From IMG/VR virus record IMGVR_UViG_2645727563_000002, positions 1 to 55,868 of that record: a stretch of 55,868 nucleotides of DNA; one strand, 5' to 3'. Positions 1 to 55,868 of the stretch are shown here, one piece after another; the first letter of the stretch is position 1, and every line of letters begins with the position of its first letter. The position numbers and the translations under genes were made by a program. The notes below the pieces were generated by a model. The model saw only the letters and a list, made by a program, of their open reading frames with translations. It had not been told where the DNA came from and ran no database searches. This stretch comes from a virus (Duplodnaviria > Heunggongvirae > Uroviricota > Caudoviricetes).

Positions 1-5
1 TTTTC

Positions 6-302
6 TTATGCTTTCCTGCGCAGAGGCGCACACTTATTCAGCAATAATAAATGTAATTCTTTGTTATCCCTAAGTATTTCGACACACCAATATCGTAACG
101 TGTTCACTTCAAGTGTAGCCAGCACCTTATGTCGAAGTCCTCCCTCCCCTGCACATAACGATGGCCGACATTCTGCTAAGGCACATAACCATGTATTGGC
201 ATCATAGAGAATCCAATAATGCTCCTCTGAAATAGTTTTGCATCCAATTATTTCGAATCTTCGTTCTATCGTTTCAGGAGAGTATGAAAAATCAATTTCC
301 AT
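6..302 (-). CDS. hypothetical protein (98 aa)
   Basis: Intact ORF beyond the terminator at 343-368; no recognisable motif. Confidence 0.3.
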   Translation of the reverse strand: MEIDFSYSPETIERRFEIIGCKTISEEHYWILYDANTWLCALAECRPSLCAGEGGLRHKVLATLEVNTLRYWCVEILRDNKELHLLLLNKCAPLRRKA

Positions 303-342
303 AATATGCTCAAAATTTCGCTATACCGGCATAATTTAAGCA

Positions 343-368
343 CAAAAAAGCTCCCGTAGGAGCTTTAA
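343..368 (-). terminator. rho-independent terminator closing the structural operon
   Basis: Hairpin agctcc-cgta-ggagct flanked by A/T runs, directly 3' of the 386-895 gene. Confidence 0.5.
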
Positions 369-385
369 AATACAAGGGGTGACTC

Positions 386-895
386 TTAATCCCACTCAAT
401 CCAGTTGTAGACGATACGAAGTGACGGGCGCACAGCGGCAGTCACATCTTCGGTACTAAAGTCGATTGCATCACTGTAGATTTTGCAGTCCAACATTTCA
501 ATTGTTGTAGCAGCTTTTGTCACAGCGTTAACCCCGGAAGATTTGGATTCAGGGGTCGCAGCCATCGTGATATCAACATAGTCCTTCGCCGCAATGCGAT
601 CTTTAATGAACTGAAGAATATCGCCTTCGATAGTCTCCACGCACTGGACCTGGATTTCCCCGGAGTTACGGATTGGACCGTGCTGGTTGAACTTCACACC
701 ATTCGGACCATAGTCCTCCACATCCTCGCGGGTCATTTCAGGAATTTGCGACGTGCGAACCAGTACGCTGATATCTTCATGGCCTGCAAAAGTGAGCTGG
801 AATTCAGAAGATACCAGTCGTTCGCCTTTGGCCGCGTTGGCAGTATAGCGGCCCTTAATAAATTTACGGTTTCCCTTAGTGTTATTGTGCCCCAT
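386..895 (-). CDS. putative tail tube-like protein (169 aa)
   Basis: Size and C-terminal ...YNWIEWD resemble T4 gp19-type tube proteins; last gene of the sheath operon. Confidence 0.45.
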   Translation of the reverse strand: MGHNNTKGNRKFIKGRYTANAAKGERLVSSEFQLTFAGHEDISVLVRTSQIPEMTREDVEDYGPNGVKFNQHGPIRNSGEIQVQCVETIEGDILQFIKDRIAAKDYVDITMAATPESKSSGVNAVTKAATTIEMLDCKIYSDAIDFSTEDVTAAVRPSLRIVYNWIEWD

Positions 896-906
896 ATAAA
901 ATCCTT

Positions 907-1488
907 TTACTGGAACGCCCGAACAATATCGGAGCTGTTATATATCGAAGAACCGGTCAACTGGAGGTTGACGGTGTTTTTCAGGAAATGCCCATTGCTG
1001 TCCCTGGGCGCATCGAGATCGAAACTTATGTCCTGGATAGCGACATCAATGATGTTGATCCGGCGACCAATGTTTAGCGTCACGCGCTCCGGGATTCGAC
1101 CACCAATACTGGCATCTTTAAGTTCCGGGCTAATCATCGCTGACAATGCGGCGATAGCTCCTGAAACCTCCGTGAATGGGTCAAACAAAGCGATGAAAGT
1201 TACTGGCAGCGTGAAAGTCGGCGGTGTTCCCCCTTCCCAAACCATTAAGCTGTTCCAACGGGCAACCGACGTTGTTTCAGTACCAACCTGCGCAAAACCA
1301 CTGAAGGCACCAGCAACAGATCCCATGGACATACCGGTAAACGGCGCTTCCCAATTCTGGGCCATGTTCATTGCCGCCCCCTGGCTGATATATCCGGTAA
1401 CCTGGTACTGAGAGTTCGTTAAAGTAACTTTCAGAAATGGCGATACACCGTCAGCCTGGCTGTAAACCCCATAAGGAATAGGTGCCAT
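907..1488 (-). CDS. virion structural protein, function unknown (193 aa)
   Basis: Tightly packed in the sheath/tube operon; no diagnostic motif. Confidence 0.45.
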   Translation of the reverse strand: MAPIPYGVYSQADGVSPFLKVTLTNSQYQVTGYISQGAAMNMAQNWEAPFTGMSMGSVAGAFSGFAQVGTETTSVARWNSLMVWEGGTPPTFTLPVTFIALFDPFTEVSGAIAALSAMISPELKDASIGGRIPERVTLNIGRRINIIDVAIQDISFDLDAPRDSNGHFLKNTVNLQLTGSSIYNSSDIVRAFQ

Positions 1489-1523
1489 TCAAGTTAAAGG
1501 CCGGAGTTCTCCGGCCTCCTCCT

Positions 1524-2339
1524 TTAGCCAAGGCGCTTACGGCGCAGTTTCATTGACTTTTTGCGGGCAAGTTTTGCCGCGCCGGTCTGGGCTTTTCGAC
1601 GCGCTTTTTTCAGCGCCGATTTTTGAGCCGCAGTCAGACGTTTTTTACGCAGGCGTTTACGGATGAGTTTGATCTCACCGTTACGAACAACCTTCTTAAA
1701 TGCTTCAGTCAGCATTTCATCAGAAGTGCCAGCAACAACAAACGCCGCTTCCAGTTCGTCGCGGTCGTCGCTATCTAAACCAGCGATAGAGGCACCAACA
1801 TCAGCAGCTGCGTCGTCGTCTTCATCGTCAGCCAGTGCTTCGATCAGGTCATCATCTACACCGCATGCTGCGAGGAAGTCAGCAACATTTGCCCATGCTT
1901 CGTTATAGGCATCGTCCTGTTCTTCTGTAACTTCGGAGTCGTCGTCATCAGAGATACCAGCGATAGCCTGAACGAAACCATCAAGGGAGTCGAAAGTCAG
2001 ATCACCGCTATCAGCCCAGGCGAAAACGGCGTCGGCCGCATCACTCAACGCATTTTGCATAGCACTTCGATTTGCAGCTTCCAGAATCATCTGGTGCGCC
2101 TGTTCGACGGTCCATTCTTTACCGTCTTTCCCTTCCAGGATTTGCTCAGGAGCCTGGGCAGATGGAACGTTATCGTTAGTCTGTGCCGCCGGTTCCGGAT
2201 TATTATTAATAACCGGATCTGTTGGCGGTTCAGCGCTTGCTCGGGCAGACTCCATCAGCTGCACAGGATCAGAGTTCAAAGCGAAACGAGACAGTCCATT
2301 CCCCAAAAATGCCCCGGATTGAAAAAAGTTTTTGCTCAT
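1524..2339 (-). CDS. acidic protein with Lys/Arg-rich C-terminal tail (271 aa)
   Basis: Long Asp/Glu-rich core followed by ...KLIRKRLRKKRL...RRKRLG; between sheath and tube-like genes. Confidence 0.45.
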   Translation of the reverse strand: MSKNFFQSGAFLGNGLSRFALNSDPVQLMESARASAEPPTDPVINNNPEPAAQTNDNVPSAQAPEQILEGKDGKEWTVEQAHQMILEAANRSAMQNALSDAADAVFAWADSGDLTFDSLDGFVQAIAGISDDDDSEVTEEQDDAYNEAWANVADFLAACGVDDDLIEALADDEDDDAAADVGASIAGLDSDDRDELEAAFVVAGTSDEMLTEAFKKVVRNGEIKLIRKRLRKKRLTAAQKSALKKARRKAQTGAAKLARKKSMKLRRKRLG

Positions 2340-2348
2340 TGTATTCCC

Positions 2349-3938
2349 TTACTTAATAAGCAGCGGTACGCCCTGGATACGACGGGCTACGCCAGTCGGG
2401 CAGCAGGCCCAGACTACTTCCCATTTATCGAATTCCGCCTGCGTAACTTTCAGCACATACGGTTCTGTACCGTCAGCATCAGGATCACGAGGAGCCACCA
2501 GAGCGCCGGAGGCGACAAAGCGATCTAAAAGTTTGGTCATCCCTTTAGTCAGGCCAGCCGCAGTAATACCGTCCGGGCTATGCTTCATCTGTCGGGCTAA
2601 CTGGACAAAGAAACGGCTGATTGCATTCATCAGGGATGGGACGTGCTGGAAGTGCAGATAGTTATCCTGCGTGCAGCAAGTTAAAGCATCGTCGATGATC
2701 ATCTGGCCAGAGGTGCCAACAGATACTTTATTGAGACGGCCCTTGACCATTGCTTCTTCGTCCGGGGTATCTTCCGGATACAGCGGTTGAATTGACGCAC
2801 GAGCAATGACGGCACGTTCTTCACCAGCCGGTGAGTAATGCCAACCGCCGACATCAGAGTTTTTCTTGACGCCACGAGCTTTCGCCGCATACGCCACGCC
2901 AGACAGACCAAAGACCACACGGGATTGGGTCCATTTGTCTTTGCAGGAGAACGGGTAGTGATAGACAGCACAGCTTACATAATCGGTACCAAGTAAACCG
3001 GTATCTTCAACAGCAGAGATCGCTTCCGTGTACGTCAATGTCGGTTTGACATCAAAGAAGCCATCAATCAGGCGATCTGCACAGATTTTACCTAATGCGG
3101 TGATAGCCGCATTGTCATAGCAGCCCAGGCCAAGAACAGCGGTGTACATGTACGGCGCATTATTCAGCACTTTAACCGCACGCAGGTACGCAGCGGTTGA
3201 GATTTTCGACTGATCGCCGTTGGTACCGCCAGTGAACGCCAACGATTTTTTGTTTGTTACTTTCGCTGTCGAAATCAGCTCTTCATTAACAACCGCGCGC
3301 AGATATTTAGAACGGGCTTCCAGAGCCGTAGGCAGATAACACAAGCGGCCCATGTCATCTTTCGCTTCTTCCGCCAAAGACACAGTGTGTGTCTCCAGGG
3401 TCGTTACCACGCCGAGCGAAGTCGTCTGGGTCAGTTTTAAGAGGAAGCGTTCATTACCCGCGCTGTCCGCTGTTGCCGTTTCGATGGTTAACTCACGGGT
3501 AGGTGAAATACACGGATCACCATCATCAACGTAGATAGCAAAGGCTTCGCCACTATCAAGTTCAATTTCAGAACCGTATGGCAACGCACTGTAAGCCGGT
3601 TCGCCTGATTCATCGAACATAATAATCGGGAACTTCGCATCATCCGGAACAGCGCGAACAACATAACCAGACGTTTGCTGAATAGCTTCGTATACATGGC
3701 GAATTGGTTCGAACTGTGAGCCGGAAGACGGCTTCAGCGGTTCGCCGAGAACATCTTCGTAATTGGACTCAGTAACCGCAAGAACAGTAAACGGCTTGCC
3801 ACGCGCAAATACGCCAATACCAGCCCATAAGCTGCTATTTAATGCAACACCGGTAGATAACGTCGCATCGGCATTGATCGGGCTAACCGCGACGCCGGAT
3901 GCATTACCTAATGACTGTTGAATTGAATATTGAGACAT
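2349..3938 (-). CDS. tail sheath protein (529 aa)
   Basis: Motifs GVAYAAKARG...GGWHYSPAG align with the conserved sheath core of P2 FI-type proteins; positionally equivalent to P1 gene 22. Confidence 0.6.
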   Translation of the reverse strand: MSQYSIQQSLGNASGVAVSPINADATLSTGVALNSSLWAGIGVFARGKPFTVLAVTESNYEDVLGEPLKPSSGSQFEPIRHVYEAIQQTSGYVVRAVPDDAKFPIIMFDESGEPAYSALPYGSEIELDSGEAFAIYVDDGDPCISPTRELTIETATADSAGNERFLLKLTQTTSLGVVTTLETHTVSLAEEAKDDMGRLCYLPTALEARSKYLRAVVNEELISTAKVTNKKSLAFTGGTNGDQSKISTAAYLRAVKVLNNAPYMYTAVLGLGCYDNAAITALGKICADRLIDGFFDVKPTLTYTEAISAVEDTGLLGTDYVSCAVYHYPFSCKDKWTQSRVVFGLSGVAYAAKARGVKKNSDVGGWHYSPAGEERAVIARASIQPLYPEDTPDEEAMVKGRLNKVSVGTSGQMIIDDALTCCTQDNYLHFQHVPSLMNAISRFFVQLARQMKHSPDGITAAGLTKGMTKLLDRFVASGALVAPRDPDADGTEPYVLKVTQAEFDKWEVVWACCPTGVARRIQGVPLLIK

Positions 3939-3998
3939 AACTTTCCCTGTTATGCGCCCCGCACGGGGGCGCTATGTTAAACGGAGAACTTCCCCTGA

Positions 3999-5726
3999 TT
4001 ACTCAGAGTCACCGGCATCAATCGTGTCGCCGCTAATGAAGTTAAGCCCGCCTTTTTTGGCCATTGTCAGCGTTACACGAGTGAAGTAATCAGCGCCGTT
4101 GCGTGGGTGCATATCGTTGATAGCCGAACCCCACAGCGTGGTACGGTTGACCAGCGCCGGAGTGGTCGGATGCTGGAACGGGATGGCCGGGACAGCATCA
4201 CCAGTCACGAAGCCTGCTTTACCCGGATTTTCATCACGGACGTAGCACAGCACATCCATCGAGCTGAACTGAATGTTCTCTGTCGTTAAGTTCTTACAAA
4301 TACCAGCAGGTACTTCGTACACTTTCACGTTACCGAACAGGGTACCGATGTAGTGAACATACGGAGTCTGGATATAGTCTTCGGCTGGCTGGAAGAAATC
4401 CTTCGGCAACTGTTTGAAGAAAGATGCTGCATCAGCACCAGCAAACATCCCCATCGCACCAGAAGATTTAACGCGCTCAATAATGTCGCGATATACAGTC
4501 TGGAATTTGCCACGAATGATGGTTGCCCATACATCAAAGGACTGGTTAACCGGCAGAGCGATGTCAAAGGTGTCGGTCGCAAGAGTACGCCAGATCATGA
4601 TGCGAAGACGCAGCATATCCTGTTCATGAGACAGGTATTCCTTCAGGGTGCGGAACTGTAGGGAACCCAGGTCCAGACCAAATTCACGCTGTGCTTCATA
4701 CGCCGCCTGTACCGTGTGCTCAGCCGCGATAACGAACTGGCTTGGGAACAGGGTGTATTTCTTCATTTCGTGGTTGATCAGCGGGATCAGCTCAGGAGCG
4801 GCTTCAATATTGATTTCCGTCTCAATTGCGATCTCAGTGCCTTTATCCGGCGCTTTGGAGAACGACAGGGCAATCTGACCAATGTTGTAGTTCAGAGAGC
4901 AGGTAACAGTGATTTGCTCACCAGCAGCATTAGTAAACGAGTGAAGTAGGCTGCCGGAACCGTTATCAACAACAGACTTAATACGGTTAACGTAGATGTT
5001 AGTGCGACCTTTTCGGATTGGTACATTCTGGCCTTCGAAGTCTTCCATCTTGAAGGTTGCGGTTTTGCTGGTGCCATCGGAGCTTGCCACCAGCACATAG
5101 CGGCGACGTAACTGGCTGTACACACCGACGGATTGCATGTCCAGAACATCACCAGCAGCATAAGAACCAAAAGAGGAACCTGCCACGTTAAAGACTTCAT
5201 AGATGTCGGACTGGTCACGCGTAACCGGAATGAAGGTACACGCATCAGCGGTAGCTGCCCCCAACTGAACAGGCAGGATCATCGCGAGGAATAAAGGCAG
5301 ACGCATAACACCGTCAGAAACGCTCATCATCTCTGCTGCGACGGATTCCAGCATCGCTTTATTAGTGGCATCCATGCTATTGCGGGTGGACTCAATCAGG
5401 CAGTTTTCCAGCGTCTGGTGGCAGGAGGCCAGAATTTCCGGACGCGGCATAGATTTATGTGCTGCGGCGTAGTCAGCCAGTGCACTTGCCCACGCTGTAG
5501 CGATTTGAGCGGTGGCATTATCAGAGATACCCGCAAAAACCGGGTCTTTACGTGCAGCTTCAAGGATAGATGCGGCACGCGCGGCATCATCTTTAATGAA
5601 TTGGTTATCAGTACCGAACTGCGCAGTGCTTGCCCAGCCAAGCACAGCTTTAGAGCGTTTTGCGATATCTGCAATACGATTCTGGTATTCGCGTAAGTTA
5701 CTCAATTTACTCTTCCTTAAACACAA
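3999..5726 (-). CDS. major capsid protein precursor (about 568-575 aa)
   Basis: Large structural ORF just downstream of parS, positionally equivalent to P1 gene 23; track start is TTG, a second TTG at 5705 has a better RBS (aggaag). Confidence 0.5.
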   Translation of the reverse strand: MCLRKSKLSNLREYQNRIADIAKRSKAVLGWASTAQFGTDNQFIKDDAARAASILEAARKDPVFAGISDNATAQIATAWASALADYAAAHKSMPRPEILASCHQTLENCLIESTRNSMDATNKAMLESVAAEMMSVSDGVMRLPLFLAMILPVQLGAATADACTFIPVTRDQSDIYEVFNVAGSSFGSYAAGDVLDMQSVGVYSQLRRRYVLVASSDGTSKTATFKMEDFEGQNVPIRKGRTNIYVNRIKSVVDNGSGSLLHSFTNAAGEQITVTCSLNYNIGQIALSFSKAPDKGTEIAIETEINIEAAPELIPLINHEMKKYTLFPSQFVIAAEHTVQAAYEAQREFGLDLGSLQFRTLKEYLSHEQDMLRLRIMIWRTLATDTFDIALPVNQSFDVWATIIRGKFQTVYRDIIERVKSSGAMGMFAGADAASFFKQLPKDFFQPAEDYIQTPYVHYIGTLFGNVKVYEVPAGICKNLTTENIQFSSMDVLCYVRDENPGKAGFVTGDAVPAIPFQHPTTPALVNRTTLWGSAINDMHPRNGADYFTRVTLTMAKKGGLNFISGDTIDAGDSE

Positions 5727-5763
5727 GGCACTTGTGTGAATCCCTTTTCGGAAGAGATTTTAT

Positions 5764-5786
5764 TGAAAGTCACTTGTTGACTTTCT
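5764..5786 (-). promoter_or_regulatory. candidate Lpa-dependent late promoter element upstream of the capsid gene
   Basis: Palindrome gaaagtcacttgttgactttc; on the transcribed strand reads TCAACAAGTGACTT + 4 nt + TAAAAT, the same architecture as three other sites in the window. Confidence 0.35.
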
Positions 5787-5839
5787 CGTGACAAGCAATT
5801 TTTTTATTTTTTTCGGGAGTAGGGGAGGAAGGTAAAATT

Positions 5840-5930
5840 CAAGGTGAAATCGTGGCGATTTCACCTTGAAATTTTAGAGAGATTTACTTTAAAAACAGTA
5901 GGTTAATAGTGAAATTTGAATGGCGAAAGT
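5840..5930. other. parS: parS partition centromere
   Basis: Heptamer boxes GTGAAAT/ATTTCAC and hexamer TGGCGA on both sides of an AT-rich (IHF-like) spacer, immediately 3' of parB. Confidence 0.6.
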
Positions 5931-6932
5931 TTAAGGCTTCGGCTTTTTATCGAGGCTCTTTCTAAGGATATGCCCAATCATCCTGTCGAGTTCTTCCTGT
6001 AGCTCTTTTGAAAGTCGATTAAACTCATAAGAAAATGCACGGCCTTTCACGCGCTTCCTTGCAAAGCGATCCTTGTCCTCAAATTTCCATAATTCAGTAA
6101 CTACGGACTTATCTTTAGAACCTTTATCCGTGAGTAGTGAGGCTTCCTTTGTTATCAAGCGCAGGATTTTATTTTTAACTTCATCTTCGGCCATTTCTTC
6201 AATGGATAAGATGTCGTTTATTTCCGGGGATATGTTTTGAATAAGCTGATCAAACTCTAAATTCTTGTTCCCCATTTCGTCGCCAACAGCACAAAGCGTT
6301 TTGTAGTCCGAAAAGGTCAATTCCGACTGCACAGGGAAAAGGGCGACTAATTCTTCCGGAGCACTCGCTGCCTGGAGAGCACGCGTGACCTTCGCCTGAG
6401 ATAGCCCTTCTTTGGCTGCAATATCCTTCTGACTCATCCCATCATTTTTCATTCGCATCAAACGCAGACCTATTTCTCGAATGCTGTGCTGCAATGCTGT
6501 CTGAACGTCTTTCGCTAAATTTTGCGCTTCCTGAACGCTGATCTCCTGGTCCGTGACTAAAACCCGCAACCCTACGTTCTCTAAGATGGCAGAAGCTCGA
6601 CGCCGGGAACCATCCAAAATTTCAATTTTCCCTGTAGCCCGTCTAACACCTATTGCAGGGTAAAATTGCTGATGCTTAATAGTGCTTCGGATACTTTTTA
6701 ATGATTTTGGCGTAAGAGATGCCTGGTCACGACCATTGTTATGCTGATCAACAAAGGTATCGCTTTCTACCTGATTCGGAGGTATTACCTCTTCAATAAA
6801 TGTGGCCTGGCGACCTGTTGATAACTTGAATACCTGCTCGACTCGATCGCCAGAGGCTGAAGAACTATCAAATCCGCTTAATATTGAAGGATTAAGGGTT
6901 CGCCCAATTGTTGGTCTGTTTTTCTTTGACAT
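5931..6932 (-). CDS. parB: partition protein ParB (333 aa)
   Basis: 333 aa, same length as P1 ParB; follows parA and precedes parS. Confidence 0.85.
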   Translation of the reverse strand: MSKKNRPTIGRTLNPSILSGFDSSSASGDRVEQVFKLSTGRQATFIEEVIPPNQVESDTFVDQHNNGRDQASLTPKSLKSIRSTIKHQQFYPAIGVRRATGKIEILDGSRRRASAILENVGLRVLVTDQEISVQEAQNLAKDVQTALQHSIREIGLRLMRMKNDGMSQKDIAAKEGLSQAKVTRALQAASAPEELVALFPVQSELTFSDYKTLCAVGDEMGNKNLEFDQLIQNISPEINDILSIEEMAEDEVKNKILRLITKEASLLTDKGSKDKSVVTELWKFEDKDRFARKRVKGRAFSYEFNRLSKELQEELDRMIGHILRKSLDKKPKP

Positions 6933-6948
6933 GGGGGTTTCTTACTCC

Positions 6949-8145
6949 TCAGTTAGATCTGATAAATTCAATACGGTCAAAAACTGCTTTAGCAAAATCT
7001 TCCGCGGCAATTCGCGCGTTCTTCAATGCATCAGCACTACCAACATACGTTGCCGGGTTAGCTGAAATAACAGTGTCAAAAGACTCGCCGCAGCGTTCAA
7101 AACCGTCAAGGCGAGGGAGGACAACATCAAGCATATCCCCACCGAACACTTCTTTAGCCAGGCTATGGCAATACTTATGGTCTGCCTTGTTACTCAACTT
7201 GGACATAAAACCAATGTTAGTTGCAAGCTGACACTCGCAGCCTTCATCCGAAATGAGTTTCACCAACTCAGGAAGGCGGGCAACGTATTTAAGCGATGAG
7301 TGGAAATCAACCGTTGCAGGCGGCAGAGGTGTAAACAGTATATTGGCCGAGGCCAAAGCATTTTTCAGGAAGGCATCAAGGTGAGGACCACTATCAACGA
7401 GGATAAAGTCATAATCGCTCTTCAGCTTATCAATCACATTTTCTTTCAGGACAGCATGGATGTTCTGACCCGGTAGATGCTCATTGCACAGCTCTCTCCA
7501 ATCGGATGCAATAAAGGCATCGTCAATCGACGCAGGCATAACGTCAACCCCAGGTACAACAGAAGGAACAATAAACTCCTCTAACAGCTCTTCACGGCTT
7601 ACATTCTGCAACATAGCCTGTGCAGATGTTGCGTTTACGATACCAATAGAGTGTTTATGGCTTAAAAACATCGTCGCTGAAGATTGCGGATCAAGGTCAA
7701 TAACCAGAATCCTTAAATCTTCCATCAGAAGATGAGGGTGGGCACGCATTGCATGCGCCAGAGAAACCGTCGATACAGTTTTTGACACACCGCCTTTAAG
7801 ATTGGAGATGAAAATCACATACGCTTCGCTGTAGCGATCCCGGTATTTTGGCACTCCGCGATGTTCATATATGTCAATGATGTTCTGAATTGACATCGCA
7901 TATTTCATTGAAGAGCCAGCAGGGCGTTTATCGAAAACATAACCCTTTTCTTCCATTTCACTTACGGCATAGTCAACGTTCGCTCGAGTCAGTAGAGGCA
8001 ATTTTGCCAGTGCCGCTTTCGCATAGACCTGGTAAAACTCGTTCGCGTGTAGCTCATCCTTTTGCAACTGTACTTGTTCAGTCAGAACATTGAGCATTCT
8101 GTTTGCTCTTTGAGCAACCTTGTGAAGCTGGCTGGAATCACTCAT
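6949..8145 (-). CDS. parA: partition ATPase ParA (398 aa)
   Basis: Deviant Walker A ISNLKGGVSKT; 398 aa as in P1 ParA. Confidence 0.85.
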   Translation of the reverse strand: MSDSSQLHKVAQRANRMLNVLTEQVQLQKDELHANEFYQVYAKAALAKLPLLTRANVDYAVSEMEEKGYVFDKRPAGSSMKYAMSIQNIIDIYEHRGVPKYRDRYSEAYVIFISNLKGGVSKTVSTVSLAHAMRAHPHLLMEDLRILVIDLDPQSSATMFLSHKHSIGIVNATSAQAMLQNVSREELLEEFIVPSVVPGVDVMPASIDDAFIASDWRELCNEHLPGQNIHAVLKENVIDKLKSDYDFILVDSGPHLDAFLKNALASANILFTPLPPATVDFHSSLKYVARLPELVKLISDEGCECQLATNIGFMSKLSNKADHKYCHSLAKEVFGGDMLDVVLPRLDGFERCGESFDTVISANPATYVGSADALKNARIAAEDFAKAVFDRIEFIRSN

Positions 8146-8284
8146 CGAAAGTCATCCTTTATGCTGTATTTTTGAATTTACTTAAAAATGCTGCATAAAA
8201 TAATAATGTATGCACAGATGCTTGTACATAGCATTCTCTGCATGTTTGGTTCATTTTGCACGATTGAGAGTTACAAGGAGGGCA

Positions 8285-8307
8285 CAAAAAAGCCCCGTTC
8301 AGGGGCA
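8285..8307 (-). terminator. rho-independent terminator
   Basis: Hairpin gcccc-gttca-ggggc with A-run on the plus strand (T-run on minus), 3' of the 8314-8574 ORF. Confidence 0.5.
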
Positions 8308-8313
8308 TCAGTG

Positions 8314-8574
8314 TTATTTGCTAAGAGCAGCGAATAATCGTTCGAAATCGATAGTATCTATAGCACGCGTAAGCGCCGGAAGTTCAGCCTCAAAGTACCC
8401 GTGTCGATCGTAAAAGAAGGGACCGAAGAGCGAGGCATGTTGGATTCTACTTCGCCCCAGCCCGGACACACAGTTAAGCCCATTACCGGCTAAAAGGCTA
8501 AAAAACTTCTCTGGATTATCGTGGTAAAGCTGGGAATCAATGGTGGCGGTTAACTCTTCCATAGGGAAGCACAC
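8314..8574 (-). CDS. hypothetical protein (86 aa), possibly the 3' remnant of an IS-interrupted gene
   Basis: GTG-initiated ORF abutting the IS left end, has its own terminator; reading frame is closed by a stop at 8596-8598. Confidence 0.3.
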   Translation of the reverse strand: MCFPMEELTATIDSQLYHDNPEKFFSLLAGNGLNCVSGLGRSRIQHASLFGPFFYDRHGYFEAELPALTRAIDTIDFERLFAALSK

Positions 8575-8671
8575 CCGCCCTGTATCCCAGGGATATTTAG
8601 CGAAAAACGCCGTAAACCCTCGCCCAATGCGGGCGGGGATATAAGGCGAAAAGCCCGCAGGGCTTTAAAGA

Positions 8672-9097
8672 TCAATCAGGTGTTGACTGACTCTGAACGT
8701 AGGCTCTGAGCGTTTCAATCGTTGCCCCTCCGGTGCTACAGACAAAGTACGATCTCGACCACAAAAGCCCCGTTTTACTCTGCATACGTAAATGCGCGTT
8801 CTGCTGGCGTAGCAAACGTGATGATACCGATTTTAAATTATTGACCATCACACTGACCGCCAGTTTTGGCGGGTAGGCCACCAGCAGGTGTACATGGTCT
8901 GGCTCCCCGTCCATCTCAATAATTTCGCATTCAAGCTTTGCCGCAGCGGAGCCAAAAGCCTCACGCAACTGAGCGATCATCTGACTGTCGAATAGTTTGC
9001 GTCGATACTTTGTCGTAAAAATAAGGTGCACAACCAGCTTACTGACACTGTGTCGTTTGCGGAGAAATCCCGCCAGTAAATCATCATGATTACTCAA
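8672..9097 (-). CDS. tnpA: IS200-type Y1 (HuH) transposase TnpA (141 aa)
   Basis: HuH motif HVHLLV and overall IS200 TnpA size/sequence. Confidence 0.8.
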   Translation of the reverse strand: MSNHDDLLAGFLRKRHSVSKLVVHLIFTTKYRRKLFDSQMIAQLREAFGSAAAKLECEIIEMDGEPDHVHLLVAYPPKLAVSVMVNNLKSVSSRLLRQQNAHLRMQSKTGLLWSRSYFVCSTGGATIETLRAYVQSQSTPD

Positions 9098-9153
9098 TTG
9101 ATATATTCACCTAAAGTGTTAAAATAAAAGCATTATATCAATGAGCGCTGACT

Positions 9154-10323
9154 ATGTTAAGAGCAACAAAAGTACGCATCTACCCGACACCAGAACAGGC
9201 TGAATTTATCAACGCCCAGTTCGGTGCAGTGCGTTTTGCGTACAACAAAGCTCTGCATATCAAGAAACATTCTTACCAGCGGCACCGCGTAAATTTAAAC
9301 CCGCGTAAAGACCTCAAACCACTGCTTGCAGTGGCGAAGAAATCCCGCCGGTATGGATGGCTTAAAGAATATGATTCTATTGCGTTGCAGCAGGCGGTAA
9401 TTAACCTCGACGTGGCTTTTTCTAACTTTTTCAATCCGAAACTGAAAGCAGGTAAACCTACCTTTAAAAGTAAACACGGCAGACAATCGAGCTATCATTG
9501 TGTTGGCATAAAAGTCCTTGATGGTGCGATAAAAATACCGAAAATCTTGCCGATTGAAGCGCGTTTACATCGTGAAATTACGGGAATGCTGAAAAGTATC
9601 ACGTTGAGCCGCAGCGCAACCGGGAAATACTACGCGTCGTTACTCTGTGACGACGGGATGGAAGCGCCGGCAAAGCCCGCACTGATATCAAATGTGACAG
9701 GGCTGGATATGGGGCTGGCGCATTTTGTCATCAAATCGGACGGCAATAAAATTGCCAGTCCCCGCCACCTAATCAATGCAAGTCGCAACCTGCGCCGGAA
9801 GCAGAAAGCACTGTCCCGTAAGAAAAAAGGGAGCGCAAACAGGCGCAAAGCCAGAATACAACTTGCAGCCGTTCACGAACGGGTAGCCAGTGCCCGTGCC
9901 GATTTCCAGCACAAGTTATCTCGCGCAATTGTTGACGAAAACCAAGCGGTAATTGTCGAGACATTGAAAACGGCAAATATGATGAAAAATCACCATCTGG
10001 CTCGTGCGATAGGCGATGCTGGATGGTCTGGATTCATCACAAAACTGGAATACAAAGCAGCAGAGAAAGGTGTGCATCTGGTGAAACTGGATCAATGGTT
10101 CGCCAGTTCGAAAACCTGCCACTGCTGCGGTCACAAAATGTCGGAGATGCCATTACATAAGCGCATCTGGCAGTGTCCAGAGTGTGGAGTTGAACATGAC
10201 CGCGATATCAACGCGGCGCTCAACATCAAACGCAAGGGCATACTGGAATTACAAGCGGCGGGACTCGTCGTTTCTGCCCATGGAGGCCAGCGTAAATCCG
10301 TCACACAGACGGTTGCGGCTTAA
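9154..10323 (+). CDS. tnpB: TnpB (IS605 OrfB-type RuvC-like RNA-guided nuclease, 389 aa)
   Basis: C-terminal zinc finger CHCCGH...CPECG and RuvC-like segments typical of TnpB. Confidence 0.8.
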   Translation: MLRATKVRIYPTPEQAEFINAQFGAVRFAYNKALHIKKHSYQRHRVNLNPRKDLKPLLAVAKKSRRYGWLKEYDSIALQQAVINLDVAFSNFFNPKLKAGKPTFKSKHGRQSSYHCVGIKVLDGAIKIPKILPIEARLHREITGMLKSITLSRSATGKYYASLLCDDGMEAPAKPALISNVTGLDMGLAHFVIKSDGNKIASPRHLINASRNLRRKQKALSRKKKGSANRRKARIQLAAVHERVASARADFQHKLSRAIVDENQAVIVETLKTANMMKNHHLARAIGDAGWSGFITKLEYKAAEKGVHLVKLDQWFASSKTCHCCGHKMSEMPLHKRIWQCPECGVEHDRDINAALNIKRKGILELQAAGLVVSAHGGQRKSVTQTVAA

Positions 10324-10657
10324 GAAGTGGGAAGCCTCGCCCGACAGGGCGGGGAGCAGTCACATATTCGATATGAGCCAAAACCTTATCAAGACACTCT
10401 CGTGTAAACCATTCAGTATGCCCGCCACCGACGCTTTTCTCCCACGGCGCATTCCAGGGGAAAAAGGTTGCGTGTAAAGCCCGCTCAAGATTAACCATTG
10501 CCAAACGTGTACCACGATAGACCCGTGAAAGCGCAAAATCGGGACTCACTTGTAGCCCTTTAAACCGTGCCAATGGACCACATGAAATGCCGATTTTAAA
10601 AGTATCTCCGTTCTCTGGCACCAGAACGTAGAGGTAGTGTTGTTTCTCTTCTTGCAT
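10301..10657 (-). CDS. T5orf172/GIY-YIG-like N-terminal domain ORF whose 3' end runs into the IS right end
   Basis: N-terminus YLYVLVPENGDTFKIGIS...GGGHTEWF resembles the T5orf172 domain; the last about 20 codons are encoded by the IS hairpin region. Confidence 0.3.
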   Translation of the reverse strand: MQEEKQHYLYVLVPENGDTFKIGISCGPLARFKGLQVSPDFALSRVYRGTRLAMVNLERALHATFFPWNAPWEKSVGGGHTEWFTRECLDKVLAHIEYVTAPRPVGRGFPLLKPQPSV

Positions 10658-10675
10658 ATCAATACCACTGCTTGA

Positions 10676-10960
10676 TGAGAACCGCGCAAATGTTGACTAT
10701 GCGCGAAGGTTAATGTGAATAGTTGACTATGCGCGATGTGACTACAGTCAAAAGTTGACTGTAGTCGATTTAACTCCACCAAAAATCGACTATGTAAGAT
10801 ATTGTCGGGAGAAACGTTGACTATACGCGATGAAATGACCCTAAAAGCCATCTCAATAGCAGCTTGCAGAATATTGACGCCAGCAAAAATCCACCAGCGT
10901 CAACGAATGTCGCCTATAGTCAACTTCTCGCTATCGCATATAGTCAATATTATGGATTGC
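10676..10960. repeat. incA-like RepA iteron array (both orientations)
   Basis: About 7 copies of TTGACTATGCGCGA-like repeats (ttgactatgcgcga, ttgactgtagtcga, tcgactatgtaaga, ttgactatacgcga, and inverted copies) downstream of repA. Confidence 0.5.
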
Positions 10961-11834
10961 GCTTATGGATCTGGAAGCCGATTTTCCTGCCGTTTTTTAT
11001 CTCTGAAAATTTAAGATATTCAATAGCTTCCAAATCTTTCATGGCTTTTCTGATAACGCTATTTTGCACGCTAACGGATGATTTGAGATTAAGCCTTGCT
11101 CTAAGGCGCTCAATGCTGACAGGTGCCGGGTTGGCAGGTAGAGCCTCAAAGAATGTATACAGTACCTTGGCCGTCTCTTTGCGCCCGAGCTTATCCAGCA
11201 TCTTCAGCTTCAGGATTCGCTTATAGTCAACATAGTAAAGTTCAGATAGCTGTTTCTGCGGCTGGATCTCGATAACATCAAGCTCGGTATTCAGGCTGCT
11301 ATATGCCAACAAGTTGACGTTAATGTTATTGAGATGACCTTTTGCCGCCGGGAAGCGGAATTTGACAACTGTCTGCTGAATGCGTGTCAGAGAGTCATCA
11401 ATACTTTTACGGAACGCCTTTGAAAGACGCTTACGTGGATAGCCGCATCGATCGGCAAACTCGGAGAATGGCAGGGTGATTATACCGTCATCATCAGGTG
11501 CATAGTCAAACAACGCGGAGGTTATGCCCAACCACACCTTAAAATCAGTATCCATATCCAGGCGTGGACCATGAATTTCAATTCCCTCATAGCCTTCCTG
11601 CTCAACAATTTTGAGGCTTGATAGTTCTTCAGTTGCGTTCGTTGTGTTTGTTGTAACTGACGATCCGCGACGTAGCGCCACATTGGTAGATTTTAAGGTT
11701 GGCACAAACACACCTAAACGCAACAAAGCGATGGGTTGTATAGTGCTGTTGTTATTGGGCTTCAGGCTGTGGATTTCTCCTGTATTTCCTGCAACTTCTT
11801 CAACGCTAAGGAAGCCTTTACTTTCTTCCGGCAT
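10950..11834 (-). CDS. repA: replication initiator RepA (P1 RepA family, about 294 aa)
   Basis: GPRLDMDTDFKVWLGI matches the conserved block of P1 RepA; ATG at 11834 preceded by GGAG. Confidence 0.8.
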   Translation of the reverse strand: MPEESKGFLSVEEVAGNTGEIHSLKPNNNSTIQPIALLRLGVFVPTLKSTNVALRRGSSVTTNTTNATEELSSLKIVEQEGYEGIEIHGPRLDMDTDFKVWLGITSALFDYAPDDDGIITLPFSEFADRCGYPRKRLSKAFRKSIDDSLTRIQQTVVKFRFPAAKGHLNNINVNLLAYSSLNTELDVIEIQPQKQLSELYYVDYKRILKLKMLDKLGRKETAKVLYTFFEALPANPAPVSIERLRARLNLKSSVSVQNSVIRKAMKDLEAIEYLKFSEIKNGRKIGFQIHKRNP

Positions 11835-11904
11835 CGTGGTTTCTCCATGTGTGGCGCGGCCTGACGTCAATTTGGATGGCTGTTATCAACAGCTGTGAAT
11901 ATTC

Positions 11905-12020
11905 AGACTCTAAAATCGCGTACAGTCAATGTTTCTGTCGCGTATAGTCAACAATAAATCGCGTGCAGTCAACAATAAATCGTGCACAGTCAACATAAAA
12001 TCGCGTATAGTCAATGTTGA
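11905..12020. repeat. five direct RepA iterons (incC-like) in the origin
   Basis: tcgcgtacagtcaa / tcgcgtatagtcaac / tcgcgtgcagtcaac / tcgtgcacagtcaac / tcgcgtatagtcaat at about 21-22 bp spacing, upstream of repA. Confidence 0.6.
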
Positions 12021-12039
12021 TCCCATTTCAGGCCAGAAA

Positions 12040-12130
12040 TGACGCGGCTTACAGCGATCCGGGATCTTCTTTGGATCTTACTAGGTTCTCTTTGGGATCT
12101 GTTTATTGGATCTATGCTGTGGATAAGTTG
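12040..12130. other. oriR-like origin core: GATC cluster plus DnaA box
   Basis: Five GATC sites within about 55 bp (ggatcttctttggatctt...gggatctg...ggatcta) followed by tgtggataa (DnaA box). Confidence 0.5.
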
Positions 12131-12168
12131 AATAAACCGGCCAACATAGCCGGTTGGAAGGAAGGGTA

Positions 12169-12561
12169 TTATTCTACGCTTTCGATAAGAAGACCATGTT
12201 CATAACATTTAAGCTCATCGCCTTCGTACAGGAATTGGTATCCAATACCACCATTTTCATGGACATTAGGGAATAACTCATAACTCACTGAAGAGCAAAT
12301 CACACCAATGCAGCGATCAACGCCTTCTCGTTCTTCAGTGCTGAAAAAATCCTCTTCGGTAAGAACATGAGTACATTGCTCATCAGCATAGGTCGGAAAT
12401 ACATGCTCGATGCAATCCGGGTGTTTTAAACCAAGCTGATCGGCAAGCTCGAAAGCATGACGGTATTGTTCAGATCCTGGCTTGCCAACAGTGATGTGCT
12501 CAATTTTGTAGATTGAAGTCGCTTTGTTGATAGTTTGCTTTACTGTTACTTTATCAGACAT
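12169..12561 (-). CDS. hypothetical protein (130 aa)
   Basis: Intact ORF downstream of the spanin-like pair; no motif recognised. Confidence 0.45.
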   Translation of the reverse strand: MSDKVTVKQTINKATSIYKIEHITVGKPGSEQYRHAFELADQLGLKHPDCIEHVFPTYADEQCTHVLTEEDFFSTEEREGVDRCIGVICSSVSYELFPNVHENGGIGYQFLYEGDELKCYEHGLLIESVE

Positions 12562-12572
12562 AAAAATCCCTT

Positions 12573-12824
12573 TTAGTTACCGCTGATAGCGCGGTTGTAA
12601 TCATTAACGTTGCGATTCTTCCTGTTAATCCCCATCAGCATCGTTTCTGTATCGAGGATATACGCTGGCAGATCATCAAAATATTCACTGCTAAACTCTG
12701 GCATTCTGCACATAAATGCACTTTTGGGGGCAGGGTGGTTAACCTTTGTCGGCGTCGGCGTTAAATTCGCTGATCGACTCCCGGAGCAACCGCTGAGTGT
12801 CAGCAGGAATGCGCTGGCGAACAT
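12573..12824 (-). CDS. candidate o-spanin-like outer-membrane lipoprotein (Rz1-like)
   Basis: Lipobox LTLSGC after a hydrophobic signal, Pro-rich mature region (LTPTPTKVNHPAP); start lies inside the upstream gene in another frame; start uncertain (track ORF begins at 12905). Confidence 0.4.
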   Translation of the reverse strand: MFASAFLLTLSGCSGSRSANLTPTPTKVNHPAPKSAFMCRMPEFSSEYFDDLPAYILDTETMLMGINRKNRNVNDYNRAISGN

Positions 12825-13161
12825 TACCCGCCGCAACCAGTTGTTTCTGAACTTCAGCTTTTCGTTCCATTTGCCTGTCAGCATATTTGGCTTGTTCTGA
12901 TTCATTTTTCACTTCCTGGCTGTGAAAATGTTGCTCTGCTTTGTTCATCGTCTCAATGGTCTGGTTAAGATCCATTATTGACTTATCACGTTCCTTAACA
13001 GCCTGATCAAGACTGCCAATTTTCTCGATGGCTTGCTTTAGCTGATGACGTTCCCATGCAAACCCAGCACCAACAAGTGCGCAAATCAGAACAAGAACAC
13101 CAGTAGCAGCAAGTTTCTCCTTCAAAGACAAAGCTGTTTTTAACGTAGAAAAGAATGACAT
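12739..13161 (-). CDS. candidate i-spanin-like protein (N-terminal TM + coiled coil, about 140 aa)
   Basis: ATG at 13161 with AGGAGG RBS; TM segment ATGVLVLICALVGAGFAW then charged coiled-coil region. Confidence 0.4.
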   Translation of the reverse strand: MSFFSTLKTALSLKEKLAATGVLVLICALVGAGFAWERHQLKQAIEKIGSLDQAVKERDKSIMDLNQTIETMNKAEQHFHSQEVKNESEQAKYADRQMERKAEVQKQLVAAGNVRQRIPADTQRLLRESISEFNADADKG

Positions 13162-13200
13162 GTCTTCCTCCTGAAGAAAAATTATCAATGAAGTCCTTTG

Positions 13201-13989
13201 TTACTGTGCCGCTTTGTTTAATTCATCAAGAACAGAATCAGGAACCAAAGCGGCAACTGCGCTGGCTGTGCTGGCCTTATTTGCTGATGCTTCCGCAAGC
13301 GCGGTACCGATAGCATGGTTATAAGCAGTTATGGCTACGTTGGCGCTTTCATTCGCTCGTTCATACTGCTGTTGTAACGCAGTTGTGGGCGCTGTTGTCT
13401 GGTTGAAAACAACCCCAAACTGTTCAGTTGCTACTTTCAGAGATTCAATTTGCTCTTCTGTTAGTGCTGGTGGGGGAGTGGCAGTGCCGCCGCCTGAACC
13501 AGAGCCTGGCGAGCTTCCTGAGCCAGTGTTAAGGGTCTGGTTAATCTCCCCCATTGCAGCGACTAAACTTGATGTATTAAGCGCGTTAACAGCGTCCTCA
13601 AGCGATTTAGTAATATTCACATCACCAATGGCAATAGAGATCGGCAGTTCTGAAACTTCTCGCTCATTAGCACGGCAGTAAACATCCCAACCAATATCGA
13701 GTTGAAGCAGCATTGACAGATCTGCATAACCAGCCAACAGGTCCGCGTGCTTAGTTGCCAGTTCTCCAATGTTCGTTAAGCCGGTTGTGGTTGTTCTGAT
13801 CGTTGAAACATAGCTGGTAATAGTGTCGGGATAGACAATTGTATCCAGAATTAATCCGGTCAATTCTTCTGCAAGCAGTTTTGCTGTGTTAGCACTGTTT
13901 CGTGCCGATGTTATGGCACCAGGTGTTTTCATCCCACCGGCGGCGGCCAATTTTTTATATGCGGATAACTGGTAGTCTTTTTCCAGCAT
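13201..13989 (-). CDS. hypothetical protein (about 262 aa), Thr/Ser/Gly-rich
   Basis: ATG at 13989 preceded by AGGAG; low-complexity SGSSPGSGSGGG linker. Confidence 0.45.
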   Translation of the reverse strand: MLEKDYQLSAYKKLAAAGGMKTPGAITSARNSANTAKLLAEELTGLILDTIVYPDTITSYVSTIRTTTTGLTNIGELATKHADLLAGYADLSMLLQLDIGWDVYCRANEREVSELPISIAIGDVNITKSLEDAVNALNTSSLVAAMGEINQTLNTGSGSSPGSGSGGGTATPPPALTEEQIESLKVATEQFGVVFNQTTAPTTALQQQYERANESANVAITAYNHAIGTALAEASANKASTASAVAALVPDSVLDELNKAAQ

Positions 13990-13997
13990 GATATCTC

Positions 13998-14282
13998 CTA
14001 ACTTACCTGAACCAGGCCGTCTCCGGACGCTACGGTAGATCCGCATGAAACAGGGTCACCAACGCATACGACCCCTTTACCATTGACGGTAAACCATGTC
14101 CTGGTTGATATAGCTTGCCCACCGTGCGTACTGTTTCCATCGGTATGCTGTGCATATTGCTTACCATCAACTAACACTTCGACTCCGTTGACTTTAAGTA
14201 GTGGTTCACTCTCTACAGGAGGCCTGGATGGGAATCCTCTGTGCCCCGAACAAATGCTGTCTTTTGTTGCAATACTTGCCAC
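13998..14282 (-). CDS. PAAR-like spike-tip domain protein (94 aa)
   Basis: Repeated PAAR-type segments: CSGHRGF...VNGVEVLVDGK and THGGQAIS...VNGKGVVCVGDPVSCGSTVASG. Confidence 0.4.
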   Translation of the reverse strand: MASIATKDSICSGHRGFPSRPPVESEPLLKVNGVEVLVDGKQYAQHTDGNSTHGGQAISTRTWFTVNGKGVVCVGDPVSCGSTVASGDGLVQVS

Positions 14283-14363
14283 GTCATCACCAATGATTTG
14301 CTCTGATTTTCGTTATTTTAACTTAGGTTATTTGTGGTATGTATGGCGTTTACTTATTGCAAA

Positions 14364-14380
14364 ATTGCTCTAATAAATAT
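14364..14380 (+). promoter_or_regulatory. C1 repressor operator
   Basis: attgctctaataaatat, 16/17 to the P1 operator consensus ATTGCTCTAATAAATTT; upstream of uhr-hrdC-dmt. Confidence 0.6.
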
Positions 14381-14451
14381 TGTTTTTTATGTCGTGTTTT
14401 CGGTACCATTCAGCCATCGCCCTTCAATGGGCATTTGTTTGGAGTCGTCAG

Positions 14452-14736
14452 ATGCAGATGGAGCTAATAAGCCGCAAAGAGTTCGATAGCCGTGTAACCA
14501 GCGGTGAACTCGACAACTTGCAGGCTATCAAGGTGAAAGAAGGCTTTTGCCTCATTGGGAATCAGAGCGGAACAAATCGCGTTTTTATGCTTCGCCGTAC
14601 GGATTTGAAGCCATTTGTCTGGAAGAACGAAATTGGTCCCAGCTCATACGCTCAAACGAGGGGGTGCCACAACCTGGCCTTTTTCTACAAAGACGAGCTT
14701 TCTGTGGTTGATATTCAAGGGTTACAACATGTTTAA
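14452..14736 (+). CDS. uhr: Uhr-like small protein upstream of hrdC (94 aa)
   Basis: ATG at 14452 after GGAG; overlaps the hrdC start. Confidence 0.45.
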
Positions 14737-15634
14737 GCACTGGAAAAACATTACTATTTATAAACTTTCTCGTGAGGCGGATCTGACCGACTTAGAAGAT
14801 AAAAAGAAAATGATCCTTTTCACGCCATGCGGTAGTCAGGATATGGCCAAGTTCGGTTTTGTATCTCCATTTGGTGATAATTCCGAAGTTATCGCTATGC
14901 ATGGAAATGGTTTTATCCTTGTTGAAGCAAAGCGCGAAACAAAAATTCTTCCCCCGCCGGTTATCCAGCGAGCTATTCAAGAAAAAATTGAAAAACTTGA
15001 GCAAGAACAAGCGCGTAAACTGAAGAAAACAGAGAAGGACTCCCTGAAAGACGAAGTTCTGCATTCTCTTCTGCCACGGGCTTTTTCAAAGTTTTCTGTT
15101 ATCCAGGCGATCTACGACGGTTCAACTAAACGTATCTATATCAATGCCAGCGCGCGGCAGGCAGAGGATATGCTCGCGCTTATGCGTAAGTCTCTGGGTT
15201 CTCTTCCTGTTGTTCCCCTGAGTGTTGAAAATTCCATTGAATTAACGCTGACCGACTGGGTACGTGATGGTAGTGCTCCACAGGGATTTCAAATGGGGGA
15301 TGCGGCAGAACTTAAGGCAGTGCTTGAGGATGGCGGTATTGCCCGAGTGAAAAAGCAGGATTTGGGAAGCGATGAAATTTCCACACACCTGGAAGCTGGC
15401 AAGCTCGTCACTAAGTTGGCACTCGACTGGCAGAACCGCATTAAATTTACACTGGACCATAACTTCAGCCTTACCAGCGTCAAATTTGCGGATGAATTGC
15501 TTGATCAGAACTCTGATATTGATAGTGAAGATGTAGCGCAGCGACTGGACGCAGATTTCTTCCTGTTGACCAGTGAAATTTCGTGCCTGGTTGATGCTCT
15601 GGTAAATGCCCTTGGTGGAGAGGCTAAGCAGTGA
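14729..15634 (+). CDS. hrdC: RdgC homolog HrdC (302 aa)
   Basis: Near-colinear match to E. coli RdgC ([11 protein letters not shown]..., [24 protein letters not shown]..., GSLPVVPLS). Confidence 0.8.
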
Positions 15635-17895
15635 AAGAGCTGTGCTATGGATCTGTTTGCAGTGGAATTGAAGCCGCGAGTATTGCCTGGGAACCGTTGG
15701 GTATGCGTCCGGCGTGGTTTGCTGAAATCGAGCCTTTTCCATCTGCCGTTCTTGCGCACCGCTGGCCCCATGTCGCCAACCTTGGCGACATGACAAAACT
15801 TGCCAAAAAAGTCCTGGCTGGGGAAATCGAATCCCCTGATGTGCTCGTCGGGGGAACACCTTGTCAGGCATTCAGTATCGCTGGATTACGTGGTGGGCTT
15901 GATGATGAGCGTGGCGCGCTAACTTTAAAGTATGTGGAGCTTGCAAATGCAATTGACGACAAACGGGCTGAGTCATTTCTCAAACCGACAGTTATCGTCT
16001 GGGAAAATGTCCCAGGAGTCCTGTCATCGGCAGATAACGCCTTCGGATGTTTCCTTGCCGGATTGGCTGGAGAAGATGCGCCATTTGAACCAGGTGATCG
16101 ACCTGAATCAGGAAAAAGTAACGCGTTCTGGCGGTGGGATGGCAAAACCGGTTGCCATGCTCCAAAGTGGCCGCAGTGTGGTTGTATTTATGGACCGCAG
16201 CGAAAGGTGGCCTGGAGAATCCTTGATGCCCAATACTTCGGAGTGGCACAACGACGCCGACGCGTGTTTGTTGTCGCAAGTGCTCGAACAGACCTCGATC
16301 CCGCAACGGTACTTTTTGAGTTCGAAGGCGTGCGCCGGAATATTGCGCCGAGCCGAAAAAAGAAGGAAATCGCTTCCGCCATTATTGCAAATGGCGCTGC
16401 AATCAGTGGCGAAAGCCTAAATCCATGCCTACACGCTGACATGCCACCCGGTATGAAATCGACGAAAGCCGTAAACGCTTTCAGGATGGCAGCATTTGGG
16501 GAATATATTGACGATGAAACCGCATCGACAGTAAAGGCAAGAGATTTTAAAGATGCCACTGACCTTGCCGTTTTTAGCAGCACAGGAGCAGGTTTTTGGT
16601 CAGAAGGGCATGGTACATTGCGGGCACGTGAGCAAGAAAGCCATGAGCATCTTGTTACATTGGCTTTTCCTGAGCGTATGAGCGGTACACAACATGCTGC
16701 AACTAAGAATACTTCACCATCTCTAATGGCTAAAAATCCAACAGCTGTTTGCTATGAAGTAAGAAACGCAGAAGTAGCTGTCCGCCGTCTTACCCCTGTC
16801 GAATGTGAAAGGCTGCAAGGTTTTCCTGATGGGCATACGTTGATCCCGACGGAAAAGCGTAAAAAAGTTAATTCAGATGAACTGGCATATCTTCGCAATC
16901 ACTATCCAGATTTAAGCGAAGAAGAGGCCGCGATGCTTGCAGCTGACGGACCGCGTTACAAAGCGATCGGCAATAGTATGGCAATACCAGTAATGCGCTG
17001 GATTGGCGATCGGATTACTAAGGCCGTATGTCGGCAGAAAGAAGGAAGTGAAACAAAAGAGCGAAAAGTTAAACCAGCGGCAGAATTCGAACGGTCCATA
17101 TTCAAATGGGCTGGTGGAAAATTTGGCGTTCTGGAACAAATCTTTCGCTATTTGCCAGAAGGGAAGCGCCTGATTGAACCTTTCGTTGGTGGCGGAGCTG
17201 TCTTCATGAATGCCGGATACCAGGAAAATCTGCTAAATGATGTGAATGCTGACCTGATTAACTTTTACAAGACTCTGCAACGCGAGGCGCATTCACTTAT
17301 CACTCTGGCACATCGTTTCTTCCAGGACTACAACACACAGGAAGGATACCTGGCAGTACGGAATGCGTTTAACAAACAAGTCTATGATGATTTACATCGC
17401 GCAGCGGCGTTTTTGTTCCTGAACCGACATTGTTTTAACGGATTGACGCGTTACAACCAGGCCGGTGAGTTCAATGTCGGTTATGGGAAGTATAAAACTC
17501 CGTATTTCCCATTACAGGAGATGGAAGCCTTCCTCGGTGCGGAAGGGCGGTCTGAGTTTGTATGCGGTGATTTTGCAGCGGTGATTGAAGCTGCCGGAGA
17601 AGGAGATGTCATCTTTTGCGATCCGCCGTATGAACCGCTTCCAAATACAGAGGGATTCACGAACTATTCCGGCCATGACTTTAAGTTTGAAGAGCAAAAA
17701 CGCCTGGTGTCTCTGTTGACGGATGCTCATCGTCGAGGTGCAAAGGTTCTCATTACTAACAGTGGCGCGCCAAACATCAGAGAGCTTTATCATGACAGTG
17801 GCTTCAGAGTGGAACCTCTTTTTGCCAGACGTTCTGTGTCTTGTAAGGGGGACACTCGAGGTGTAGCTCATGACGTTTTGGGTGTATTGCTCTAA
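15631..17895 (+). CDS. dmt: bifunctional DNA methyltransferase Dmt (N-terminal C5-cytosine MTase + C-terminal Dam-like N6-adenine MTase, 754 aa)
   Basis: C5-MTase motifs ([29 protein letters not shown]) then Dam motifs ([15 protein letters not shown]); 754 aa as P1 Dmt. Confidence 0.85.
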
Positions 17896-17902
17896 TAAAT
17901 TT
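17886..17902 (+). promoter_or_regulatory. C1 repressor operator overlapping the dmt stop codon
   Basis: attgctctaataaattt, 17/17 to consensus; followed by an inverted partial copy (ttattagtg). Confidence 0.6.
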
Positions 17903-18071
17903 ATTAGTGTAATATCGCCTCAATGAATCGTGATTTATAGAGCGATTTAGCTGTTAGCCGCGACAGGCGCGGCGGTAAGCATGGCTGGGCCTAGTCCTCC
18001 CAGACAAACCACCGAGTTGCCAGGTTGACCATGCGCCTAAGTGGCAACGCCGAAGTGCGTTACGAGCTTCC

Positions 18072-18100
18072 AGTTTGCCCATCTTCGGGTGGGCGTTTTT
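18072..18100 (+). terminator. rho-independent terminator downstream of dmt
   Basis: gccca-tcttcggg-tgggc hairpin followed by T7. Confidence 0.55.
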
Positions 18101-18568
18101 TTCAGGGTTTTCGTCATGGTTAGCGACTTTGCGGCGGTTTATAAACTGACCATTAAAGTAAATGCAAACGATGATCTGATGATGGTAGCGGCCTAAGAAA
18201 CCAGATGCCACGGGGTATGAGTCGTCCCCCGTCAAAAAAATCGACCGCAGAGTGTCCCCGTCTGTGTATTAGGGAACGGGGAGGCACAACAGGTAAGGGC
18301 GCTGGTGTGATTAACCAGATGAACGAGAAGGGGCCATCTGTTGGTCAGCGTCCTTTCCTGTTGCGTTTTCTTTTCAGCGTAACAGCGGTGCTTAACAGCA
18401 CTTTGGGTACAGTTCCACGAATTTACGGGTATATCCCGTCATGCTGAAGGCGCTAATCACGCTGGAAGCCAGGGTTGTGCATCCCCTGTTACCGAATTGC
18501 AGCCAGGGCGCGGTGCGCCGAAAAGCATACGGAGGTGGAAGCCCTCGCCGGAGACGTACCCGGCAGGT

Positions 18569-18644
18569 GATGGTGTAGCTCAGCGGTTAGAGCGGTTGAC
18601 TGTTAATCAACGGGTCGATGGTTCAAATCCATCCACCATCGCCA
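18569..18644 (+). tRNA. trnA: tRNA-Asn (GUU)
   Basis: Cloverleaf with acceptor gatggtg/caccatc, anticodon loop ctGTTaa, T-loop ttcaaat, encoded CCA. Confidence 0.85.
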
Positions 18645-18646
18645 AT

Positions 18647-18722
18647 GCCGGTTTAGCTCAGTTGGTAGAGCGCCTGCCTTGTAAGCAGGATGTCAGCGGT
18701 TCGAGTCCGTTAATCGGCACCA
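18647..18722 (+). tRNA. trnT: tRNA-Thr (UGU)
   Basis: Cloverleaf with anticodon loop ctTGTaa, T-loop ttcgagt, encoded CCA; starts 2 nt after tRNA-Asn. Confidence 0.85.
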
Positions 18723-18726
18723 GCAC

Positions 18727-18800
18727 AACAGGTAAGGGTATTTTGCGACGTCGGAGATCGCCGAGCTTGGCAGAGGGTTCGAATCCCTACGAAGTACCCT
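18727..18800 (+). ncRNA. tRNA-like element / possible degenerate tRNA
   Basis: 74 nt with 8-bp terminal helix ggtaaggg/cccttacc and canonical T-arm aggg-ttcgaat-ccct, but no standard D or anticodon arm. Confidence 0.3.
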
Positions 18801-19453
18801 TACCGTTGTGATGAAGTGCAGCTCTTTGAAGCAACCAGAAGATAAGCATCTGGCTTCACAACATAAACCGCAGGAACGACCAATAAACGGTAGTCCGTAT
18901 GGAGAACACCCCGTTGAGGAAGAGGCCTGGCCGGAACCGTAACCGGCACTACAACGTTGAGAACACTGGCGTAACGGGGTCATATCCCAATCTACGAATA
19001 AATGTTGCGTTGCAGCGTGACAACCAGTGTTCTCAACATTGTGGTGAATGCACAGGCTGATGTGCCGCAACTACAGTAGTGCGCGCTTTGCGGGGCTTGC
19101 TACAACCCTGTGTCGGAGTTCAGCACCGACCATCACAGTTTGATTCTCTGGCATGAGCATAACGCTGAAATAAGTCCAGTCTGGTGCGGCCCGATCACCC
19201 GCCGTTAGCTCCACGAAACGGAGCACGTAACAGGTAAGAGCATTCTCCTGTAACGGGTTCATATCCCAATCTACAGGTCCACCAAGAATGCTCTTTCCGT
19301 TGCGGTGAATGCGGCTAAGCGCACGCGGGGAAATGGTTATATCTGTCCATTATTTCTCCTTGTTTCCACGTCCACGGTGGATAACCAGCCAAAGGACACC
19401 GGGAGGCACCCGGCACCGCAACCTTATTTCCCAACCAGTAATGAGGTTAATAA

Positions 19454-31668: not shown

Positions 31669-32931
31669 ATGAGCACTTCAGCACAAAACCAATCAATCGA
31701 AAATGTATCTATCCCTGATGTCCTGAATGCCGGTATCCCGGCCATTATCCAGAACATCCGGGCCGCGCAACGCCGCGTTAGTTGTGATGACCTCACAGCA
31801 CGTTTTTTTGATAATGCGGTTCAGTCAGCGGAGATGCTTCACGCACAGCTTATTGATGTTTATAACGCAGAAGCTGATAGCCATAACTCCCTGGTAGATG
31901 CAGCTGAAAATATGCAGTTGGATCTCGGTCTGAAGGGTAAAGAAATTGAAGAGCTTCAGCTGCAAATTGAACATTTGAAACGCCAGCAACAGGACGCGAT
32001 CGACGATGCGACGCATGACGCCAACCAGCGTGCTGATAATGCCGAACGTATAAGCATTGAGCTGGAAACAAAACTCAATGAAATGACCGCGATGGTTGAA
32101 CTGCGGAACTCACAGATTTCAACGCTAAAATCTCAATATAAAGAGATCATGAAACTTGATCCTTTTAACCTTGAGAAACGCTATAACAAAGCTAAAAGCG
32201 AGCGACAGGAACTGCGTAAGCAGGTCGCCGACCTTAACCAACAGCTCAAAAAAACTATTAAAGATGCAAGCGAAGCGCGCGTGGCATTTGCTAATAAAAA
32301 AGCAGAGGTTACCGCGCTGGTTAATGAGAATGCCAAATTTGCGACGCTCAAGAAGGAAATGTATGGCATTACTGAGCGCCGTTTCCCTGCAAGCAAACTT
32401 CATCCGACGTTAGGGCAAATCTCCTTCTTCCCGCGCCTCCTGGCTTATGGGATCTCATCGCCTAAAGAGTTCAATAACGAGCGTCCTTATATCGTTTCTA
32501 AGCTGGACTTTGCTTATCAGTTCTGCTGCGACATGGGCTATGCCATTGATATCCGGATCAACGAATGGTTGATGCCAAACTTCCAGCCGTTGGCCATTTT
32601 CCGCGAGTTCCAGCCGGAAGGTTGGGTAGAGTTCTTCCATGAATTGATCTGTAAAGAGATGGAAAGCCGCCGCCCGGAACTGGTCCGTCGAGTTGAGTGG
32701 GCGCAAGAGGTTATGTTGGCAGAGGTAGAGCTGCCGTTCGAACCGGAATTCATTGATGAACTGGCCAATAAAGGGCTGCATAGCCTATTTGATGTAGTTA
32801 CCCGCCGTCATGAGCAGTTGGTTGTTGAATTGGGTTTAGAGGAAACTGCGGCAAGAAGACTTCTCGATGTTTGCTATGCACGTAGCGATGCATGGGAAAA
32901 AGAGAACGGCGGCACTATTTACGTTCGCTGA
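31669..32931 (+). CDS. coiled-coil protein (420 aa)
   Basis: Long heptad-rich region (residues about 90-230). Confidence 0.5.
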   Translation: MSTSAQNQSIENVSIPDVLNAGIPAIIQNIRAAQRRVSCDDLTARFFDNAVQSAEMLHAQLIDVYNAEADSHNSLVDAAENMQLDLGLKGKEIEELQLQIEHLKRQQQDAIDDATHDANQRADNAERISIELETKLNEMTAMVELRNSQISTLKSQYKEIMKLDPFNLEKRYNKAKSERQELRKQVADLNQQLKKTIKDASEARVAFANKKAEVTALVNENAKFATLKKEMYGITERRFPASKLHPTLGQISFFPRLLAYGISSPKEFNNERPYIVSKLDFAYQFCCDMGYAIDIRINEWLMPNFQPLAIFREFQPEGWVEFFHELICKEMESRRPELVRRVEWAQEVMLAEVELPFEPEFIDELANKGLHSLFDVVTRRHEQLVVELGLEETAARRLLDVCYARSDAWEKENGGTIYVR

Positions 32932-32950
32932 TAGTTACAGTGTCACATTT

Positions 32951-32986
32951 AATGCTGGTGGAGTGCGCCCACCAGCATTTTTTTCG
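32951..32986 (+). terminator. rho-independent terminator
   Basis: aatgctggtgg-agtgcgc-ccaccagcatt followed by T-run. Confidence 0.7.
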
Positions 32987-33003
32987 TCCAATGAGGAGGG
33001 CAT

Positions 33004-33510
33004 TTGAGTATTTTCAATAAACACGCACACCAGGAACGTCCGTACATCGTCATAGTAGATATTGATGGGACGATATCAGAGGCAACGGAAGACAGGCTGC
33101 ATTTACTTCCACCACCTGGCAAAGGTGCATTAACAGAGCACTGGAACGAGTTTAACCTTGCCTGTGACACTGATGCTCCCATCACTCCAGTTATTGATAT
33201 GGTGCGCCAGTTGTCCGGCATTTACACCCTCTGGTTTGTAACCGGGCGCTGTGAGATAGCCAGGGATAAAACACGAGCCTGGTTGCGTAAGCACGTAACA
33301 AATGGGGCTGAGACTTTGCTATCTATGCGTCCTGCCACCGATGACAGAAATGACGGTCCAGCAAAGATTGATCTCCTGAAGAAAATTGGTCTAAGTAAAA
33401 TTGCGTTCGCGCTGGAAGATAAGATTGAAGTGGCGCGTGTTTTCAGGAGTCACGGCGTACTTACGTTAATGGTCAGGGAGTATGAAAACGCGCTTCTCCA
33501 CCAACAATAA
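33004..33510 (+). CDS. pap: HAD-superfamily phosphatase (168 aa)
   Basis: HAD motif I VIVDIDGT; TTG start after gaggag. Confidence 0.55.
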   Translation: MSIFNKHAHQERPYIVIVDIDGTISEATEDRLHLLPPPGKGALTEHWNEFNLACDTDAPITPVIDMVRQLSGIYTLWFVTGRCEIARDKTRAWLRKHVTNGAETLLSMRPATDDRNDGPAKIDLLKKIGLSKIAFALEDKIEVARVFRSHGVLTLMVREYENALLHQQ

Positions 33511-33526
33511 TTGCTCTAATAAATCT
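33510..33526 (+). promoter_or_regulatory. C1 operator
   Basis: attgctctaataaatct, 16/17, followed by cttgattttt as at 50500. Confidence 0.6.
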
Positions 33527-33704
33527 TGATTTTTAAAACATAGAAAGTGAAAATAAAAACATGCCGCAAGGCGCGGCATGTATCCAATCAATCACAGGAG
33601 CTGAAAATATGAACACGGCATTCAAAATCATTATGGCCGCGATCTATTTCTGGCTGTTCTCTATCACTTTTGGCGGCATCGTCGCACATGGGTAAGGGGG
33701 ATGC

Positions 33705-34430
33705 ATGAAAGGCGAAGTGAAAGAGCGCGGCATGATTTTTAACGATGAGATGGTCCGGGCCATCCTCGAAGGAAGGAAAACGCAGACGCGGCGGATAATG
33801 AAAAATCAGCCTGCGGAAGTTGGTCCAGAAGCACCAGTGATGGTTAGAAAAATTGGTGCAGGTTTTCAGTGGTACGGGGCTGATGGTGTAAGCAGTGTTT
33901 TCAATTGCCCCTTTGGTATCGTCGGCGATCGAATTTGGGTTCGTGAAACATGGGCGATATTAGGCAATGAAGATGGTTGCAGTGTGGACTGGAACGACAA
34001 CCTTTGTCGTGGCGATGAGAAGAACGCAGCAAGGATTTATCGGGCCAGTTGTGAGCAAAAGCCTGGTGATTACGGTTTATGGTCGATACCCGATGATGCC
34101 GACTGGAAACCTCACACTGTGAATGAAAAGTTTGATGGTGGGTGGCGTCCATCAATTCACATGCCGCGATGGGCATCACGCATCCTGGTGGAAATTACCA
34201 ACGTGCGCGTTGAGCGGTTGAACGATATCAGCGAATGCGATGCAAGGGATGAGGGTGTTCCGCCTGCTGGAAGTTTGCTTCCTGATCACCCGGGAACATT
34301 CCTTACTCCCAAGGGGGATTTCGCAATGGCCAAGGTTGCGTTCCAGCGCCTGTGGGAATCCATCTACGGCGAAGAAAGCTGGAGCGCTAATCCCTGGGTT
34401 TGGGTAATCGAGTTTGAGCGTATTCAGTAG
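33705..34430 (+). CDS. ASCH/PUA-like domain protein (241 aa)
   Basis: N-terminal ...MVRAILEGRKTQTRR... signature; strong RBS aaggggg. Confidence 0.45.
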   Translation: MKGEVKERGMIFNDEMVRAILEGRKTQTRRIMKNQPAEVGPEAPVMVRKIGAGFQWYGADGVSSVFNCPFGIVGDRIWVRETWAILGNEDGCSVDWNDNLCRGDEKNAARIYRASCEQKPGDYGLWSIPDDADWKPHTVNEKFDGGWRPSIHMPRWASRILVEITNVRVERLNDISECDARDEGVPPAGSLLPDHPGTFLTPKGDFAMAKVAFQRLWESIYGEESWSANPWVWVIEFERIQ

Positions 34431-34439
34431 GGCGAGCGT

Positions 34440-34661
34440 ATGCAATCAGTTATTTGTGAGGAAGTCGGCCTGAATAAAGCATCCCCAGCAGAGTTAAGAG
34501 CAAGTCTCGAAATGGCGCATAGCCTTGCTCAAATTGGTGTCAGGTTTGTACCAATTCCAGTTGAAACAGATGAAGAATTTCACAGGTTAGCGGCATCGGC
34601 AGCACAAAAGCTGGAAATCATGGCAGCGAAAGTAGAGAAAGCTGAAGGAGCGACAAAATGA
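34440..34661 (+). CDS. hypothetical protein (73 aa)
   Basis: Compact ORF in co-directional block. Confidence 0.4.
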   Translation: MQSVICEEVGLNKASPAELRASLEMAHSLAQIGVRFVPIPVETDEEFHRLAASAAQKLEIMAAKVEKAEGATK

Positions 34662-34873
34662 GCAAGCCAACCGACGAAGAAATAGTTCGGGTGTTGGAAG
34701 AACACGGGCGCTGTATGACTTACGTCGTGACCAACTGGCTTAGGGATAAATATCGCACACTCAAAACGGCATACGTTTTGCGTCGTCTAAAGAAACTGGA
34801 GTTCGACGGGAAAGTAAAGCGCGTTAACAGTTCTTATATAAGACAAATTTGCTGGGAGGCATCCAGTGAGTAA
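34658..34873 (+). CDS. hypothetical protein (71 aa)
   Basis: Overlapping start/stop with neighbours. Confidence 0.4.
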   Translation: MSKPTDEEIVRVLEEHGRCMTYVVTNWLRDKYRTLKTAYVLRRLKKLEFDGKVKRVNSSYIRQICWEASSE

Positions 34874-35510
34874 CCGTTTTTACATGATGTGCTTGCGTGA
34901 AACTGTGGGTAATAACGCCTCATTCCATTGCCATAACGGCAATGGTTACAGTTCTGATATCGATCGCGCTCATGTTTACACGCTGGAAGAAGCCCAAAAA
35001 GCCTGGAATTGTGGGCGAGATATCGATCAGCCTGTTTGTGCCGATAGTGTGGATGCAATGGCTGTGTGGCACGTTGATTGCCAGTACATCCCTACAGAAA
35101 GCCTGATTGAGTCAGATTGCACTGCGTATGTGGCCTACAAAAAAGGTAGCTGGAACGGCAACGATGTTTACTGGCTTCAACACGGTGGATTGCCAACAGA
35201 TGACTTCAGTAAAGCGACCATCTTTAGCGTCGCCAACAAAAACGAACCAGGAATAGTTTGGTTGCCATTTTCCATTGCTGATGCAGCAAAGCGCCGGACG
35301 TTCAATATCAATAACTTTAACCGCAGAACAATGGTTCAGGGCGCAGGTTTGATCATGCCTGACTGGTTGAAAAAGCAGAACAGAAGAAAGAAGTCGCGAA
35401 GCGGGAAGGTGCGTTGGAATTGTCCGCATTGCGGAAAAATCACCTGGCAGTACAGCCCATATGATTTTGAAGGCTGTCGTGATTACAACTGTGAAGGATG
35501 GCGAGAATGA
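34866..35510 (+). CDS. hypothetical protein with C-terminal zinc ribbon (214 aa)
   Basis: NCPHCG...CRDYNCEGW. Confidence 0.45.
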   Translation: MSNRFYMMCLRETVGNNASFHCHNGNGYSSDIDRAHVYTLEEAQKAWNCGRDIDQPVCADSVDAMAVWHVDCQYIPTESLIESDCTAYVAYKKGSWNGNDVYWLQHGGLPTDDFSKATIFSVANKNEPGIVWLPFSIADAAKRRTFNINNFNRRTMVQGAGLIMPDWLKKQNRRKKSRSGKVRWNCPHCGKITWQYSPYDFEGCRDYNCEGWRE

Positions 35511-36208
35511 CAATTGACTATCAAGAACTGCGCGAGGCGGCGGAACAGGCAACGCAAGATGAATGGGTAGCATATATTTTGCCGGGTCATAACGGCATTT
35601 ATCCTGCGCGCACGTCTGAGGGTAGGCATTGCGGATACTTTATTGACTGGCCTGGCATTGATGGGCAAAGGAATGCTGGTGCTAATGCCCGTTATATCGC
35701 GGCTATCCCACCAAAAGTTGCGCTGGCACTCCTGGGCGAAATTAAGCGCCTGGAGGACACAAATATTGATGCTATGTGCCGAATAGCACCGCTTGAGACT
35801 AAGCTCGCGGCTCTGGTGGCAGAGAACGCCGGGCTGAAACTCGCAATGGCTGTAACTCTTGATCATGTGTCGGTCACGGATGCAGGGCAGGCCGGAGTTG
35901 CTGCAATGATTATCAACGATGCCCTGCACCACAGCGAAACTCCAGCTACCGATGCTTTTCTGGCTGAAATTCGTGCGGAAGCACGCAACGAGGGGATTAA
36001 CTATACCGCCAGCCGTCTTGCTGCTGCGTTCAATCACGGATTTATCAATAAGTCTTTGCGTGAAGTTTTCGACGTTACACGCATGATTTTGTCAGCGAAA
36101 GAAGAGTTGGCTAATGAAGCGCATCCGATTGATGGCCTGTCTGGTGAATATGCGGAGAAATCCCTTGAAGAATGGGCGGAACAGATTCGCAAAGGAAGCA
36201 GCCAGTGA
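35498..36208 (+). CDS. Ea22-like paralog 1 (236 aa)
   Basis: N-terminus TIDYQELREAAEQATQDEW and C-terminal ATDAFLAEIRAEA...EWAEQIRKGSSQ shared with neighbours. Confidence 0.5.
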   Translation: MARMTIDYQELREAAEQATQDEWVAYILPGHNGIYPARTSEGRHCGYFIDWPGIDGQRNAGANARYIAAIPPKVALALLGEIKRLEDTNIDAMCRIAPLETKLAALVAENAGLKLAMAVTLDHVSVTDAGQAGVAAMIINDALHHSETPATDAFLAEIRAEARNEGINYTASRLAAAFNHGFINKSLREVFDVTRMILSAKEELANEAHPIDGLSGEYAEKSLEEWAEQIRKGSSQ

Positions 36209-36495
36209 ATATCGACACGACAATAACGATCGATACGCTCCTAAATACCGGTCTGGCACTTCTCGGTTGGCTTTACATCATGTCCCGCACATGGCGATGG
36301 CTGGGTTCCATTTTCCTAAAACAGTGGAAAAAACGGCGCAAACAGGAACTACGCCAGAAGGCATTAGAAGCGTTCTATGACGCATTTGAGCTTAGCCGCA
36401 TTGAACCAGGTACAACAGCCAGGATAGCGACAAAAGGCGACCTGATGATAGTGATGTTCCGACAGGAGAGAGCAGAGAAAGGGGAATCAGCATGA
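36205..36495 (+). CDS. small membrane protein (about 96 aa)
   Basis: GTG start overlapping previous stop; TM segment LLNTGLALLGWLYIM. Confidence 0.35.
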   Translation: MNIDTTITIDTLLNTGLALLGWLYIMSRTWRWLGSIFLKQWKKRRKQELRQKALEAFYDAFELSRIEPGTTARIATKGDLMIVMFRQERAEKGESA

Positions 36496-37226
36496 AAATT
36501 TCCAAATTTTCTGAGTTGGTGAATCGTATTTTGTCCAACAACCACAGCCATCGTCGCGATATGGATGTAACAATCGTTGTTCATTCGCCTGGCAGCATTG
36601 GTTCAACACCTTCAGTTGAGGTTCAGTCAATTCACGCTGGTTTTGATTGGGATTCCGGGAAAGTGCTTATTTTCCCATCACAGCCACTGACCACGCTAAC
36701 ACCAGAACAGATTACTGATATCACTGATAGTGTGCGCAAAGGTCAGTCTTGGCACGCATATCAGGAATACAAGAAGCATCAAGAGCAGTTGGAAAAATTG
36801 TCGATTGAACTGGATGCCGCAAAACAGCGCATTGCAGAGCTGGAGGGTAATCGCACGGCGCTGGCAGTGGAGAATGAGCTGGCTCGTAAGGCAGTTCAGG
36901 CATTCTGCGATGTTGTTGGCGACAACACCGAGGTTATCGCTGAGGTGGTTGGGCGAGATGGCGTTCTGGTTATTTTGAAGGCCATGAAGGCAACAGGAAA
37001 TATGTCAGCCACCGACGCTTTCTTGGCTGAAGTCCGGGCGCAGGGGGTGGATGCTGCTATAGAAGCTGCAAAAAATCTGGTGGCCCAAGAATATGAGTAT
37101 AAGGATTTCAAAGCGGCGCAGAGTGATTGCTGTATGCACCCTGGTTCAGACCTGGTAGGGAAGGTTGAAATGACTGAGTGGTTAGTTGACTTTGCTGCCC
37201 AGCTTCGCAAAGGAGGCAACCAGTGA
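36492..37226 (+). CDS. Ea22-like paralog 2 (244 aa)
   Basis: Shares C-terminal module ATDAFLAEVRAQ...FAAQLRKGGNQ with paralog 1. Confidence 0.5.
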   Translation: MKISKFSELVNRILSNNHSHRRDMDVTIVVHSPGSIGSTPSVEVQSIHAGFDWDSGKVLIFPSQPLTTLTPEQITDITDSVRKGQSWHAYQEYKKHQEQLEKLSIELDAAKQRIAELEGNRTALAVENELARKAVQAFCDVVGDNTEVIAEVVGRDGVLVILKAMKATGNMSATDAFLAEVRAQGVDAAIEAAKNLVAQEYEYKDFKAAQSDCCMHPGSDLVGKVEMTEWLVDFAAQLRKGGNQ

Positions 37227-37978
37227 GCAAGATTGACTATCAGGCACTGCGTGAAAAGGCAGAGAAAGCAACGTGTGGTGTGTGGTCGCTCGAATATGGA
37301 GAGGGACGATTTGATGGTGATGATGCACTAATTCATCGCGAGGTTGCTGGATATATTCCCATTTGCAGAATTGAAGGAGCGCATCCTGAAAGCGGTTTCG
37401 ATGAAGATTTCCAAATAGAACAGCAGGCCAATGCTGAATTCATCGCCGCAGCCAATCCAGCTACCGTGACGGCATTACTGGATGAACTGGAAAGAAACCA
37501 GCAATACATCAAACGCCGTGACCAGGAGAACGAGGAAATTGCGCTAACGGTAGGGAGGCTTCGCGTTGAGCTGGAAGGCAAAGACAGCAAAATAGCCAAT
37601 CTTACCGCCGAACGCGATGCTCTTCGTGAAGGTGAGATGGGCGACGCTAGGCATAGCAACACACGGGCCGCAGCTGATATCTACTTCCAACTGGTCGAGG
37701 AGTGCGAAATTCCTGCTGGCGGATCTCTGGTCGAGTACGTTGACGATATGCGCGAGAAGCTGGAAGCCGCAGAGAAGCGCATTGCAGAGTTAGAAAGTGG
37801 TTCTCAGGCACAAAAGTTAGTTGAAGCAATCATTGTTGCGATAGAAAACGAACAGGAAAGGCTTTTTGATGAAGATTACCTAATGGATTCGAAAGAATGC
37901 ATTGACGTAATTCGTGAAGAAGTAAAGCGATGGAATGATTCCCGTGCCGCTGGCATTCGCATCAACGGAGGTGAGTAG
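37223..37978 (+). CDS. Ea22-like paralog 3 (251 aa)
   Basis: Shares N-terminal module KIDYQALREKAEKAT with paralog 1; coiled coil. Confidence 0.5.
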   Translation: MSKIDYQALREKAEKATCGVWSLEYGEGRFDGDDALIHREVAGYIPICRIEGAHPESGFDEDFQIEQQANAEFIAAANPATVTALLDELERNQQYIKRRDQENEEIALTVGRLRVELEGKDSKIANLTAERDALREGEMGDARHSNTRAAADIYFQLVEECEIPAGGSLVEYVDDMREKLEAAEKRIAELESGSQAQKLVEAIIVAIENEQERLFDEDYLMDSKECIDVIREEVKRWNDSRAAGIRINGGE

Positions 37979-38323
37979 TGCGTGTGGCATGTATCGGCTT
38001 GTTACCGTACCCGACTCGTTTTTGGGCTTCTGCGCTAATTGCAAAGCCACATGTCCTGATGGCTGACAACATCATCCCGGCACCAAAGCGCCGCCATACC
38101 GGTATTGCAGCGGCACGACGAGCAGCAAAGAGACGCAGGAGAGCAAAGCGATGAAAAACCGTAAGGCAAAACGACTTTTTTTACAGCGACCTGTGCGTGT
38201 GGTGGAGCTGGTTATTAGCAACCATAAGATAGCGGTACTCCATCCATTTGGTCAGGTGGCTTTTGCCGCAAAGCGTAAGCCTACTGCGTCACAGAACAGG
38301 CGGAAGAAAGGGTACGCAGTAAG

Positions 38324-38512
38324 ATGAAAAACCGTAAAGCAAAGATTCTGTTAGTTCGTAGAAACGCTCCTGGCGTCTGGCAGTGGGTGAGACTCAGCAA
38401 CCGACGGATGGGGTTGATGAAATATTACGGGATGATGGATTGTGGTTTTTGCAAAAAGCCCAGCGCGGCGCAAAACCGCTGGAAAAACCACTTGCGCACT
38501 AAAGGAGAGTGA
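38324..38512 (+). CDS. small basic protein (62 aa), second of two tandem MKNRKAK-initiated ORFs
   Basis: The first copy (about 38152-38320, not in the ORF track) has the same start atgaaaaaccgtaa(g/a)gcaaa. Confidence 0.35.
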   Translation: MKNRKAKILLVRRNAPGVWQWVRLSNRRMGLMKYYGMMDCGFCKKPSAAQNRWKNHLRTKGE

Positions 38513-38513
38513 T

Positions 38514-38741
38514 ATGGCTAACTCATTACTTGAAACCTGCAACAACTGGCAGATTCAGAGGGCGGAGATTTTATCTCGCAATCCAGATATGGCAATGACA
38601 ATTGACAATCTGGATACGCTAATTGAGCGAACCGTGCGCTCTGCAATTGATATAGCACATCGAGTGGATTGGGATTTCAGAGAAGCGGAGCGACTTGCTA
38701 AAGAGCAGGCGAAAGCAGCGGGTAAAGGAGAGGCATCATGA
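38514..38741 (+). CDS. hypothetical protein (75 aa)
   Basis: ATG at 38514 after aaaggagag. Confidence 0.45.
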   Translation: MANSLLETCNNWQIQRAEILSRNPDMAMTIDNLDTLIERTVRSAIDIAHRVDWDFREAERLAKEQAKAAGKGEAS

Positions 38742-39334
38742 AAACTTTCACTATTGACTGGCTCAACAAATGCCGCTGCGGGAATAAATCACACACGGTC
38801 AAAACAGCTCGCGGAAATGAAACCGCCTTGTGGGATGACGATGCCGTTAAGTGCAACTCCTGCGGTCGTGGCGGAGTCATTCAAGTCTGTGAGGGGCAGG
38901 CGCGAGTTTTATGGGAAACCGATGAAGAGATGGCGGATGGAAAACCCATGACCACTATAACCAAAGAGCGACTGCTGACAATCAAGCAGTGGCGCGAAAC
39001 ATACGGACCTGGTAGCAACGTTGTACTGCCAGCAGAAGAAGCGGAAGAACTGGCACGAATTGCTCTGGCATCGCTGGAAGCAAAACCAATAGGTGCATTC
39101 CACATTGCAGAACAGCAAGTTGACGGCACAAGTGACTACCTCAAGGATGGAGAATGGCCTATTGATAATGGAATTATTGAGGTCTACGCCGCTCCCCTCG
39201 TTCCAGTAGTACCGGAAGAAAAACCAATGCCTAATCCTCTTAGCATGTACGCGGTCGATGCTGTTGCCGCTATTGCAGAGGTGAGAGGCTGGAACGCCTG
39301 CCGTGCCGCTATGCTTCAGGGAAAAGGAGAGTGA
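38738..39334 (+). CDS. hypothetical protein with N-terminal zinc ribbon (198 aa)
   Basis: CRCG...CNSCGRGG. Confidence 0.45.
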   Translation: MKTFTIDWLNKCRCGNKSHTVKTARGNETALWDDDAVKCNSCGRGGVIQVCEGQARVLWETDEEMADGKPMTTITKERLLTIKQWRETYGPGSNVVLPAEEAEELARIALASLEAKPIGAFHIAEQQVDGTSDYLKDGEWPIDNGIIEVYAAPLVPVVPEEKPMPNPLSMYAVDAVAAIAEVRGWNACRAAMLQGKGE

Positions 39335-39335
39335 T

Positions 39336-39881
39336 ATGACCACTATAACCGATAAGAAACAGTATCCAGGCGAGCAATATCTTAATGAGCTGATCACCAA
39401 CATAGAGTTTGCTGCAAGGGCACCAGTTGAAGTCGTGAGAGCGATGGCAGCAGAGCTACAGAAGCGGCGCGAAGCTGATAGTGCAGAACCTGTAAGCCAA
39501 ACTTACAAGTTTCCAGTTAATACACCTTGCCAGGATGCGCCAGCCCATATCTGGCTGCAAACGGCTGGAGTATGGCCAGAAAATGGCGAGTTAAGCGAAT
39601 TAACGTGGTGCAGCCACAATCAGCACCATGATGACACGCTATATGTTCGAGCTGACCTTGTGAATGGCAACTCTCCGGTAACTCCGGATGGTTGGATAAG
39701 CTGTAGTGAGCGAATGCCCGCTCAAGATGATTGGATTTTAATTTATTCAAAGCACGGTGAGTATATGGCAGGACAGGTGCAAGGGGAATACGTGGAGTTG
39801 AGCGACGGCACTTTATCCTGGTTAGGGAACGCCTTGTTCTGGATGCTGCTACCAGAACCTTCCCAGGAGGCAGGTCAATGA
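39336..39881 (+). CDS. DUF551-like phage protein (181 aa)
   Basis: C-terminal WISCSERMP...WILIYSK segment; ATG after aaaggagag. Confidence 0.4.
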   Translation: MTTITDKKQYPGEQYLNELITNIEFAARAPVEVVRAMAAELQKRREADSAEPVSQTYKFPVNTPCQDAPAHIWLQTAGVWPENGELSELTWCSHNQHHDDTLYVRADLVNGNSPVTPDGWISCSERMPAQDDWILIYSKHGEYMAGQVQGEYVELSDGTLSWLGNALFWMLLPEPSQEAGQ

Positions 39882-39963
39882 GCTGGCCTGAAGCATTCGC
39901 AACGGTAGGAATTGTGATGGCGGCAGCACTGGGTTTGTATTCAATTTGTCGCTGGTGGTAACG

Positions 39964-40197
39964 ATGGGAAAAATAACTTTTGTAGTCGAATTTGAGGATG
40001 GCAAAGAGCCACCTGTTAGCGCCAATCTTGATGTTGCTGGTGGCAGGCTTGTTTCGGTTCTATTTGGTGACTACCGAGATGACTTCTTCCAACCAGAAGA
40101 AGTTGATGTAGTGCGAAAGGCATTAAACGATTTAAGTGTTGATAACGATGATGCTCATGCGGAAATCATCCAAAAAATGGAACTGCTAACTCACTAA
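39964..40197 (+). CDS. hypothetical protein (77 aa)
   Basis: MGKITFVVEFEDGK... Confidence 0.4.
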   Translation: MGKITFVVEFEDGKEPPVSANLDVAGGRLVSVLFGDYRDDFFQPEEVDVVRKALNDLSVDNDDAHAEIIQKMELLTH

Positions 40198-40375
40198 ATT
40201 ATCAATTATGGTGCTATCACCTACGACGCCGAGAGAAAATTTATAATGTCAAAAGTAAATGCTTTGATTTTTTCAGCAATTGTTGGCTTTGGTTTTACTG
40301 CCGGAGTGCAGATTTATATTACGTGGGGAAAAATCATCAACTACGCATGGAGTTGTTTTATTAAGTGAGGTAGGT

Positions 40376-40669
40376 ATGTGGAGAGGTAATAGTCATGGCA
40401 AAAGCCAGATGATACTTACCGAATATCAGCTCGACCACAAAACCAATAAATCACGTTCAGTATATTTGCTTCGGCACAATAGCCGCGTAAGGAATACCGT
40501 GCTGGAGCAAAATCTGACCGTTGAAATGGATAATTTTGGGAACTTCAAGCCAACAATTGCGCTTGATGATTTCCCGCGTGGTTTAAGCGAAAGAGAAGCA
40601 ATGCTGAAATTAGCAGAATGGCTACAAAGATTAAGCATTGCTATTGAAGATAACTGGTCTGAACCTTAA
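40376..40669 (+). CDS. hypothetical protein (97 aa)
   Basis: ATG after gaggtaggt. Confidence 0.4.
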   Translation: MWRGNSHGKSQMILTEYQLDHKTNKSRSVYLLRHNSRVRNTVLEQNLTVEMDNFGNFKPTIALDDFPRGLSEREAMLKLAEWLQRLSIAIEDNWSEP

Positions 40670-40675
40670 ATTTAT

Positions 40676-41050
40676 ATGATGACACTAAAACATTTTCTTG
40701 ACCGCCCATTATGGGCGGCAGCCGCAGGCTATGACTTTAATTATATGGATTGCATGTCTTATACCGCCAATGCATACGACTATTCCTTCAGTCTGCTGCT
40801 TAATTCTTTAAGAATATTGCCGCAAACAGAAGTTGGAGAGCTTCATTTATGGCTATTGGGCTTTATCGCGGCTGGAGTTGGTATTGCTGTATGGCCTTTT
40901 ATTTTCTGGCTGGTGGCTGTTGTAGTGTGGTTTAAGTGCAAGACGTACCGGAGAAAGTATTTCTTAGGTGATGGAATGACTGATATTGCCAAAATGAACA
41001 TTGAAAAATGGACTAAGGAATGTGAAAAGAAATGGCGCAAAAAGAAATGA
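40676..41050 (+). CDS. membrane protein (124 aa)
   Basis: TM segment LWLLGFIAAGVGIAVWPFIFWLVAVVVWF. Confidence 0.4.
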   Translation: MMTLKHFLDRPLWAAAAGYDFNYMDCMSYTANAYDYSFSLLLNSLRILPQTEVGELHLWLLGFIAAGVGIAVWPFIFWLVAVVVWFKCKTYRRKYFLGDGMTDIAKMNIEKWTKECEKKWRKKK

Positions 41051-41964
41051 CCAGAATCACTGAAGAGCGTATATCAGAGATTATTTCCCGTATCGAAATG
41101 TATGGTCACGGTGCTGGATATACGGCAGATGAAGTATTGGCACTTGCCCAAATGGCTTTGGCGGCTTGCAAAGATGATAAAAAAATGAAGCTTATCGACT
41201 TGTTAGTGAAGGAGCTGCCTAAGTGCGGCGGGTGGCCTGATGGAATGAGTTATTGTTACCTACCCAGTGTCAATTTAATGGCACCATGCGCGACTTTTGC
41301 TTTTGGCTCAGACCACAAAAAAGACACTTTCTTTGGGCGCAATTTTTGTTGTGAGATTGAGCTTCCAATTGGTGACCTTGATAGCGATGAATACCAGTCA
41401 GTTGTCACTCGCGAACAATACGAATCAGCTCTCATAGCGTCGCAGAAAGTCGAGTTCAATGGTGATGAACTTGAAAGTAAGACTTACAGGTTGGATTTTG
41501 GGCAATGGCTGGAACAGCAACGCGGGAAAATCGATGTGGACTGTGGTTGTGTGTCCACTGAAACATTCATGCACTGGCTGCGGGTAGCTTACGAGGCTGG
41601 CAACTATCCGGACATTCCGGATAGTTCGGTGCCAGCACCAGGAAAGGGCGTCACCGGTGAACGTATCCGAATTAAGCCGCATGTTTATCGCGAACTGGTT
41701 AACCGTCTCCACGATACAGCGATCAAGTGTGCTGGCACCCAGCAATTACGAGAAAGAATTAGCCGTGTTTTGGGCGACGTTATTACACCAGATCATCATA
41801 AACAAGCCGAGAAAAGTGGCCTGGAAAGGTGTCACCTTGAGGCGGCATTAAACATTAAGCCGGGGCATACGCTTGGCATTATTGATGCACTATTGGTTCA
41901 TAAGATGGCCAGGGCTTTATTGCCGCTGGTGGATGCTGGCGATACAAGCGAGGGTGAAGTATGA
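41032..41964 (+). CDS. hypothetical protein (310 aa)
   Basis: Intact ORF, no motif recognised. Confidence 0.45.
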   Translation: MAQKEMTRITEERISEIISRIEMYGHGAGYTADEVLALAQMALAACKDDKKMKLIDLLVKELPKCGGWPDGMSYCYLPSVNLMAPCATFAFGSDHKKDTFFGRNFCCEIELPIGDLDSDEYQSVVTREQYESALIASQKVEFNGDELESKTYRLDFGQWLEQQRGKIDVDCGCVSTETFMHWLRVAYEAGNYPDIPDSSVPAPGKGVTGERIRIKPHVYRELVNRLHDTAIKCAGTQQLRERISRVLGDVITPDHHKQAEKSGLERCHLEAALNIKPGHTLGIIDALLVHKMARALLPLVDAGDTSEGEV

Positions 41965-42323
41965 GAGTTGCAGATCACATCAAACACCTTGAAAGAATTA
42001 TCGAAAACGGTGAACTCTTAAGAGATCAGATGAGACGCACGGCAGAAGTCAGAGAGGCGATAATCCGCAGTCAGGCTGGTAAATTAAAGCAATTATCAGA
42101 GATTAACGCGCTATACAAGAACAGACGTAACCGGGCGGCGCTGCGGCTTCAGAAAGCACGTAATGAAATTAAATTGGTGGAGGCAAAACTGAAAAAACAG
42201 ATTCAGCGTTACGATCAGCAAGATGCTTTTTATGCCGCCATCAAGGCGGCTGCTAATGAAATAGGCATCTGGAAGTTGCTGGTGGAGAAAGCAAAGACGA
42301 AGTTAAATGCCAACGAAAGCTGA
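41961..42323 (+). CDS. coiled-coil protein (120 aa)
   Basis: Intact ORF overlapping previous stop. Confidence 0.45.
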   Translation: MRVADHIKHLERIIENGELLRDQMRRTAEVREAIIRSQAGKLKQLSEINALYKNRRNRAALRLQKARNEIKLVEAKLKKQIQRYDQQDAFYAAIKAAANEIGIWKLLVEKAKTKLNANES

Positions 42324-42394
42324 ACTACAGGTACCCACCAGCACATACAGAAAATGATTGTTTCCACATCAAGGAGATTTTAATGTTTCACTGA

Positions 42395-42537
42395 ACATTA
42401 AGTAAGCCAGTGCATAATTCCATTTTTTACTGACCTTAAAAGCAAAATCAAAACGATGATGAGGATGATCGCCAGAATCTGGCTAATAACAGGCGCATCT
42501 AAAAATGCACTCAGGAACTGAAAAAAAGCAGTCATTA
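42395..42537 (-). CDS. candidate small hydrophobic peptide (about 46 aa)
   Basis: ATG with aaggaacc RBS; MTAFFQFLSAFLDAPVISQILAIILIIVLILLL...; in an otherwise ORF-poor 640-bp gap. Confidence 0.25.
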
Positions 42538-42984
42538 AGGTGGTTCCTTGTCAAATGTAAAGGAGCACTTGCTCACGTTGACGTAGAAACCCAACCCCTA
42601 TATAGTTGGATTCGGTGAAAGAAAGTCGTTAACGTGAGCTTACGGCACATGTTTTCGGAACAACATCAGGGAACGGCTAATTCCTTGATGCGGATGGGGT
42701 CTGTAATGCAGACCCTATCTATTAACGTCATGATTGCATCTCAAATTTTCTCCTTATCTTCATTAATCAAAATTCATTTCATTTGTGAAACATCACAATA
42801 TTTAGAAAATGGCCCTCTTGCAAGTGCATAACTTTGTGGATAAATCAGGAAGAAAAAAGTTGATTCTGCGCACGGCAAGGCAGATAAGCTGTGCACAAAA
42901 ATCAATGGGAAAAGAAAAAAAATTAAAAGTTACTTTGCTGGTTAAATAATAGTCGTTACGCAATTGTTCTGGATGGGATTTGAT

Positions 42985-43236
42985 ATGCACGATTGGAATA
43001 TTGCAGCTAAAAGTCAGGAAGAACGGGATAAGGTTAACGTTGATCTGGCTGCCAGCGGTGTGGCGTACAAAGAGCGATTGAACATACCTGTCATAGCTGA
43101 ACAGGTAGCCCGCGAGCAACCAGAGAATCTGCGCACCTATTTCATGGAACGGTTACGGCACTATCGGCAGTTAAGCCTCCGGTTGCCAAAAGGGAGCGAT
43201 CCGGTGTATCAGAACGAGGATGCACCAAAAAAATAA
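42985..43236 (+). CDS. hot: Hot, homolog of DNA polymerase III theta subunit (about 83 aa)
   Basis: [36 protein letters not shown] closely matches E. coli HolE. Confidence 0.75.
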
Positions 43237-43322
43237 CGGCAAGATGGGGGAGAAATGTGATTAGCCCCCAGCGTGGCGCGCCTACAAACCCCGCTTTCAC
43301 AAACTATGCCTTTTCAATGTAT

Positions 43323-43342
43323 ACTGTATGAATAAACAGTAT
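43323..43342 (+). promoter_or_regulatory. LexA box (SOS operator) upstream of humD
   Basis: tACTGTatgaataaACAGta, CTGT-N8-ACAG. Confidence 0.7.
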
Positions 43343-43359
43343 CATTGAGGTAAAACGCT

Positions 43360-43749
43360 ATGGGCTTCCCTTCTCCTGCGGCGGATTATGTTGAAAGCCG
43401 AATTTCTCTTGATCAGCAGATAATTAGACATCCTTCAGCGACCTACTTCATGCGGGCAGCTGATAGCCATCACCGTGAGGGAATATTGCAGGGTGCTTTG
43501 CTGGTGGTTGATTCCTCGCTTACTCCGGTTGATGGTTCTCTGCTTGTGTGCGCTATGGAGGGTGAATATCGCATAAAGAGATACCGAAAGTATCCGCGCC
43601 AGCACCTGGAGGATTTAAGCACCGGGAAGAAAGAGGCGTTACCAGTAGATGACGATGGTTACACGGGTAGTAATGCTGTTTTTGGTGTGATCACTCATGT
43701 CATCAATGATGCCCGGAGTGGGGAGTTTGATGATTGTCCGGTTATTTAA
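43360..43749 (+). CDS. humD: HumD (UmuD'-like, 129 aa)
   Basis: UmuD/LexA C-terminal peptidase-like fold, preceded by LexA box. Confidence 0.7.
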   Translation: MGFPSPAADYVESRISLDQQIIRHPSATYFMRAADSHHREGILQGALLVVDSSLTPVDGSLLVCAMEGEYRIKRYRKYPRQHLEDLSTGKKEALPVDDDGYTGSNAVFGVITHVINDARSGEFDDCPVI

Positions 43750-43821
43750 GCTGCAAAGTGCTGGTGCTTTATGCCTGTGAAGTTTATAATTGTGTACACA
43801 TAACGAGTACACGAGGTGTTT

Positions 43822-44043
43822 ATGCAATCCATTAACTTCCGTACCGCGCGCGGCAACCTTTCTGAAGTGCTCAACAATGTTGAAGCCGGGGAAGAGGTTG
43901 AAATCACCCGCAGAGGCCGTGAGCCAGCAGTAATTGTCAGCAAGGCTACTTTCGAAGCCTACAAAAAAGCGGCGCTGGATGCTGAATTTGCATCCCTGTT
44001 TGACACCCTGGACTCCACCAACAAGGAACTGGTTAACCGATAA
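43822..44043 (+). CDS. phd: antitoxin Phd (73 aa)
   Basis: [39 protein letters not shown]... Confidence 0.85.
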
Positions 44044-44423
44044 TGAGGCATATATCACCGGAAGAACTTATTGCGCTTCATGATGCGAATATAAACCGCT
44101 ACGGCGGCCTGCCGGGAATGTCAGATCCGGGTAGGGCAGAGGCTATTATCGGGAGAGTTCAGGCCAGAGTTGCCTACGAAGAGATCACCGACCTTTTCGA
44201 AGTCTCCGCCACCTACCTGGTGGCTACAGCGAGAGGGCATATATTCAATGATGCCAATAAGCGTACCGCGCTAAACAGTGCGCTGTTATTTCTACGCCGT
44301 AACGGGGTGCAGGTATTTGATTCACCTGAACTGGCAGACCTTACTGTAGGCGCTGCGACTGGCGAGATATCTGTATCTTCTGTCGCCGACACGTTACGTA
44401 GATTGTATGGTTCTGCGGAGTAG
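44043..44423 (+). CDS. doc: toxin Doc (Fic-family, 126 aa)
   Basis: Fic motif [10 protein letters not shown]; overlaps phd stop. Confidence 0.85.
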
Positions 44424-44607
44424 ATTAATGGCACGCAAATACAACAAATTGTCCCGTGAAGCGTTAAAGATGCTTCTTGATGGCGTGAGTCGCCGCAAGG
44501 TAAAGCAATACCTGGTTGGTAAGCAAATTGGAGTCAGGACCGCTATTGCTGTGTTATGCCGTCAGGAAATGGTTGCGCTTAAACAGAGAATGCCGGGCAG
44601 CAGATAA
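44407..44607 (+). CDS. pdcA: PdcA-like small protein (66 aa)
   Basis: Overlaps doc 3' end; position as in P1. Confidence 0.4.
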
Positions 44608-44634
44608 AGCCCAATCAGTGATGAAAGGTGTGAT

Positions 44635-45678
44635 GTGAAAGCCGTAATTACTCCCTTTGTACAGAAAGAGCTTGGCCTCGCCACGTTCAAAGTGGATCAG
44701 GAGGTCAGAAAGCTGGTGGAGGCTGGCCGTAAATTTATTATGGAGCCGGTGCCGCGTGAGTTAATCGAGCACATGGAAGACGGCCTCGTTGTTACCGAGC
44801 AAACCATGGCAACAAATGAGGCGTTGCAGCCGTTTTTTAACAGCGATGAACTGTTTCGCCGTATTGGTGGAATTGACTCGCTGGTGGCGTGGTTGCGCAG
44901 GAAAGAGGGGCAATGCCAGGCCGCAGATCGTAGCTGGTGTGACAACCATATTGTCCACGCAGAACGAGACAATAGCGCGGTGTTGTTGTGCTGGCATCAC
45001 GATAACCATTACCGGATGCGTGGTTTTAATGAGCTGAAAGAAACGCTGCACAATAATCGCGTTAACTGGATACTGGATGTCGCCCGTCAGGAAATGGGCC
45101 TTTCAAATAGCCATGATTTAAGTATTCAGGAGCTGTGCTGGTGGGCTTTCATGCGCAACATGATGCACCTGATGCCGGAAGAAGTCTGCCGCATATCAAT
45201 AAATAAGATGAAGGCTACTCCGCAGGATAGCGGACCTCTGAAAGAGGCGGATATTCGCCCGTATGACGATCGCGCTACAGCATATGTTCAGATGATGGAA
45301 GAACGCGCCGCGCCGATGCGTGCAAAAGTATGCCCTGTGGATGTTGACTCCGACCCTGGCATGGCGCATTTCAAAATACCAAAACTGCGATCGCTAAAAT
45401 TACCTGAGTACATGGACTTTGTTGCTTCCCGTCCGTGCTGTGGGTGTGGAGCTGCGGGAGCTGGCGCTCACATTACGCCTTATATCGTTCGTCATAGTCG
45501 ATTATGCGCGCATGACATTTACGCAATTCCTCTGTGCCAGTCATGCCAGCGTGATATTGAGCGTGACCGCGATAATTGGGAGAAGACGCACGGTAGGTTG
45601 GCGATGCATCAACGATTGTTCTTTGATTACGCGCTTGGAGTGGGCGTTATCACAAGTCATTCGTCGAGTGTTAGATAA
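44635..45678 (+). CDS. pdcB: PdcB-like protein (347 aa)
   Basis: Intact ORF between doc and lpa; Cys-rich C-terminus. Confidence 0.5.
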
Positions 45679-45679
45679 A

Positions 45680-45696
45680 ATTGCTCTAATGTATTG
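45680..45696 (+). promoter_or_regulatory. C1 operator-like site upstream of lpa
   Basis: attgctctaatgtattg, 13/17. Confidence 0.4.
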
Positions 45697-45766
45697 CTAT
45701 TTATTTAATCGAGGGTATTATATTCCACGTTGATTAGTTTACATGGGCTAATCAGTAGGTGACAGG

Positions 45767-46219
45767 ATGTTACTTAACTGGCAGGGACGCCACTTCATGG
45801 AAATAAATCACTCACGAATAACATCGTACGAGATTGCGGATTACATGATCCGCACTAAATCTCTTCTATCAGCGAAAGAACTCGCAGCAATTCTTGAAAA
45901 GGAATACCCGCATCTGGATGTCGATAAGCGCGATGTTTATCTGCGCTTAAAGGCTATCGCTGTGTCTAAGTATTCGTCTGTTTTGATTGATGACAGTACA
46001 CGCCCACGTAGATTTCAGATCCACTCTCTGAATCCTGAATTCTTTCGCCGCAGCCGCGCGCCGCGCCGGTTTGATGAAAAACTCCAGAACGAACTCTATA
46101 TGACGCAGGACGAAAAGGAACGCCGGGAACACCAGCCTTGGGTAATGGCGCGTCAACTTTTCAATAAGGTAGCCCGTCAGCACCGTCATTACGGTAATGC
46201 CACATCCGCACGTATCTGA
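45767..46219 (+). CDS. lpa: late promoter activator Lpa (150 aa or shorter from internal ATG)
   Basis: Position between pdcB and pacA with an upstream C1 operator; size as P1 Lpa. Confidence 0.6.
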   Translation: MLLNWQGRHFMEINHSRITSYEIADYMIRTKSLLSAKELAAILEKEYPHLDVDKRDVYLRLKAIAVSKYSSVLIDDSTRPRRFQIHSLNPEFFRRSRAPRRFDEKLQNELYMTQDEKERREHQPWVMARQLFNKVARQHRHYGNATSARI

Positions 46220-46245
46220 TTGATTGCTTGCCCGTTCCGGGCCTT

Positions 46246-46259
46246 TTGACATGTGACTT
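46246..46259 (+). promoter_or_regulatory. candidate Lpa-dependent late promoter for pacAB
   Basis: TTGACATGTGACTT + 4 nt + TACCCT. Confidence 0.35.
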
Positions 46260-46304
46260 TCGTTACCCTCGCGTCAAAAAGAGTTTTTACGAAAGGAAGC
46301 ATAA

Positions 46305-47498
46305 GTGACCTGGGACGATCACAAGAAGAATTTTGCTCGCCTGGCGCGAGATGGTGGTTACACCATCGCACAGTATGCCGCCGAGTTTAATCTTAACCCT
46401 AATACCGCACGTCGTTATCTCCGTGCCTTCAAAGAAGACACCAGGACAGCGGACAGCCGCAAGCCAAATAAGCCAGTCAGGAAGCCTCTAAAAAGCATGA
46501 TCATTGATCACTCTAATGATCAACATGCAGGTGATCACATTGCGGCTGAAACAGCGGAAAAACAAAGAGTTAATGCCGTTGTCAGTGCCGCAGTCGAGAA
46601 TGCGAAGCGCCAAAATAAGCGCATAAATGATCGTTCAGATGATCATGACGTGATCACCCGCGCCCACCGGACCTTACGTGATCGCCTGGAACGCGACACC
46701 CTGGATGATGATGGTGAACGCTTTGAATTCGAAGCTGGCGATTACCTGATAGATAACGTTGAAGCGCGGAAGGCCGCGCGCGCTATGTTGCGTCGGTCCG
46801 GGGCCGATGTTCTGGAAACCACTCTTCTGGAAAAGTCTCTTTCTCATCTCCTTATGCTGGAGAACGCCAGGGATACGTGTATTCGCCTGGTGCAGGAAAT
46901 GCGCGATCAGCAAAAAGACGATGATGAAGGTACTCCGCCTGAATACCGTATCGCGAGCATGCTAAACAGCTGTTCCGCGCAGATAAGCAGCCTGATCAAC
47001 ACCATTTACAGCATCCGGAATAACTATCGAAAAGAAAGCCGGGAGGCGGAAAAGCACGCTTTATCTATGGGGCAAGCTGGCATTGTTAAGCTGGCATACG
47101 AACGAAAGCGTGAAAATAACTGGTCAGTGCTGGAAGCGGCTGAATTCATCGAGGCGCATGGAGGAAAAGTGCCGCCCCTGATGCTGGAGCAAATCAAAGC
47201 CGATCTGCGTGCTCCTAAGACCAATACCGATGATGAGGAAAACCAAACAGCATCTGGCGCTCCATCACTTGAAGATCTGGATAAAATCGCGCGAGAACGG
47301 GCCGCCAGCCGCCGCGCTGATGCGGCATTGTGGATTGAGCATCGTAGAGAAGAAATTGCCGATATCGTCGATACGGGTGGTTATGGTGATGTCGATGCGG
47401 AAGGCATATCAAACGAAGCATGGCTTGAACAGGATCTGGACGAAGACGAGGAGGAAGACGAAGAAGTTACCCGCAAACTGTACGGGGATGATGATTAA
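46305..47498 (+). CDS. pacA: terminase small subunit PacA (397 aa)
   Basis: 397 aa as in P1; contains the pac site; GTG start after aaaggaag. Confidence 0.85.
46497..46657. other. pac: pac packaging site
   Basis: Four TGATCA/G hexamers at 46497-46537 and three more at 46627-46657 (plus tgatcg at 46678), each containing a Dam GATC. Confidence 0.75.
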
Positions 47499-48982
47499 TG
47501 GCCAGAAGTTGCGTAACGGACCCACGTTGGCGCGAGCTGGTGGCGCTATATCGTTATGACTGGATTGCGGCCGCTGATGTGTTGTTTGGGAAGACACCAA
47601 CCTGGCAGCAGGATGAGATCATTGAGTCCACGCAGCAGGACGGCAGTTGGACAAGTGTGACCTCCGGCCATGGTACTGGTAAATCGGATATGACGAGTAT
47701 CATTGCAATACTCTTCATCATGTTTTTCCCCGGCGCTCGCGTCATTCTGGTCGCTAACAAAAGACAGCAAGTCCTTGATGGTATTTTCAAATACATAAAG
47801 AGCAATTGGGCTACTGCTGTTAGCAGATTCCCGTGGTTGTCGAAGTATTTCATTCTTACAGAAACGTCTTTTTTTGAGGTGACTGGCAAGGGTGTTTGGA
47901 CAATATTGATAAAGTCCTGTCGCCCCGGAAATGAGGAGGCGTTGGCTGGTGAACACGCCGATCATCTCTTGTATATCATCGACGAAGCGTCGGGTGTGAG
48001 TGATAAAGCATTCAGTGTGATAACAGGTGCGCTGACCGGTAAGGATAACCGTATTCTGCTTCTTTCCCAGCCTACGCGACCTTCAGGCTATTTCTACGAT
48101 TCACACCACAGACTAGCTATTCGCCCGGGAAATCCTGATGGATTGTTTACTGCGATAATACTGAATAGTGAAGAATCTCCGCTTGTAGATGCAAAATTTA
48201 TACGAGCAAAACTTGCAGAGTATGGCGGTCGTGATAACCCCATGTACATGATCAAAGTACGTGGTGAATTTCCCAAATCTCAAGATGGCTTTCTTCTTGG
48301 TCGTGATGAGGTTGAGCGGGCGACGCGGCGAAAGGTCAAGATTGCCAAAGGATGGGGCTGGGTTGCATGTGTTGACGTTGCTGGTGGCACAGGACGAGAT
48401 AAGTCCGTTATTAATATCATGATGGTGTCCGGCCAGCGAAATAAACGCCGTGTAATCAACTATCGTATGCTGGAATACACAGACGTTACAGAAACGCAGT
48501 TAGCCGCCAAGATTTTCGCAGAATGTAACCCAGAACGGTTCCCGAACATAACCATAGCTATTGATGGCGATGGCTTGGGGAAATCGACGGCTGATCTAAT
48601 GTACGAACGCTATGGCATTACCGTCCAGCGTATCCGCTGGGGTAAAAAGATGCACAGCCGTGAAGATAAAAGCCTTTATTTCGATATGCGCGCTTTCGCG
48701 AATATTCAGGCGGCAGAAGCTGTAAAATCAGGGCGTATGAGGCTTGATAAGGGGGCTGCGACTATAGAGGAAGCATCAAAGATACCGGTAGGGATAAATT
48801 CCGCAGGTCAATGGAAGGTGATGTCAAAGGAAGATATGAAGAAAAAACTCAACCTGCACTCACCGGACCATTGGGATACATATTGTTTCGCTATGTTGGC
48901 GAACTATGTTCCCCAAGATGAAGTGCTTAGCGTCGAAGACGAAGCGCAGGTTGATGAAGCTCTGGCATGGCTTAATGAATAA
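47498..48982 (+). CDS. pacB: terminase large subunit PacB (494 aa)
   Basis: Terminase ATPase/nuclease-size ORF overlapping pacA stop. Confidence 0.8.
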
Positions 48983-49006
48983 CTCATTAACCATGCCGGA
49001 TGGAAA

Positions 49007-49858
49007 CTATTGCGCGCTTTCGGGGTTGCTGTTTACTGGCTGCCCCTTCTTAGTTTTACGGCTGCGCGTAACTGATGCGGCTGATTTGACCTTTTTCTCT
49101 TCGCGAGTGATGGCAATTTGTTTTTTTACATTTTCAATATCTGCCAGGCGATATATTTTTGCCTGCGGCCAGCGGTCGCAGATGATCGGTTCTATAGAGT
49201 CATAAAGGCTAAATTTTGCTTTCTCGAATTCACCGTTGATGATGATTCCATCACGGAGAGTTTCATCGCAGATAAACACACCACACAGCGGTACATGGTA
49301 ACTAACTGATTTACCATCATTGTAGTTAGGGCTACTGGAAATGTAATGGACGCGCAGCATTGTTTCGCTAAAGCCGTGTACACGCATACGGAATTTTTCA
49401 TCCTCCGGGTACTGCTTCATTAGCTCTTTTGTTGCTTCCAGGTTCTCTATGTATTTCGCACTGTGCTCATTGATCCCCGCGCTTTTCTGGATGCGAATGT
49501 CCTTATCAATCAGATGAATAATGCGGCCAGCGGTCATGTTGACGCTGTTCACAGCTTCTGTCTGATAAGTAGTAACCTTACGCACACCGCGAAGGATGTT
49601 AGGCACTGGATATAAAATAGTCTTTGGGATATTGAGGTCTGGGTACTGTTCCAGTTCCCGCGCCATTAAAGTCCATTTATCAATTTCAGCCTGAATGCTG
49701 TCCGTTTCTTTGAACGGCAGAACGACAACCGGGCGAACAGGACGACCGTCGCTGGCGGCATCAACGTGTTGGGCGCGTGCAACAGCTTTTTTTAGAAAGA
49801 GATCCCTGAAGCTGACGAACTCCTGGTACAGTTGTTCGCCGTAGACATAATTTATCAT
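49007..49858 (-). CDS. c1: C1 immunity repressor (283 aa)
   Basis: 283 aa beginning MINYVYGEQLYQEF; cognate 17-bp operators occur throughout the window. Confidence 0.9.
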   Translation of the reverse strand: MINYVYGEQLYQEFVSFRDLFLKKAVARAQHVDAASDGRPVRPVVVLPFKETDSIQAEIDKWTLMARELEQYPDLNIPKTILYPVPNILRGVRKVTTYQTEAVNSVNMTAGRIIHLIDKDIRIQKSAGINEHSAKYIENLEATKELMKQYPEDEKFRMRVHGFSETMLRVHYISSSPNYNDGKSVSYHVPLCGVFICDETLRDGIIINGEFEKAKFSLYDSIEPIICDRWPQAKIYRLADIENVKKQIAITREEKKVKSAASVTRSRKTKKGQPVNSNPESAQ

Positions 49859-49952
49859 TGATCCTCCTCCAGAATTGACATGGCCAACAACTCACAGCGG
49901 ATTACACTGGGAGTTGTTGACCACCATTATAGAAGGATCCAACGAAAATAAT

Positions 49953-49969
49953 AGATTTATTAGTGCATT
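49953..49969 (-). promoter_or_regulatory. C1 operator in the c1/coi control region
   Basis: agatttattagtgcatt, 14/17 reverse orientation. Confidence 0.45.
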
Positions 49970-50178
49970 TATTGTGAGTCTGGCTGGTTAGTGGCCATGA
50001 GATATTCGATTGTGTCAGTGAGATCATCCAGGTCGTCTTGGGTGATGCGGTACTCCTGATTGGATATCTTTGAGTAGTGTTCAGCAATGGCGCGGGCAGC
50101 GTCGGTTTCGGCGGGGTCTACAGATAAAGCGTTAGAGCAATGTCTAACGTCGTCGATGGTTGGTGGAATGAAAGCCAT
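49969..50178 (-). CDS. coi: Coi, C1 inactivator (69 aa)
   Basis: 69-aa ORF immediately upstream of c1 on the same strand. Confidence 0.8.
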   Translation of the reverse strand: MAFIPPTIDDVRHCSNALSVDPAETDAARAIAEHYSKISNQEYRITQDDLDDLTDTIEYLMATNQPDSQ

Positions 50179-50417
50179 AATTATGCCTCACTGTATTGAC
50201 AACACAGAGCCTGAAGCTCTGACCTACTGTTTCACCCATGATCCATGCTGGGGTAATCTAACAACATTGCGCTGTGTGTAAGATGAGCAATGCATAGCTG
50301 TAATGCCGTTGTATAAGGTTTCCCTGTTTGCTCATTTCCTTCTGAGCCGCTCTACAACGCTGAAGACACATTAAATAGTGAATCCAAAGTCGTATTACGA
50401 AACGGCGGCAAAACTAT

Positions 50418-50434
50418 AATTTATTAGAGCAATT
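50418..50434 (-). promoter_or_regulatory. C1 operator
   Basis: aatttattagagcaatt, 16/17. Confidence 0.6.
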
Positions 50435-50499
50435 GTCAAACAACTATGAAAAACAATCCAGTTTTTGGCTGGTGGAGTGGGATTTTTCTCTCAAAATTT

Positions 50500-50516
50500 A
50501 TTGCTCTAATAATTCT
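50500..50516 (+). promoter_or_regulatory. C1 operator
   Basis: attgctctaataattct, 15/17. Confidence 0.55.
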
Positions 50517-50558
50517 TGATTTTTATGCGCAGCTGGACGTAAACTCCTCTTCAGACCT

Positions 50559-50592
50559 AATAACTTCGTATAGCATACATTATACGAAGTTA
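50559..50592 (+). other. loxP: loxP recombination site
   Basis: ATAACTTCGTATA-GCATACAT-TATACGAAGTTAT, exact 13-8-13 loxP. Confidence 0.95.
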
Positions 50593-50661
50593 TCTTAAGG
50601 GTTATTGAACATGATCAATTTACCTGTAAATCCATACAGTTCAATACCTTATCAGGTCAAA

Positions 50662-50692
50662 TAGTGATCACTTGATCATTTGATCAAGGTTG
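50662..50692. promoter_or_regulatory. Dam GATC cluster in the cre upstream region
   Basis: tgatcacttgatcatttgatcaagg, three GATC in 25 bp. Confidence 0.4.
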
Positions 50693-50782
50693 CGCTACGT
50701 AAAATCTGTGAAATGTTGGCAGTGTTTGTGCTCCAGATTTCGCGTAGCGCACTTAGCACCACCAATCAATCAGAGGTGAAAA

Positions 50783-51004
50783 ATGGGATATTCAGCTGCT
50801 AAAGTGTCCACTCATCTTGAGCTTGAGAAAAACCGTGGTTACTGGCGGGCAAAAGGGTTTGATCGTGATAGTTGTCAACTGTCATTATCGCGCGGTGAAG
50901 AGAAAATAGAACGCACGCGCGGTCGCTGGCGTTTCTATGACGAGAACCATAAACAGGTAAAGGCAGAGCCGATCCTGTACACTTTACTTAAAACCATTAT
51001 CTGA
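50783..51004 (+). CDS. possible small ORF upstream of cre (73 aa)
   Basis: ATG with gaggtga RBS; may instead be non-coding cre promoter region. Confidence 0.2.
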   Translation: MGYSAAKVSTHLELEKNRGYWRAKGFDRDSCQLSLSRGEEKIERTRGRWRFYDENHKQVKAEPILYTLLKTII

Positions 51005-51011
51005 GTGTTAA

Positions 51012-52043
51012 ATGTCCAATTTACTGACCGTACACCAAAATTTGCCTGCATTACCGGTCGATGCAACGAGTGATGAGGTTCGCAAGAACCTGATGGACAT
51101 GTTCAGGGATCGCCAGGCGTTTTCTGAGCATACCTGGAAAATGCTTCTGTCCGTTTGCCGGTCGTGGGCGGCATGGTGCAAGTTGAATAACCGGAAATGG
51201 TTTCCCGCAGAACCTGAAGATGTTCGCGATTATCTTCTATATCTTCAGGCGCGCGGTCTGGCAGTAAAAACTATCCAGCAACATTTGGGCCAGCTAAATA
51301 TGCTTCATCGTCGGTCCGGGCTGCCACGACCAAGTGACAGCAATGCTGTTTCACTGGTCATGCGACGGATCCGAAAAGAAAACGTTGATGCCGGTGAGCG
51401 TGCAAAACAGGCATTGGCGTTCGAACGCACTGATTTCGACCAGGTTCGTTCACTCATGGAAAATAGCGATCGCTGCCAGGATATACGTAATCTGGCATTT
51501 CTTGGGATTGCTTATAATACCCTGCTACGTATAGCAGAAATTGCCAGGATCAGGGTTAAAGATATCTCACGTACTGACGGTGGGAGAATGTTAATCCATA
51601 TTGGCAGAACGAAAACGCTGGTTAGCGCCGCAGGTGTAGAGAAGGCACTTAGCCTGGGGGTAACTAAACTGGTCGAGCGATGGATTTCTGTCTCTGGTGT
51701 AGCTGATGATCCTAATAACTACCTGTTTTGCCGGGTCAGAAAAAATGGTGTTGCCGCGCCATCTGCCACCAGCCAGCTATCAACTCGCGCCCTGGAAGGG
51801 ATTTTTGAAGCAACTCATCGATTGATTTACGGCGCTAAGGATGACTCTGGTCAGAGATACCTGGCCTGGTCTGGACACAGTGCCCGTGTCGGAGCCGCGC
51901 GAGATATGGCCCGCGCTGGAGTTTCAATACCGGAGATCATGCAAGCTGGTGGCTGGACCAATGTAAATATTGTCATGAACTATATCCGTAACCTGGATAG
52001 TGAAACAGGGGCAATGGTGCGCCTGCTGGAAGATGGCGATTAG
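51012..52043 (+). CDS. cre: Cre site-specific tyrosine recombinase (343 aa)
   Basis: Full-length, essentially identical to P1 Cre as recalled (MSNLLTVHQNLPALPVDATSDEVRKNLMDMFRDRQAFSEHTWK...). Confidence 0.95.
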   Translation: MSNLLTVHQNLPALPVDATSDEVRKNLMDMFRDRQAFSEHTWKMLLSVCRSWAAWCKLNNRKWFPAEPEDVRDYLLYLQARGLAVKTIQQHLGQLNMLHRRSGLPRPSDSNAVSLVMRRIRKENVDAGERAKQALAFERTDFDQVRSLMENSDRCQDIRNLAFLGIAYNTLLRIAEIARIRVKDISRTDGGRMLIHIGRTKTLVSAAGVEKALSLGVTKLVERWISVSGVADDPNNYLFCRVRKNGVAAPSATSQLSTRALEGIFEATHRLIYGAKDDSGQRYLAWSGHSARVGAARDMARAGVSIPEIMQAGGWTNVNIVMNYIRNLDSETGAMVRLLEDGD

Positions 52044-52061
52044 CCATTAACGCGTAAATGA

Positions 52062-52078
52062 TTGCTCTAATTCTTTGA
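52062..52078 (+). promoter_or_regulatory. C1 operator-like site
   Basis: attgctctaattctttg, 13/17. Confidence 0.4.
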
Positions 52079-52093
52079 TATTTATGGTGACAT

Positions 52094-52405
52094 ATGAGAA
52101 AGGATTTCAACATCGACGGAAAATATGTAGTGCTGTCTGTAAGCACTAATATTCTGTCACCATCTGTCATTGTCACCGTAAAGTTGAGCGATAGGATGCC
52201 TGATATCGACTCGATATCTGTTGCGTTCCCCGTTAAAAGCATGCGGAGTGCTGAACATTTTGTGATGAATGCAACGGAAGAGGAAGCGCGGCGCGGGCTT
52301 ACTAGAGTGATGGGGGAATTTGGCGAACTCCTGGGTAAGGTAAACAATGCCCTTTCAATCAGTTCAGCAAGGTCCAAAGCGTTAACAGCTTCCATGATGA
52401 AATAA
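52094..52405 (+). CDS. cra: Cra-like protein (103 aa)
   Basis: ORF immediately downstream of cre. Confidence 0.5.
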   Translation: MRKDFNIDGKYVVLSVSTNILSPSVIVTVKLSDRMPDIDSISVAFPVKSMRSAEHFVMNATEEEARRGLTRVMGEFGELLGKVNNALSISSARSKALTASMMK

Positions 52406-52537
52406 AAAAAAGCCTGGCAAGGAGCCAGGCTGCACAAAAGAGCGGGTTTGTATTCCGCATCCAATCAATCAAGAAGGAGTATAGCACACAGGTACTGAAG
52501 TGAAAAAATGTGATTCGCGATAAACAAAATATCTACC

Positions 52538-52567
52538 ATTGCTCTAATTGATTGCTATAATTTAGCC
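52538..52567 (+). promoter_or_regulatory. tandem C1 operators upstream of ref
   Basis: attgctctaattgattg overlapping attgctataatttagcc. Confidence 0.45.
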
Positions 52568-52621
52568 GCAGTTTTTGTCAACTACGAAGACGTTGCCATT
52601 ACTTCACTCCTTGACATCATT

Positions 52622-52647
52622 GGCGGCCATTAGGCCGCCTTTTTTTT
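52622..52647 (+). terminator. rho-independent terminator
   Basis: ggcggcc-atta-ggccgcc followed by T8. Confidence 0.7.
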
Positions 52648-52652
52648 GCCAT

Positions 52653-53213
52653 ATGAAAACAATCGAACAAAAACTTGAACAGCGCCGCGAGTGGCAGAAG
52701 GCAGCCAGAGAACGAGCGATCGCTCGGCAACGGGAAAAGTTGGCTGACCCCGCCTGGCGAGAATCGCAATATCAGAAAATGCGGGATTCTATCGACCGCC
52801 GTATCGCTAAACAGAAAGAGCGCCCACCAGCCAGCAAAACGCGGAAAAGTGCGGTAAAAATAAAATCTCGTGGCTTGAAGGGGCGAACACCGACGGCGGA
52901 GGAACGGACCATCGCCAATGCTCTTGGCACTCTCCCCTGCATTGCCTGCTACATGCATGGAGTAATATCTGAAGAGGTGTCTCTGCACCATATCTCCGGT
53001 CGTACCGCGCCGGGTTGTCACAAAAAGCAATTGCCCCTTTGCAGATGGCACCACCAGCATGCAGCACCGGCTGAAGTAAGAGAAAAATACCCTTGGCTGG
53101 TCCCTGTTCATGCAGATGGCGTGGTAGGAGGCAAGAAAGAATTCACCTTGTTGAACAAGTCAGAGATGGAGTTGCTGGCTGACGCCTATGAAATGGCAAA
53201 CATCATGCACTAA
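52653..53213 (+). CDS. ref: Ref, recombination enhancement function (HNH endonuclease, 186 aa)
   Basis: Begins MKTIEQKLEQRREWQKAARERAIARQREKLADPAWRESQYQ; Cys/His-rich HNH C-terminus. Confidence 0.85.
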   Translation: MKTIEQKLEQRREWQKAARERAIARQREKLADPAWRESQYQKMRDSIDRRIAKQKERPPASKTRKSAVKIKSRGLKGRTPTAEERTIANALGTLPCIACYMHGVISEEVSLHHISGRTAPGCHKKQLPLCRWHHQHAAPAEVREKYPWLVPVHADGVVGGKKEFTLLNKSEMELLADAYEMANIMH

Positions 53214-53249
53214 TAAATATATTATTTTTAATCTTAAATGATTGACAAC

Positions 53250-53262
53250 TGACAAGTGACTT
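53250..53262 (+). promoter_or_regulatory. candidate Lpa-dependent late promoter for mat
   Basis: TGACAAGTGACTT + 4 nt + CAGAAT; preceded by an operator-like gcactaataaatat. Confidence 0.35.
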
Positions 53263-53401
53263 GAGTCAGAATCATCACACGCCCGGTACGGATGGATCCC
53301 TTTTCAAATATTCCATGGACGGCACAGTCTGAGTACCGGGCGCTACCTTCAGTTGTATTGCTAAGCCGCCGCTGGTGGCTTTTCTTTTTTGTAGGGGCGC
53401 T

Positions 53402-54043
53402 ATGGATAAGAAAATATGCGTTGTTTCAATGAGCGTCGGCAAACCGGCGTCAATGACTGCTGCATGGATCAACAATGAGCTGATAATGGCTGAGCGGACC
53501 AGCTACCCTGAACGCCGCCGCGATATGGAACTCCAGCTGCTGCGCGAATTGCGAGAAAAAGAGGAAAAGGGTTTTATCGTGCTGGTGGAAGAGGAAAACA
53601 GCTTTATTACCGGTCGAGTTGGCCAGCGTGTAAGGTTGCGTGATCCCTTCATGAACGGCAGACCGGTACTGATTGAAGCAATGCAGATTTACAAGGAATT
53701 GGAACGCCAGAAAGCGATCAAGTTACCGCGCAAGGAATCCGGCAAATACATCCTTCACCAAAGCATCTTCGATTCCGAACACGATAAAAAAGGCGATGAA
53801 TTTTTCAACATCAACTGGAGCGAAATAACGACAGAACATGTTCTGTCGTTACTATGTTGCTTTGCGACGGAATACAACAACGTTGCCAGCGCCGACTACA
53901 TCAGGGCAATGGCTGGAGAAGTTGAGGCCCATCAGGAACCATCATTACTAAGTCCCCTGATTAACATAATTCGCGGAACTCAAACACTAACGCAAAAACA
54001 AGTGCCGCAAGGAGAATTAACAGGTAAACAGAACTATTTATAA
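53402..54043 (+). CDS. mat: Mat-like particle maturation protein (213 aa)
   Basis: Position after ref as in P1; ATG after agggg RBS. Confidence 0.5.
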   Translation: MDKKICVVSMSVGKPASMTAAWINNELIMAERTSYPERRRDMELQLLRELREKEEKGFIVLVEEENSFITGRVGQRVRLRDPFMNGRPVLIEAMQIYKELERQKAIKLPRKESGKYILHQSIFDSEHDKKGDEFFNINWSEITTEHVLSLLCCFATEYNNVASADYIRAMAGEVEAHQEPSLLSPLINIIRGTQTLTQKQVPQGELTGKQNYL

Positions 54044-54155
54044 TAGTTACGTTAGGTAACATTATGGGTATGTTTCATTTTCATACCCATTGATTTCTAG
54101 CTTGATTTGTTATTATATGTAACAACACATTAATCATTTGAACTGGATGTTAGTA

Positions 54156-55277
54156 ATGGGCAGTGAAGTATATCAAAGCCAAAAATGCGAGCTTAAATAT
54201 TCGAAATCTCAAATAGAAAAAGCAGCCAGAAAAATTAGACATGGTTGTGAGGGCGCAGAGCGAGAAGAAGCAATTAAAATGATTCAAAATTTCCGCGAGC
54301 TTCATTTATATCCATTGATGCTAATGAAAAATCATCTTGATAGGGCTGCAAAAAAAGTTGATAAAGAGAATAAGATTATTGTTGCAAGACGCCTAAAAAG
54401 ACTTAGCACAATAATTGATAAACTGGAGCGTCCAAGTCTTGACGGCGGCGCAACAAATAATGCAATAGCCCTTACTAGAATGCAGGATATTGGCGGATGT
54501 AGAGCTATAGTTAGAAACATCGAACAACTAAAGAAACTAAAAGACCGACTAGTTAAAAGTCGCTCCAAGCATAAAATCTTAAAGGAATATGACTATTTAA
54601 CTCCAAAGCCAAGCGGATATAGTGGCATTCACCTTGCATATAGTTGTTTTGATGAAGAAAACGGTAACAATCCGTGGAGTAAAACTAAAATCGAAGTACA
54701 ACTAAGAACAGAACTCCAACATGCTTGGGCAACAAGTCTGGAGATAATAGATACACTTGAAAATATTAAGCTGAAAACTTCTAATGAAGGTCACCCTGAG
54801 TGGAGAAGATTTTTTTATCTTTCTGGATGCCTAGTTGCTCATGATGAAGGTGCCTGTATTCTTGATGATGAAACCATCAAAAATTATCAAACAGAGCTTA
54901 AAACATTGGAGGAGGCTTTATCTGTTCGCTCAAAATTAAGTACATATACATTTGCAATGAAGCTGACATCAGATGCAAACCTAAAGAAAAGCCTGCCCAA
55001 AAACCATAATGGATTCTTTTTGGTGAGGATGAGAAACGCCATAACAAAAAATGGCAAGGATACTGGAAAGTTTCTTGTTTCTGTGAAACCTTTTAGGAAA
55101 AAAGAATCGGAACAAGCCCTCCAGGAACTTAATAAGGATGATGCGGATCCTGAAGTATTAATTGCGGTGCTGCTTGCCACTAACAACATTAAATCTCTTA
55201 AAAAGGCTTATCCTAACTATTTTGGGTCAACAAATCAGTTCGGGAGATTCCTTAGCAGACACATTGATACTGTGTAA
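54156..55277 (+). CDS. RelA/SpoT-domain (toxSAS) nucleotidyltransferase with C-terminal extension; candidate fused toxin-antitoxin anti-phage sensor (CapRel-like)
   Basis: Synthetase-fold motifs DIGGCRAIV, PSGYSGIHL, EVQLRTELQHAWAT in the N-terminal 200 aa plus about 170-aa C-terminal domain; start could be 54138 (TTG), 54147 or 54156. Confidence 0.6.
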   Translation: MGSEVYQSQKCELKYSKSQIEKAARKIRHGCEGAEREEAIKMIQNFRELHLYPLMLMKNHLDRAAKKVDKENKIIVARRLKRLSTIIDKLERPSLDGGATNNAIALTRMQDIGGCRAIVRNIEQLKKLKDRLVKSRSKHKILKEYDYLTPKPSGYSGIHLAYSCFDEENGNNPWSKTKIEVQLRTELQHAWATSLEIIDTLENIKLKTSNEGHPEWRRFFYLSGCLVAHDEGACILDDETIKNYQTELKTLEEALSVRSKLSTYTFAMKLTSDANLKKSLPKNHNGFFLVRMRNAITKNGKDTGKFLVSVKPFRKKESEQALQELNKDDADPEVLIAVLLATNNIKSLKKAYPNYFGSTNQFGRFLSRHIDTV

Positions 55278-55281
55278 ATTC

Positions 55282-55306
55282 CTATGCCTGGCTTAGCCAG
55301 GCATAG
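55282..55306. terminator. hairpin between convergent genes
   Basis: cctatgcctggc-ttag-ccaggcatag, 10-bp perfect stem; no clear U-tract. Confidence 0.35.
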
Positions 55307-55314
55307 CCAAAGAT

Positions 55315-55563
55315 TTAATCAGCATTCAGGAGCAATGCGTTATCTATGATGATCTGCTCCCATTCTTCGAATGCCCGGTCGCGGACGCCCTGGGGAACGC
55401 TGTTAGTTTTGAAATCGACGACCGTACGCCATTTCCCGTCCGGACGGTACATGCGCAGAGCTTTACTTCCCCCTTCCCTGCGCACCTCAACGTTATGCTT
55501 ATCAGCAAACTCTTGTAATGCTCGTAGCGTCCCATGCTTTACTGTGTAGTATCGCTTTTTCAA
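55315..55563 (-). CDS. small protein (82 aa) with weak HicA/YcfA-like resemblance
   Basis: GGSKALRMYRPDGKWRTVV loosely resembles the HicA GSHh...pdGk..vtvP core but lacks the His; TTG start overlapping the upstream stop. Confidence 0.3.
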   Translation of the reverse strand: MKKRYYTVKHGTLRALQEFADKHNVEVRREGGSKALRMYRPDGKWRTVVDFKTNSVPQGVRDRAFEEWEQIIIDNALLLNAD

Positions 55564-55868
55564 GTTTTCTCTCCAGCCTGTGCCAAGGCTTCAACTTCCA
55601 AATCGTAAGACTCAAACTCATAGTCCTGGTCGTCAACTTCTTCAGGCACTGGCAGTAAATGCCAGGCTGAGTATATCTGACCATTATCAAAACGCTCCTG
55701 GCTGTAGAGCGTCGCGGCTATGAGTGTTAGCGCCGGGCGGTCATAACGGTAAATTTTGCGAACGTCACGGTCAACGAGACGACCGAAATTACCATAACCG
55801 CGCTCCAGTAATAATTTTTTAATTTCCGGCCAGTATGGACCATAGCTGCGGTACAGGCGGGGATTTTT
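55560..55868 (-). CDS. 3' part of a gene truncated by the window edge (at least 102 codons)
   Basis: Open frame from the window end to TGA at 55560-55562; start lies beyond the window. Confidence 0.4.
   Translation of the reverse strand, partial: KNPRLYRSYGPYWPEIKKLLLERGYGNFGRLVDRDVRKIYRYDRPALTLIAATLYSQERFDNGQIYSAWHLLPVPEEVDDQDYEFESYDLEVEALAQAGEKT

What the first reader, a model, noticed from the sequence alone, without database searches (positions are those of the whole stretch)
8285..10660. IS605-type element (tnpA + tnpB) inserted between parA and the incA iterons, apparently splitting a gene
A Y1 HuH transposase and a TnpB RuvC/zinc-finger nuclease are arranged divergently with matching subterminal hairpins (cgccc-N-gggcg) near 8620 and 10340. 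On the minus strand an ORF with a T5orf172/GIY-YIG-like N-terminus (10657 downward) runs into the IS right end, and a second ORF with its own terminator resumes just beyond the left end (8574-8314). This is consistent with a single host gene cut by the insertion. TnpB is an RNA-guided nuclease, so the right-end RNA and its flanking guide are also of interest.
Basis: partly seen in the sequence, partly recalled or inferred. Interest (0 to 1): 0.55.

Follow-up and report, generated by a model that had tools for sequence, protein, structure and literature searches.

The report
ISEc46 insertion in a P1-like plasmid
A well-known E. coli jumping gene (ISEc46, IS200/IS605 family) has landed in an accessory nuclease-like gene of a P1-like phage-plasmid and 229 bases of that gene were lost with it; this is an ordinary mobile-element insertion with one small mechanistic twist.

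Summary
Window 8601-10363 (1763 bp) is a complete copy of ISEc46. It is 100% identical to copies in E. coli chromosomes and has intact tnpA, intact tnpB and matching subterminal hairpins. It sits 3' of TTAG, as do seven other independent copies.

It interrupts a 269-aa T5orf172/GIY-YIG-like accessory gene (phrog_2876, function unknown). That gene lies between the par promoter and the incA-type iterons in about 400 SJ46-type P1-like plasmids.

Relative to IS-free relatives, 229 bp of the gene are missing, so the two flanking ORFs do not rejoin in frame. The intact gene has exactly two TTAG motifs on the IS top strand, and the lost segment is exactly the interval between them. That points to an IS-linked event: either TnpA joining at a second target motif, or two insertions followed by recombination.

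No intermediate, no IS-free deletion allele and no second example of this junction was found in any collection. Three other ISEc46 loci are clean insertions.

TnpB keeps the ISDra2 catalytic triad. The guide RNA from the right end is inferred, not shown.

Verdict: a known element, a new insertion site, low interest.

The parts
8292..8306 (-). Terminator-like hairpin (GCCCC-TGAAC-GGGGC followed by TTTTTT) after the host gene's stop codon
8314..8600 (-). 3' fragment of the host T5orf172/GIY-YIG gene (gene nt 524-810, i.e. ...KYPWDTGRVCFPMEEL...AALSK*). It has no start codon of its own; ORF 8574..8314 begins at an internal GTG.
8597..8600 (+). TTAG: TnpA left cleavage/target tetranucleotide and inferred TnpB TAM. 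It is host sequence, not part of the IS.
   Evidence: TTAG precedes the left end at 8 independent insertion sites
8601..10363 (+). ISEc46, complete, 1763 bp. It starts CGAAAAACG and ends GCAGTCAC.
   Evidence: 100% identical to chromosomal ISEc46 copies. It is the only copy in the window.
8614..8638 (+). Left-end recognition module: guide tetranucleotide AAAC (8614-8617) plus imperfect palindrome CCTCGCCC-AATGC-GGGCGGGG (8618-8638). The foot of the hairpin is 17 nt from the cleavage point.
   Evidence: AAAC/TTAG fits the IS608 pairing rule (PMC5934647). Natural variants with GAAC are flanked by TCAG.
8651..8665 (.). Second left-end hairpin AAGCCC-GCA-GGGCTT. On the minus strand it is followed by TTTT and sits just after the tnpA stop.
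   Evidence: A second left-end hairpin is described for IS608, ISDra2 and IS605 (PMC5934647).
8672..9097 (-). tnpA, Y1 HUH transposase, 141 aa, TTG start (same coordinates as the RefSeq tnpA WP_000064874 in identical copies)
9098..9160 (.). Divergent promoter-like sites in the tnpA-tnpB spacer: (+) TTGATA-16-TAAAAT and (-) TTAACA-17-TATAAT
   Evidence: consensus matches only
9154..10323 (+). tnpB, 389 aa. RuvC triad D185/E269/D351; CxxC at 322-325 and 341-344.
   Evidence: E=1e-74 to ISDra2 TnpB, PDB 8exa/8h1j
10215..10363 (+). Inferred omega/right-end RNA scaffold (3' end of tnpB plus the right end). The 5' boundary is approximate.
   Evidence: Third-codon and non-coding conservation rise here. 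A consensus fold exists but shows no compensatory changes. Placed by analogy to ISDra2 (PMC8612924).
10331..10363 (+). Right-end recognition module: guide GAAG (10331-10334), imperfect palindrome CCTCGCCC-GACA-GGGCGGGG (10335-10354), cleavage tetranucleotide TCAC (10360-10363)
10364..10379 (+). Inferred 16-nt guide segment ATATTCGATATGAGCC (host DNA flanking the right end)
   Evidence: No other match in the window. In IS-free relatives the same 16 nt follow the gene's second TTAG.
10364..10657 (-). 5' fragment of the host gene (codons 1-98, which include the whole T5orf172 Pfam match). The ORF reads on into the IS for 20 more codons and stops at 10301.
10688..10830 (.). incA-type iterons (five 19-nt repeats, about 31-nt spacing). 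They are context only and are not disrupted.

Best explanation
Window 8601-10363 is an intact, recently acquired copy of the insertion sequence ISEc46 (IS200/IS605 family).

Inferred from the family's known mechanism: it moves as single-stranded DNA by 'peel and paste'. The small Y1 HUH transposase TnpA binds the two subterminal hairpins. It finds its cleavage sites by base-pairing between a 4-nt internal guide and a 4-nt cleavage site (AAAC with TTAG on the left, GAAG with TCAC on the right). It inserts 3' of TTAG without duplicating the target.

Shown here: the element lies in a 269-aa T5orf172/GIY-YIG-like accessory gene, between the par promoter and the incA-type iterons of an SJ46-type P1-like phage-plasmid. 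That gene is now inactivated. Unlike three other ISEc46 loci examined, this insertion comes with the loss of 229 bp, and the lost segment is exactly the interval between the only two TTAG motifs the gene carries on the IS top strand.

Most likely cause of the deletion (inferred, about 0.65 overall): it is IS-linked, by one of two routes. (a) TnpA cleaved at one IS end and at the other TTAG and joined them, an intramolecular version of its normal integration chemistry. (b) Copies inserted at both TTAGs in the same orientation and then recombined.

Also inferred: TnpB has all catalytic residues and should load a right-end RNA whose 16-nt guide is the flanking host sequence ATATTCGATATGAGCC. With TTAG as the TAM, this would target both the donor joint left by excision and the intact allele in sibling plasmids.

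Plasmid maintenance functions (Ppar/parA, iterons, repA) are untouched.
For: Identity:
- 1767/1767 nt match annotated ISEc46 copies. RCS47's annotation names ISEc46.

Ends and target:
- TTAG precedes the left end at 8 independent sites, and the right end always finishes with TCAC.
- The hairpins are confirmed.
- The guide/cleavage tetranucleotides obey the IS608 rule. Natural GAAC variants are flanked by TCAG.

Proteins:
- TnpA HUH and Tyr are present.
- TnpB D185/E269/D351 align with ISDra2 D191/E278/D361.

Host gene and deletion:
- Flanks are 99% identical to IS-free phages and plasmids that carry an intact 269-aa gene.
- 229 bp are missing, bounded on both sides by ATTTAG.
- The gene has exactly 2 TTAG in 810 nt on that strand. 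The chance that a random deletion endpoint falls right after a TTAG is therefore about 0.0025.
- No IS-free deletion allele turned up among the 401 plasmids holding the gene, nor in any other collection. The positive control for this probe method worked.

Other loci:
- Three other ISEc46 loci are clean insertions with no duplication and no loss.
Against: - The deletion mechanism is not demonstrated. No intermediate was found: neither an IS at either TTAG with the 229 bp still present, nor the window's own junctions, appears in any collection.
- The two sites share 6 nt (ATTTAG), two more than TnpA needs. That fits microhomology slippage equally well.
- I found no published description of TnpA-mediated adjacent deletions in the held library.
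- The omega RNA has no covariation support and no Rfam family above threshold.
- Reads were not available, so an assembly collapse cannot be excluded.
Confidence: 0.8

Rival explanations
1. The deletion is independent of the IS. Replication slippage or microhomology recombination between the two 6-bp ATTTAG repeats removed the 229 bp. This happened either before the IS arrived (the IS then landed on the surviving TTAG) or after it had inserted at the second TTAG.
For: The two sites share ATTTAG, 6 nt, which is two more than the TTAG that TnpA needs. Short direct repeats are a classic substrate for slippage deletions (established knowledge).
Against: It needs a coincidence. The window alone holds 277 TTAG sites on its two strands, yet the IS sits exactly at the deletion joint. 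No IS-free deletion allele was found in plasmids, complete E. coli genomes, viral contigs or GTDB genomes, and the positive control for the probe method worked.
Confidence: 0.15
2. Assembly artefact. The real plasmid carries two ISEc46 copies in direct orientation, one at each TTAG, with the 229 bp between them. The assembler collapsed the repeat, which dropped one copy and the short unique segment.
For: A collapsed IS-229 bp-IS arrangement would give exactly the observed sequence. ISEc46 is also a multi-copy repeat in many hosts, with up to 5 places per genome.
Against: No record in any collection shows an IS at either TTAG with the 229 bp retained. There is nothing odd at the junctions. This cannot be tested without reads.
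Confidence: 0.07
3. One reading: a simple insertion that cuts one gene in two, so that removing the IS restores a continuous ORF.
For: Both ORFs are fragments of one gene, and the IS ends are at the junctions.
Against: 229 bp of the gene are absent. The excised joint is out of frame and terminates after 114 codons.
Confidence: 0.02

Closest known systems
ISEc46 (IS200/IS605 family, E. coli), as annotated in RefSeq and in phage RCS47
   Same: The sequence is identical over the whole element (1763 bp plus the TTAG). The tnpA and tnpB products are the same (WP_000064874, WP_000942661). The target tetranucleotide is the same.
   Different: Only the location differs, plus the accompanying 229-bp loss. 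This insertion site was not found in any searched collection.
IS608 of Helicobacter pylori (the reference system for TnpA mechanism)
   Same: Both have a Y1 HUH TnpA (E=3.5e-20 to PDB 2a6m) and subterminal imperfect palindromes with a T mismatch. In both, a 4-nt guide 5' of each hairpin pairs with a 4-nt cleavage site by the same rule. Spacing is similar: 17 and 9 nt here against 19 and 10 nt in IS608. Both have a second left-end hairpin and make no target duplication.
   Different: The target is TTAG rather than TTAC, and the right cleavage site is TCAC rather than TCAA. tnpA and tnpB are divergent here, whereas I recall them as co-directional in IS608. No biochemistry exists for ISEc46.
ISDra2 TnpB with its right-end (omega) RNA, Deinococcus radiodurans
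   Same: The TnpB proteins are homologous over their full length (E=1e-74) and share the conserved D/E/D triad and zinc finger. The 3' end of tnpB plus the right end is unusually conserved, as expected for an overlapping RNA scaffold.
   Different: The TAM would be TTAG rather than TTGAT. The RNA, its boundaries and its activity are inferred here, not observed.
tnpA-less ISEc46-like elements in other P1-like / IncY plasmids (RCS47, NZ_CP029365, NZ_CP063350)
   Same: Same tnpB lineage (80-99% identity) with the same left-end and right-end hairpins, also resident in P1-like phage-plasmids.
   Different: They lack tnpA and sit at other sites (next to repL or dam). Two of them use TCAG with guide GAAC. 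The window has none of these.

Membership tests
IS200/IS605 family insertion sequence (ISEc46) | Small Y1 HUH transposase TnpA with an HUH motif and a catalytic tyrosine | tested here: met
   Pfam Y1_Tnp, 133 bits. H68-V-H70 and Y133 align with the HUH motif and Y127 region of IS608 TnpA.
IS200/IS605 family insertion sequence (ISEc46) | Subterminal imperfect palindromes at both ends instead of terminal inverted repeats | tested here: met
   Hairpins at 8618-8638 and 10335-10354 share the same stem, which includes a T.G mismatch. The termini CGAAAAAC... and ...GCAGTCAC are not inverted repeats (read directly from the sequence).
IS200/IS605 family insertion sequence (ISEc46) | Insertion 3' of a fixed tetra/pentanucleotide without target-site duplication | tested here: met
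   TTAG sits 5' of the left end at 8 independent sites. The excised flanks of three other loci match IS-free genomes in one contiguous piece. At the window's own site this cannot be tested cleanly because of the 229-bp loss.
IS200/IS605 family insertion sequence (ISEc46) | Guide tetranucleotide 5' of each hairpin is complementary (by the IS608 rule) to the cleavage tetranucleotide | tested here: met
   AAAC pairs with TTAG and GAAG pairs with TCAC. The rule is taken from PMC3201880 and PMC5934647. Natural covariation supports it: GAAC variants are flanked by TCAG.
IS200/IS605 family insertion sequence (ISEc46) | Sequence identity to the named element | tested here: met
   100% identity to copies whose tnpA RefSeq names 'ISEc46 family transposase'. 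ISfinder's own entry was not available.
IS200/IS605 family insertion sequence (ISEc46) | Strand-specific single-strand excision and integration activity | not testable with these tools
   This needs in-vitro or in-vivo transposition assays.
TnpB / omega-RNA (OMEGA) RNA-guided nuclease | TnpB fold with the RuvC D-E-D triad and a zinc finger | tested here: met
   E=1e-74 to ISDra2 TnpB structures. D185/E269/D351 align with D191/E278/D361. CxxC motifs are at 322-325 and 341-344.
TnpB / omega-RNA (OMEGA) RNA-guided nuclease | Structured RNA scaffold encoded by the tnpB 3' end plus the right end | tested here: inconclusive
   Third-codon identity is 0.75 in the last 117 nt of tnpB against 0.56-0.67 upstream, and the right end is 0.93-0.95 identical. 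A consensus fold exists, but no pair in the 3' 110 nt shows a compensatory change. The fold z-score is -2.07. The only Rfam match is HgcC at 17 bits against a gathering score of 50.
TnpB / omega-RNA (OMEGA) RNA-guided nuclease | TAM-dependent, guide-dependent DNA cleavage | not testable with these tools
   This needs a plasmid-interference or in-vitro cleavage assay.
T5orf172 / GIY-YIG-like phage protein (phrog_2876), the interrupted host gene | T5orf172 domain above the Pfam cut-off | tested here: met
   29.5 bits (window fragment) and 26.9 bits (intact homologue), both against a cut-off of 20. The intact protein matches phrog_2876 end to end, E=1.4e-194.
T5orf172 / GIY-YIG-like phage protein (phrog_2876), the interrupted host gene | Complete 269-aa reading frame | tested here: not met
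   The gene is split by the IS and lacks gene nt 295-523, and the remaining parts are out of frame.

The most novel reading that the evidence does not exclude
The 229-bp loss was catalysed by TnpA itself: an IS end was joined to the next TTAG, an 'adjacent deletion' activity that, as far as I could find, has not been described for IS200/IS605 transposases. Because such a deletion ends at a TAM, the new right-flank guide (ATATTCGATATGAGCC) still matches a TTAG-adjacent site in the intact allele. The element would therefore stay armed to cut, and home into, IS-free sibling P1-like phage-plasmids of the same incompatibility group, acting as a small gene drive or competition weapon between phage-plasmids.
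Probability: 0.2. Interest if true: 0.4.

Novelty: already known. Interest (0 to 1): 0.15.

Why it matters
Practically, this corrects the annotation. The two small ORFs on either side are remnants of one dead accessory gene, and the element between them is ISEc46.

It shows that this plasmid lineage tolerates loss of the T5orf172 gene, and that the par and incA control regions are left intact.

The one point of wider interest is the deletion, which spans exactly from one TTAG to the next. If TnpA made it, that would add a rearrangement activity to a family thought to excise and insert precisely. It would also show how a TnpB guide can be re-set while remaining functional. This is a single case, and it is not enough to claim that.

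Tried and rejected
- **Rfam scan of 7900-11100 at E<=1.** The only match is a sub-threshold HgcC hit over the right-end hairpin. It cannot be used as evidence.
- **Covariation test of the putative omega RNA.** I used seven ISEc46-like copies of 78-99% identity. The region is too conserved to be informative: only G-C/G-U changes appear and no compensatory pairs in the 3' 110 nt.
- **Search for the window's own junctions, the IS-free deletion joint, and both possible intermediates.** All were negative:
  - plasmids and complete E. coli genomes: all five junction probes;
  - viral contigs: the left junction, the deletion joint and both intermediates;
  - GTDB genomes: the left junction and the deletion joint;
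  - metagenome contigs: the left junction and the two intermediates. The IS-free deletion joint was not scanned there.
  
  The positive control for the probe method hit as computed.
- **PADLOC on the host protein.** No defence-system match.
- **Literature search for TnpA-mediated adjacent deletions.** Nothing relevant was found in the held library.
- **My own recollection that P1's upfA lies between parA and incA.** The P1 record shows this is wrong. upfA lies beyond oriR, and P1 has no gene between Ppar and incA.
- **A general link between ISEc46 and flanking deletions.** Rejected: three other loci are clean insertions.
- **Lagging-strand orientation relative to oriR.** Considered but not pursued, because I could not verify P1 fork directions with the tools.
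Full report
**1. What is there**

The region lies in the plasmid-maintenance module of a P1-like phage-plasmid. The context is:
- parB at 6932..5931 (-) and parA at 8145..6949 (-). The parA product carries Pfam ParA-HTH and AAA_31.
- A RepA-type initiator at 11870..10950 (-).
- Five 19-nt iterons spaced about 31 nt apart at 10688-10830.

The flanks of the finding (8102-8600 and 10364-10900) are about 99% identical to SJ46, JL22, phi456 and other Punavirus records, and to roughly 400 PLSDB plasmids.

Between those flanks lies a 1763-bp element, 8601-10363. Together with the 4 nt before it, this element is 100% identical (1767/1767) to copies in E. coli chromosomes. RefSeq annotates those copies as 'IS200/IS605-like element ISEc46 family transposase' plus 'RNA-guided endonuclease InsQ/TnpB'. 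Matches to it occur in 1049 of 5426 complete E. coli genomes. The window holds only this one copy.

**2. Anatomy of the element**

- *tnpA*: 9097..8672 (-), 141 aa, Pfam Y1_Tnp E=5.8e-39. H68-V-H70 and Y133 align to IS608 TnpA.
- *tnpB*: 9154..10323 (+), 389 aa. It carries the three Pfam TnpB domains and matches ISDra2 TnpB structures at E=1e-74. D185/E269/D351 align to the catalytic D191/E278/D361, and there are two CxxC pairs.
- *Promoters*: the genes are divergent, with promoter-like sites on both strands in the 56-bp spacer.
- *Hairpins*: the two ends carry the same imperfect hairpin, CCTCGCCC-AATGC-GGGCGGGG at 8618-8638 and CCTCGCCC-GACA-GGGCGGGG at 10335-10354.
- *Target*: across eight independent insertion sites (five E. 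coli loci, an Enterobacter plasmid, a Serratia plasmid and this window), the 4 nt before the left end are always TTAG and the element always ends in TCAC.
- *Recognition rule*: in IS608 the cleavage tetranucleotides TTAC and TCAA are read by the internal guides AAAG and GAAT located 5' of each hairpin (PMC3201880, PMC5934647). Here the corresponding guides are AAAC (8614-8617) and GAAG (10331-10334). Under the same pairing rule these specify exactly TTAG and TCAC. As a natural control, tnpA-less relatives in RCS47 and NZ_CP029365 have GAAC in place of AAAC and are flanked by TCAG in place of TTAG.
- *Clean insertions elsewhere*: at three other loci the flanks with the IS removed match IS-free genomes in one contiguous piece. 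Those are clean insertions with no target duplication.

The element therefore meets every sequence-level criterion of the family.

**3. The interrupted gene and the missing 229 bp**

IS-free relatives carry one 810-bp gene here, a 269-aa 'GIY-YIG nuclease family protein' (WP_001154687). Pfam finds a T5orf172 domain at residues 8-85, and the protein matches phrog_2876 (unknown function) end to end. It has no PADLOC match. P1 itself has no gene at this position, only about 190 bp between Ppar and incA, so this is an accessory gene of the SJ46-type lineage.

The window keeps gene nt 1-294 (10657..10364) and nt 524-810 (8600..8314). Nucleotides 295-523 are absent. Because 229 is not divisible by three, even a precise excision would give a frameshifted 114-codon product.

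As the sequence stands, the 5' fragment reads 20 codons into the IS before stopping at 10301. The 3' fragment has no start codon of its own.

**4. Why the deletion looks IS-linked**

On the strand that carries the IS top strand, the intact gene has exactly two TTAG motifs, and the lost segment runs from just after the first to the end of the second. The left junction must be a TTAG because the IS inserts there. The chance that the other deletion endpoint also falls at a TTAG is about 2 in 810.

Three routes give the observed product:
- (a) TnpA cleaves at one IS end and at the other TTAG and joins them, which is the chemistry of integration applied within one molecule.
- (b) Two copies insert, one at each TTAG, in the same orientation, and homologous recombination removes one copy and the spacer.
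- (c) Slippage occurs between the 6-bp ATTTAG repeats, before or after insertion.

Route (c) needs the IS and the deletion joint to coincide by chance.

To look for witnesses I built 56-nt junction probes for the following:
- the IS-free deletion allele;
- an IS at either TTAG with the spacer retained;
- the window's own two junctions.

The searches came out as follows:
- None of the five probes hit PLSDB or the complete E. coli genomes at a threshold that only a full junction can pass. A control junction hit exactly as calculated.
- Exact-pattern scans of viral contigs were negative for the left junction, the deletion joint and both intermediates.
- GTDB genomes were negative for the left junction and the deletion joint.
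- Metagenome contigs were negative for the left junction and the two intermediates. The IS-free deletion joint was not scanned there.
- All 25 plasmids sampled from the 401 that hold the gene retain the 229 bp.

So the event is unique to this source and its order cannot be reconstructed. I rate an IS-linked origin at about 0.65, slippage at about 0.15-0.2, and an assembly collapse of an IS-229 bp-IS arrangement at just under 0.1. I found no description of TnpA-mediated adjacent deletion in the held literature.

**5. TnpB and its RNA**

In ISDra2, TnpB binds an RNA of about 150 nt made from the tnpB 3' end and the right end. Its last ~16 nt come from the flanking DNA and act as the guide, and the TnpA target serves as the TAM (PMC8612924).

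The evidence here is as follows:
- Among copies 78-88% identical overall, third-codon identity rises to 0.75 in the last 117 nt of tnpB, against 0.56-0.67 upstream. The non-coding right end is 93-95% identical.
- A consensus fold with three or four stems exists, but it shows no compensatory changes.
- The single-sequence fold is only modestly better than shuffles, z=-2.07.
- Rfam has nothing above threshold.

The RNA is therefore a reasonable inference and not a finding.

The inferred guide, ATATTCGATATGAGCC (10364-10379), has no second match in the window. In IS-free relatives it directly follows the second TTAG. If the RNA is active, this copy would cut the intact allele in sibling plasmids as well as its own donor joint.

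**6. Consequences for the plasmid**

- The par promoter/operator region next to parA and the iterons are outside the insertion and are unchanged relative to IS-free relatives.
- The accessory gene is dead.
- The IS is identical to chromosomal copies, so the insertion is recent.

**7. Verdict**

The element is a catalogued IS at a new site, which is ordinary. The TTAG-to-TTAG deletion is a neat single observation that would need reads and biochemistry before it means anything general.

Noticed in passing
L002 2416-3747 (RCS47), L017 ~221-1548 (NZ_CP029365), L015/L016 302-1634 (NZ_CP063350, NZ_CP020936): Other P1-like/IncY plasmids carry tnpA-less ISEc46-like elements (about 90 nt of left end, then tnpB and the right end). 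They sit next to repL or downstream of dam. In two of them the left-end guide is GAAC and the flank is TCAG, instead of AAAC and TTAG. This is a natural covariation that fits the IS608 target-recognition rule.
   Followed up: partly
L001 1713-2520 (phage vB_EcoM-673R5, ON470615): In this IS-free relative the same T5orf172 gene carries two single-base deletions relative to the window and to L012. It is annotated there as two overlapping CDSs. This is either a pseudogene or homopolymer sequencing errors.
   Followed up: no
window 10264-10369 (+): There is a sub-threshold Rfam match to HgcC (17.1 bits against a gathering score of 50, E=0.76). It is anchored on the right-end hairpin CCUCGCCC-GACA-GGGCGGGG and is not usable as evidence.
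   Followed up: no
L018 (P1, NC_005856) 2246-2520, compared with window 8146-10687: P1 proper has only about 190 bp between Ppar and incA. The 269-aa T5orf172/GIY-YIG gene (phrog_2876) is an accessory gene of SJ46-type relatives, present in about 400 PLSDB plasmids. Its function is unknown.
   Followed up: partly
L013 ~1719 (NZ_CP146684) and L014 1797-1857 (NZ_CP056201): One ISEc46-like copy has a 13-nt deletion inside the region predicted to be the omega-RNA scaffold. Another has lost most of the segment between the tnpB 3' end and the right-end hairpin. Both are probably decayed copies.
   Followed up: no
window 10688-10830: The five 19-nt iterons (consensus about AAANGTTGACTATGCGCGA, 30-32 nt apart) lie at the position of the annotated P1 incA RepA-binding iterons. 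The neighbouring initiator is a Rep3/RepFIB-type protein rather than one annotated as P1 RepA.
   Followed up: no
H130-H135 (moaE-ybhL locus in IS-free E. coli genomes): The excised-flank query of 700 nt spans 701 nt in the best IS-free genomes (99.7% identity, one piece). I did not locate the 1-nt indel, so I did not check whether it lies at the insertion point.
   Followed up: no

What the first reader, a model, noticed from the sequence alone, without database searches (positions are those of the whole stretch)
12573..13161. Overlapping i-spanin / o-spanin-like gene pair next to the replication origin
A 140-aa protein with an N-terminal transmembrane segment and periplasmic coiled coil (AGGAGG RBS) overlaps, in another frame, a lipoprotein with a lipobox (LTLSGC) and proline-rich mature region. 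This is the classic overlapped Rz/Rz1 spanin architecture, located far from any endolysin or holin in this window.
Basis: inference. Interest (0 to 1): 0.45.

Follow-up and report, generated by a model that had tools for sequence, protein, structure and literature searches.

The report
Phage P1 spanin genes ppfA/mlp

Summary
ppfA (13161-12739, 140 aa) has an AGGAGG ribosome site, an N-terminal transmembrane helix and a long helical periplasmic domain. mlp (12905-12573, 110 aa) overlaps it by 167 nt in the +1 frame and carries the lipobox LTLSG|C.

The window is a P1-like phage-plasmid. PpfA is 100% identical to phage P1 gp064. Mlp differs from gp063 by two signal-peptide residues.

This pair was proposed as P1's Rz/Rz1 equivalents in 2007. 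The 2018 spanin database lists it as an "overlapped" two-component spanin forming its own family. It has never been tested experimentally.

My checks support a real, selected, two-gene unit:
- The mlp frame shows purifying selection.
- The overlapped lipoprotein ORF survives in every relative found, down to about 31% i-spanin identity.
- Both proteins have the phage P2 spanin subunits LysB and LysC as their best curated match, well below the family cut-offs.
- Published RNA-seq puts the operon in P1's late class.
- No endolysin or holin lies in the window, because P1's lysis genes are scattered.

Verdict: already known, interpretation supported, low interest.

The parts
12739..13161 (-). ppfA, the i-spanin candidate. 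140 aa, type II inner-membrane protein, 100% identical to P1 gp064.
   Evidence: ORF and translation. tblastn 100% to NC_005856. phrog_89 'Rz-like spanin' at E 5e-25. SpaninDB entry.
13167..13172 (-). Shine-Dalgarno sequence AGGAGG of ppfA, 5 nt before the ATG.
   Evidence: Sequence. The same motif is recorded in SpaninDB.
13057..13113 (-). Transmembrane segment of PpfA, residues 17-35.
   Evidence: Kyte-Doolittle 19-residue maximum of 2.35. Part of the AF2 helix 13-110.
12742..13053 (-). Periplasmic domain of PpfA, residues 37-140. It has a long helix with heptad periodicity, a hinge at 111-119 and a conserved C-terminal helix (RQRIPADTQRLLRESISEFNA). It has no periplasmic Cys.
   Evidence: AF2 secondary structure. 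Heptad test. Conservation.
12573..12905 (-). mlp, the o-spanin candidate. 110-aa lipoprotein precursor in the +1 frame of ppfA. It differs from P1 gp063 by S7N and V32A.
   Evidence: phrog_30284 'Rz-like spanin' at E 2e-77.
12912..12917 (-). Shine-Dalgarno-like AGGAAG of mlp, 6 nt before the ATG, inside ppfA codons Q-E-V. It is AGGAGG or AGGAAG in four relatives and GAGG in the most distant one.
12789..12905 (-). Unusually long (39-aa) signal peptide of Mlp. It has a 27-aa basic N-region followed by a hydrophobic core.
   Evidence: SpaninDB notes 'too long signal sequence; LipoP cleavage at 39'. Cys is at residue 39 or 40 in all relatives.
12786..12797 (-). Lipobox L-S-G-C (residues 37-40). 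Cys40 would be the lipidated first residue of the mature protein.
   Evidence: Regex match. The Cys is invariant in 6 lineages.
12576..12788 (-). Mature Mlp, 71 aa. It has a Pro/Thr-rich linker, an invariant second Cys (residue 66) in the motif MC-x-[ML]-P (AFMCRMPEF in the closest relatives), and a conserved tail (INRKNRNVNxYNRAI in the closest relatives; invariant across all six: N, K, N, V, N, Y, N).
   Evidence: Alignments. Purifying selection in this frame.
12739..12905 (-). The 167-nt stretch read in two frames. It encodes the PpfA C-terminus and, in the other frame, the Mlp signal peptide plus the first 16 mature residues.
   Evidence: This stretch has the lowest variability of the three segments: 31% variable sites against 51% and 38%.
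13201..14282 (-). Upstream genes of the same leftward operon. upfC (13998-14282) is the PAAR spike tip. upfB (13201-14046) is the 'tripod' on the spike tip.
   Evidence: Cryo-EM assignment in PMC12810830. The same order is kept in the relatives with enough flanking sequence; in L014 only the UpfB-like C-terminus is visible.
12169..12561 (-). upfA, the last gene of the operon, 11 nt after mlp. Function unknown. It is replaced by a gp49_66-family gene in some relatives.
12141..12157 (-). Terminator-like hairpin followed by a T-run, just after upfA and before oriR.
   Evidence: Consensus scan only.

Best explanation
The two genes are ppfA and mlp of a P1-like phage-plasmid. They most likely encode a two-component spanin of the overlapped (P2-like) gene architecture.

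Inferred mechanism, taken from the lambda Rz/Rz1 model:
1. PpfA inserts into the inner membrane by its N-terminal helix. Its helical, coiled-coil-forming domain projects into the periplasm.
2. Mlp is exported, lipidated at Cys40 and cleaved by signal peptidase II. With Ser at +2 it is sorted to the inner leaflet of the outer membrane.
3. The conserved C-terminal parts of the two proteins bind each other. The complex then spans the periplasm through the peptidoglycan mesh. The invariant Cys66 of Mlp probably forms an intermolecular disulfide.
4. Both genes are made late, together with the tail-spike genes upfC and upfB.
5. The complexes stay inert until the holin LydA and the SAR endolysin Lyz destroy the peptidoglycan. 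Both are encoded elsewhere on the plasmid. The complexes can then cluster, collapse and fuse the inner and outer membranes, releasing the virions.

What is shown: gene structure, motifs, conservation of both frames, identity to P1 genes, late transcription.
What is inferred: lipidation, complex formation, membrane fusion.
For: Identity
- 94-99% nucleotide identity to P1-like phages.
- PpfA is 100% identical to P1 gp064.
- The P1 annotation has mlp and ppfA at the same place next to repA and oriR.

Prior classification
- SpaninDB lists P1 gp064/gp063 as 'ovl', with the same Shine-Dalgarno sequences and a LipoP cleavage site at residue 39.
- Bednarek 2022 cites Summer 2007 for the identification.

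Anatomy
- Transmembrane segment, helices and heptads in PpfA.
- Lipobox with Ser at +2 in Mlp.

Selection
- In the mlp-only segment, 39 of 63 variable sites are at mlp codon position 3.
- Synonymous:non-synonymous codon changes there are 20:10, 14:11 and 25:9 in the mlp frame. In the ppfA frame they are 2:30, 3:27 and 2:35.

Co-conservation
- The overlapped lipoprotein ORF is kept with its Shine-Dalgarno sequence, ATG, Cys39/40 and second Cys. This holds in Salmonella, Cronobacter and Klebsiella relatives, in a 94-kb viral contig and in a short metagenomic contig.
- i-spanin identity in these relatives runs from about 60% down to 31%.

Link to a tested spanin
- P2 LysB belongs to phrog_89 (6e-61). 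PpfA hits the same profile over its full length (5e-25).
- P2 LysC and Mlp cross-hit each other's PHROG families.
- The best NCBIfam hit of PpfA is LysB. The only hit of Mlp is LysC, and 5 of 6 Mlp relatives hit LysC.
- hhalign of the Mlp family against LysC gives probability 87%, E 3.8e-6 and 34% identity over 64 columns. The lipobox Cys, the Pro-rich linker and the second Cys are aligned.

Timing (Table S1 of PMC8201110)
- upfC, upfB, ppfA, mlp and upfA are low at 10 min (4.1-5.6) and high at 30 min (10.5-11.2).
- lyz (6.1 to 11.3), lydA (5.2 to 11.8) and gene 23 (5.4 to 12.1) behave the same way.
- The neighbouring early genes uhr, hrdC and dmt are already at 8.6-9.4 at 10 min.
Against: - There is no experimental demonstration. 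Bednarek 2022 states that the function has not been verified.
- CRISPRi knockdown gave an efficiency of plating of 1.2-1.3 for ppfA and 0.19-0.24 for mlp, and both were scored non-essential.
- The pair is not next to any lysis gene.
- It fails the curated cut-offs of the LysB and LysC families. PpfA scores 18.2 against 92.75 bits and Mlp 14.3 against 27 bits.
- The i-spanin profile-profile match to the LysB family is weak: probability 50% over only 49 columns that include the transmembrane end.
- The phrog_89 score may be inflated if P1 PpfA is itself a member of that PHROG.
- The signal peptide is atypically long. PROSITE does not recognise it, according to SpaninDB.
- No Lpa-type late promoter motif lies near the operon within one mismatch.
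Confidence: 0.85

Rival explanations
1. PpfA and Mlp are envelope proteins with a non-lytic role for the plasmid prophage. Mlp could, for example, be a lipoprotein that blocks a receptor or modifies the surface, as Cor, Llp or Bor do. Both would be expressed from the sigma-70 promoters predicted inside upfB.
For: - The P1 record annotates two predicted sigma-70 promoters (P1ppfA, P2ppfA) just upstream of ppfA.
- Knockdown does not prevent plaque formation.
- The genes sit beside the plasmid maintenance region, not beside lysis genes.
Against: - Transcript levels follow the late lytic class and are low at 10 min.
- The two proteins are always kept together as an overlapped pair with the exact spanin topology.
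- Each has the matching P2 spanin subunit as its best curated hit.
- The predicted promoters were not recovered by a consensus scan.
Confidence: 0.07
2. The pair works with the tail-spike tip proteins UpfC and UpfB encoded just upstream. It might act in assembly of the membrane-piercing apparatus or in genome delivery, rather than in lysis.
For: - The order upfC-upfB-ppfA-mlp is kept in the relatives with enough flanking sequence.
- The most distant case (L014) also ends with a UpfB-like C-terminus directly before the ppfA homologue.
- UpfC and UpfB are baseplate spike components.
Against: - Neither ppfA nor mlp is mentioned in the main text or tables of the P1 virion proteome paper.
- Neither is named among the proteins of the cryo-EM structure.
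- An inner-membrane anchor plus an outer-membrane lipoprotein signal direct both proteins into the producing cell's envelope, not into virions.
- In P2 the tested spanin genes lysB and lysC are also directly followed by tail genes R and S. Linkage to tail genes is therefore not unusual.
Confidence: 0.05
3. mlp is not a gene. It would be a chance open reading frame overlapping ppfA and the spacer before upfA.
For: Many database records annotate only its 3' tail or nothing at all.
Against: - The frame-specific substitution pattern shows purifying selection in the mlp frame.
- The Shine-Dalgarno sequence, start codon, lipobox Cys and 24 invariant residues are kept across six lineages.
- Transcript is detected.
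Confidence: 0.01

Closest known systems
Phage P1 ppfA (gp064) / mlp (gp063), the 'P1' family in the SpaninDB of Kongari et al. 2018
   Same: It is the same locus.
- PpfA is 100% identical and mature Mlp is 100% identical.
- The Shine-Dalgarno sequences, the 167-nt +1 overlap and the neighbours (upfA, upfB, upfC, repA/oriR) are all the same.
   Different: There are two substitutions in the Mlp signal peptide, S7N and V32A.
Phage P2 LysB / LysC, the overlapped two-component spanin (NCBIfam TIGR03495 and NF038368; phrog_89 and phrog_456)
   Same: - Both have the overlapped architecture in the +1 frame and similar sizes (141/96 aa against 140/110 aa).
- The i-spanin has an N-terminal transmembrane segment and helical domains.
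- The o-spanin has a lipobox, a Pro-rich linker and a second Cys followed by x-M-P.
- Both proteins give reciprocal PHROG and NCBIfam best hits.
   Different: - Scores are far below the curated family cut-offs.
- The i-spanin profile match is weak.
- P2's pair lies inside the lysis cassette Y-K-lysA-lysB-lysC, while P1's is unlinked to lysis genes.
- The Mlp signal peptide is 39 aa long.
Phage lambda Rz / Rz1, the embedded two-component spanin (phrog_13 and phrog_3198)
   Same: - The same predicted topology, with an inner-membrane helical protein and an outer-membrane lipoprotein in the +1 frame.
- The same presumed mechanism.
- At least one periplasmic Cys is available for a disulfide.
   Different: - Rz1 is wholly embedded in Rz, while mlp extends 166 nt beyond ppfA.
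- The sequence families are different, and the only shared PHROG hits are weak secondary ones (phrog_214, phrog_739, phrog_456). No Pfam family reaches its gathering score for PpfA, and Mlp has no Pfam hit at E <= 0.1.
- PpfA has no periplasmic Cys, whereas Rz has two.
- Mlp is longer and less proline-rich than Rz1.

Membership tests
Two-component spanin (functional class, criteria of Summer 2007 / Kongari 2018) | The i-spanin is a type II inner-membrane protein with a single N-terminal transmembrane segment. | tested here: met
   Residues 17-35 have a Kyte-Doolittle mean of 2.35, and no other hydrophobic segment is present. The segment lies in a helix in the AF2 model.
Two-component spanin (functional class, criteria of Summer 2007 / Kongari 2018) | The periplasmic domain of the i-spanin is largely alpha-helical or coiled-coil, in two helical parts separated by a linker. 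| tested here: met
   AF2 gives helices at 13-110 and 120-138 with a break at 111-119. Heptad periodicity was reached by 2 of 1000 shuffles. No dedicated coiled-coil program was available.
Two-component spanin (functional class, criteria of Summer 2007 / Kongari 2018) | The o-spanin has an outer-membrane lipoprotein signal: a lipobox with Cys and no inner-membrane retention residue (Asp) at +2. | tested here: met
   The site is LTLSG|C followed by S-G. The Cys is invariant in 6 lineages. SpaninDB records a LipoP cleavage site at 39 and no PROSITE hit because of the long N-region. Actual lipidation is not testable here.
Two-component spanin (functional class, criteria of Summer 2007 / Kongari 2018) | The two genes are adjacent in one of three architectures: embedded, overlapped or separated. 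| tested here: met
   Overlapped, with 167 nt shared, and mlp in the +1 frame extending 166 nt past the ppfA stop.
Two-component spanin (functional class, criteria of Summer 2007 / Kongari 2018) | At least one periplasmic cysteine in either subunit. This holds for 507 of 528 known systems. | tested here: met
   PpfA has none. Mature Mlp has one besides the lipidated Cys, at residue 66, and it is invariant.
Two-component spanin (functional class, criteria of Summer 2007 / Kongari 2018) | Expression late in infection, together with the other lysis functions. | tested here: met
   Published RNA-seq table for P1vir: ppfA goes from 5.6 to 11.2 and mlp from 4.1 to 10.5 between 10 and 30 min, like lyz and lydA. 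This is literature data on P1, not on this exact element.
Two-component spanin (functional class, criteria of Summer 2007 / Kongari 2018) | Outer-membrane disruption activity: complementation of a lambda Rz/Rz1 defect, or a spherical-cell lysis block in mutants. | not testable with these tools
   The function is stated as never verified for P1. CRISPRi scored both genes non-essential for plaque formation.
P2 LysB family (NCBIfam TIGR03495, equivalog) | Whole-protein score at or above the curated cut-off of 92.75 bits. | tested here: not met
   PpfA scores 18.2 bits at E 0.0023. This is its best hit, but far below the cut-off. P2 LysB itself scores 174.5 bits. Profile-profile comparison with the LysB family gives probability 50%.
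P2 LysC family (NCBIfam NF038368 P2_Rz1, equivalog) | Whole-protein score at or above the curated cut-off of 27 bits. | tested here: not met
   Mlp scores 14.3 bits. The best relative scores 19.2 bits. Five of 6 relatives hit only this model. hhalign gives 87% probability of remote homology.
Lambda Rz / Rz1 family (phrog_13 / phrog_3198) | Sequence membership, and an o-spanin gene wholly embedded in the i-spanin gene. | tested here: not met
   The best PHROG families differ. Lambda gives phrog_13 and phrog_3198, while the window pair gives phrog_89 and phrog_30284. No Pfam family reaches its gathering score for PpfA, and Mlp has no Pfam hit at E <= 0.1. The architecture is overlapped, not embedded.

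The most novel reading that the evidence does not exclude
The P1-type pair might be more than a routine spanin. In every relative found it is tied to the spike-tip and tripod genes upfC-upfB rather than to lysis genes. It shows late kinetics without a recognisable Lpa late promoter. Its o-spanin always carries a 39-40-residue signal peptide with a 27-residue basic extension, and knockdown does not stop plaque formation. One reading not excluded is that the long N-extension delays or regulates export of the lipoprotein, acting as a built-in timer. Another is that the pair has a second, non-lytic envelope role linked to the tail-spike module.
Probability: 0.08. Interest if true: 0.4.

Novelty: already known. 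Interest (0 to 1): 0.1.

Why it matters
It matters little for discovery. The pair has been in the P1 annotation since 2004 (as mlp and ppfA), in the spanin literature since 2007 and in the spanin database since 2018.

It has some practical value:
- Many P1-like records still annotate only the tail of mlp or miss it, and one paper swaps the i- and o-spanin labels.
- The P1 spanin remains one of the untested spanin families in a workhorse phage whose lysis genes are unusually scattered. A simple complementation test would close that gap.

Tried and rejected
- Relatives outside P1-like elements. I looked for any that sit in a classical lysis cassette. The word-indexed protein search found only ppfA homologues down to 59% identity. 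The exhaustive HMM search of 1.84 billion representatives found only three further full-length relatives, and the rest were fragments or unrelated long coiled-coil proteins. tblastn against 50,697 phage records found only P1-like phages and Cronobacter phage JK004.
- Searches that gave nothing. P0084 was not found in viral, genome or metagenome contigs. Only a 1.2-kb contig carried it.
- Alternative mlp start at codon 24. It is TTG here and ATG in three relatives, and would give a canonical 16-aa signal peptide. I rejected it as the general start because the codon is TTA in the most distant relative and has no Shine-Dalgarno sequence. The first ATG has a conserved Shine-Dalgarno sequence in all six lineages.
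- Late promoter. The motif AAGTKAYTT-N4-YANNMT, derived from LPlyz, LPdar and LPmat, does not occur near the operon. The intergenic alignment upstream of upfC shows only a conserved C1-operator-like site and a -10-like TAAAAT. The promoter remains unresolved.
- Papers not held. Summer 2007 and the 2004 P1 genome paper could not be read. A bare search for 'ppfA' returned only unrelated acronyms.
- Fold search. I did not run one on the PpfA model, because a long single helix gives meaningless matches.

Full report
**What is there**

The finding lies on the minus strand.

ppfA:
- It runs from the ATG at 13161 to a stop at 12739-12741 and encodes 140 aa.
- AGGAGG sits five bases upstream of the ATG.
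- Residues 17-35 (LAATGVLVLICALVGAGFA) are the only strongly hydrophobic stretch, with a Kyte-Doolittle mean of 2.35.

mlp:
- It starts at the ATG at 12905, 256 nt downstream of the ppfA start, so it is in the +1 frame.
- It shares 167 nt with ppfA, continues 166 nt past the ppfA stop and ends at 12573-12575.
- Its 110-aa product reads MNQNKPNMLTGKWNEKLKFRNNWLRRVMFASAFLLTLSG|CSGS..., a lipobox with Cys40 followed by Ser-Gly.

"Proline-rich" holds only locally. The stretch TPTPTKVNHPAP has 4 prolines in 12 residues, and the whole mature protein has 6 Pro in 71.

**What the window is**

- The 2.1 kb around the pair matches P1-like phages at 94-99% nucleotide identity. The rest of the window matches the P1 right half: genes 21-23, par, repA, dmt, ban, pac, c1 and cre.
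- In the P1 reference record the two genes are mlp (gp063, "membrane lipoprotein precursor") and ppfA (gp064, "possible periplasmic function").
- They lie in a leftward block upfC-upfB-ppfA-mlp-upfA that ends next to oriR and repA.
- PpfA is 100% identical to P1's. Mature Mlp is identical, and the precursor differs only at S7N and V32A.

**Already described**

- The supplementary table of Kongari et al. 2018 (PMC6139136) lists P1 gp064/gp063 as an overlapped two-component spanin forming its own family "P1". It gives the same Shine-Dalgarno sequences. It carries the remarks "too long signal sequence", "LipoP server finds cleavage site at 39th position", no periplasmic Cys in the i-spanin and one in the o-spanin.
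- Bednarek et al. 2022 (PMC9025707) credit Summer et al. 2007 with the identification. [quoted passage not shown] Their sentence swaps the o- and i- labels.
- A genome-wide CRISPRi study scored both genes non-essential for plaque formation. Efficiency of plating was 1.2-1.3 for ppfA and 0.19-0.24 for mlp.

**Is mlp a real gene, and is the pair a unit?**

I collected relatives of decreasing similarity:
- Salmonella, Cronobacter and Klebsiella phage-plasmid contigs, with i-spanin identity about 60%.
- A 94-kb viral contig, about 31-40%.
- A 1.2-kb metagenomic contig, about 31% to that contig's protein.

All carry an overlapping lipoprotein ORF in the same frame with these features:
- a Shine-Dalgarno sequence before the first ATG;
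- Cys at residue 39 or 40;
- a second invariant Cys in MC-x-[ML]-P;
- a conserved tail with an invariant N-x-K-N-x-x-V-N-x-Y-N pattern (INRKNRNVNxYNRAI in the closest relatives).

The 589-nt region aligns without gaps among the five closest lineages. This allowed a frame-specific count:

| Segment | Variable sites | Where they fall | Synonymous:non-synonymous codon changes (window vs three relatives) |
|---|---|---|---|
| mlp-only | 63 of 166 (38%) | 39 at mlp codon position 3 | mlp frame 20:10, 14:11, 25:9; ppfA frame 2:30, 3:27, 2:35 |
| ppfA-only | 131 of 256 (51%) | 64 at ppfA codon position 3 | ppfA frame 22:44, 21:39, 20:42 |
| overlap | 52 of 167 (31%) | 29 at ppfA codon position 3 | ppfA frame 14:13, 14:12, 16:13 |

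Both genes are therefore under purifying selection, and the overlap is the least variable part. A chance ORF is excluded.

**Structure**

- AlphaFold2 with an 11-sequence alignment gives one helix from residue 13 to 110 (the transmembrane segment continuing into the periplasm). It then gives a break at 111-119 and a second helix at 120-138. Mean pLDDT is 72. This is the alpha1-linker-alpha2 layout described for i-spanins.
- A simple heptad test finds hydrophobic a/d periodicity around residues 45-76 that only 2 of 1000 shuffles reach.
- The most conserved part of PpfA is its C-terminal helix, RQRIPADTQRLLRESISEFNA.

**Relation to tested spanins**

- PpfA matches phrog_89 at E 5e-25 over nearly its full length. 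P2 LysB belongs to the same PHROG (6e-61).
- Mlp matches phrog_456 (4e-5), the family of P2 LysC (2e-31). LysC in turn hits Mlp's own phrog_30284 (5e-4).
- In NCBIfam the best hit of PpfA is the LysB model, at 18.2 bits against a cut-off of 92.75. The only hit of Mlp is the LysC model, at 14.3 bits against a cut-off of 27. Five of six Mlp relatives hit that model and little else.
- Profile-profile comparison of the Mlp family with LysC gives 87% probability, E 3.8e-6 and 34% identity over 64 columns. The lipobox Cys, the Pro-rich linker and the second Cys are aligned.
- For PpfA against a LysB family alignment the match is weak, at 50% over 49 columns.

The pair is therefore not a member of the LysB/LysC equivalog families. 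It is probably a remote relative with the same overlapped architecture. Lambda Rz and Rz1 have different best families and an embedded architecture.

**Context and timing**

- No homologue of P1 Lyz or LydA-E occurs in the window. In P1 these genes lie at about 20-21 kb and 30-31.5 kb, and ppfA/mlp at 63.4-63.9 kb.
- The upstream genes encode the PAAR spike tip UpfC and the "tripod" UpfB of the baseplate.
- The order upfC-upfB-ppfA-mlp is kept in the relatives with enough flanking sequence. In the most distant one only the UpfB-like C-terminus upstream is visible.
- In the RNA-seq table of PMC8201110 the five genes are low at 10 min (4.1-5.6) and high at 30 min (10.5-11.2). The late genes lyz, lydA/B, 22, 23 and pacA behave the same way. 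The adjacent early genes uhr, hrdC and dmt are already at 8.6-9.4 at 10 min.
- A late-promoter motif derived from LPlyz, LPdar and LPmat occurs 7 times in the window against 1 expected, but not near this operon.
- Upstream of upfC there is only a C1 operator (14364-14380) and a conserved -10-like TAAAAT. The promoter responsible is unresolved.

**Most likely mechanism (inferred from the lambda model, not shown here)**

1. PpfA is anchored in the inner membrane.
2. Mlp is lipidated at Cys40, cleaved and sent to the outer membrane.
3. Their conserved C-terminal parts bind across the periplasm, and Mlp Cys66 forms a stabilising disulfide.
4. After LydA and Lyz remove the peptidoglycan, the complexes fuse the two membranes.

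Confidence that this is P1 ppfA/mlp is essentially 1. Confidence that it functions as a spanin is about 0.85.

The main doubts are the absence of any experiment and the non-essential CRISPRi score. Bednarek 2022 notes that spanins are dispensable for lysis in shaken laboratory cultures. Dispensability in that setting is therefore not evidence against the role.

**Verdict**

The feature is already known, and interest is low.

Noticed in passing
window 12573-12905 (-); L002 2075-2215; L012 12966-13097; L005-L007: Database records are inconsistent about mlp. P1 and P7 RefSeq annotate the full 110 aa. Several P1-like records and metagenome gene calls annotate only the non-overlapping 43-52-aa tail, or nothing. 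One paper (PMC9025707) calls ppfA the o-spanin and mlp the i-spanin, which is the reverse of the sequence features.
   Followed up: yes
L005 4260-4589, L007 4260-4589: The Salmonella and Klebsiella relatives of Mlp have Asn at lipobox position -2 (LTLNGC, LTLNAC). This is atypical for the usual [LVI][ASTVI][GAS]C rule.
   Followed up: partly
window 12834-12836 (-), codon 24 of mlp: This codon is TTG here and in P1, ATG in three relatives, TTG in a fourth and TTA in the most distant. Starting here would give a canonical 16-aa lipoprotein signal peptide. There is no Shine-Dalgarno sequence before it, so the first ATG remains the better start.
   Followed up: yes
window 14364-14380 (+), and 17886, 17897, 27744, 31418, 33510, 50417, 50500: There are eight matches to the P1 C1-repressor operator ATTGCTCTAATAAATWT, against 0.04 expected. 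The one at 14364 lies between upfC and uhr. Its core (TTATTAGA[AG]C) is largely conserved in the Salmonella, Cronobacter and Klebsiella relatives.
   Followed up: partly
window 279, 5695, 5757, 25996, 39961, 46251, 53254: There are seven matches to a P1 late-promoter-like motif (AAGTKAYTT-N4-YANNMT), against about 1 expected. Examples are 5757 (-) and 53254 (+). None lies near the ppfA operon, although that operon has late kinetics.
   Followed up: partly
window 18569-18644, 18647-18722, 20154-20229 (+): Three tRNA genes are present (Asn-GTT, Thr-TGT, Met-CAT). The first two sit in tandem, as in P1-like phages.
   Followed up: no
window 12141-12157 (-): A terminator-like hairpin with a T-run lies 12 nt after the upfA stop, between the operon and oriR.
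   Followed up: no
window 12169-12561 (-); L005 4600-4953; L006 4600-4959: The gene after mlp is not conserved. P1-like elements have upfA (phrog_1453, unknown function), while Salmonella and Cronobacter relatives have a Phage_gp49_66-family gene in that position. The Cronobacter contig carries a further 129-aa ORF after it that was not identified.
   Followed up: no

What the first reader, a model, noticed from the sequence alone, without database searches (positions are those of the whole stretch)
18240..19300. tRNA cluster with an extra tRNA-like element and repeated hairpin motifs
Besides canonical tRNA-Asn and tRNA-Thr, a 74-nt element (18727-18800) has a perfect tRNA T-arm and an 8-bp terminal helix but no normal D or anticodon arm. 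Nearby, the motif GTAACGGG(G/T)TCATATCCCAATCTAC occurs twice (about 18963 and 19249), each inside a different long hairpin (stems 18952-18968/19024-19040 and 19236-19246/19285-19296), and ACAACAGGTAAGGG recurs three times. These may be tRNA-derived remnants, processing signals or small RNAs.
Basis: seen in the sequence. Interest (0 to 1): 0.45.

Follow-up and report, generated by a model that had tools for sequence, protein, structure and literature searches.

The report
Phage P1 hairpin small-RNA array
The odd "extra tRNA" and repeated hairpins beside the phage P1 tRNA genes are four copies of a widespread but uncatalogued phage small-RNA hairpin, whose phage lambda copy is the recently reported sRNA LPR2, and they lie next to an unreported RNA that carries a tmRNA-style protein-tagging template.

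Summary
The window is phage P1 (99.3% identity). The finding lies in the roughly 1.5-kb non-coding leader of the C1-repressed ban operon.

The 74-nt "tRNA-like element" and the repeated motifs are parts of four long + strand hairpins: A 18285-18365, B 18724-18810, D 18950-19043 and C 19226-19304. They share one design. A conserved ~19-bp stem (CACAAC-A-GGUAAGAGCAUU ... AGUGCUCUUUCC-GUUGUG, with a bulged A and a U·U mismatch) encloses a 30-55-nt apex that differs completely between types.

The family occurs in at least 119 viral contigs from phages of Enterobacterales and is absent from Rfam. Phage lambda has one copy just after tR'. The published LPR2 northern probe maps onto it, and its GG..CC core is exactly 63 nt, the reported LPR2 size. 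Hairpin B's apex is a mini-tRNA (D-like loop plus T-arm) that fails tRNA models.

Just upstream (18104-18284) is a conserved structured RNA with a tmRNA-type tag frame (ANDDLMMVAA, stop). It usually has no start codon, occurs in 288 phage records, and is almost always flanked by these hairpins.

The annotated antisense ORFs plp and upl are probably not genes. The mechanism (processed small RNAs, possibly parts of a split tmRNA-like system) is inferred.

The parts
17870..17915 (+). Pban promoters and the C1 operator Op72 (Oban), which drive the whole leader
   Evidence: Annotation of NC_005856 transferred by the 99.3% alignment. Not detected by the simple promoter scan.
17957..18103 (+). dicF-like sRNA region ending in an intrinsic terminator (18076-18103)
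   Evidence: Annotated 'dicF-like region' in P1. Local alignment to the region upstream of dicF in E. coli K-12 Qin. Terminator found.
18104..18284 (+). tmRNA-like tag RNA. It has a 5' GUUUUCGU motif (18107-18114), a conserved UAAAU followed by a 10-codon frame GCA..GCC (18164-18193, ANDDLMMVAA) and stop (18194-18196), a covarying hairpin (18210-18232), and a pseudoknot-like region (18242-18282).
   Evidence: Sub-threshold Rfam tmRNA hits. 288 phage records. 135 instances, all with 10 codons plus stop, most with an in-frame stop upstream. Covariation.
18285..18365 (+). Hairpin A, an LPR2-family member (GG..CC core 18292-18358). It is the 3' neighbour of the tag RNA.
   Evidence: Fold -44.8 kcal/mol, z = -5.6. 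Model R1: 51.8 bits on + against 39.2 on -.
18548..18565 (+). Small leader hairpin GCCGGAGAnnnACCCGGC just before tRNA-Asn. Related copies lie at 18930-18947 and 19112-19130.
   Evidence: Read from the sequence. The recurring GCCGGAG(A/U)..ACCGGY-CAYCACAAC module is seen in P7, RCS47 and BUCT554.
18569..18644 (+). tRNA-Asn (GTT)
18647..18722 (+). tRNA-Thr (TGT)
18724..18810 (+). Hairpin B, an LPR2-family member that starts 2 nt after tRNA-Thr. Its apex is a mini-tRNA: a D-like loop with GG (about 18744-18760) and a T-arm at 18774-18788.
   Evidence: 55.5 bits on +, 34.8 on -. BUCT554 has the same apex with compensatory stem changes. The same apex sits directly 5' of the tag RNA in L040.
18811..18949 (+). 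Connector modules (GAUGAAGUGCAG.. hairpin, CAACAUAAACC.., leader hairpin 18930-18947). They are shared piecemeal with Sashavirus, Klebsiella phage-plasmids and Citrobacter phiNP.
18950..19043 (+). Hairpin D, a divergent family member. Its apex holds the first copy of the 25-mer (18971-18995).
   Evidence: 39.2 bits on +, 26.8 on -.
19050..19065 (+). Small hairpin GCACAGGCUGAUGUGC following GGUGAAU. It is a conserved 3' companion of the family (GCGCAGGCUGAUGCGC elsewhere, with a compensatory change).
19207..19223 (+). Small hairpin GCUCC-ACGAAAC-GGAGC that precedes hairpin C. It is a conserved 5' companion and covaries elsewhere as CUCGgaagagaCGAG and GCCUGgaaagaCAGGC.
19226..19304 (+). Hairpin C, an LPR2-family member (core 19233-19298). 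Its apex holds the second copy of the 25-mer (19250-19274).
   Evidence: 57.9 bits on +, 34.2 on -.
19301..19420 (+). STnc100-like 5' leader of tciA. Its 5' end is shared with the dicB leader of Qin.
   Evidence: Rfam 41.9 bits against a gathering score of 47, E = 2.9e-7..
18693..19262 (-). Annotated ORFs plp (18693-19070) and upl (19071-19262), antisense to the hairpins. Probably not genes.
   Evidence: No Pfam family. The ORFs are cut, deleted or replaced in SJ46, P7/D6, RCS47 and Ro157. No promoter-like site.

Best explanation
The region is not a set of decayed tRNAs. It is a tandem array of modular non-coding RNAs carried in the long leader of the P1 ban operon. The array is transcribed from Pban when C1 repression is lifted.

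The tRNA-like element and the repeated motifs belong to four hairpins of one family. Each has a strongly conserved ~19-bp lower stem (6 bp, a bulged A, G-C, G-C, a U·U mismatch, then ~10 bp with a U·G wobble) that carries an interchangeable 30-55-nt apex.

Proposed mechanism:
- The conserved stem is the handle by which host RNases cut each hairpin out of the polycistronic transcript. This also frees the neighbouring tRNAs, the tmRNA-like RNA and the tciA-ban mRNA.
- The released ~63-80-nt stem-loops persist as small RNAs.
- The variable apex is the working part. It could be a base-pairing sponge or regulator, as proposed for lambda LPR2, or in hairpin B a tRNA mimic.

What is shown:
- The family exists.
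- Its structure is on the + (RNA) strand and covaries.
- The lambda member is identical to LPR2, and LPR2's size matches the GG..CC core.
- The hairpins are physically linked to tRNAs and to the tmRNA-like RNA.

What is inferred:
- That the P1 copies are expressed and processed.
- Which RNase cuts them.
- What the apices bind.
For: - The window is P1 and the leader lies downstream of Pban/Op72.
- The four hairpins are stable and fold better on the + strand: -44.8, -42.7, -49.2 and -35.4 kcal/mol, against -32.9, -36.3, -45.1 and -32.5 on the - strand.
- In a 51-sequence alignment, 93.6% of cells are paired against 37-55% for slid controls. Nine of 19 pairs change on both sides, and 0 of 500 shuffles reach any measure.
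- U·G and G·U pairs read correctly only on the + strand (38 of 51 at pair 18-106). Model R1 scores the + strand 12-23 bits above the - strand in the window, and by up to about 40 bits in other loci.
- The window holds exactly four members, all on the + strand.
- At least 119 viral contigs match, with 24 or more discrete apex types. Each type is conserved across different phage backgrounds.
- The lambda copy lies directly after tR'. The LPR2 probe P844 maps to it, and its GG..CC core is 63 nt, the reported LPR2 band size. LPR2 is Hfq-enriched and expressed in the lytic cycle.
- Hairpins share their last 2-3 nt with the first bases of tRNA-Arg or tRNA-Gly, or start 2 nt after tRNA-Thr.
- Relatives differ by whole-module insertions, deletions and swaps bounded by the stems.
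Against: - There are no expression data for the P1 copies.
- A terminator at 18076-18103 lies between Pban and the array.
- SJ46 has lost the segment between the two 25-mers, which destroys hairpins D and C. Those two are therefore dispensable.
- No convincing antisense target for the P1 apices was found in the 56-kb window: the best matches are 9-11 nt, near chance.
- LPR2 had only two RIL-seq partners, and its function is untested.
- The apices could be neutral cargo.
- 64 of 88 hairpin contexts have no tRNA within 400 nt, so tRNA processing cannot be the general role.
Confidence: 0.55

Rival explanations
1. Pure punctuation. The hairpins are only RNase III/RNase P/RNase E processing or stabilising structures between cistrons, like the T7 early RNase III sites. 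The apices have no function, and the 63-nt lambda RNA is a stable by-product.
For: - The ~19-20-bp stems are about two helical turns.
- They sit at junctions: after tR', after terminators, and abutting tRNAs.
- Apex sequences are unconstrained between types.
- Loss of D and C is tolerated in SJ46.
Against: - Apex length is held at 30-55 nt rather than shrinking.
- Each apex type is conserved, with few changes, across unrelated phage backgrounds.
- Several apices carry elaborate tRNA-like folds.
- LPR2 is Hfq-enriched and forms specific chimeras.
Confidence: 0.22
2. Split tmRNA-like system. The hairpins are acceptor-stem mimics: after trimming and CCA addition they carry G1-C72, G2-C71 and a 3:70 mispair. 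Together with the adjacent tag RNA (18104-18284), they let the phage run or redirect trans-translation with its own tag.
For: - The tag RNA has a tmRNA-type resume context (UAAAU-GCA-AAC-GA) and always 10 codons plus a stop. Its peptides resemble ANDENYALAA: ANDDLMMVAA, ANDDVVLMAA, ANDEQFLAVA and others.
- The last Ala uses all four codons.
- In at least 120 of 135 instances there is an in-frame stop 7 codons upstream and no AUG.
- The only Rfam families hit in eight phages, apart from ordinary tRNA genes and a few weaker scattered sub-threshold matches, are tmRNA models, all below threshold.
- 95 of 108 contexts have a family hairpin abutting the tag RNA. In some the hairpin has a T-arm and its 3' strand runs straight into the D-loop-like GUUUUCGU.
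- The conserved U·U sits at the third pair from the GG start. Pyrimidine mispairs at 3:70 can support alanine acceptance in vivo, and minihelices are AlaRS substrates (PMC9976931).
Against: - ARAGORN finds no tmRNA in any locus.
- There is no encoded CCA, no G3·U70, and the discriminator is G in stand-alone copies.
- In T-arm-bearing copies the T-arm is 13-15 bp from the GG..CC end, not 7.
- Nine of 51 copies, including P1 hairpin B, have U-A at that pair.
- No conserved long-range P2-like pairing was found.
- Lambda has the hairpin after tR', and no tag RNA lies in the 6-kb lambda locus fetched here (the rest of lambda was not scanned).
Confidence: 0.13
3. DNA-level elements. The inverted repeats are recombination or mobility sites (attC-like or MITE-like cassette boundaries) that shuffle small cassettes between phages.
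For: - Mosaic breakpoints fall at the stems. RCS47 gains one stem-to-stem unit of 174 nt. P7/D6 swap a cassette. Partial BLAST matches end exactly at the hairpin edge.
- The ends AAC...GTT are reminiscent of attC R''/R' cores.
Against: - Strand asymmetry: wobble pairs and model scores favour one strand, always the transcribed one.
- The GTTRRRY/RYYYAAC cores are not matched (GTTGTGG).
- No integrase or transposase is consistently nearby.
- The lambda member is an RNA seen on northern blots.
- Homologous recombination at conserved stems explains the mosaicism.
Confidence: 0.06
4. The region encodes the proteins Plp (lipoprotein) and Upl on the minus strand, as annotated in P1, and the hairpins are incidental.
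For: ORFs of 125 and 63 codons exist and are annotated in NC_005856 and RCS47.
Against: - No Pfam match.
- plp has a TTG start, no signal-peptide-like N-terminus and a Cys-rich composition.
- The ORFs are truncated, deleted or replaced in SJ46, P7, D6, RCS47 and Ro157, including a 13-nt deletion in upl.
- No promoter-like site.
- Conservation follows RNA pairing on the other strand.
Confidence: 0.03

Closest known systems
Phage lambda sRNA LPR2 (Silverman et al., bioRxiv 10.1101/2024.10.31.621285)
   Same: It is the same hairpin family. The lambda stem CACAACAGGTAAGAGCATT...AGTGCTCTTTCCGTTGTG is the family consensus. The LPR2 probe maps inside it, and its 63-nt GG..CC core equals the reported size. 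The P1 hairpins A, B and C share the stem almost base for base.
   Different: - The apex sequences are unrelated.
- P1 has four copies in an early, C1-controlled leader among tRNAs, whereas lambda has one copy after tR' in the late operon.
- The preprint text read here describes LPR2 as a single lambda sRNA. It does not mention a family, a conserved stem with a variable apex, links to tRNAs, or a tmRNA-like neighbour.
- Expression of the P1 copies is untested.
tmRNA (SsrA), including two-piece/permuted forms
   Same: The neighbouring RNA (18104-18284) has a resume-codon context, a 10-codon tag ending in hydrophobic-Ala-Ala plus a stop, and downstream pseudoknot-like helices. Some flanking hairpins carry T-arms and D-like loops. 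Sub-threshold hits are to tmRNA_permuted, beta_tmRNA and tmRNA.
   Different: There is no recognisable alanine-accepting tRNA-like domain: no G3·U70, no ACCA, no 7-bp acceptor stem next to the T-arm, and no P2 helix was found. A 2014 survey of 543 RefSeq phages found ssrA only in mycobacteriophages and Bacillus phage G (PMC4131195).
Stable non-tRNA RNAs inside phage tRNA clusters (T4 species 1 and 2 RNAs) and the P1/P7 C4 antisense RNA processed by RNase P
   Same: These are small structured RNAs co-transcribed with, and processed alongside, phage tRNAs or leaders, with tRNA-like features used for processing. This comparison rests on my own knowledge and was not tested here.
   Different: There is no sequence or model similarity. 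Rfam C4 and other families do not hit. C4 has a defined cis target, whereas no target was found here.
Prophage sRNA modules of lambdoid 'moron' sites (STnc100/PasD, AgvB/AsxR, DicF)
   Same: They occupy the same genomic niches: after Q/tR', upstream of TerB-like genes and dicB. P1 carries a dicF-like and an STnc100-like module flanking the array.
   Different: AgvB and AsxR have a conserved 3' part and a variable 5' seed, and end in a terminator. The hairpins here have conserved ends and a variable centre, with no terminator.

Membership tests
tRNA (Rfam RF00005 / ARAGORN) | Cloverleaf with acceptor, D, anticodon and T arms, scoring above the model threshold | tested here: not met
   Element 18727-18800 is not called by ARAGORN. 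It is not hit by RF00005 at the gathering score or at E <= 10.
tRNA (Rfam RF00005 / ARAGORN) | T-arm with the GGUUCGAAUCC loop motif | tested here: met
   AGGG-UUCGAAU-CCCU lies at 18774-18788. 20 nt are identical to a phage tRNA-Ile T-arm.
LPR2-like hairpin family (defined here from lambda LPR2) | Conserved stem CACAAC-A-GGUAAGRGYAUU ... RGURCYCUUWCC-GUUGYG enclosing a variable apex, on the transcribed strand | tested here: met
   A, B and C score 51.8-57.9 bits and D 39.2 bits with model R1. The + strand beats the - strand by 12-23 bits in the window. The P1 copies were in the training set, so the scores are partly by construction. The stems are visibly identical to the lambda stem.
LPR2-like hairpin family (defined here from lambda LPR2) | Accumulates as a discrete ~60-80-nt RNA and is Hfq-associated | not testable with these tools
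   Shown only for lambda, by northern blot and Hfq IP. No P1 data were found.
tmRNA | Tag reading frame entered at a resume codon without a start codon, ending in a stop, and encoding a degradation tag | tested here: met
   For the neighbouring RNA, the frame is 18164-18196. All 135 instances have 10 codons plus a stop (18 peptide variants). At least 120 have an in-frame stop 7 codons upstream. The last Ala shows synonymous variation. In this window a TAG>TAT change extends the frame back to an ATG at 18116.
tmRNA | tRNA-like domain with a 7-bp acceptor stem, G3·U70, a T-arm and a 3' ACCA | tested here: not met
   ARAGORN gives no tmRNA in the window or in 14 related loci. The hairpins have G1-C72, G2-C71 and U3·U70 but no CCA, and the T-arm is 13-15 bp from the end.
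tmRNA | Score above the Rfam gathering threshold for a tmRNA model | tested here: not met
   tmRNA_permuted scores 22.5-33.5 bits (gathering score 47), beta_tmRNA 14-19 bits (84) and tmRNA about 11 bits (47).
RNase III processing site | About 20 bp or more of near-continuous dsRNA, with cleavage in vivo dependent on rnc | tested here: inconclusive
   The stems are 19-23 bp with one bulge and one mismatch. Cleavage cannot be tested here. The 63-nt LPR2 size fits cuts at the bulge.
Integron attC site | R''(RYYYAAC)/R'(GTTRRRY) cores, extrahelical bases, and an associated integrase or cassette ORFs | tested here: not met
   The ends read (C)ACAAC / GTTGTGG and do not fit R'. No integrase was seen in the flanks examined. 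The asymmetry favours the RNA strand.
STnc100 (RF02076) | Score at or above the gathering threshold over the full model | tested here: not met
   19301-19420 scores 41.9 bits against a gathering score of 47, covering model positions 31-147 of 206. This is a partial relative, and its first ~28 nt match the start of the dicB leader.
Protein-coding genes plp/upl | ORF conserved among relatives, with a recognisable family or signal | tested here: not met
   No Pfam family. The ORFs are fragmentary in many relatives.

The most novel reading that the evidence does not exclude
P1, together with several hundred temperate and virulent phages of Enterobacterales (T1-like, N4/G7C-like, Vi1-like, lambdoid, P1-like), encodes a previously unrecognised, rearranged tmRNA-like system. 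One part is a promoter- or terminator-proximal RNA that starts with a D-loop-like motif and carries a 10-codon proteolysis-tag template. The other part is one or more flanking LPR2-type hairpins that, once excised, serve as its tRNA-like or alanine-acceptor partner, or as SmpB, EF-Tu or AlaRS decoys. Through this system the phage would take over or retune host ribosome rescue and protein tagging.
Probability: 0.2. Interest if true: 0.95.

Novelty: new variant of a known kind. Interest (0 to 1): 0.8.

Why it matters
Three things follow if this holds.

1. A stretch of the classic P1 genome annotated as two hypothetical proteins is really a dense array of structured RNAs. This changes how the ban/tRNA region should be annotated in P1-like phage-plasmids.

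2. Lambda LPR2 stops being a one-off. It becomes the founding member of a large family with a constant stem and an exchangeable apex, spread across temperate phages of Enterobacterales and some virulent phages such as Akira. That design gives a natural scaffold for presenting many different short RNA sequences. It also makes family-wide tests of function possible: apex swaps, and the more than 24 natural "alleles".

3. The neighbouring tag RNA is the first indication I could find of tmRNA-type tag templates in coliphages. The tmRNA field has long treated phage ssrA as a rarity confined to mycobacteriophages and Bacillus phage G. A tag template without a canonical tRNA-like domain would bear directly on how trans-translation substrates can be built, and on how phages manipulate ribosome rescue.

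Tried and rejected
- Rfam at gathering and at permissive E-values, on the window and on 14 related loci. Only tRNAs pass. The miRNA, YrlA and ALIL hits are noise.
- Y-RNA (YrlA) idea for hairpin B. The YrlA model only bridges the two real tRNAs at 25.6 bits against a gathering score of 69. Rejected.
- boxA (NusB/E) reading of UGCUCUUU in the 3' arm. The motif is paired in the stem and is absent from P1 hairpins A, B and D. Rejected by inspection.
- AgvB/AsxR membership. The architecture differs and no model hits.
- Antisense targets of the P1 apices within the window. Only 9-11-nt matches, near chance.
- A long-range P2-like helix joining the tag RNA's 5' part to downstream sequence in 94 contexts. 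Nothing above shuffled controls.
- E. coli K-12 prophages DLP12 and Qin. No hairpin-family member was found, so K-12 RNase III and sRNA datasets cannot be used.
- Text searches for stem sequences and tag peptides in papers. No relevant hits.
- The P1 ban operon/tRNA and P1 transcriptome literature. Nothing usable in the library.
- My first regex for the family matched the wrong strand, because the stem is nearly palindromic. It was redone.
- An off-by-one error in the tag frame was corrected.
- Genome-collection hits in Pseudomonas, Shewanella, Bacillales and other unrelated taxa. These are 73-nt lambda-type matches, several on low-coverage contigs of ~48.4-48.5 kb and others on short low-coverage contigs, most likely lambda DNA contamination. 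Three or four others fit chance expectation.
Full report
**Identity and setting.** The 1.5-kb stretch 18000-19500 is 99.3% identical to phage P1. Transferring the P1 annotation places the finding in the leader of the C1-controlled ban operon. The order is:
- Pban/Op72 (about 17870-17915);
- an annotated "dicF-like region" ending in a terminator (18076-18103);
- tRNA-Asn (18569-18644) and tRNA-Thr (18647-18722);
- two hypothetical minus-strand ORFs, plp (18693-19070) and upl (19071-19262);
- tciABC, tRNA-Ile(CAT) and ban.

About 1.5 kb between Pban and tciA therefore has no convincing + strand ORF.

**Checking the observation.**
- The 25-mer occurs exactly twice, at 18971 and 19250, with none in 100 shuffles.
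- ACAACAGGTAAGGG occurs exactly twice, and a diverged third copy lies at 19229.
- Each folds into a long hairpin with z-scores of -5.3 to -6.5.
- The same DNA read on the minus strand folds 3-12 kcal/mol worse.
- The 74-nt element has a textbook T-arm at 18774-18788, but ARAGORN and the Rfam tRNA model reject it even at E <= 10.

The "motifs" are the two strands, and part of the apex, of one repeated structure.

**One family with a constant stem and a variable apex.** Comparison with P7, D6, RCS47, SJ46, Ro157c2YLVW and the unrelated Enterobacter phage BUCT554 shows the rule. The 5' arm (C)AYAAC-A-GGUAAGRGYAUU and the 3' arm RGURCYCUUWCC-GUUGYG are nearly invariant, while the 30-55 nt between them are replaced wholesale.
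- BUCT554 has the P1 hairpin B apex, with stem changes that are compensatory (GGGUAUUUUG/CGAAGUACCC against GAGCAUUGCG/CGCAGUGCUC).
- P7 keeps the stem after tRNA-Thr but carries a different apex.
- RCS47 gains exactly one stem-to-stem unit.
- SJ46 has recombined between the two 25-mers and lost D and C.
- Ro157 lacks 13 nt at the tip of C.

These gave 61 distinct sequences and at least 24 unrelated apex types, each conserved across different contexts.

On a 51-sequence alignment:
- 93.6% of cells pair, against 37-55% for slid controls.
- Nine of 19 pairs change on both sides, and no shuffle reaches any measure.
- A bulged A and a U·U mismatch (42 of 51; U-A in 9) are conserved.
- A U·G wobble (38 of 51) and the U·G/G·U pairs at the stem base pair only on the + strand.

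A covariance model (R1) finds exactly four members in the 56-kb window. All are on the + strand and score 12-23 bits above the reverse strand. The strand bias in about 100 other loci reaches about 40 bits. Rfam 15 has no such family. Genuine hosts are Enterobacterales (Escherichia, Citrobacter, Enterobacter, Serratia, Brenneria and others). Hits in unrelated taxa look like lambda contamination.

**Link to a known RNA.** A BLAST of one member against E. coli genomes led to a lambda prophage. The hairpin sits 7 nt after the tR' U-tract, between Q and S. A 2024 preprint on lambda RIL-seq reports "LPR2", a ~63-nt Hfq-enriched RNA of the late operon, made mainly in the lytic cycle. Its only chimeric partners were PreS/LPR1 and fliC, and it was proposed as a sponge. 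Its northern probe (supplement) is the exact reverse complement of the lambda apex plus 3' arm (L131 3085-3119). The lambda segment from the GG after the bulged A to the CC before GUUGUG is exactly 63 nt. The P1 hairpins are therefore LPR2-family members. The size match suggests that the lower 6 bp plus the bulge are where the hairpin is cut out.

**Context.**
- In lambdoid phages the hairpin follows tR'.
- In Uetakevirus-like phages it lies in a promoter-to-terminator non-coding "moron" between portal and terminase.
- In Sashavirus it lies between structural genes.
- It is often preceded by a small covarying hairpin or a terminator, and followed by GUGAAUGC plus a small hairpin.
- Of 88 distinct contexts, 9 abut a tRNA. 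In these the hairpin's last 2-3 nt are the first nt of tRNA-Arg or tRNA-Gly, or the hairpin starts 2 nt after tRNA-Thr, as in P1. A further 15 have a tRNA within 400 nt, and 64 have none.

tRNA processing therefore cannot be the family's only role.

**The tRNA-like apex.**
- Hairpin B's apex contains a 3-4-bp stem with a GG-containing loop (D-arm-like), a 3-bp mini-stem, and the T-arm, which is followed after 1 nt by the long stem.
- Other apex types also contain T-arm-like hairpins (L014, L039, L207, L223, PhiSH19).
- The 25-mer in C and D centres on GGGKUCAUAUCCC, a degenerate T-loop.
- Most apex types have nothing tRNA-like.

**An unexpected neighbour.** A permissive Rfam search gave a weak tmRNA_permuted hit at 18091-18196. 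The sequence reads UAAAU GCA AAC GAU GAU CUG AUG AUG GUA GCG GCC UAA, which encodes ANDDLMMVAA followed by a stop. BLAST of 18104-18262 found 288 phage records, mostly unannotated and often beside tRNAs. They span P1-like, Vi1-like (Ackermannviridae), N4/G7C-like (Schitoviridae), T1-like (Drexlerviridae), Sashavirus, and Cronobacter and Aeromonas phages.

Across the 135 instances in the fetched loci:
- The frame is always 10 codons plus a stop.
- There are 18 peptide variants, of the form AN[DE][DEN]-4 mostly hydrophobic residues-[AV]A.
- At least 120 have an in-frame stop 7 codons upstream and no AUG.
- Across 32 nucleotide versions, codons 1-2 are invariant, the last Ala uses all four codons, and the stop is always present.

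An overlapping AUG frame gives peptides of variable length (5-9 aa), so it is not the selected frame. In this particular window a TAG>TAT change opens the frame back to an ATG at 18116, which is atypical. The flanking RNA is structured:
- an invariant GUUUU/GAAAC helix;
- a strongly covarying hairpin after the stop (UA 21/CG 20; GC 24/AU 12/CG 5; AU 33/GC 9);
- a covarying helix within a pseudoknot-like region.

In Akira and pIS4-A a consensus-like promoter sits about 8 nt upstream of the GUUUUCGU motif. All eight phages tested give sub-threshold hits to tmRNA models. ARAGORN finds no tmRNA anywhere. A 2014 census of 543 RefSeq phages found ssrA only in mycobacteriophages and Bacillus phage G. 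The tag peptides occur in no paper in the library.

**The tag RNA and the hairpins are linked.** In 46 of 108 distinct contexts the family's 3' arm runs straight into the GUUUUCGU motif. In 74 of 108 a family hairpin starts 120-260 nt downstream. Ninety-five have at least one of the two. In L040 the upstream hairpin carries the same tRNA-like apex as P1 hairpin B, and in L178 that apex is in the downstream hairpin.

**How it most likely works.** I commit to this model. The leader is a polycistronic array of RNA modules. The conserved lower stem is the recognition and cleavage handle. The excised stem-loops are stable small RNAs whose apex is the effector. Confidence is about 0.55.

Shown:
- the structure, its strand, the family and the LPR2 identity;
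- the adjacency to tRNAs and to the tag RNA.

Inferred:
- expression and processing in P1;
- the nuclease: RNase III fits the ~20-bp duplex, and RNase P/E fit the tRNA junctions and the AG|UUUU junction;
- the targets.

Rivals:
- Pure punctuation (0.22). It explains the positions but not the conserved, length-constrained and sometimes elaborate apices.
- Split tmRNA (0.13). It is attractive because, counted from the GG, the stem reads G1-C72, G2-C71, U3·U70. Bacterial alanine identity is A73, G2-C71, G3·U70, G4-C69. Pyrimidine mispairs at 3:70 and bare minihelices are accepted (PMC9976931; that U·U specifically works is my recollection of McClain et al. 1988). However, there is no CCA, the discriminator is usually G, the T-arm geometry is wrong, 9 of 51 copies have U-A there, and no P2-like helix was found.
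- DNA-level cassette sites (0.06). This conflicts with the strand asymmetry and with the lambda northern blot.
- Coding plp/upl (0.03). This conflicts with the lack of ORF conservation and of any family or promoter.

**Novelty and verdict.** The two tRNAs, the dicF-like region and lambda LPR2 are known. I found no description of the following:
- that LPR2 is one member of a large constant-stem, variable-apex family;
- that P1 carries four members, one with a mini-tRNA apex, in place of "plp/upl";
- that the family is coupled to a widespread tmRNA-type tag RNA.

I rate the finding as a new variant of a known kind, with high interest (0.8). The main caveat is that all functional statements for P1 rest on homology and sequence analysis.

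Noticed in passing
window 18104-18284 (+); tag frame 18164-18196: A conserved structured RNA carries a tmRNA-style 10-codon tag template (ANDDLMMVAA, stop). It is present in 288 phage GenBank records from very different phage groups. It usually has an in-frame stop 7 codons upstream and no start codon. ARAGORN and Rfam do not call it.
   Followed up: yes
window 18142 (TTTATAAAC; P1 reference has TTTAGAAAC): This window differs from reference P1 and from most relatives by a G>T change. The change removes the upstream in-frame TAG and weakens the invariant GUUUU/GAAAC helix. As a result the tag frame becomes part of a 26-codon ATG ORF (18116-18196). Only about 6 of 135 instances have this.
   Followed up: partly
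window 17957-18103: The 'dicF-like' region aligns with the segment upstream of dicF in E. coli K-12 Qin (GGCGCGGCGGTAAG..GTTGYCAGGTTGACCAT..TAAGTGRCAAC). The sRNA body before the terminator differs, so the seed may differ from that of DicF.
   Followed up: partly
window 19301-19420: An STnc100-like element lies directly upstream of tciA (41.9 bits against a gathering score of 47). In P7 this tciA leader matches the dicB 5' leader in Qin over most of its length; the P1 copy aligns to it only over its first ~28 nt. It looks like a portable 5' leader for moron genes.
   Followed up: partly
window 18693-19262 (-): The annotated P1 genes plp ('putative lipoprotein') and upl are antisense to hairpins B, D and C. 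They have no family match and are disrupted in close relatives. They are likely annotation artefacts.
   Followed up: yes
window 18205-18240: The hairpin ACGGGG..CCCCGU is followed by A7 on the + strand. Read on the minus strand this would be an intrinsic terminator (stem plus T7). On the + strand it is the covarying post-tag hairpin. It may have a dual use.
   Followed up: no
L170 (Klebsiella phage KP8) about 578-693: In place of the hairpin after the tag RNA there is a ~115-nt element. It has a 7-nt 5' strand UACUGGU, a T-arm (GGUUCGAAUCC), the complementary ACCAGUA and an encoded ACCA. ARAGORN does not call it. It is a candidate tRNA-like partner and is worth folding properly.
   Followed up: partly
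L173 (Salmonella phage PhiSH19) 715-805: A long hairpin (-48.3 kcal/mol, z = -5.2) has a 19-bp stem unrelated in sequence to the family. Its apex has the same layout as P1 hairpin B (GG-loop, hairpin, T-arm) and lies downstream of the tag RNA. This points to convergent or very diverged members.
   Followed up: partly
P7/D6 loci L005 1957-2043 and L004 1907-1993; Ro157 L003 1449-1535; L014: P1 relatives carry extra tRNA cassettes in this array: tRNA-Ser(UGA) replaces window 19063-19281 in P7 and D6, and tRNA-Tyr or tRNA-Arg is inserted before tRNA-Thr elsewhere. The tRNA repertoire is swapped module by module.
   Followed up: partly
Genome-contig loci L135, L144, L150, L152, L162 and others: Several assemblies of unrelated bacteria (Pseudomonas, Shewanella, Oceanobacillus, Neobacillus and others) contain low-coverage contigs of 20-49 kb (three of them ~48.4-48.5 kb) with the lambda-type hairpin. 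Others carry it on short low-coverage contigs. This is almost certainly phage lambda DNA contamination.
   Followed up: no
window 18129-18142 with 18863-18876: A 14-nt, 86% complementary pair (UUGCGGCGGUUUAU / AUAAACCGCAGGAA) joins the tag RNA's 5' part to a segment just after hairpin B. A search in 94 other contexts found no conserved equivalent above chance.
   Followed up: partly

What the first reader, a model, noticed from the sequence alone, without database searches (positions are those of the whole stretch)
54138..55277. RelA/SpoT-type toxSAS with a long C-terminal domain sits where P1 has res/mod
The ORF carries the three hallmark segments of the RelA/SpoT nucleotidyltransferase fold (DIGGCRAIV, PSGYSGIHL, EVQLRTELQHAWAT) in its N-terminal half and a further 170-residue C-terminal domain, with no separate antitoxin gene on the same strand. 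That is the architecture of fused toxSAS toxin-antitoxin proteins of the CapRel type, which are reported to pyrophosphorylate tRNA after their C-terminal domain binds an incoming phage capsid protein. It lies directly after cre-cra-ref-mat, the position where P1 carries the EcoP1I restriction-modification genes, so this looks like a swapped defence cargo locus. The element encodes its own capsid gene at 3999-5726, raising the question of how self-activation is avoided.
Basis: partly seen in the sequence, partly recalled or inferred. Interest (0 to 1): 0.85.

Follow-up and report, generated by a model that had tools for sequence, protein, structure and literature searches.

The report
CapRel-SJ46, a published anti-phage toxin-antitoxin

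Summary
The ORF is real. Its protein, read from ATG 54156 (373 aa) rather than the upstream TTG at 54138, is 100% identical over its full length to PDB 7ZTB and 9ERV. The DNA from 53300 to 55868 is 100% identical to Salmonella phage SJ46. This is therefore CapRel(SJ46) itself, the founding example of fused toxSAS toxin-antitoxin defence (Zhang et al., Nature 2022 and 2024). In that work the N-terminal toxSYNTH domain pyrophosphorylates tRNA. The C-terminal pseudo-zinc-finger domain autoinhibits it and acts as sensor, opening when it binds the major capsid protein of SECphi27-like phages or Gp54 of Bas11. All 17 residues mutated in the 2022 paper are present at the published positions.

The gene sits between mat and lxc, where P1 and P7 carry type III res/mod. 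In other P1-like elements this slot is empty or holds a PIN-domain or a DUF2971 protein. The res-mod region is already published as a low-GC variable region, and CapRel has been reported on P1-like phage-plasmids.

The element's own head protein (P1 Gp23 type) and the rest of the window show no similarity to either known trigger. That probably explains the lack of self-activation, but it has not been tested.

Verdict: interpretation supported, already known, low interest.

The parts
54156..55277 (+). capRel(SJ46) coding sequence, 373 aa plus stop
   Evidence: 100% identical over the full length to PDB 7ZTB_A (373 aa) and 9ERV_A. Corresponds to the SJ46 CDS BI168_gp058. All 17 published mutated residues are at the published positions.
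54138..54155 (+). in-frame upstream extension of the mechanical ORF (TTG start); not part of the protein
   Evidence: The ORF listing start compared with the crystallised protein and the GenBank CDS.
54390..54734 (+). core of the toxSYNTH (RelA/SpoT nucleotidyltransferase) domain, residues 79-193 in 373-aa numbering. It includes R79, R116 and the G-loop Y155.
   Evidence: Pfam PF04607, E=3.1e-13. Residues checked. Their roles come from PMC9712102.
54156..54971 (+). residues 1-272, the published toxic N-terminal fragment
   Evidence: Construct capRel(1-272) in PMC9712102. It is toxic when expressed alone.
54972..55274 (+). residues 273-373, the published antitoxin and sensor fragment: pseudo-ZFD with L280 and L307, and the C-terminal helix with YXXY (Y352, Y355)
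   Evidence: Construct capRel(273-373) rescues toxicity in trans. L280Q/P and L307A lose Gp57 binding. Residues present.
54017..54044 (+). sigma-70-like promoter candidate (TTAACA-16-TATAAT, 11 of 12) overlapping the mat stop codon
   Evidence: a consensus match only. The region held 3 such sites against 4.3 expected by chance. The paper obtained native expression from 100-200 bp of upstream DNA.
54044..54155 (.). AT-rich (28.6% GC) intergenic leader belonging to the cargo module
   Evidence: The alignment with other P1-like elements loses similarity here.
55282..55306 (.). perfect 11-bp stem, 3-nt loop hairpin between the convergent capRel and lxc genes; probable terminator
   Evidence: -19.5 kcal/mol, z = -4.1, 0 of 200 shuffles fold as well. 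There is no T-run, so the terminator scan did not call it.
53402..54043 (+). mat (maturation control), the conserved left flank of the slot
   Evidence: SJ46 annotation and P1 annotation. Similarity to P1 ends about 45 bp before the mat stop.
55315..55563 (-). lxc (modulator of C1), the conserved right flank of the slot
3999..5705 (-). the element's own major head protein gene (P1 gene 23 type)
   Evidence: 99.7-99.9% DNA identity to gene 23 of P1 and RCS47. PDB 9UKM/9VL4 'Gp23', 568 aa, matches residues 8-575 of the ORF. No similarity to the known trigger Gp57.

Best explanation
The gene encodes CapRel(SJ46), a single-polypeptide (fused) type II toxin-antitoxin that provides abortive-infection defence and is carried as accessory cargo by a P1-like phage-plasmid. 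In uninfected cells the C-terminal pseudo-zinc-finger domain and its YXXY helix fold back onto the ATP site of the N-terminal toxSYNTH (RelA/SpoT-fold) domain and keep it closed. When certain phages infect, a newly made phage protein binds the C-terminal domain and holds the enzyme open. Known triggers are the major capsid protein of SECphi27, Bas5 and Bas8, and the 66-aa Gp54 of Bas11; T-even phages act through a trigger that is still unknown. The open enzyme transfers pyrophosphate from ATP to tRNAs, translation stops, and the infected cell fails to release phage. These steps are experimentally shown in the literature for this exact sequence. Three further points are my inference. First, in this element the gene is expressed from its own AT-rich leader during lysogeny. 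Second, it benefits the phage-plasmid by excluding competing lytic phages. Third, it does not fire on the element's own Gp23 head protein, because recognition is narrowly sequence-specific and Gp23 is unrelated to the known triggers.
For: Identity. 100% over 373 aa to PDB 7ZTB and 9ERV. 100% DNA identity to SJ46 over 53300-55868. The residues A77, R78, R79, R116, Y155, L280, L307, K311, R314, E319, V338, L339, A341, K346, A351, Y352 and Y355 all match.

Family evidence. Pfam RelA_SpoT at 3.1e-13. PADLOC candidate defence model PDC-S33 at 5.1e-87, nearly full length.

Mechanism, from PMC9712102 and PMC11578894: toxicity of residues 1-272 and rescue by 273-373; the crystal structure; direct binding of Gp57 measured by ITC; Gp57-stimulated tRNA pyrophosphorylation; escape mutants; 9ERV is the complex with Gp54(Bas11).

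Context. There is no second gene in the module: mat lies upstream and convergent lxc downstream. GC is 37% against 47.6% for the window. The identical gene is in 22 PLSDB plasmids from E. coli, Salmonella and Klebsiella.

Self-tolerance. tblastn of SECphi27 Gp57 (identified by F113, L114 and I115) against the window gives a best E of 11. Gp54(Bas11), identified by its 66-aa length and by G24 and W43, gives a best E of about 1. A single F113Y change already abolishes activation.
Against: Nothing contradicts the identification. There are four caveats. (1) The window is not the SJ46 record itself. It lacks the Tn1721/blaCTX-M-27 insertion that SJ46 has upstream of mat, and its best plasmid match over 12 kb is 99.4%. 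Expression in this exact element is therefore inferred. (2) The published experiments used E. coli carrying the gene on pBR322 or in the chromosome, not the native phage-plasmid. (3) The T-even trigger is unknown, so lack of similarity to Gp57 and Gp54 does not prove that no protein of the element can trigger it. Only 56 kb of an element of roughly 95 kb is in the window. (4) The promoter and terminator assignments are consensus or folding matches only.
Confidence: 0.97

Rival explanations
1. It is a housekeeping-type small alarmone synthetase (RelQ/RelP/YjbM-like) that makes (p)ppGpp, as several database records label it ('GTP pyrophosphokinase', '(p)ppGpp synthetase').
For: The annotations in the SJ46 record and in AP026465 say so. 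There is weak sequence similarity to RelP/RelQ/YjbM structures, with E from 1.8e-7 to 2e-4.
Against: The NCBIfam equivalog GTPPhKinYjbM scores 39.4 bits against a cut-off of 320. The identical protein was shown to pyrophosphorylate tRNA and block translation, not to act as an alarmone synthetase. About 180 residues beyond the catalytic core have no counterpart in SAS enzymes.
Confidence: 0.01
2. Its main role in the phage-plasmid is plasmid addiction (post-segregational killing) rather than phage exclusion.
For: It is a toxin-antitoxin carried on a low-copy plasmid prophage. P1-type elements are known to use TA addiction (phd/doc; established knowledge, not tested here).
Against: Toxin and antitoxin are one polypeptide, so the differential decay that addiction requires cannot occur without specific cleavage. 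The full-length protein is non-toxic, and activation needs a phage protein. The slot otherwise holds restriction-modification and candidate defence genes.
Confidence: 0.02
3. It is silent or decaying cargo in this element.
For: A diverged homologue in phage vB_EcoM-673R5 is split by a frameshift in the record.
Against: Here the frame is intact and identical to the functional protein. 21 plasmids carry it full-length at 99.7% DNA identity or more. Its native upstream region drives functional expression. The 673R5 and 813R1 records contain other split genes, which suggests sequencing error.
Confidence: 0.01

Closest known systems
CapRel(SJ46) of Salmonella phage SJ46 (PDB 7ZTB; complex 9ERV; Zhang et al., Nature 2022 and 2024)
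   Same: Everything about the gene itself: identical 373-aa protein, identical DNA from the 5' part of mat through the start of ulx (the window ends there), and the same mat-lxc position.
   Different: Only the surrounding element differs. The window lacks the Tn1721/blaCTX-M-27 insertion that SJ46 has upstream of mat. It is closest to E. coli P1-like plasmids such as NZ_AP022163, at 99.4% over 12 kb.
CapRel(Ebc), CapRel(Kp) and CapRel(EcHT), other fused CapRels
   Same: The same fused architecture and autoinhibition logic, according to PMC9712102.
   Different: CapRel(Ebc) is 70% identical overall but only 47% identical in the C-terminal region, and it has a different phage specificity (T7).
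Two-gene toxSAS systems (PhRel/ATphRel of mycobacteriophage Phrann; FaRel2/ATfaRel2)
   Same: A toxSYNTH toxin that pyrophosphorylates the tRNA CCA end. [quoted passage not shown]
   Different: In those systems toxin and antitoxin are separate genes. Here they are fused and no neighbouring antitoxin gene exists.
EcoP1I/EcoP7I type III restriction-modification genes of P1 and P7
   Same: They occupy the same mat-lxc slot and also exclude foreign phage DNA.
   Different: The proteins are unrelated and lie on the opposite strand. They span about 6 kb against 1.1 kb here. They act on DNA directly rather than by abortive infection.

Membership tests
CapRel subfamily of fused toxSAS toxin-antitoxin systems | N-terminal RelA/SpoT-fold (toxSYNTH) domain with the G-loop tyrosine and ATP-coordinating arginines | tested here: met
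   Pfam PF04607 at E=3.1e-13. Y155, R79 and R116 are present.
CapRel subfamily of fused toxSAS toxin-antitoxin systems | C-terminal antitoxin-like pseudo-ZFD and YXXY neutralisation motif in the same polypeptide | tested here: met
   100% identity to the crystallised protein 7ZTB. Y352-x-x-Y355, L280 and L307 are present. The domain definition comes from PMC9712102.
CapRel subfamily of fused toxSAS toxin-antitoxin systems | Single ORF with no separate cognate antitoxin gene | tested here: met
   The neighbours are mat (a conserved P1 gene) and convergent lxc. The slot holds nothing else.
CapRel subfamily of fused toxSAS toxin-antitoxin systems | tRNA pyrophosphorylation on activation by a phage protein; anti-phage phenotype | not testable with these tools
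   Published for the identical sequence: Gp57-stimulated tRNA pyrophosphorylation, and 10- to 1,000-fold drops in EOP for T2, T4, T6, RB69 and SECphi27.
Housekeeping small alarmone synthetases (RelQ/YjbM, RelP/YwaC) | Reaches the NCBIfam equivalog score for GTP diphosphokinase YjbM | tested here: not met
   39.4 bits against a cut-off of 320.
PADLOC candidate system PDC-S33 | Near full-length match to the PDC-S33 profile | tested here: met
   E=5.1e-87, residues 17-376 of the 379-aa ORF against profile positions 4-342 of 349. No other model in that library matched at E up to 1.
P1-like 'variable region 1' (res-mod slot) | Lies between conserved mat and lxc, with low G+C and alternative contents in related elements | tested here: met
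   Flanks. GC 37% against 47.6% for the window. Alternative contents: type III RM, a PIN_12 protein, a DUF2971 protein, or empty. The region is described in PMC9603915.

The most novel reading that the evidence does not exclude
In its native P1-like element, CapRel(SJ46) might not be passively blind to its carrier. A late protein of the element, such as Gp23 or something encoded outside this window, could be able to trigger it. The element would then need timing control or an inhibitor to complete its own lytic cycle. A second, separate possibility is that the uncharacterised alternative occupants of the same slot are new single-gene defence systems: the 316-aa PIN_12 protein of JL22 and the unannotated 346-aa DUF2971 protein of MH422554.
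Probability: 0.08. Interest if true: 0.5.

Novelty: already known. Interest (0 to 1): 0.08.

Why it matters
As a discovery it does not matter. The protein, its structure, its triggers and its mechanism are published for this exact sequence. Both the variability of the res-mod region and the presence of CapRel on P1-like phage-plasmids are also reported. Its value is as a positive control for the scan: a reader with no tools inferred the correct family, mechanism and genomic logic from raw sequence. One small open point remains. I found no test of whether the carrier phage's own late proteins are tolerated by CapRel. The mat-lxc slot also contains at least two uncharacterised candidate defence genes in related elements.

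Tried and rejected
1. Local blastn of the slot against the fetched P1-like loci failed, because most locus files were not present in the sandbox. I replaced it with DNA alignment of the left junction and read the right junction.

2. I did not run the large homologue searches, structure prediction or fold searches. An identical solved structure (7ZTB) makes them redundant.

3. Housekeeping (p)ppGpp synthetase: rejected, see rivals.

4. I looked for a terminator with the consensus scan. It found only weak minus-strand sites inside the gene. The strong hairpin after the stop codon has no T-run and was found by folding.

5. I searched the literature for any treatment of CapRel self-activation by its carrier phage. 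Only a general remark on autoimmunity turned up in PMC11578894. P1 is not mentioned in the text of the 2022 paper, and the composition of its 12-phage panel is given only in a figure that I cannot read.

6. PHROGs gave only 'unknown function' families for CapRel (phrog_4773) and for the head protein (phrog_1014). Pfam has no model for the head protein. PDB 9UKM settled the identity of the head protein instead.

Full report
**Observation.** The ORF listing gives a 379-codon ORF at 54138..55277 on the + strand, starting at a TTG. Pfam RelA_SpoT matches residues 85-199 at E=3.1e-13, with 50.4 bits against a gathering score of 27.

**Identity.** A phmmer search of the PDB sequences returned two chains that are 100% identical over their full lengths. 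They are 7ZTB_A (373 aa, aligned to ORF residues 7-379) and 9ERV_A (372 aa), both named 'RelA/SpoT family protein'. Megablast of 53300-55868 against the phage collection gave 100% identity over 100% of the query to Salmonella phage SJ46 (KU760857 / NC_031129). There the CDS BI168_gp058 corresponds to window 54156-55277. The true start is therefore ATG 54156, and the protein has 373 residues.

The literature identifies this protein as CapRel(SJ46) (PMC9712102). PMC11578894 states that 9ERV is the CapRel(SJ46)-Gp54(Bas11) complex and lists 7ZTB among the previously published structures. As an independent check, I confirmed that all 17 residues mutated in the 2022 paper occur at the published positions in the window's protein. 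These are A77, R78, R79, R116, Y155, L280, L307, K311, R314, E319, V338, L339, A341, K346, A351, Y352 and Y355.

**Mechanism (published for this exact sequence; not re-derivable with these tools).**
- Residues 1-272 are toxic alone, and residues 273-373 rescue the toxicity in trans. The full-length protein is not toxic.
- The crystal structure shows an N-terminal toxSYNTH domain and a C-terminal pseudo-zinc-finger domain joined by anchor helices. In the modelled closed state the YXXY motif blocks the adenine site. Interface mutations make the protein constitutively toxic.
- Expressed from its native upstream 100-200 bp, the protein lowers plaquing of T2, T4, T6, RB69 and SECphi27 by 10- to 1,000-fold. 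It acts through abortive infection and needs Y155.
- SECphi27 escape mutants map to the major capsid protein Gp57 (L114P, I115F). Gp57 binds CapRel directly and stimulates tRNA pyrophosphorylation and translation arrest in vitro.
- Bas5 and Bas8 capsids also activate it. Bas4 does not, because of a single F113Y difference.
- A second, unrelated trigger is the 66-aa Gp54 of Bas11. T-even phages must act through further, still unknown triggers.

**Other database views.** PADLOC (2023) matches the candidate model PDC-S33 nearly end to end at E=5.1e-87 and matches nothing else. NCBIfam's YjbM equivalog scores 39.4 bits against a cut-off of 320. The 'GTP pyrophosphokinase' and '(p)ppGpp synthetase' labels in some records are therefore family-level guesses, not the function.

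**Anatomy of the module.**
- Upstream lies mat, which ends at 54043. A 112-bp leader of 28.6% GC follows.
- The gene itself is 37% GC, against 47.6% for the whole window.
- A TTAACA-16-TATAAT site (11 of 12) lies at 54017-54044 and overlaps the mat stop. This is a consensus match only. The scan found 3 such sites in the region against 4.3 expected from shuffles.
- Four bases after the stop codon, a perfect 11-bp stem with a 3-nt loop (55282-55306) folds at -19.5 kcal/mol (z = -4.1). It sits between capRel and the convergent lxc gene (55315-55563, minus strand).
- No second gene is present, so no separate antitoxin exists.

**Genomic position.** In P1 the order is cra-cre-c8-ref-mat-[res, mod on the minus strand]-lxc-ulx-darB, and P7 has the same layout. 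In the window the order is cra (50783), cre (51012), c8 (52094), ref (52575), mat, capRel, lxc. So capRel does occupy the res/mod position.

I looked at the same slot in other P1-like phages:
- RCS47 has nothing between mat and lxc.
- JL22 has a 316-aa protein with PIN_12 and PIN_8 domains and a partial PDC-S34 match.
- MH422554 has an unannotated 346-aa ORF with DUF2971 and PDC-S31 matches.
- vB_EcoM-813R1 has type III res/mod, split into pieces in the record.
- vB_EcoM-673R5 has a capRel homologue at 87% DNA identity, split by a frameshift in the record.

The left junction lies within the last few tens of bases of mat, where the elements already diverge. On the right, similarity resumes at the lxc stop codon.

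In PLSDB, 696 plasmids carry mat and 22 carry this capRel allele at 99.5% identity or more, 21 of them full-length. That is roughly 3% of the mat-bearing plasmids.

None of this is new in kind. PMC9603915 lists res-mod as variable region 1 of P1-like phage-plasmids and links it to low G+C. A 2025 preprint lists type III RM, dGTPase, PrrC and CapRel as the defence systems of P1-like phage-plasmids.

**Which element is this?** It is not the SJ46 record itself. SJ46 has Tn1721 (tnpR, tnpA) immediately upstream of mat, whereas the window has ref-mat contiguous as in P1. Over 44000-55868 the best plasmid match is NZ_AP022163 at 99.4%. [quoted passage not shown]

**Self-activation.** The ORF at 3999-5726 (minus strand) is the head gene. 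It is 99.7-99.9% identical to gene 23 of P1 and RCS47. Residues 8-575 match the solved P1 Gp23 (PDB 9UKM/9VL4, 568 aa), so the real start is near 5705.

I located the two known triggers:
- SECphi27 Gp57 is L003:27099-28070. It was recognised by F113, L114 and I115 and by its match to solved major capsid proteins.
- Gp54(Bas11) is L010:14781-14981 (minus strand). It has 66 aa, with G24 and W43 at the published escape positions.

tblastn of each against the whole window found nothing. The best E was 11 for Gp57 and about 1 for Gp54, the latter an 11-residue match. blastp of Gp57 against the head protein gave a best E of 2. Single conservative substitutions in Gp57 abolish activation. The simplest explanation is therefore that the carrier's proteins are simply not recognised. 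This is inference. The T-even trigger is unknown, only about 56 kb of the element is in the window, and I found no published test.

**Verdict.** The object is the already characterised type protein, in an already described variable slot. Interest is low, and the novelty class is 'already known'.

Noticed in passing
L006:2287-3237 (-) (phage JL22, mat-lxc slot): The slot holds a 316-aa 'hypothetical protein' with PIN_12 and PIN_8 domains (E=3.6e-18 and 1.7e-14). It also has a partial match to the PADLOC candidate PDC-S34 (E=1.4e-11, C-terminal 70 residues only). This is an uncharacterised candidate defence gene in the position of capRel and res/mod.
   Followed up: partly
L007:2138-3178 (-) (Punavirus P1 MH422554, mat-lxc slot): An unannotated 346-aa ORF fills the slot. 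It matches DUF2971 (E=9.3e-6) and four PADLOC PDC-S31 models (best E=2.1e-16). The record annotates nothing between mat and lxc.
   Followed up: partly
L004:2336-3444 (+) (phage vB_EcoM-673R5): A diverged capRel homologue (about 87% DNA identity) is split into two overlapping ORFs of 185 and 203 aa by a frameshift near the G-loop region. This record and the sister record 813R1 have other split genes (cre, mod), so it may be a sequencing error rather than a pseudogene.
   Followed up: partly
window 53214-53400 compared with L001:2510-5854: SJ46 carries Tn1721 (tnpR/tnpA, part of the blaCTX-M-27 region) immediately upstream of mat. The window has ref and mat contiguous. The window therefore comes from a different, transposon-free P1-like element with an identical capRel module.
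   Followed up: partly
window 3999-5726 (-): The mechanical ORF for the head gene starts 7 codons upstream of the solved P1 Gp23 sequence (PDB 9UKM, 568 aa), so the real start is near 5705. Several public records mislabel this gene as 'mobile element protein' or 'putative baseplate protein'.
   Followed up: yes
window 53960-54043 (3' end of mat): The last few tens of bases of mat already differ between P1-like elements that carry different slot cargo. Cargo exchange therefore seems to recombine inside the mat coding end, giving Mat proteins with variable C-termini.
   Followed up: no
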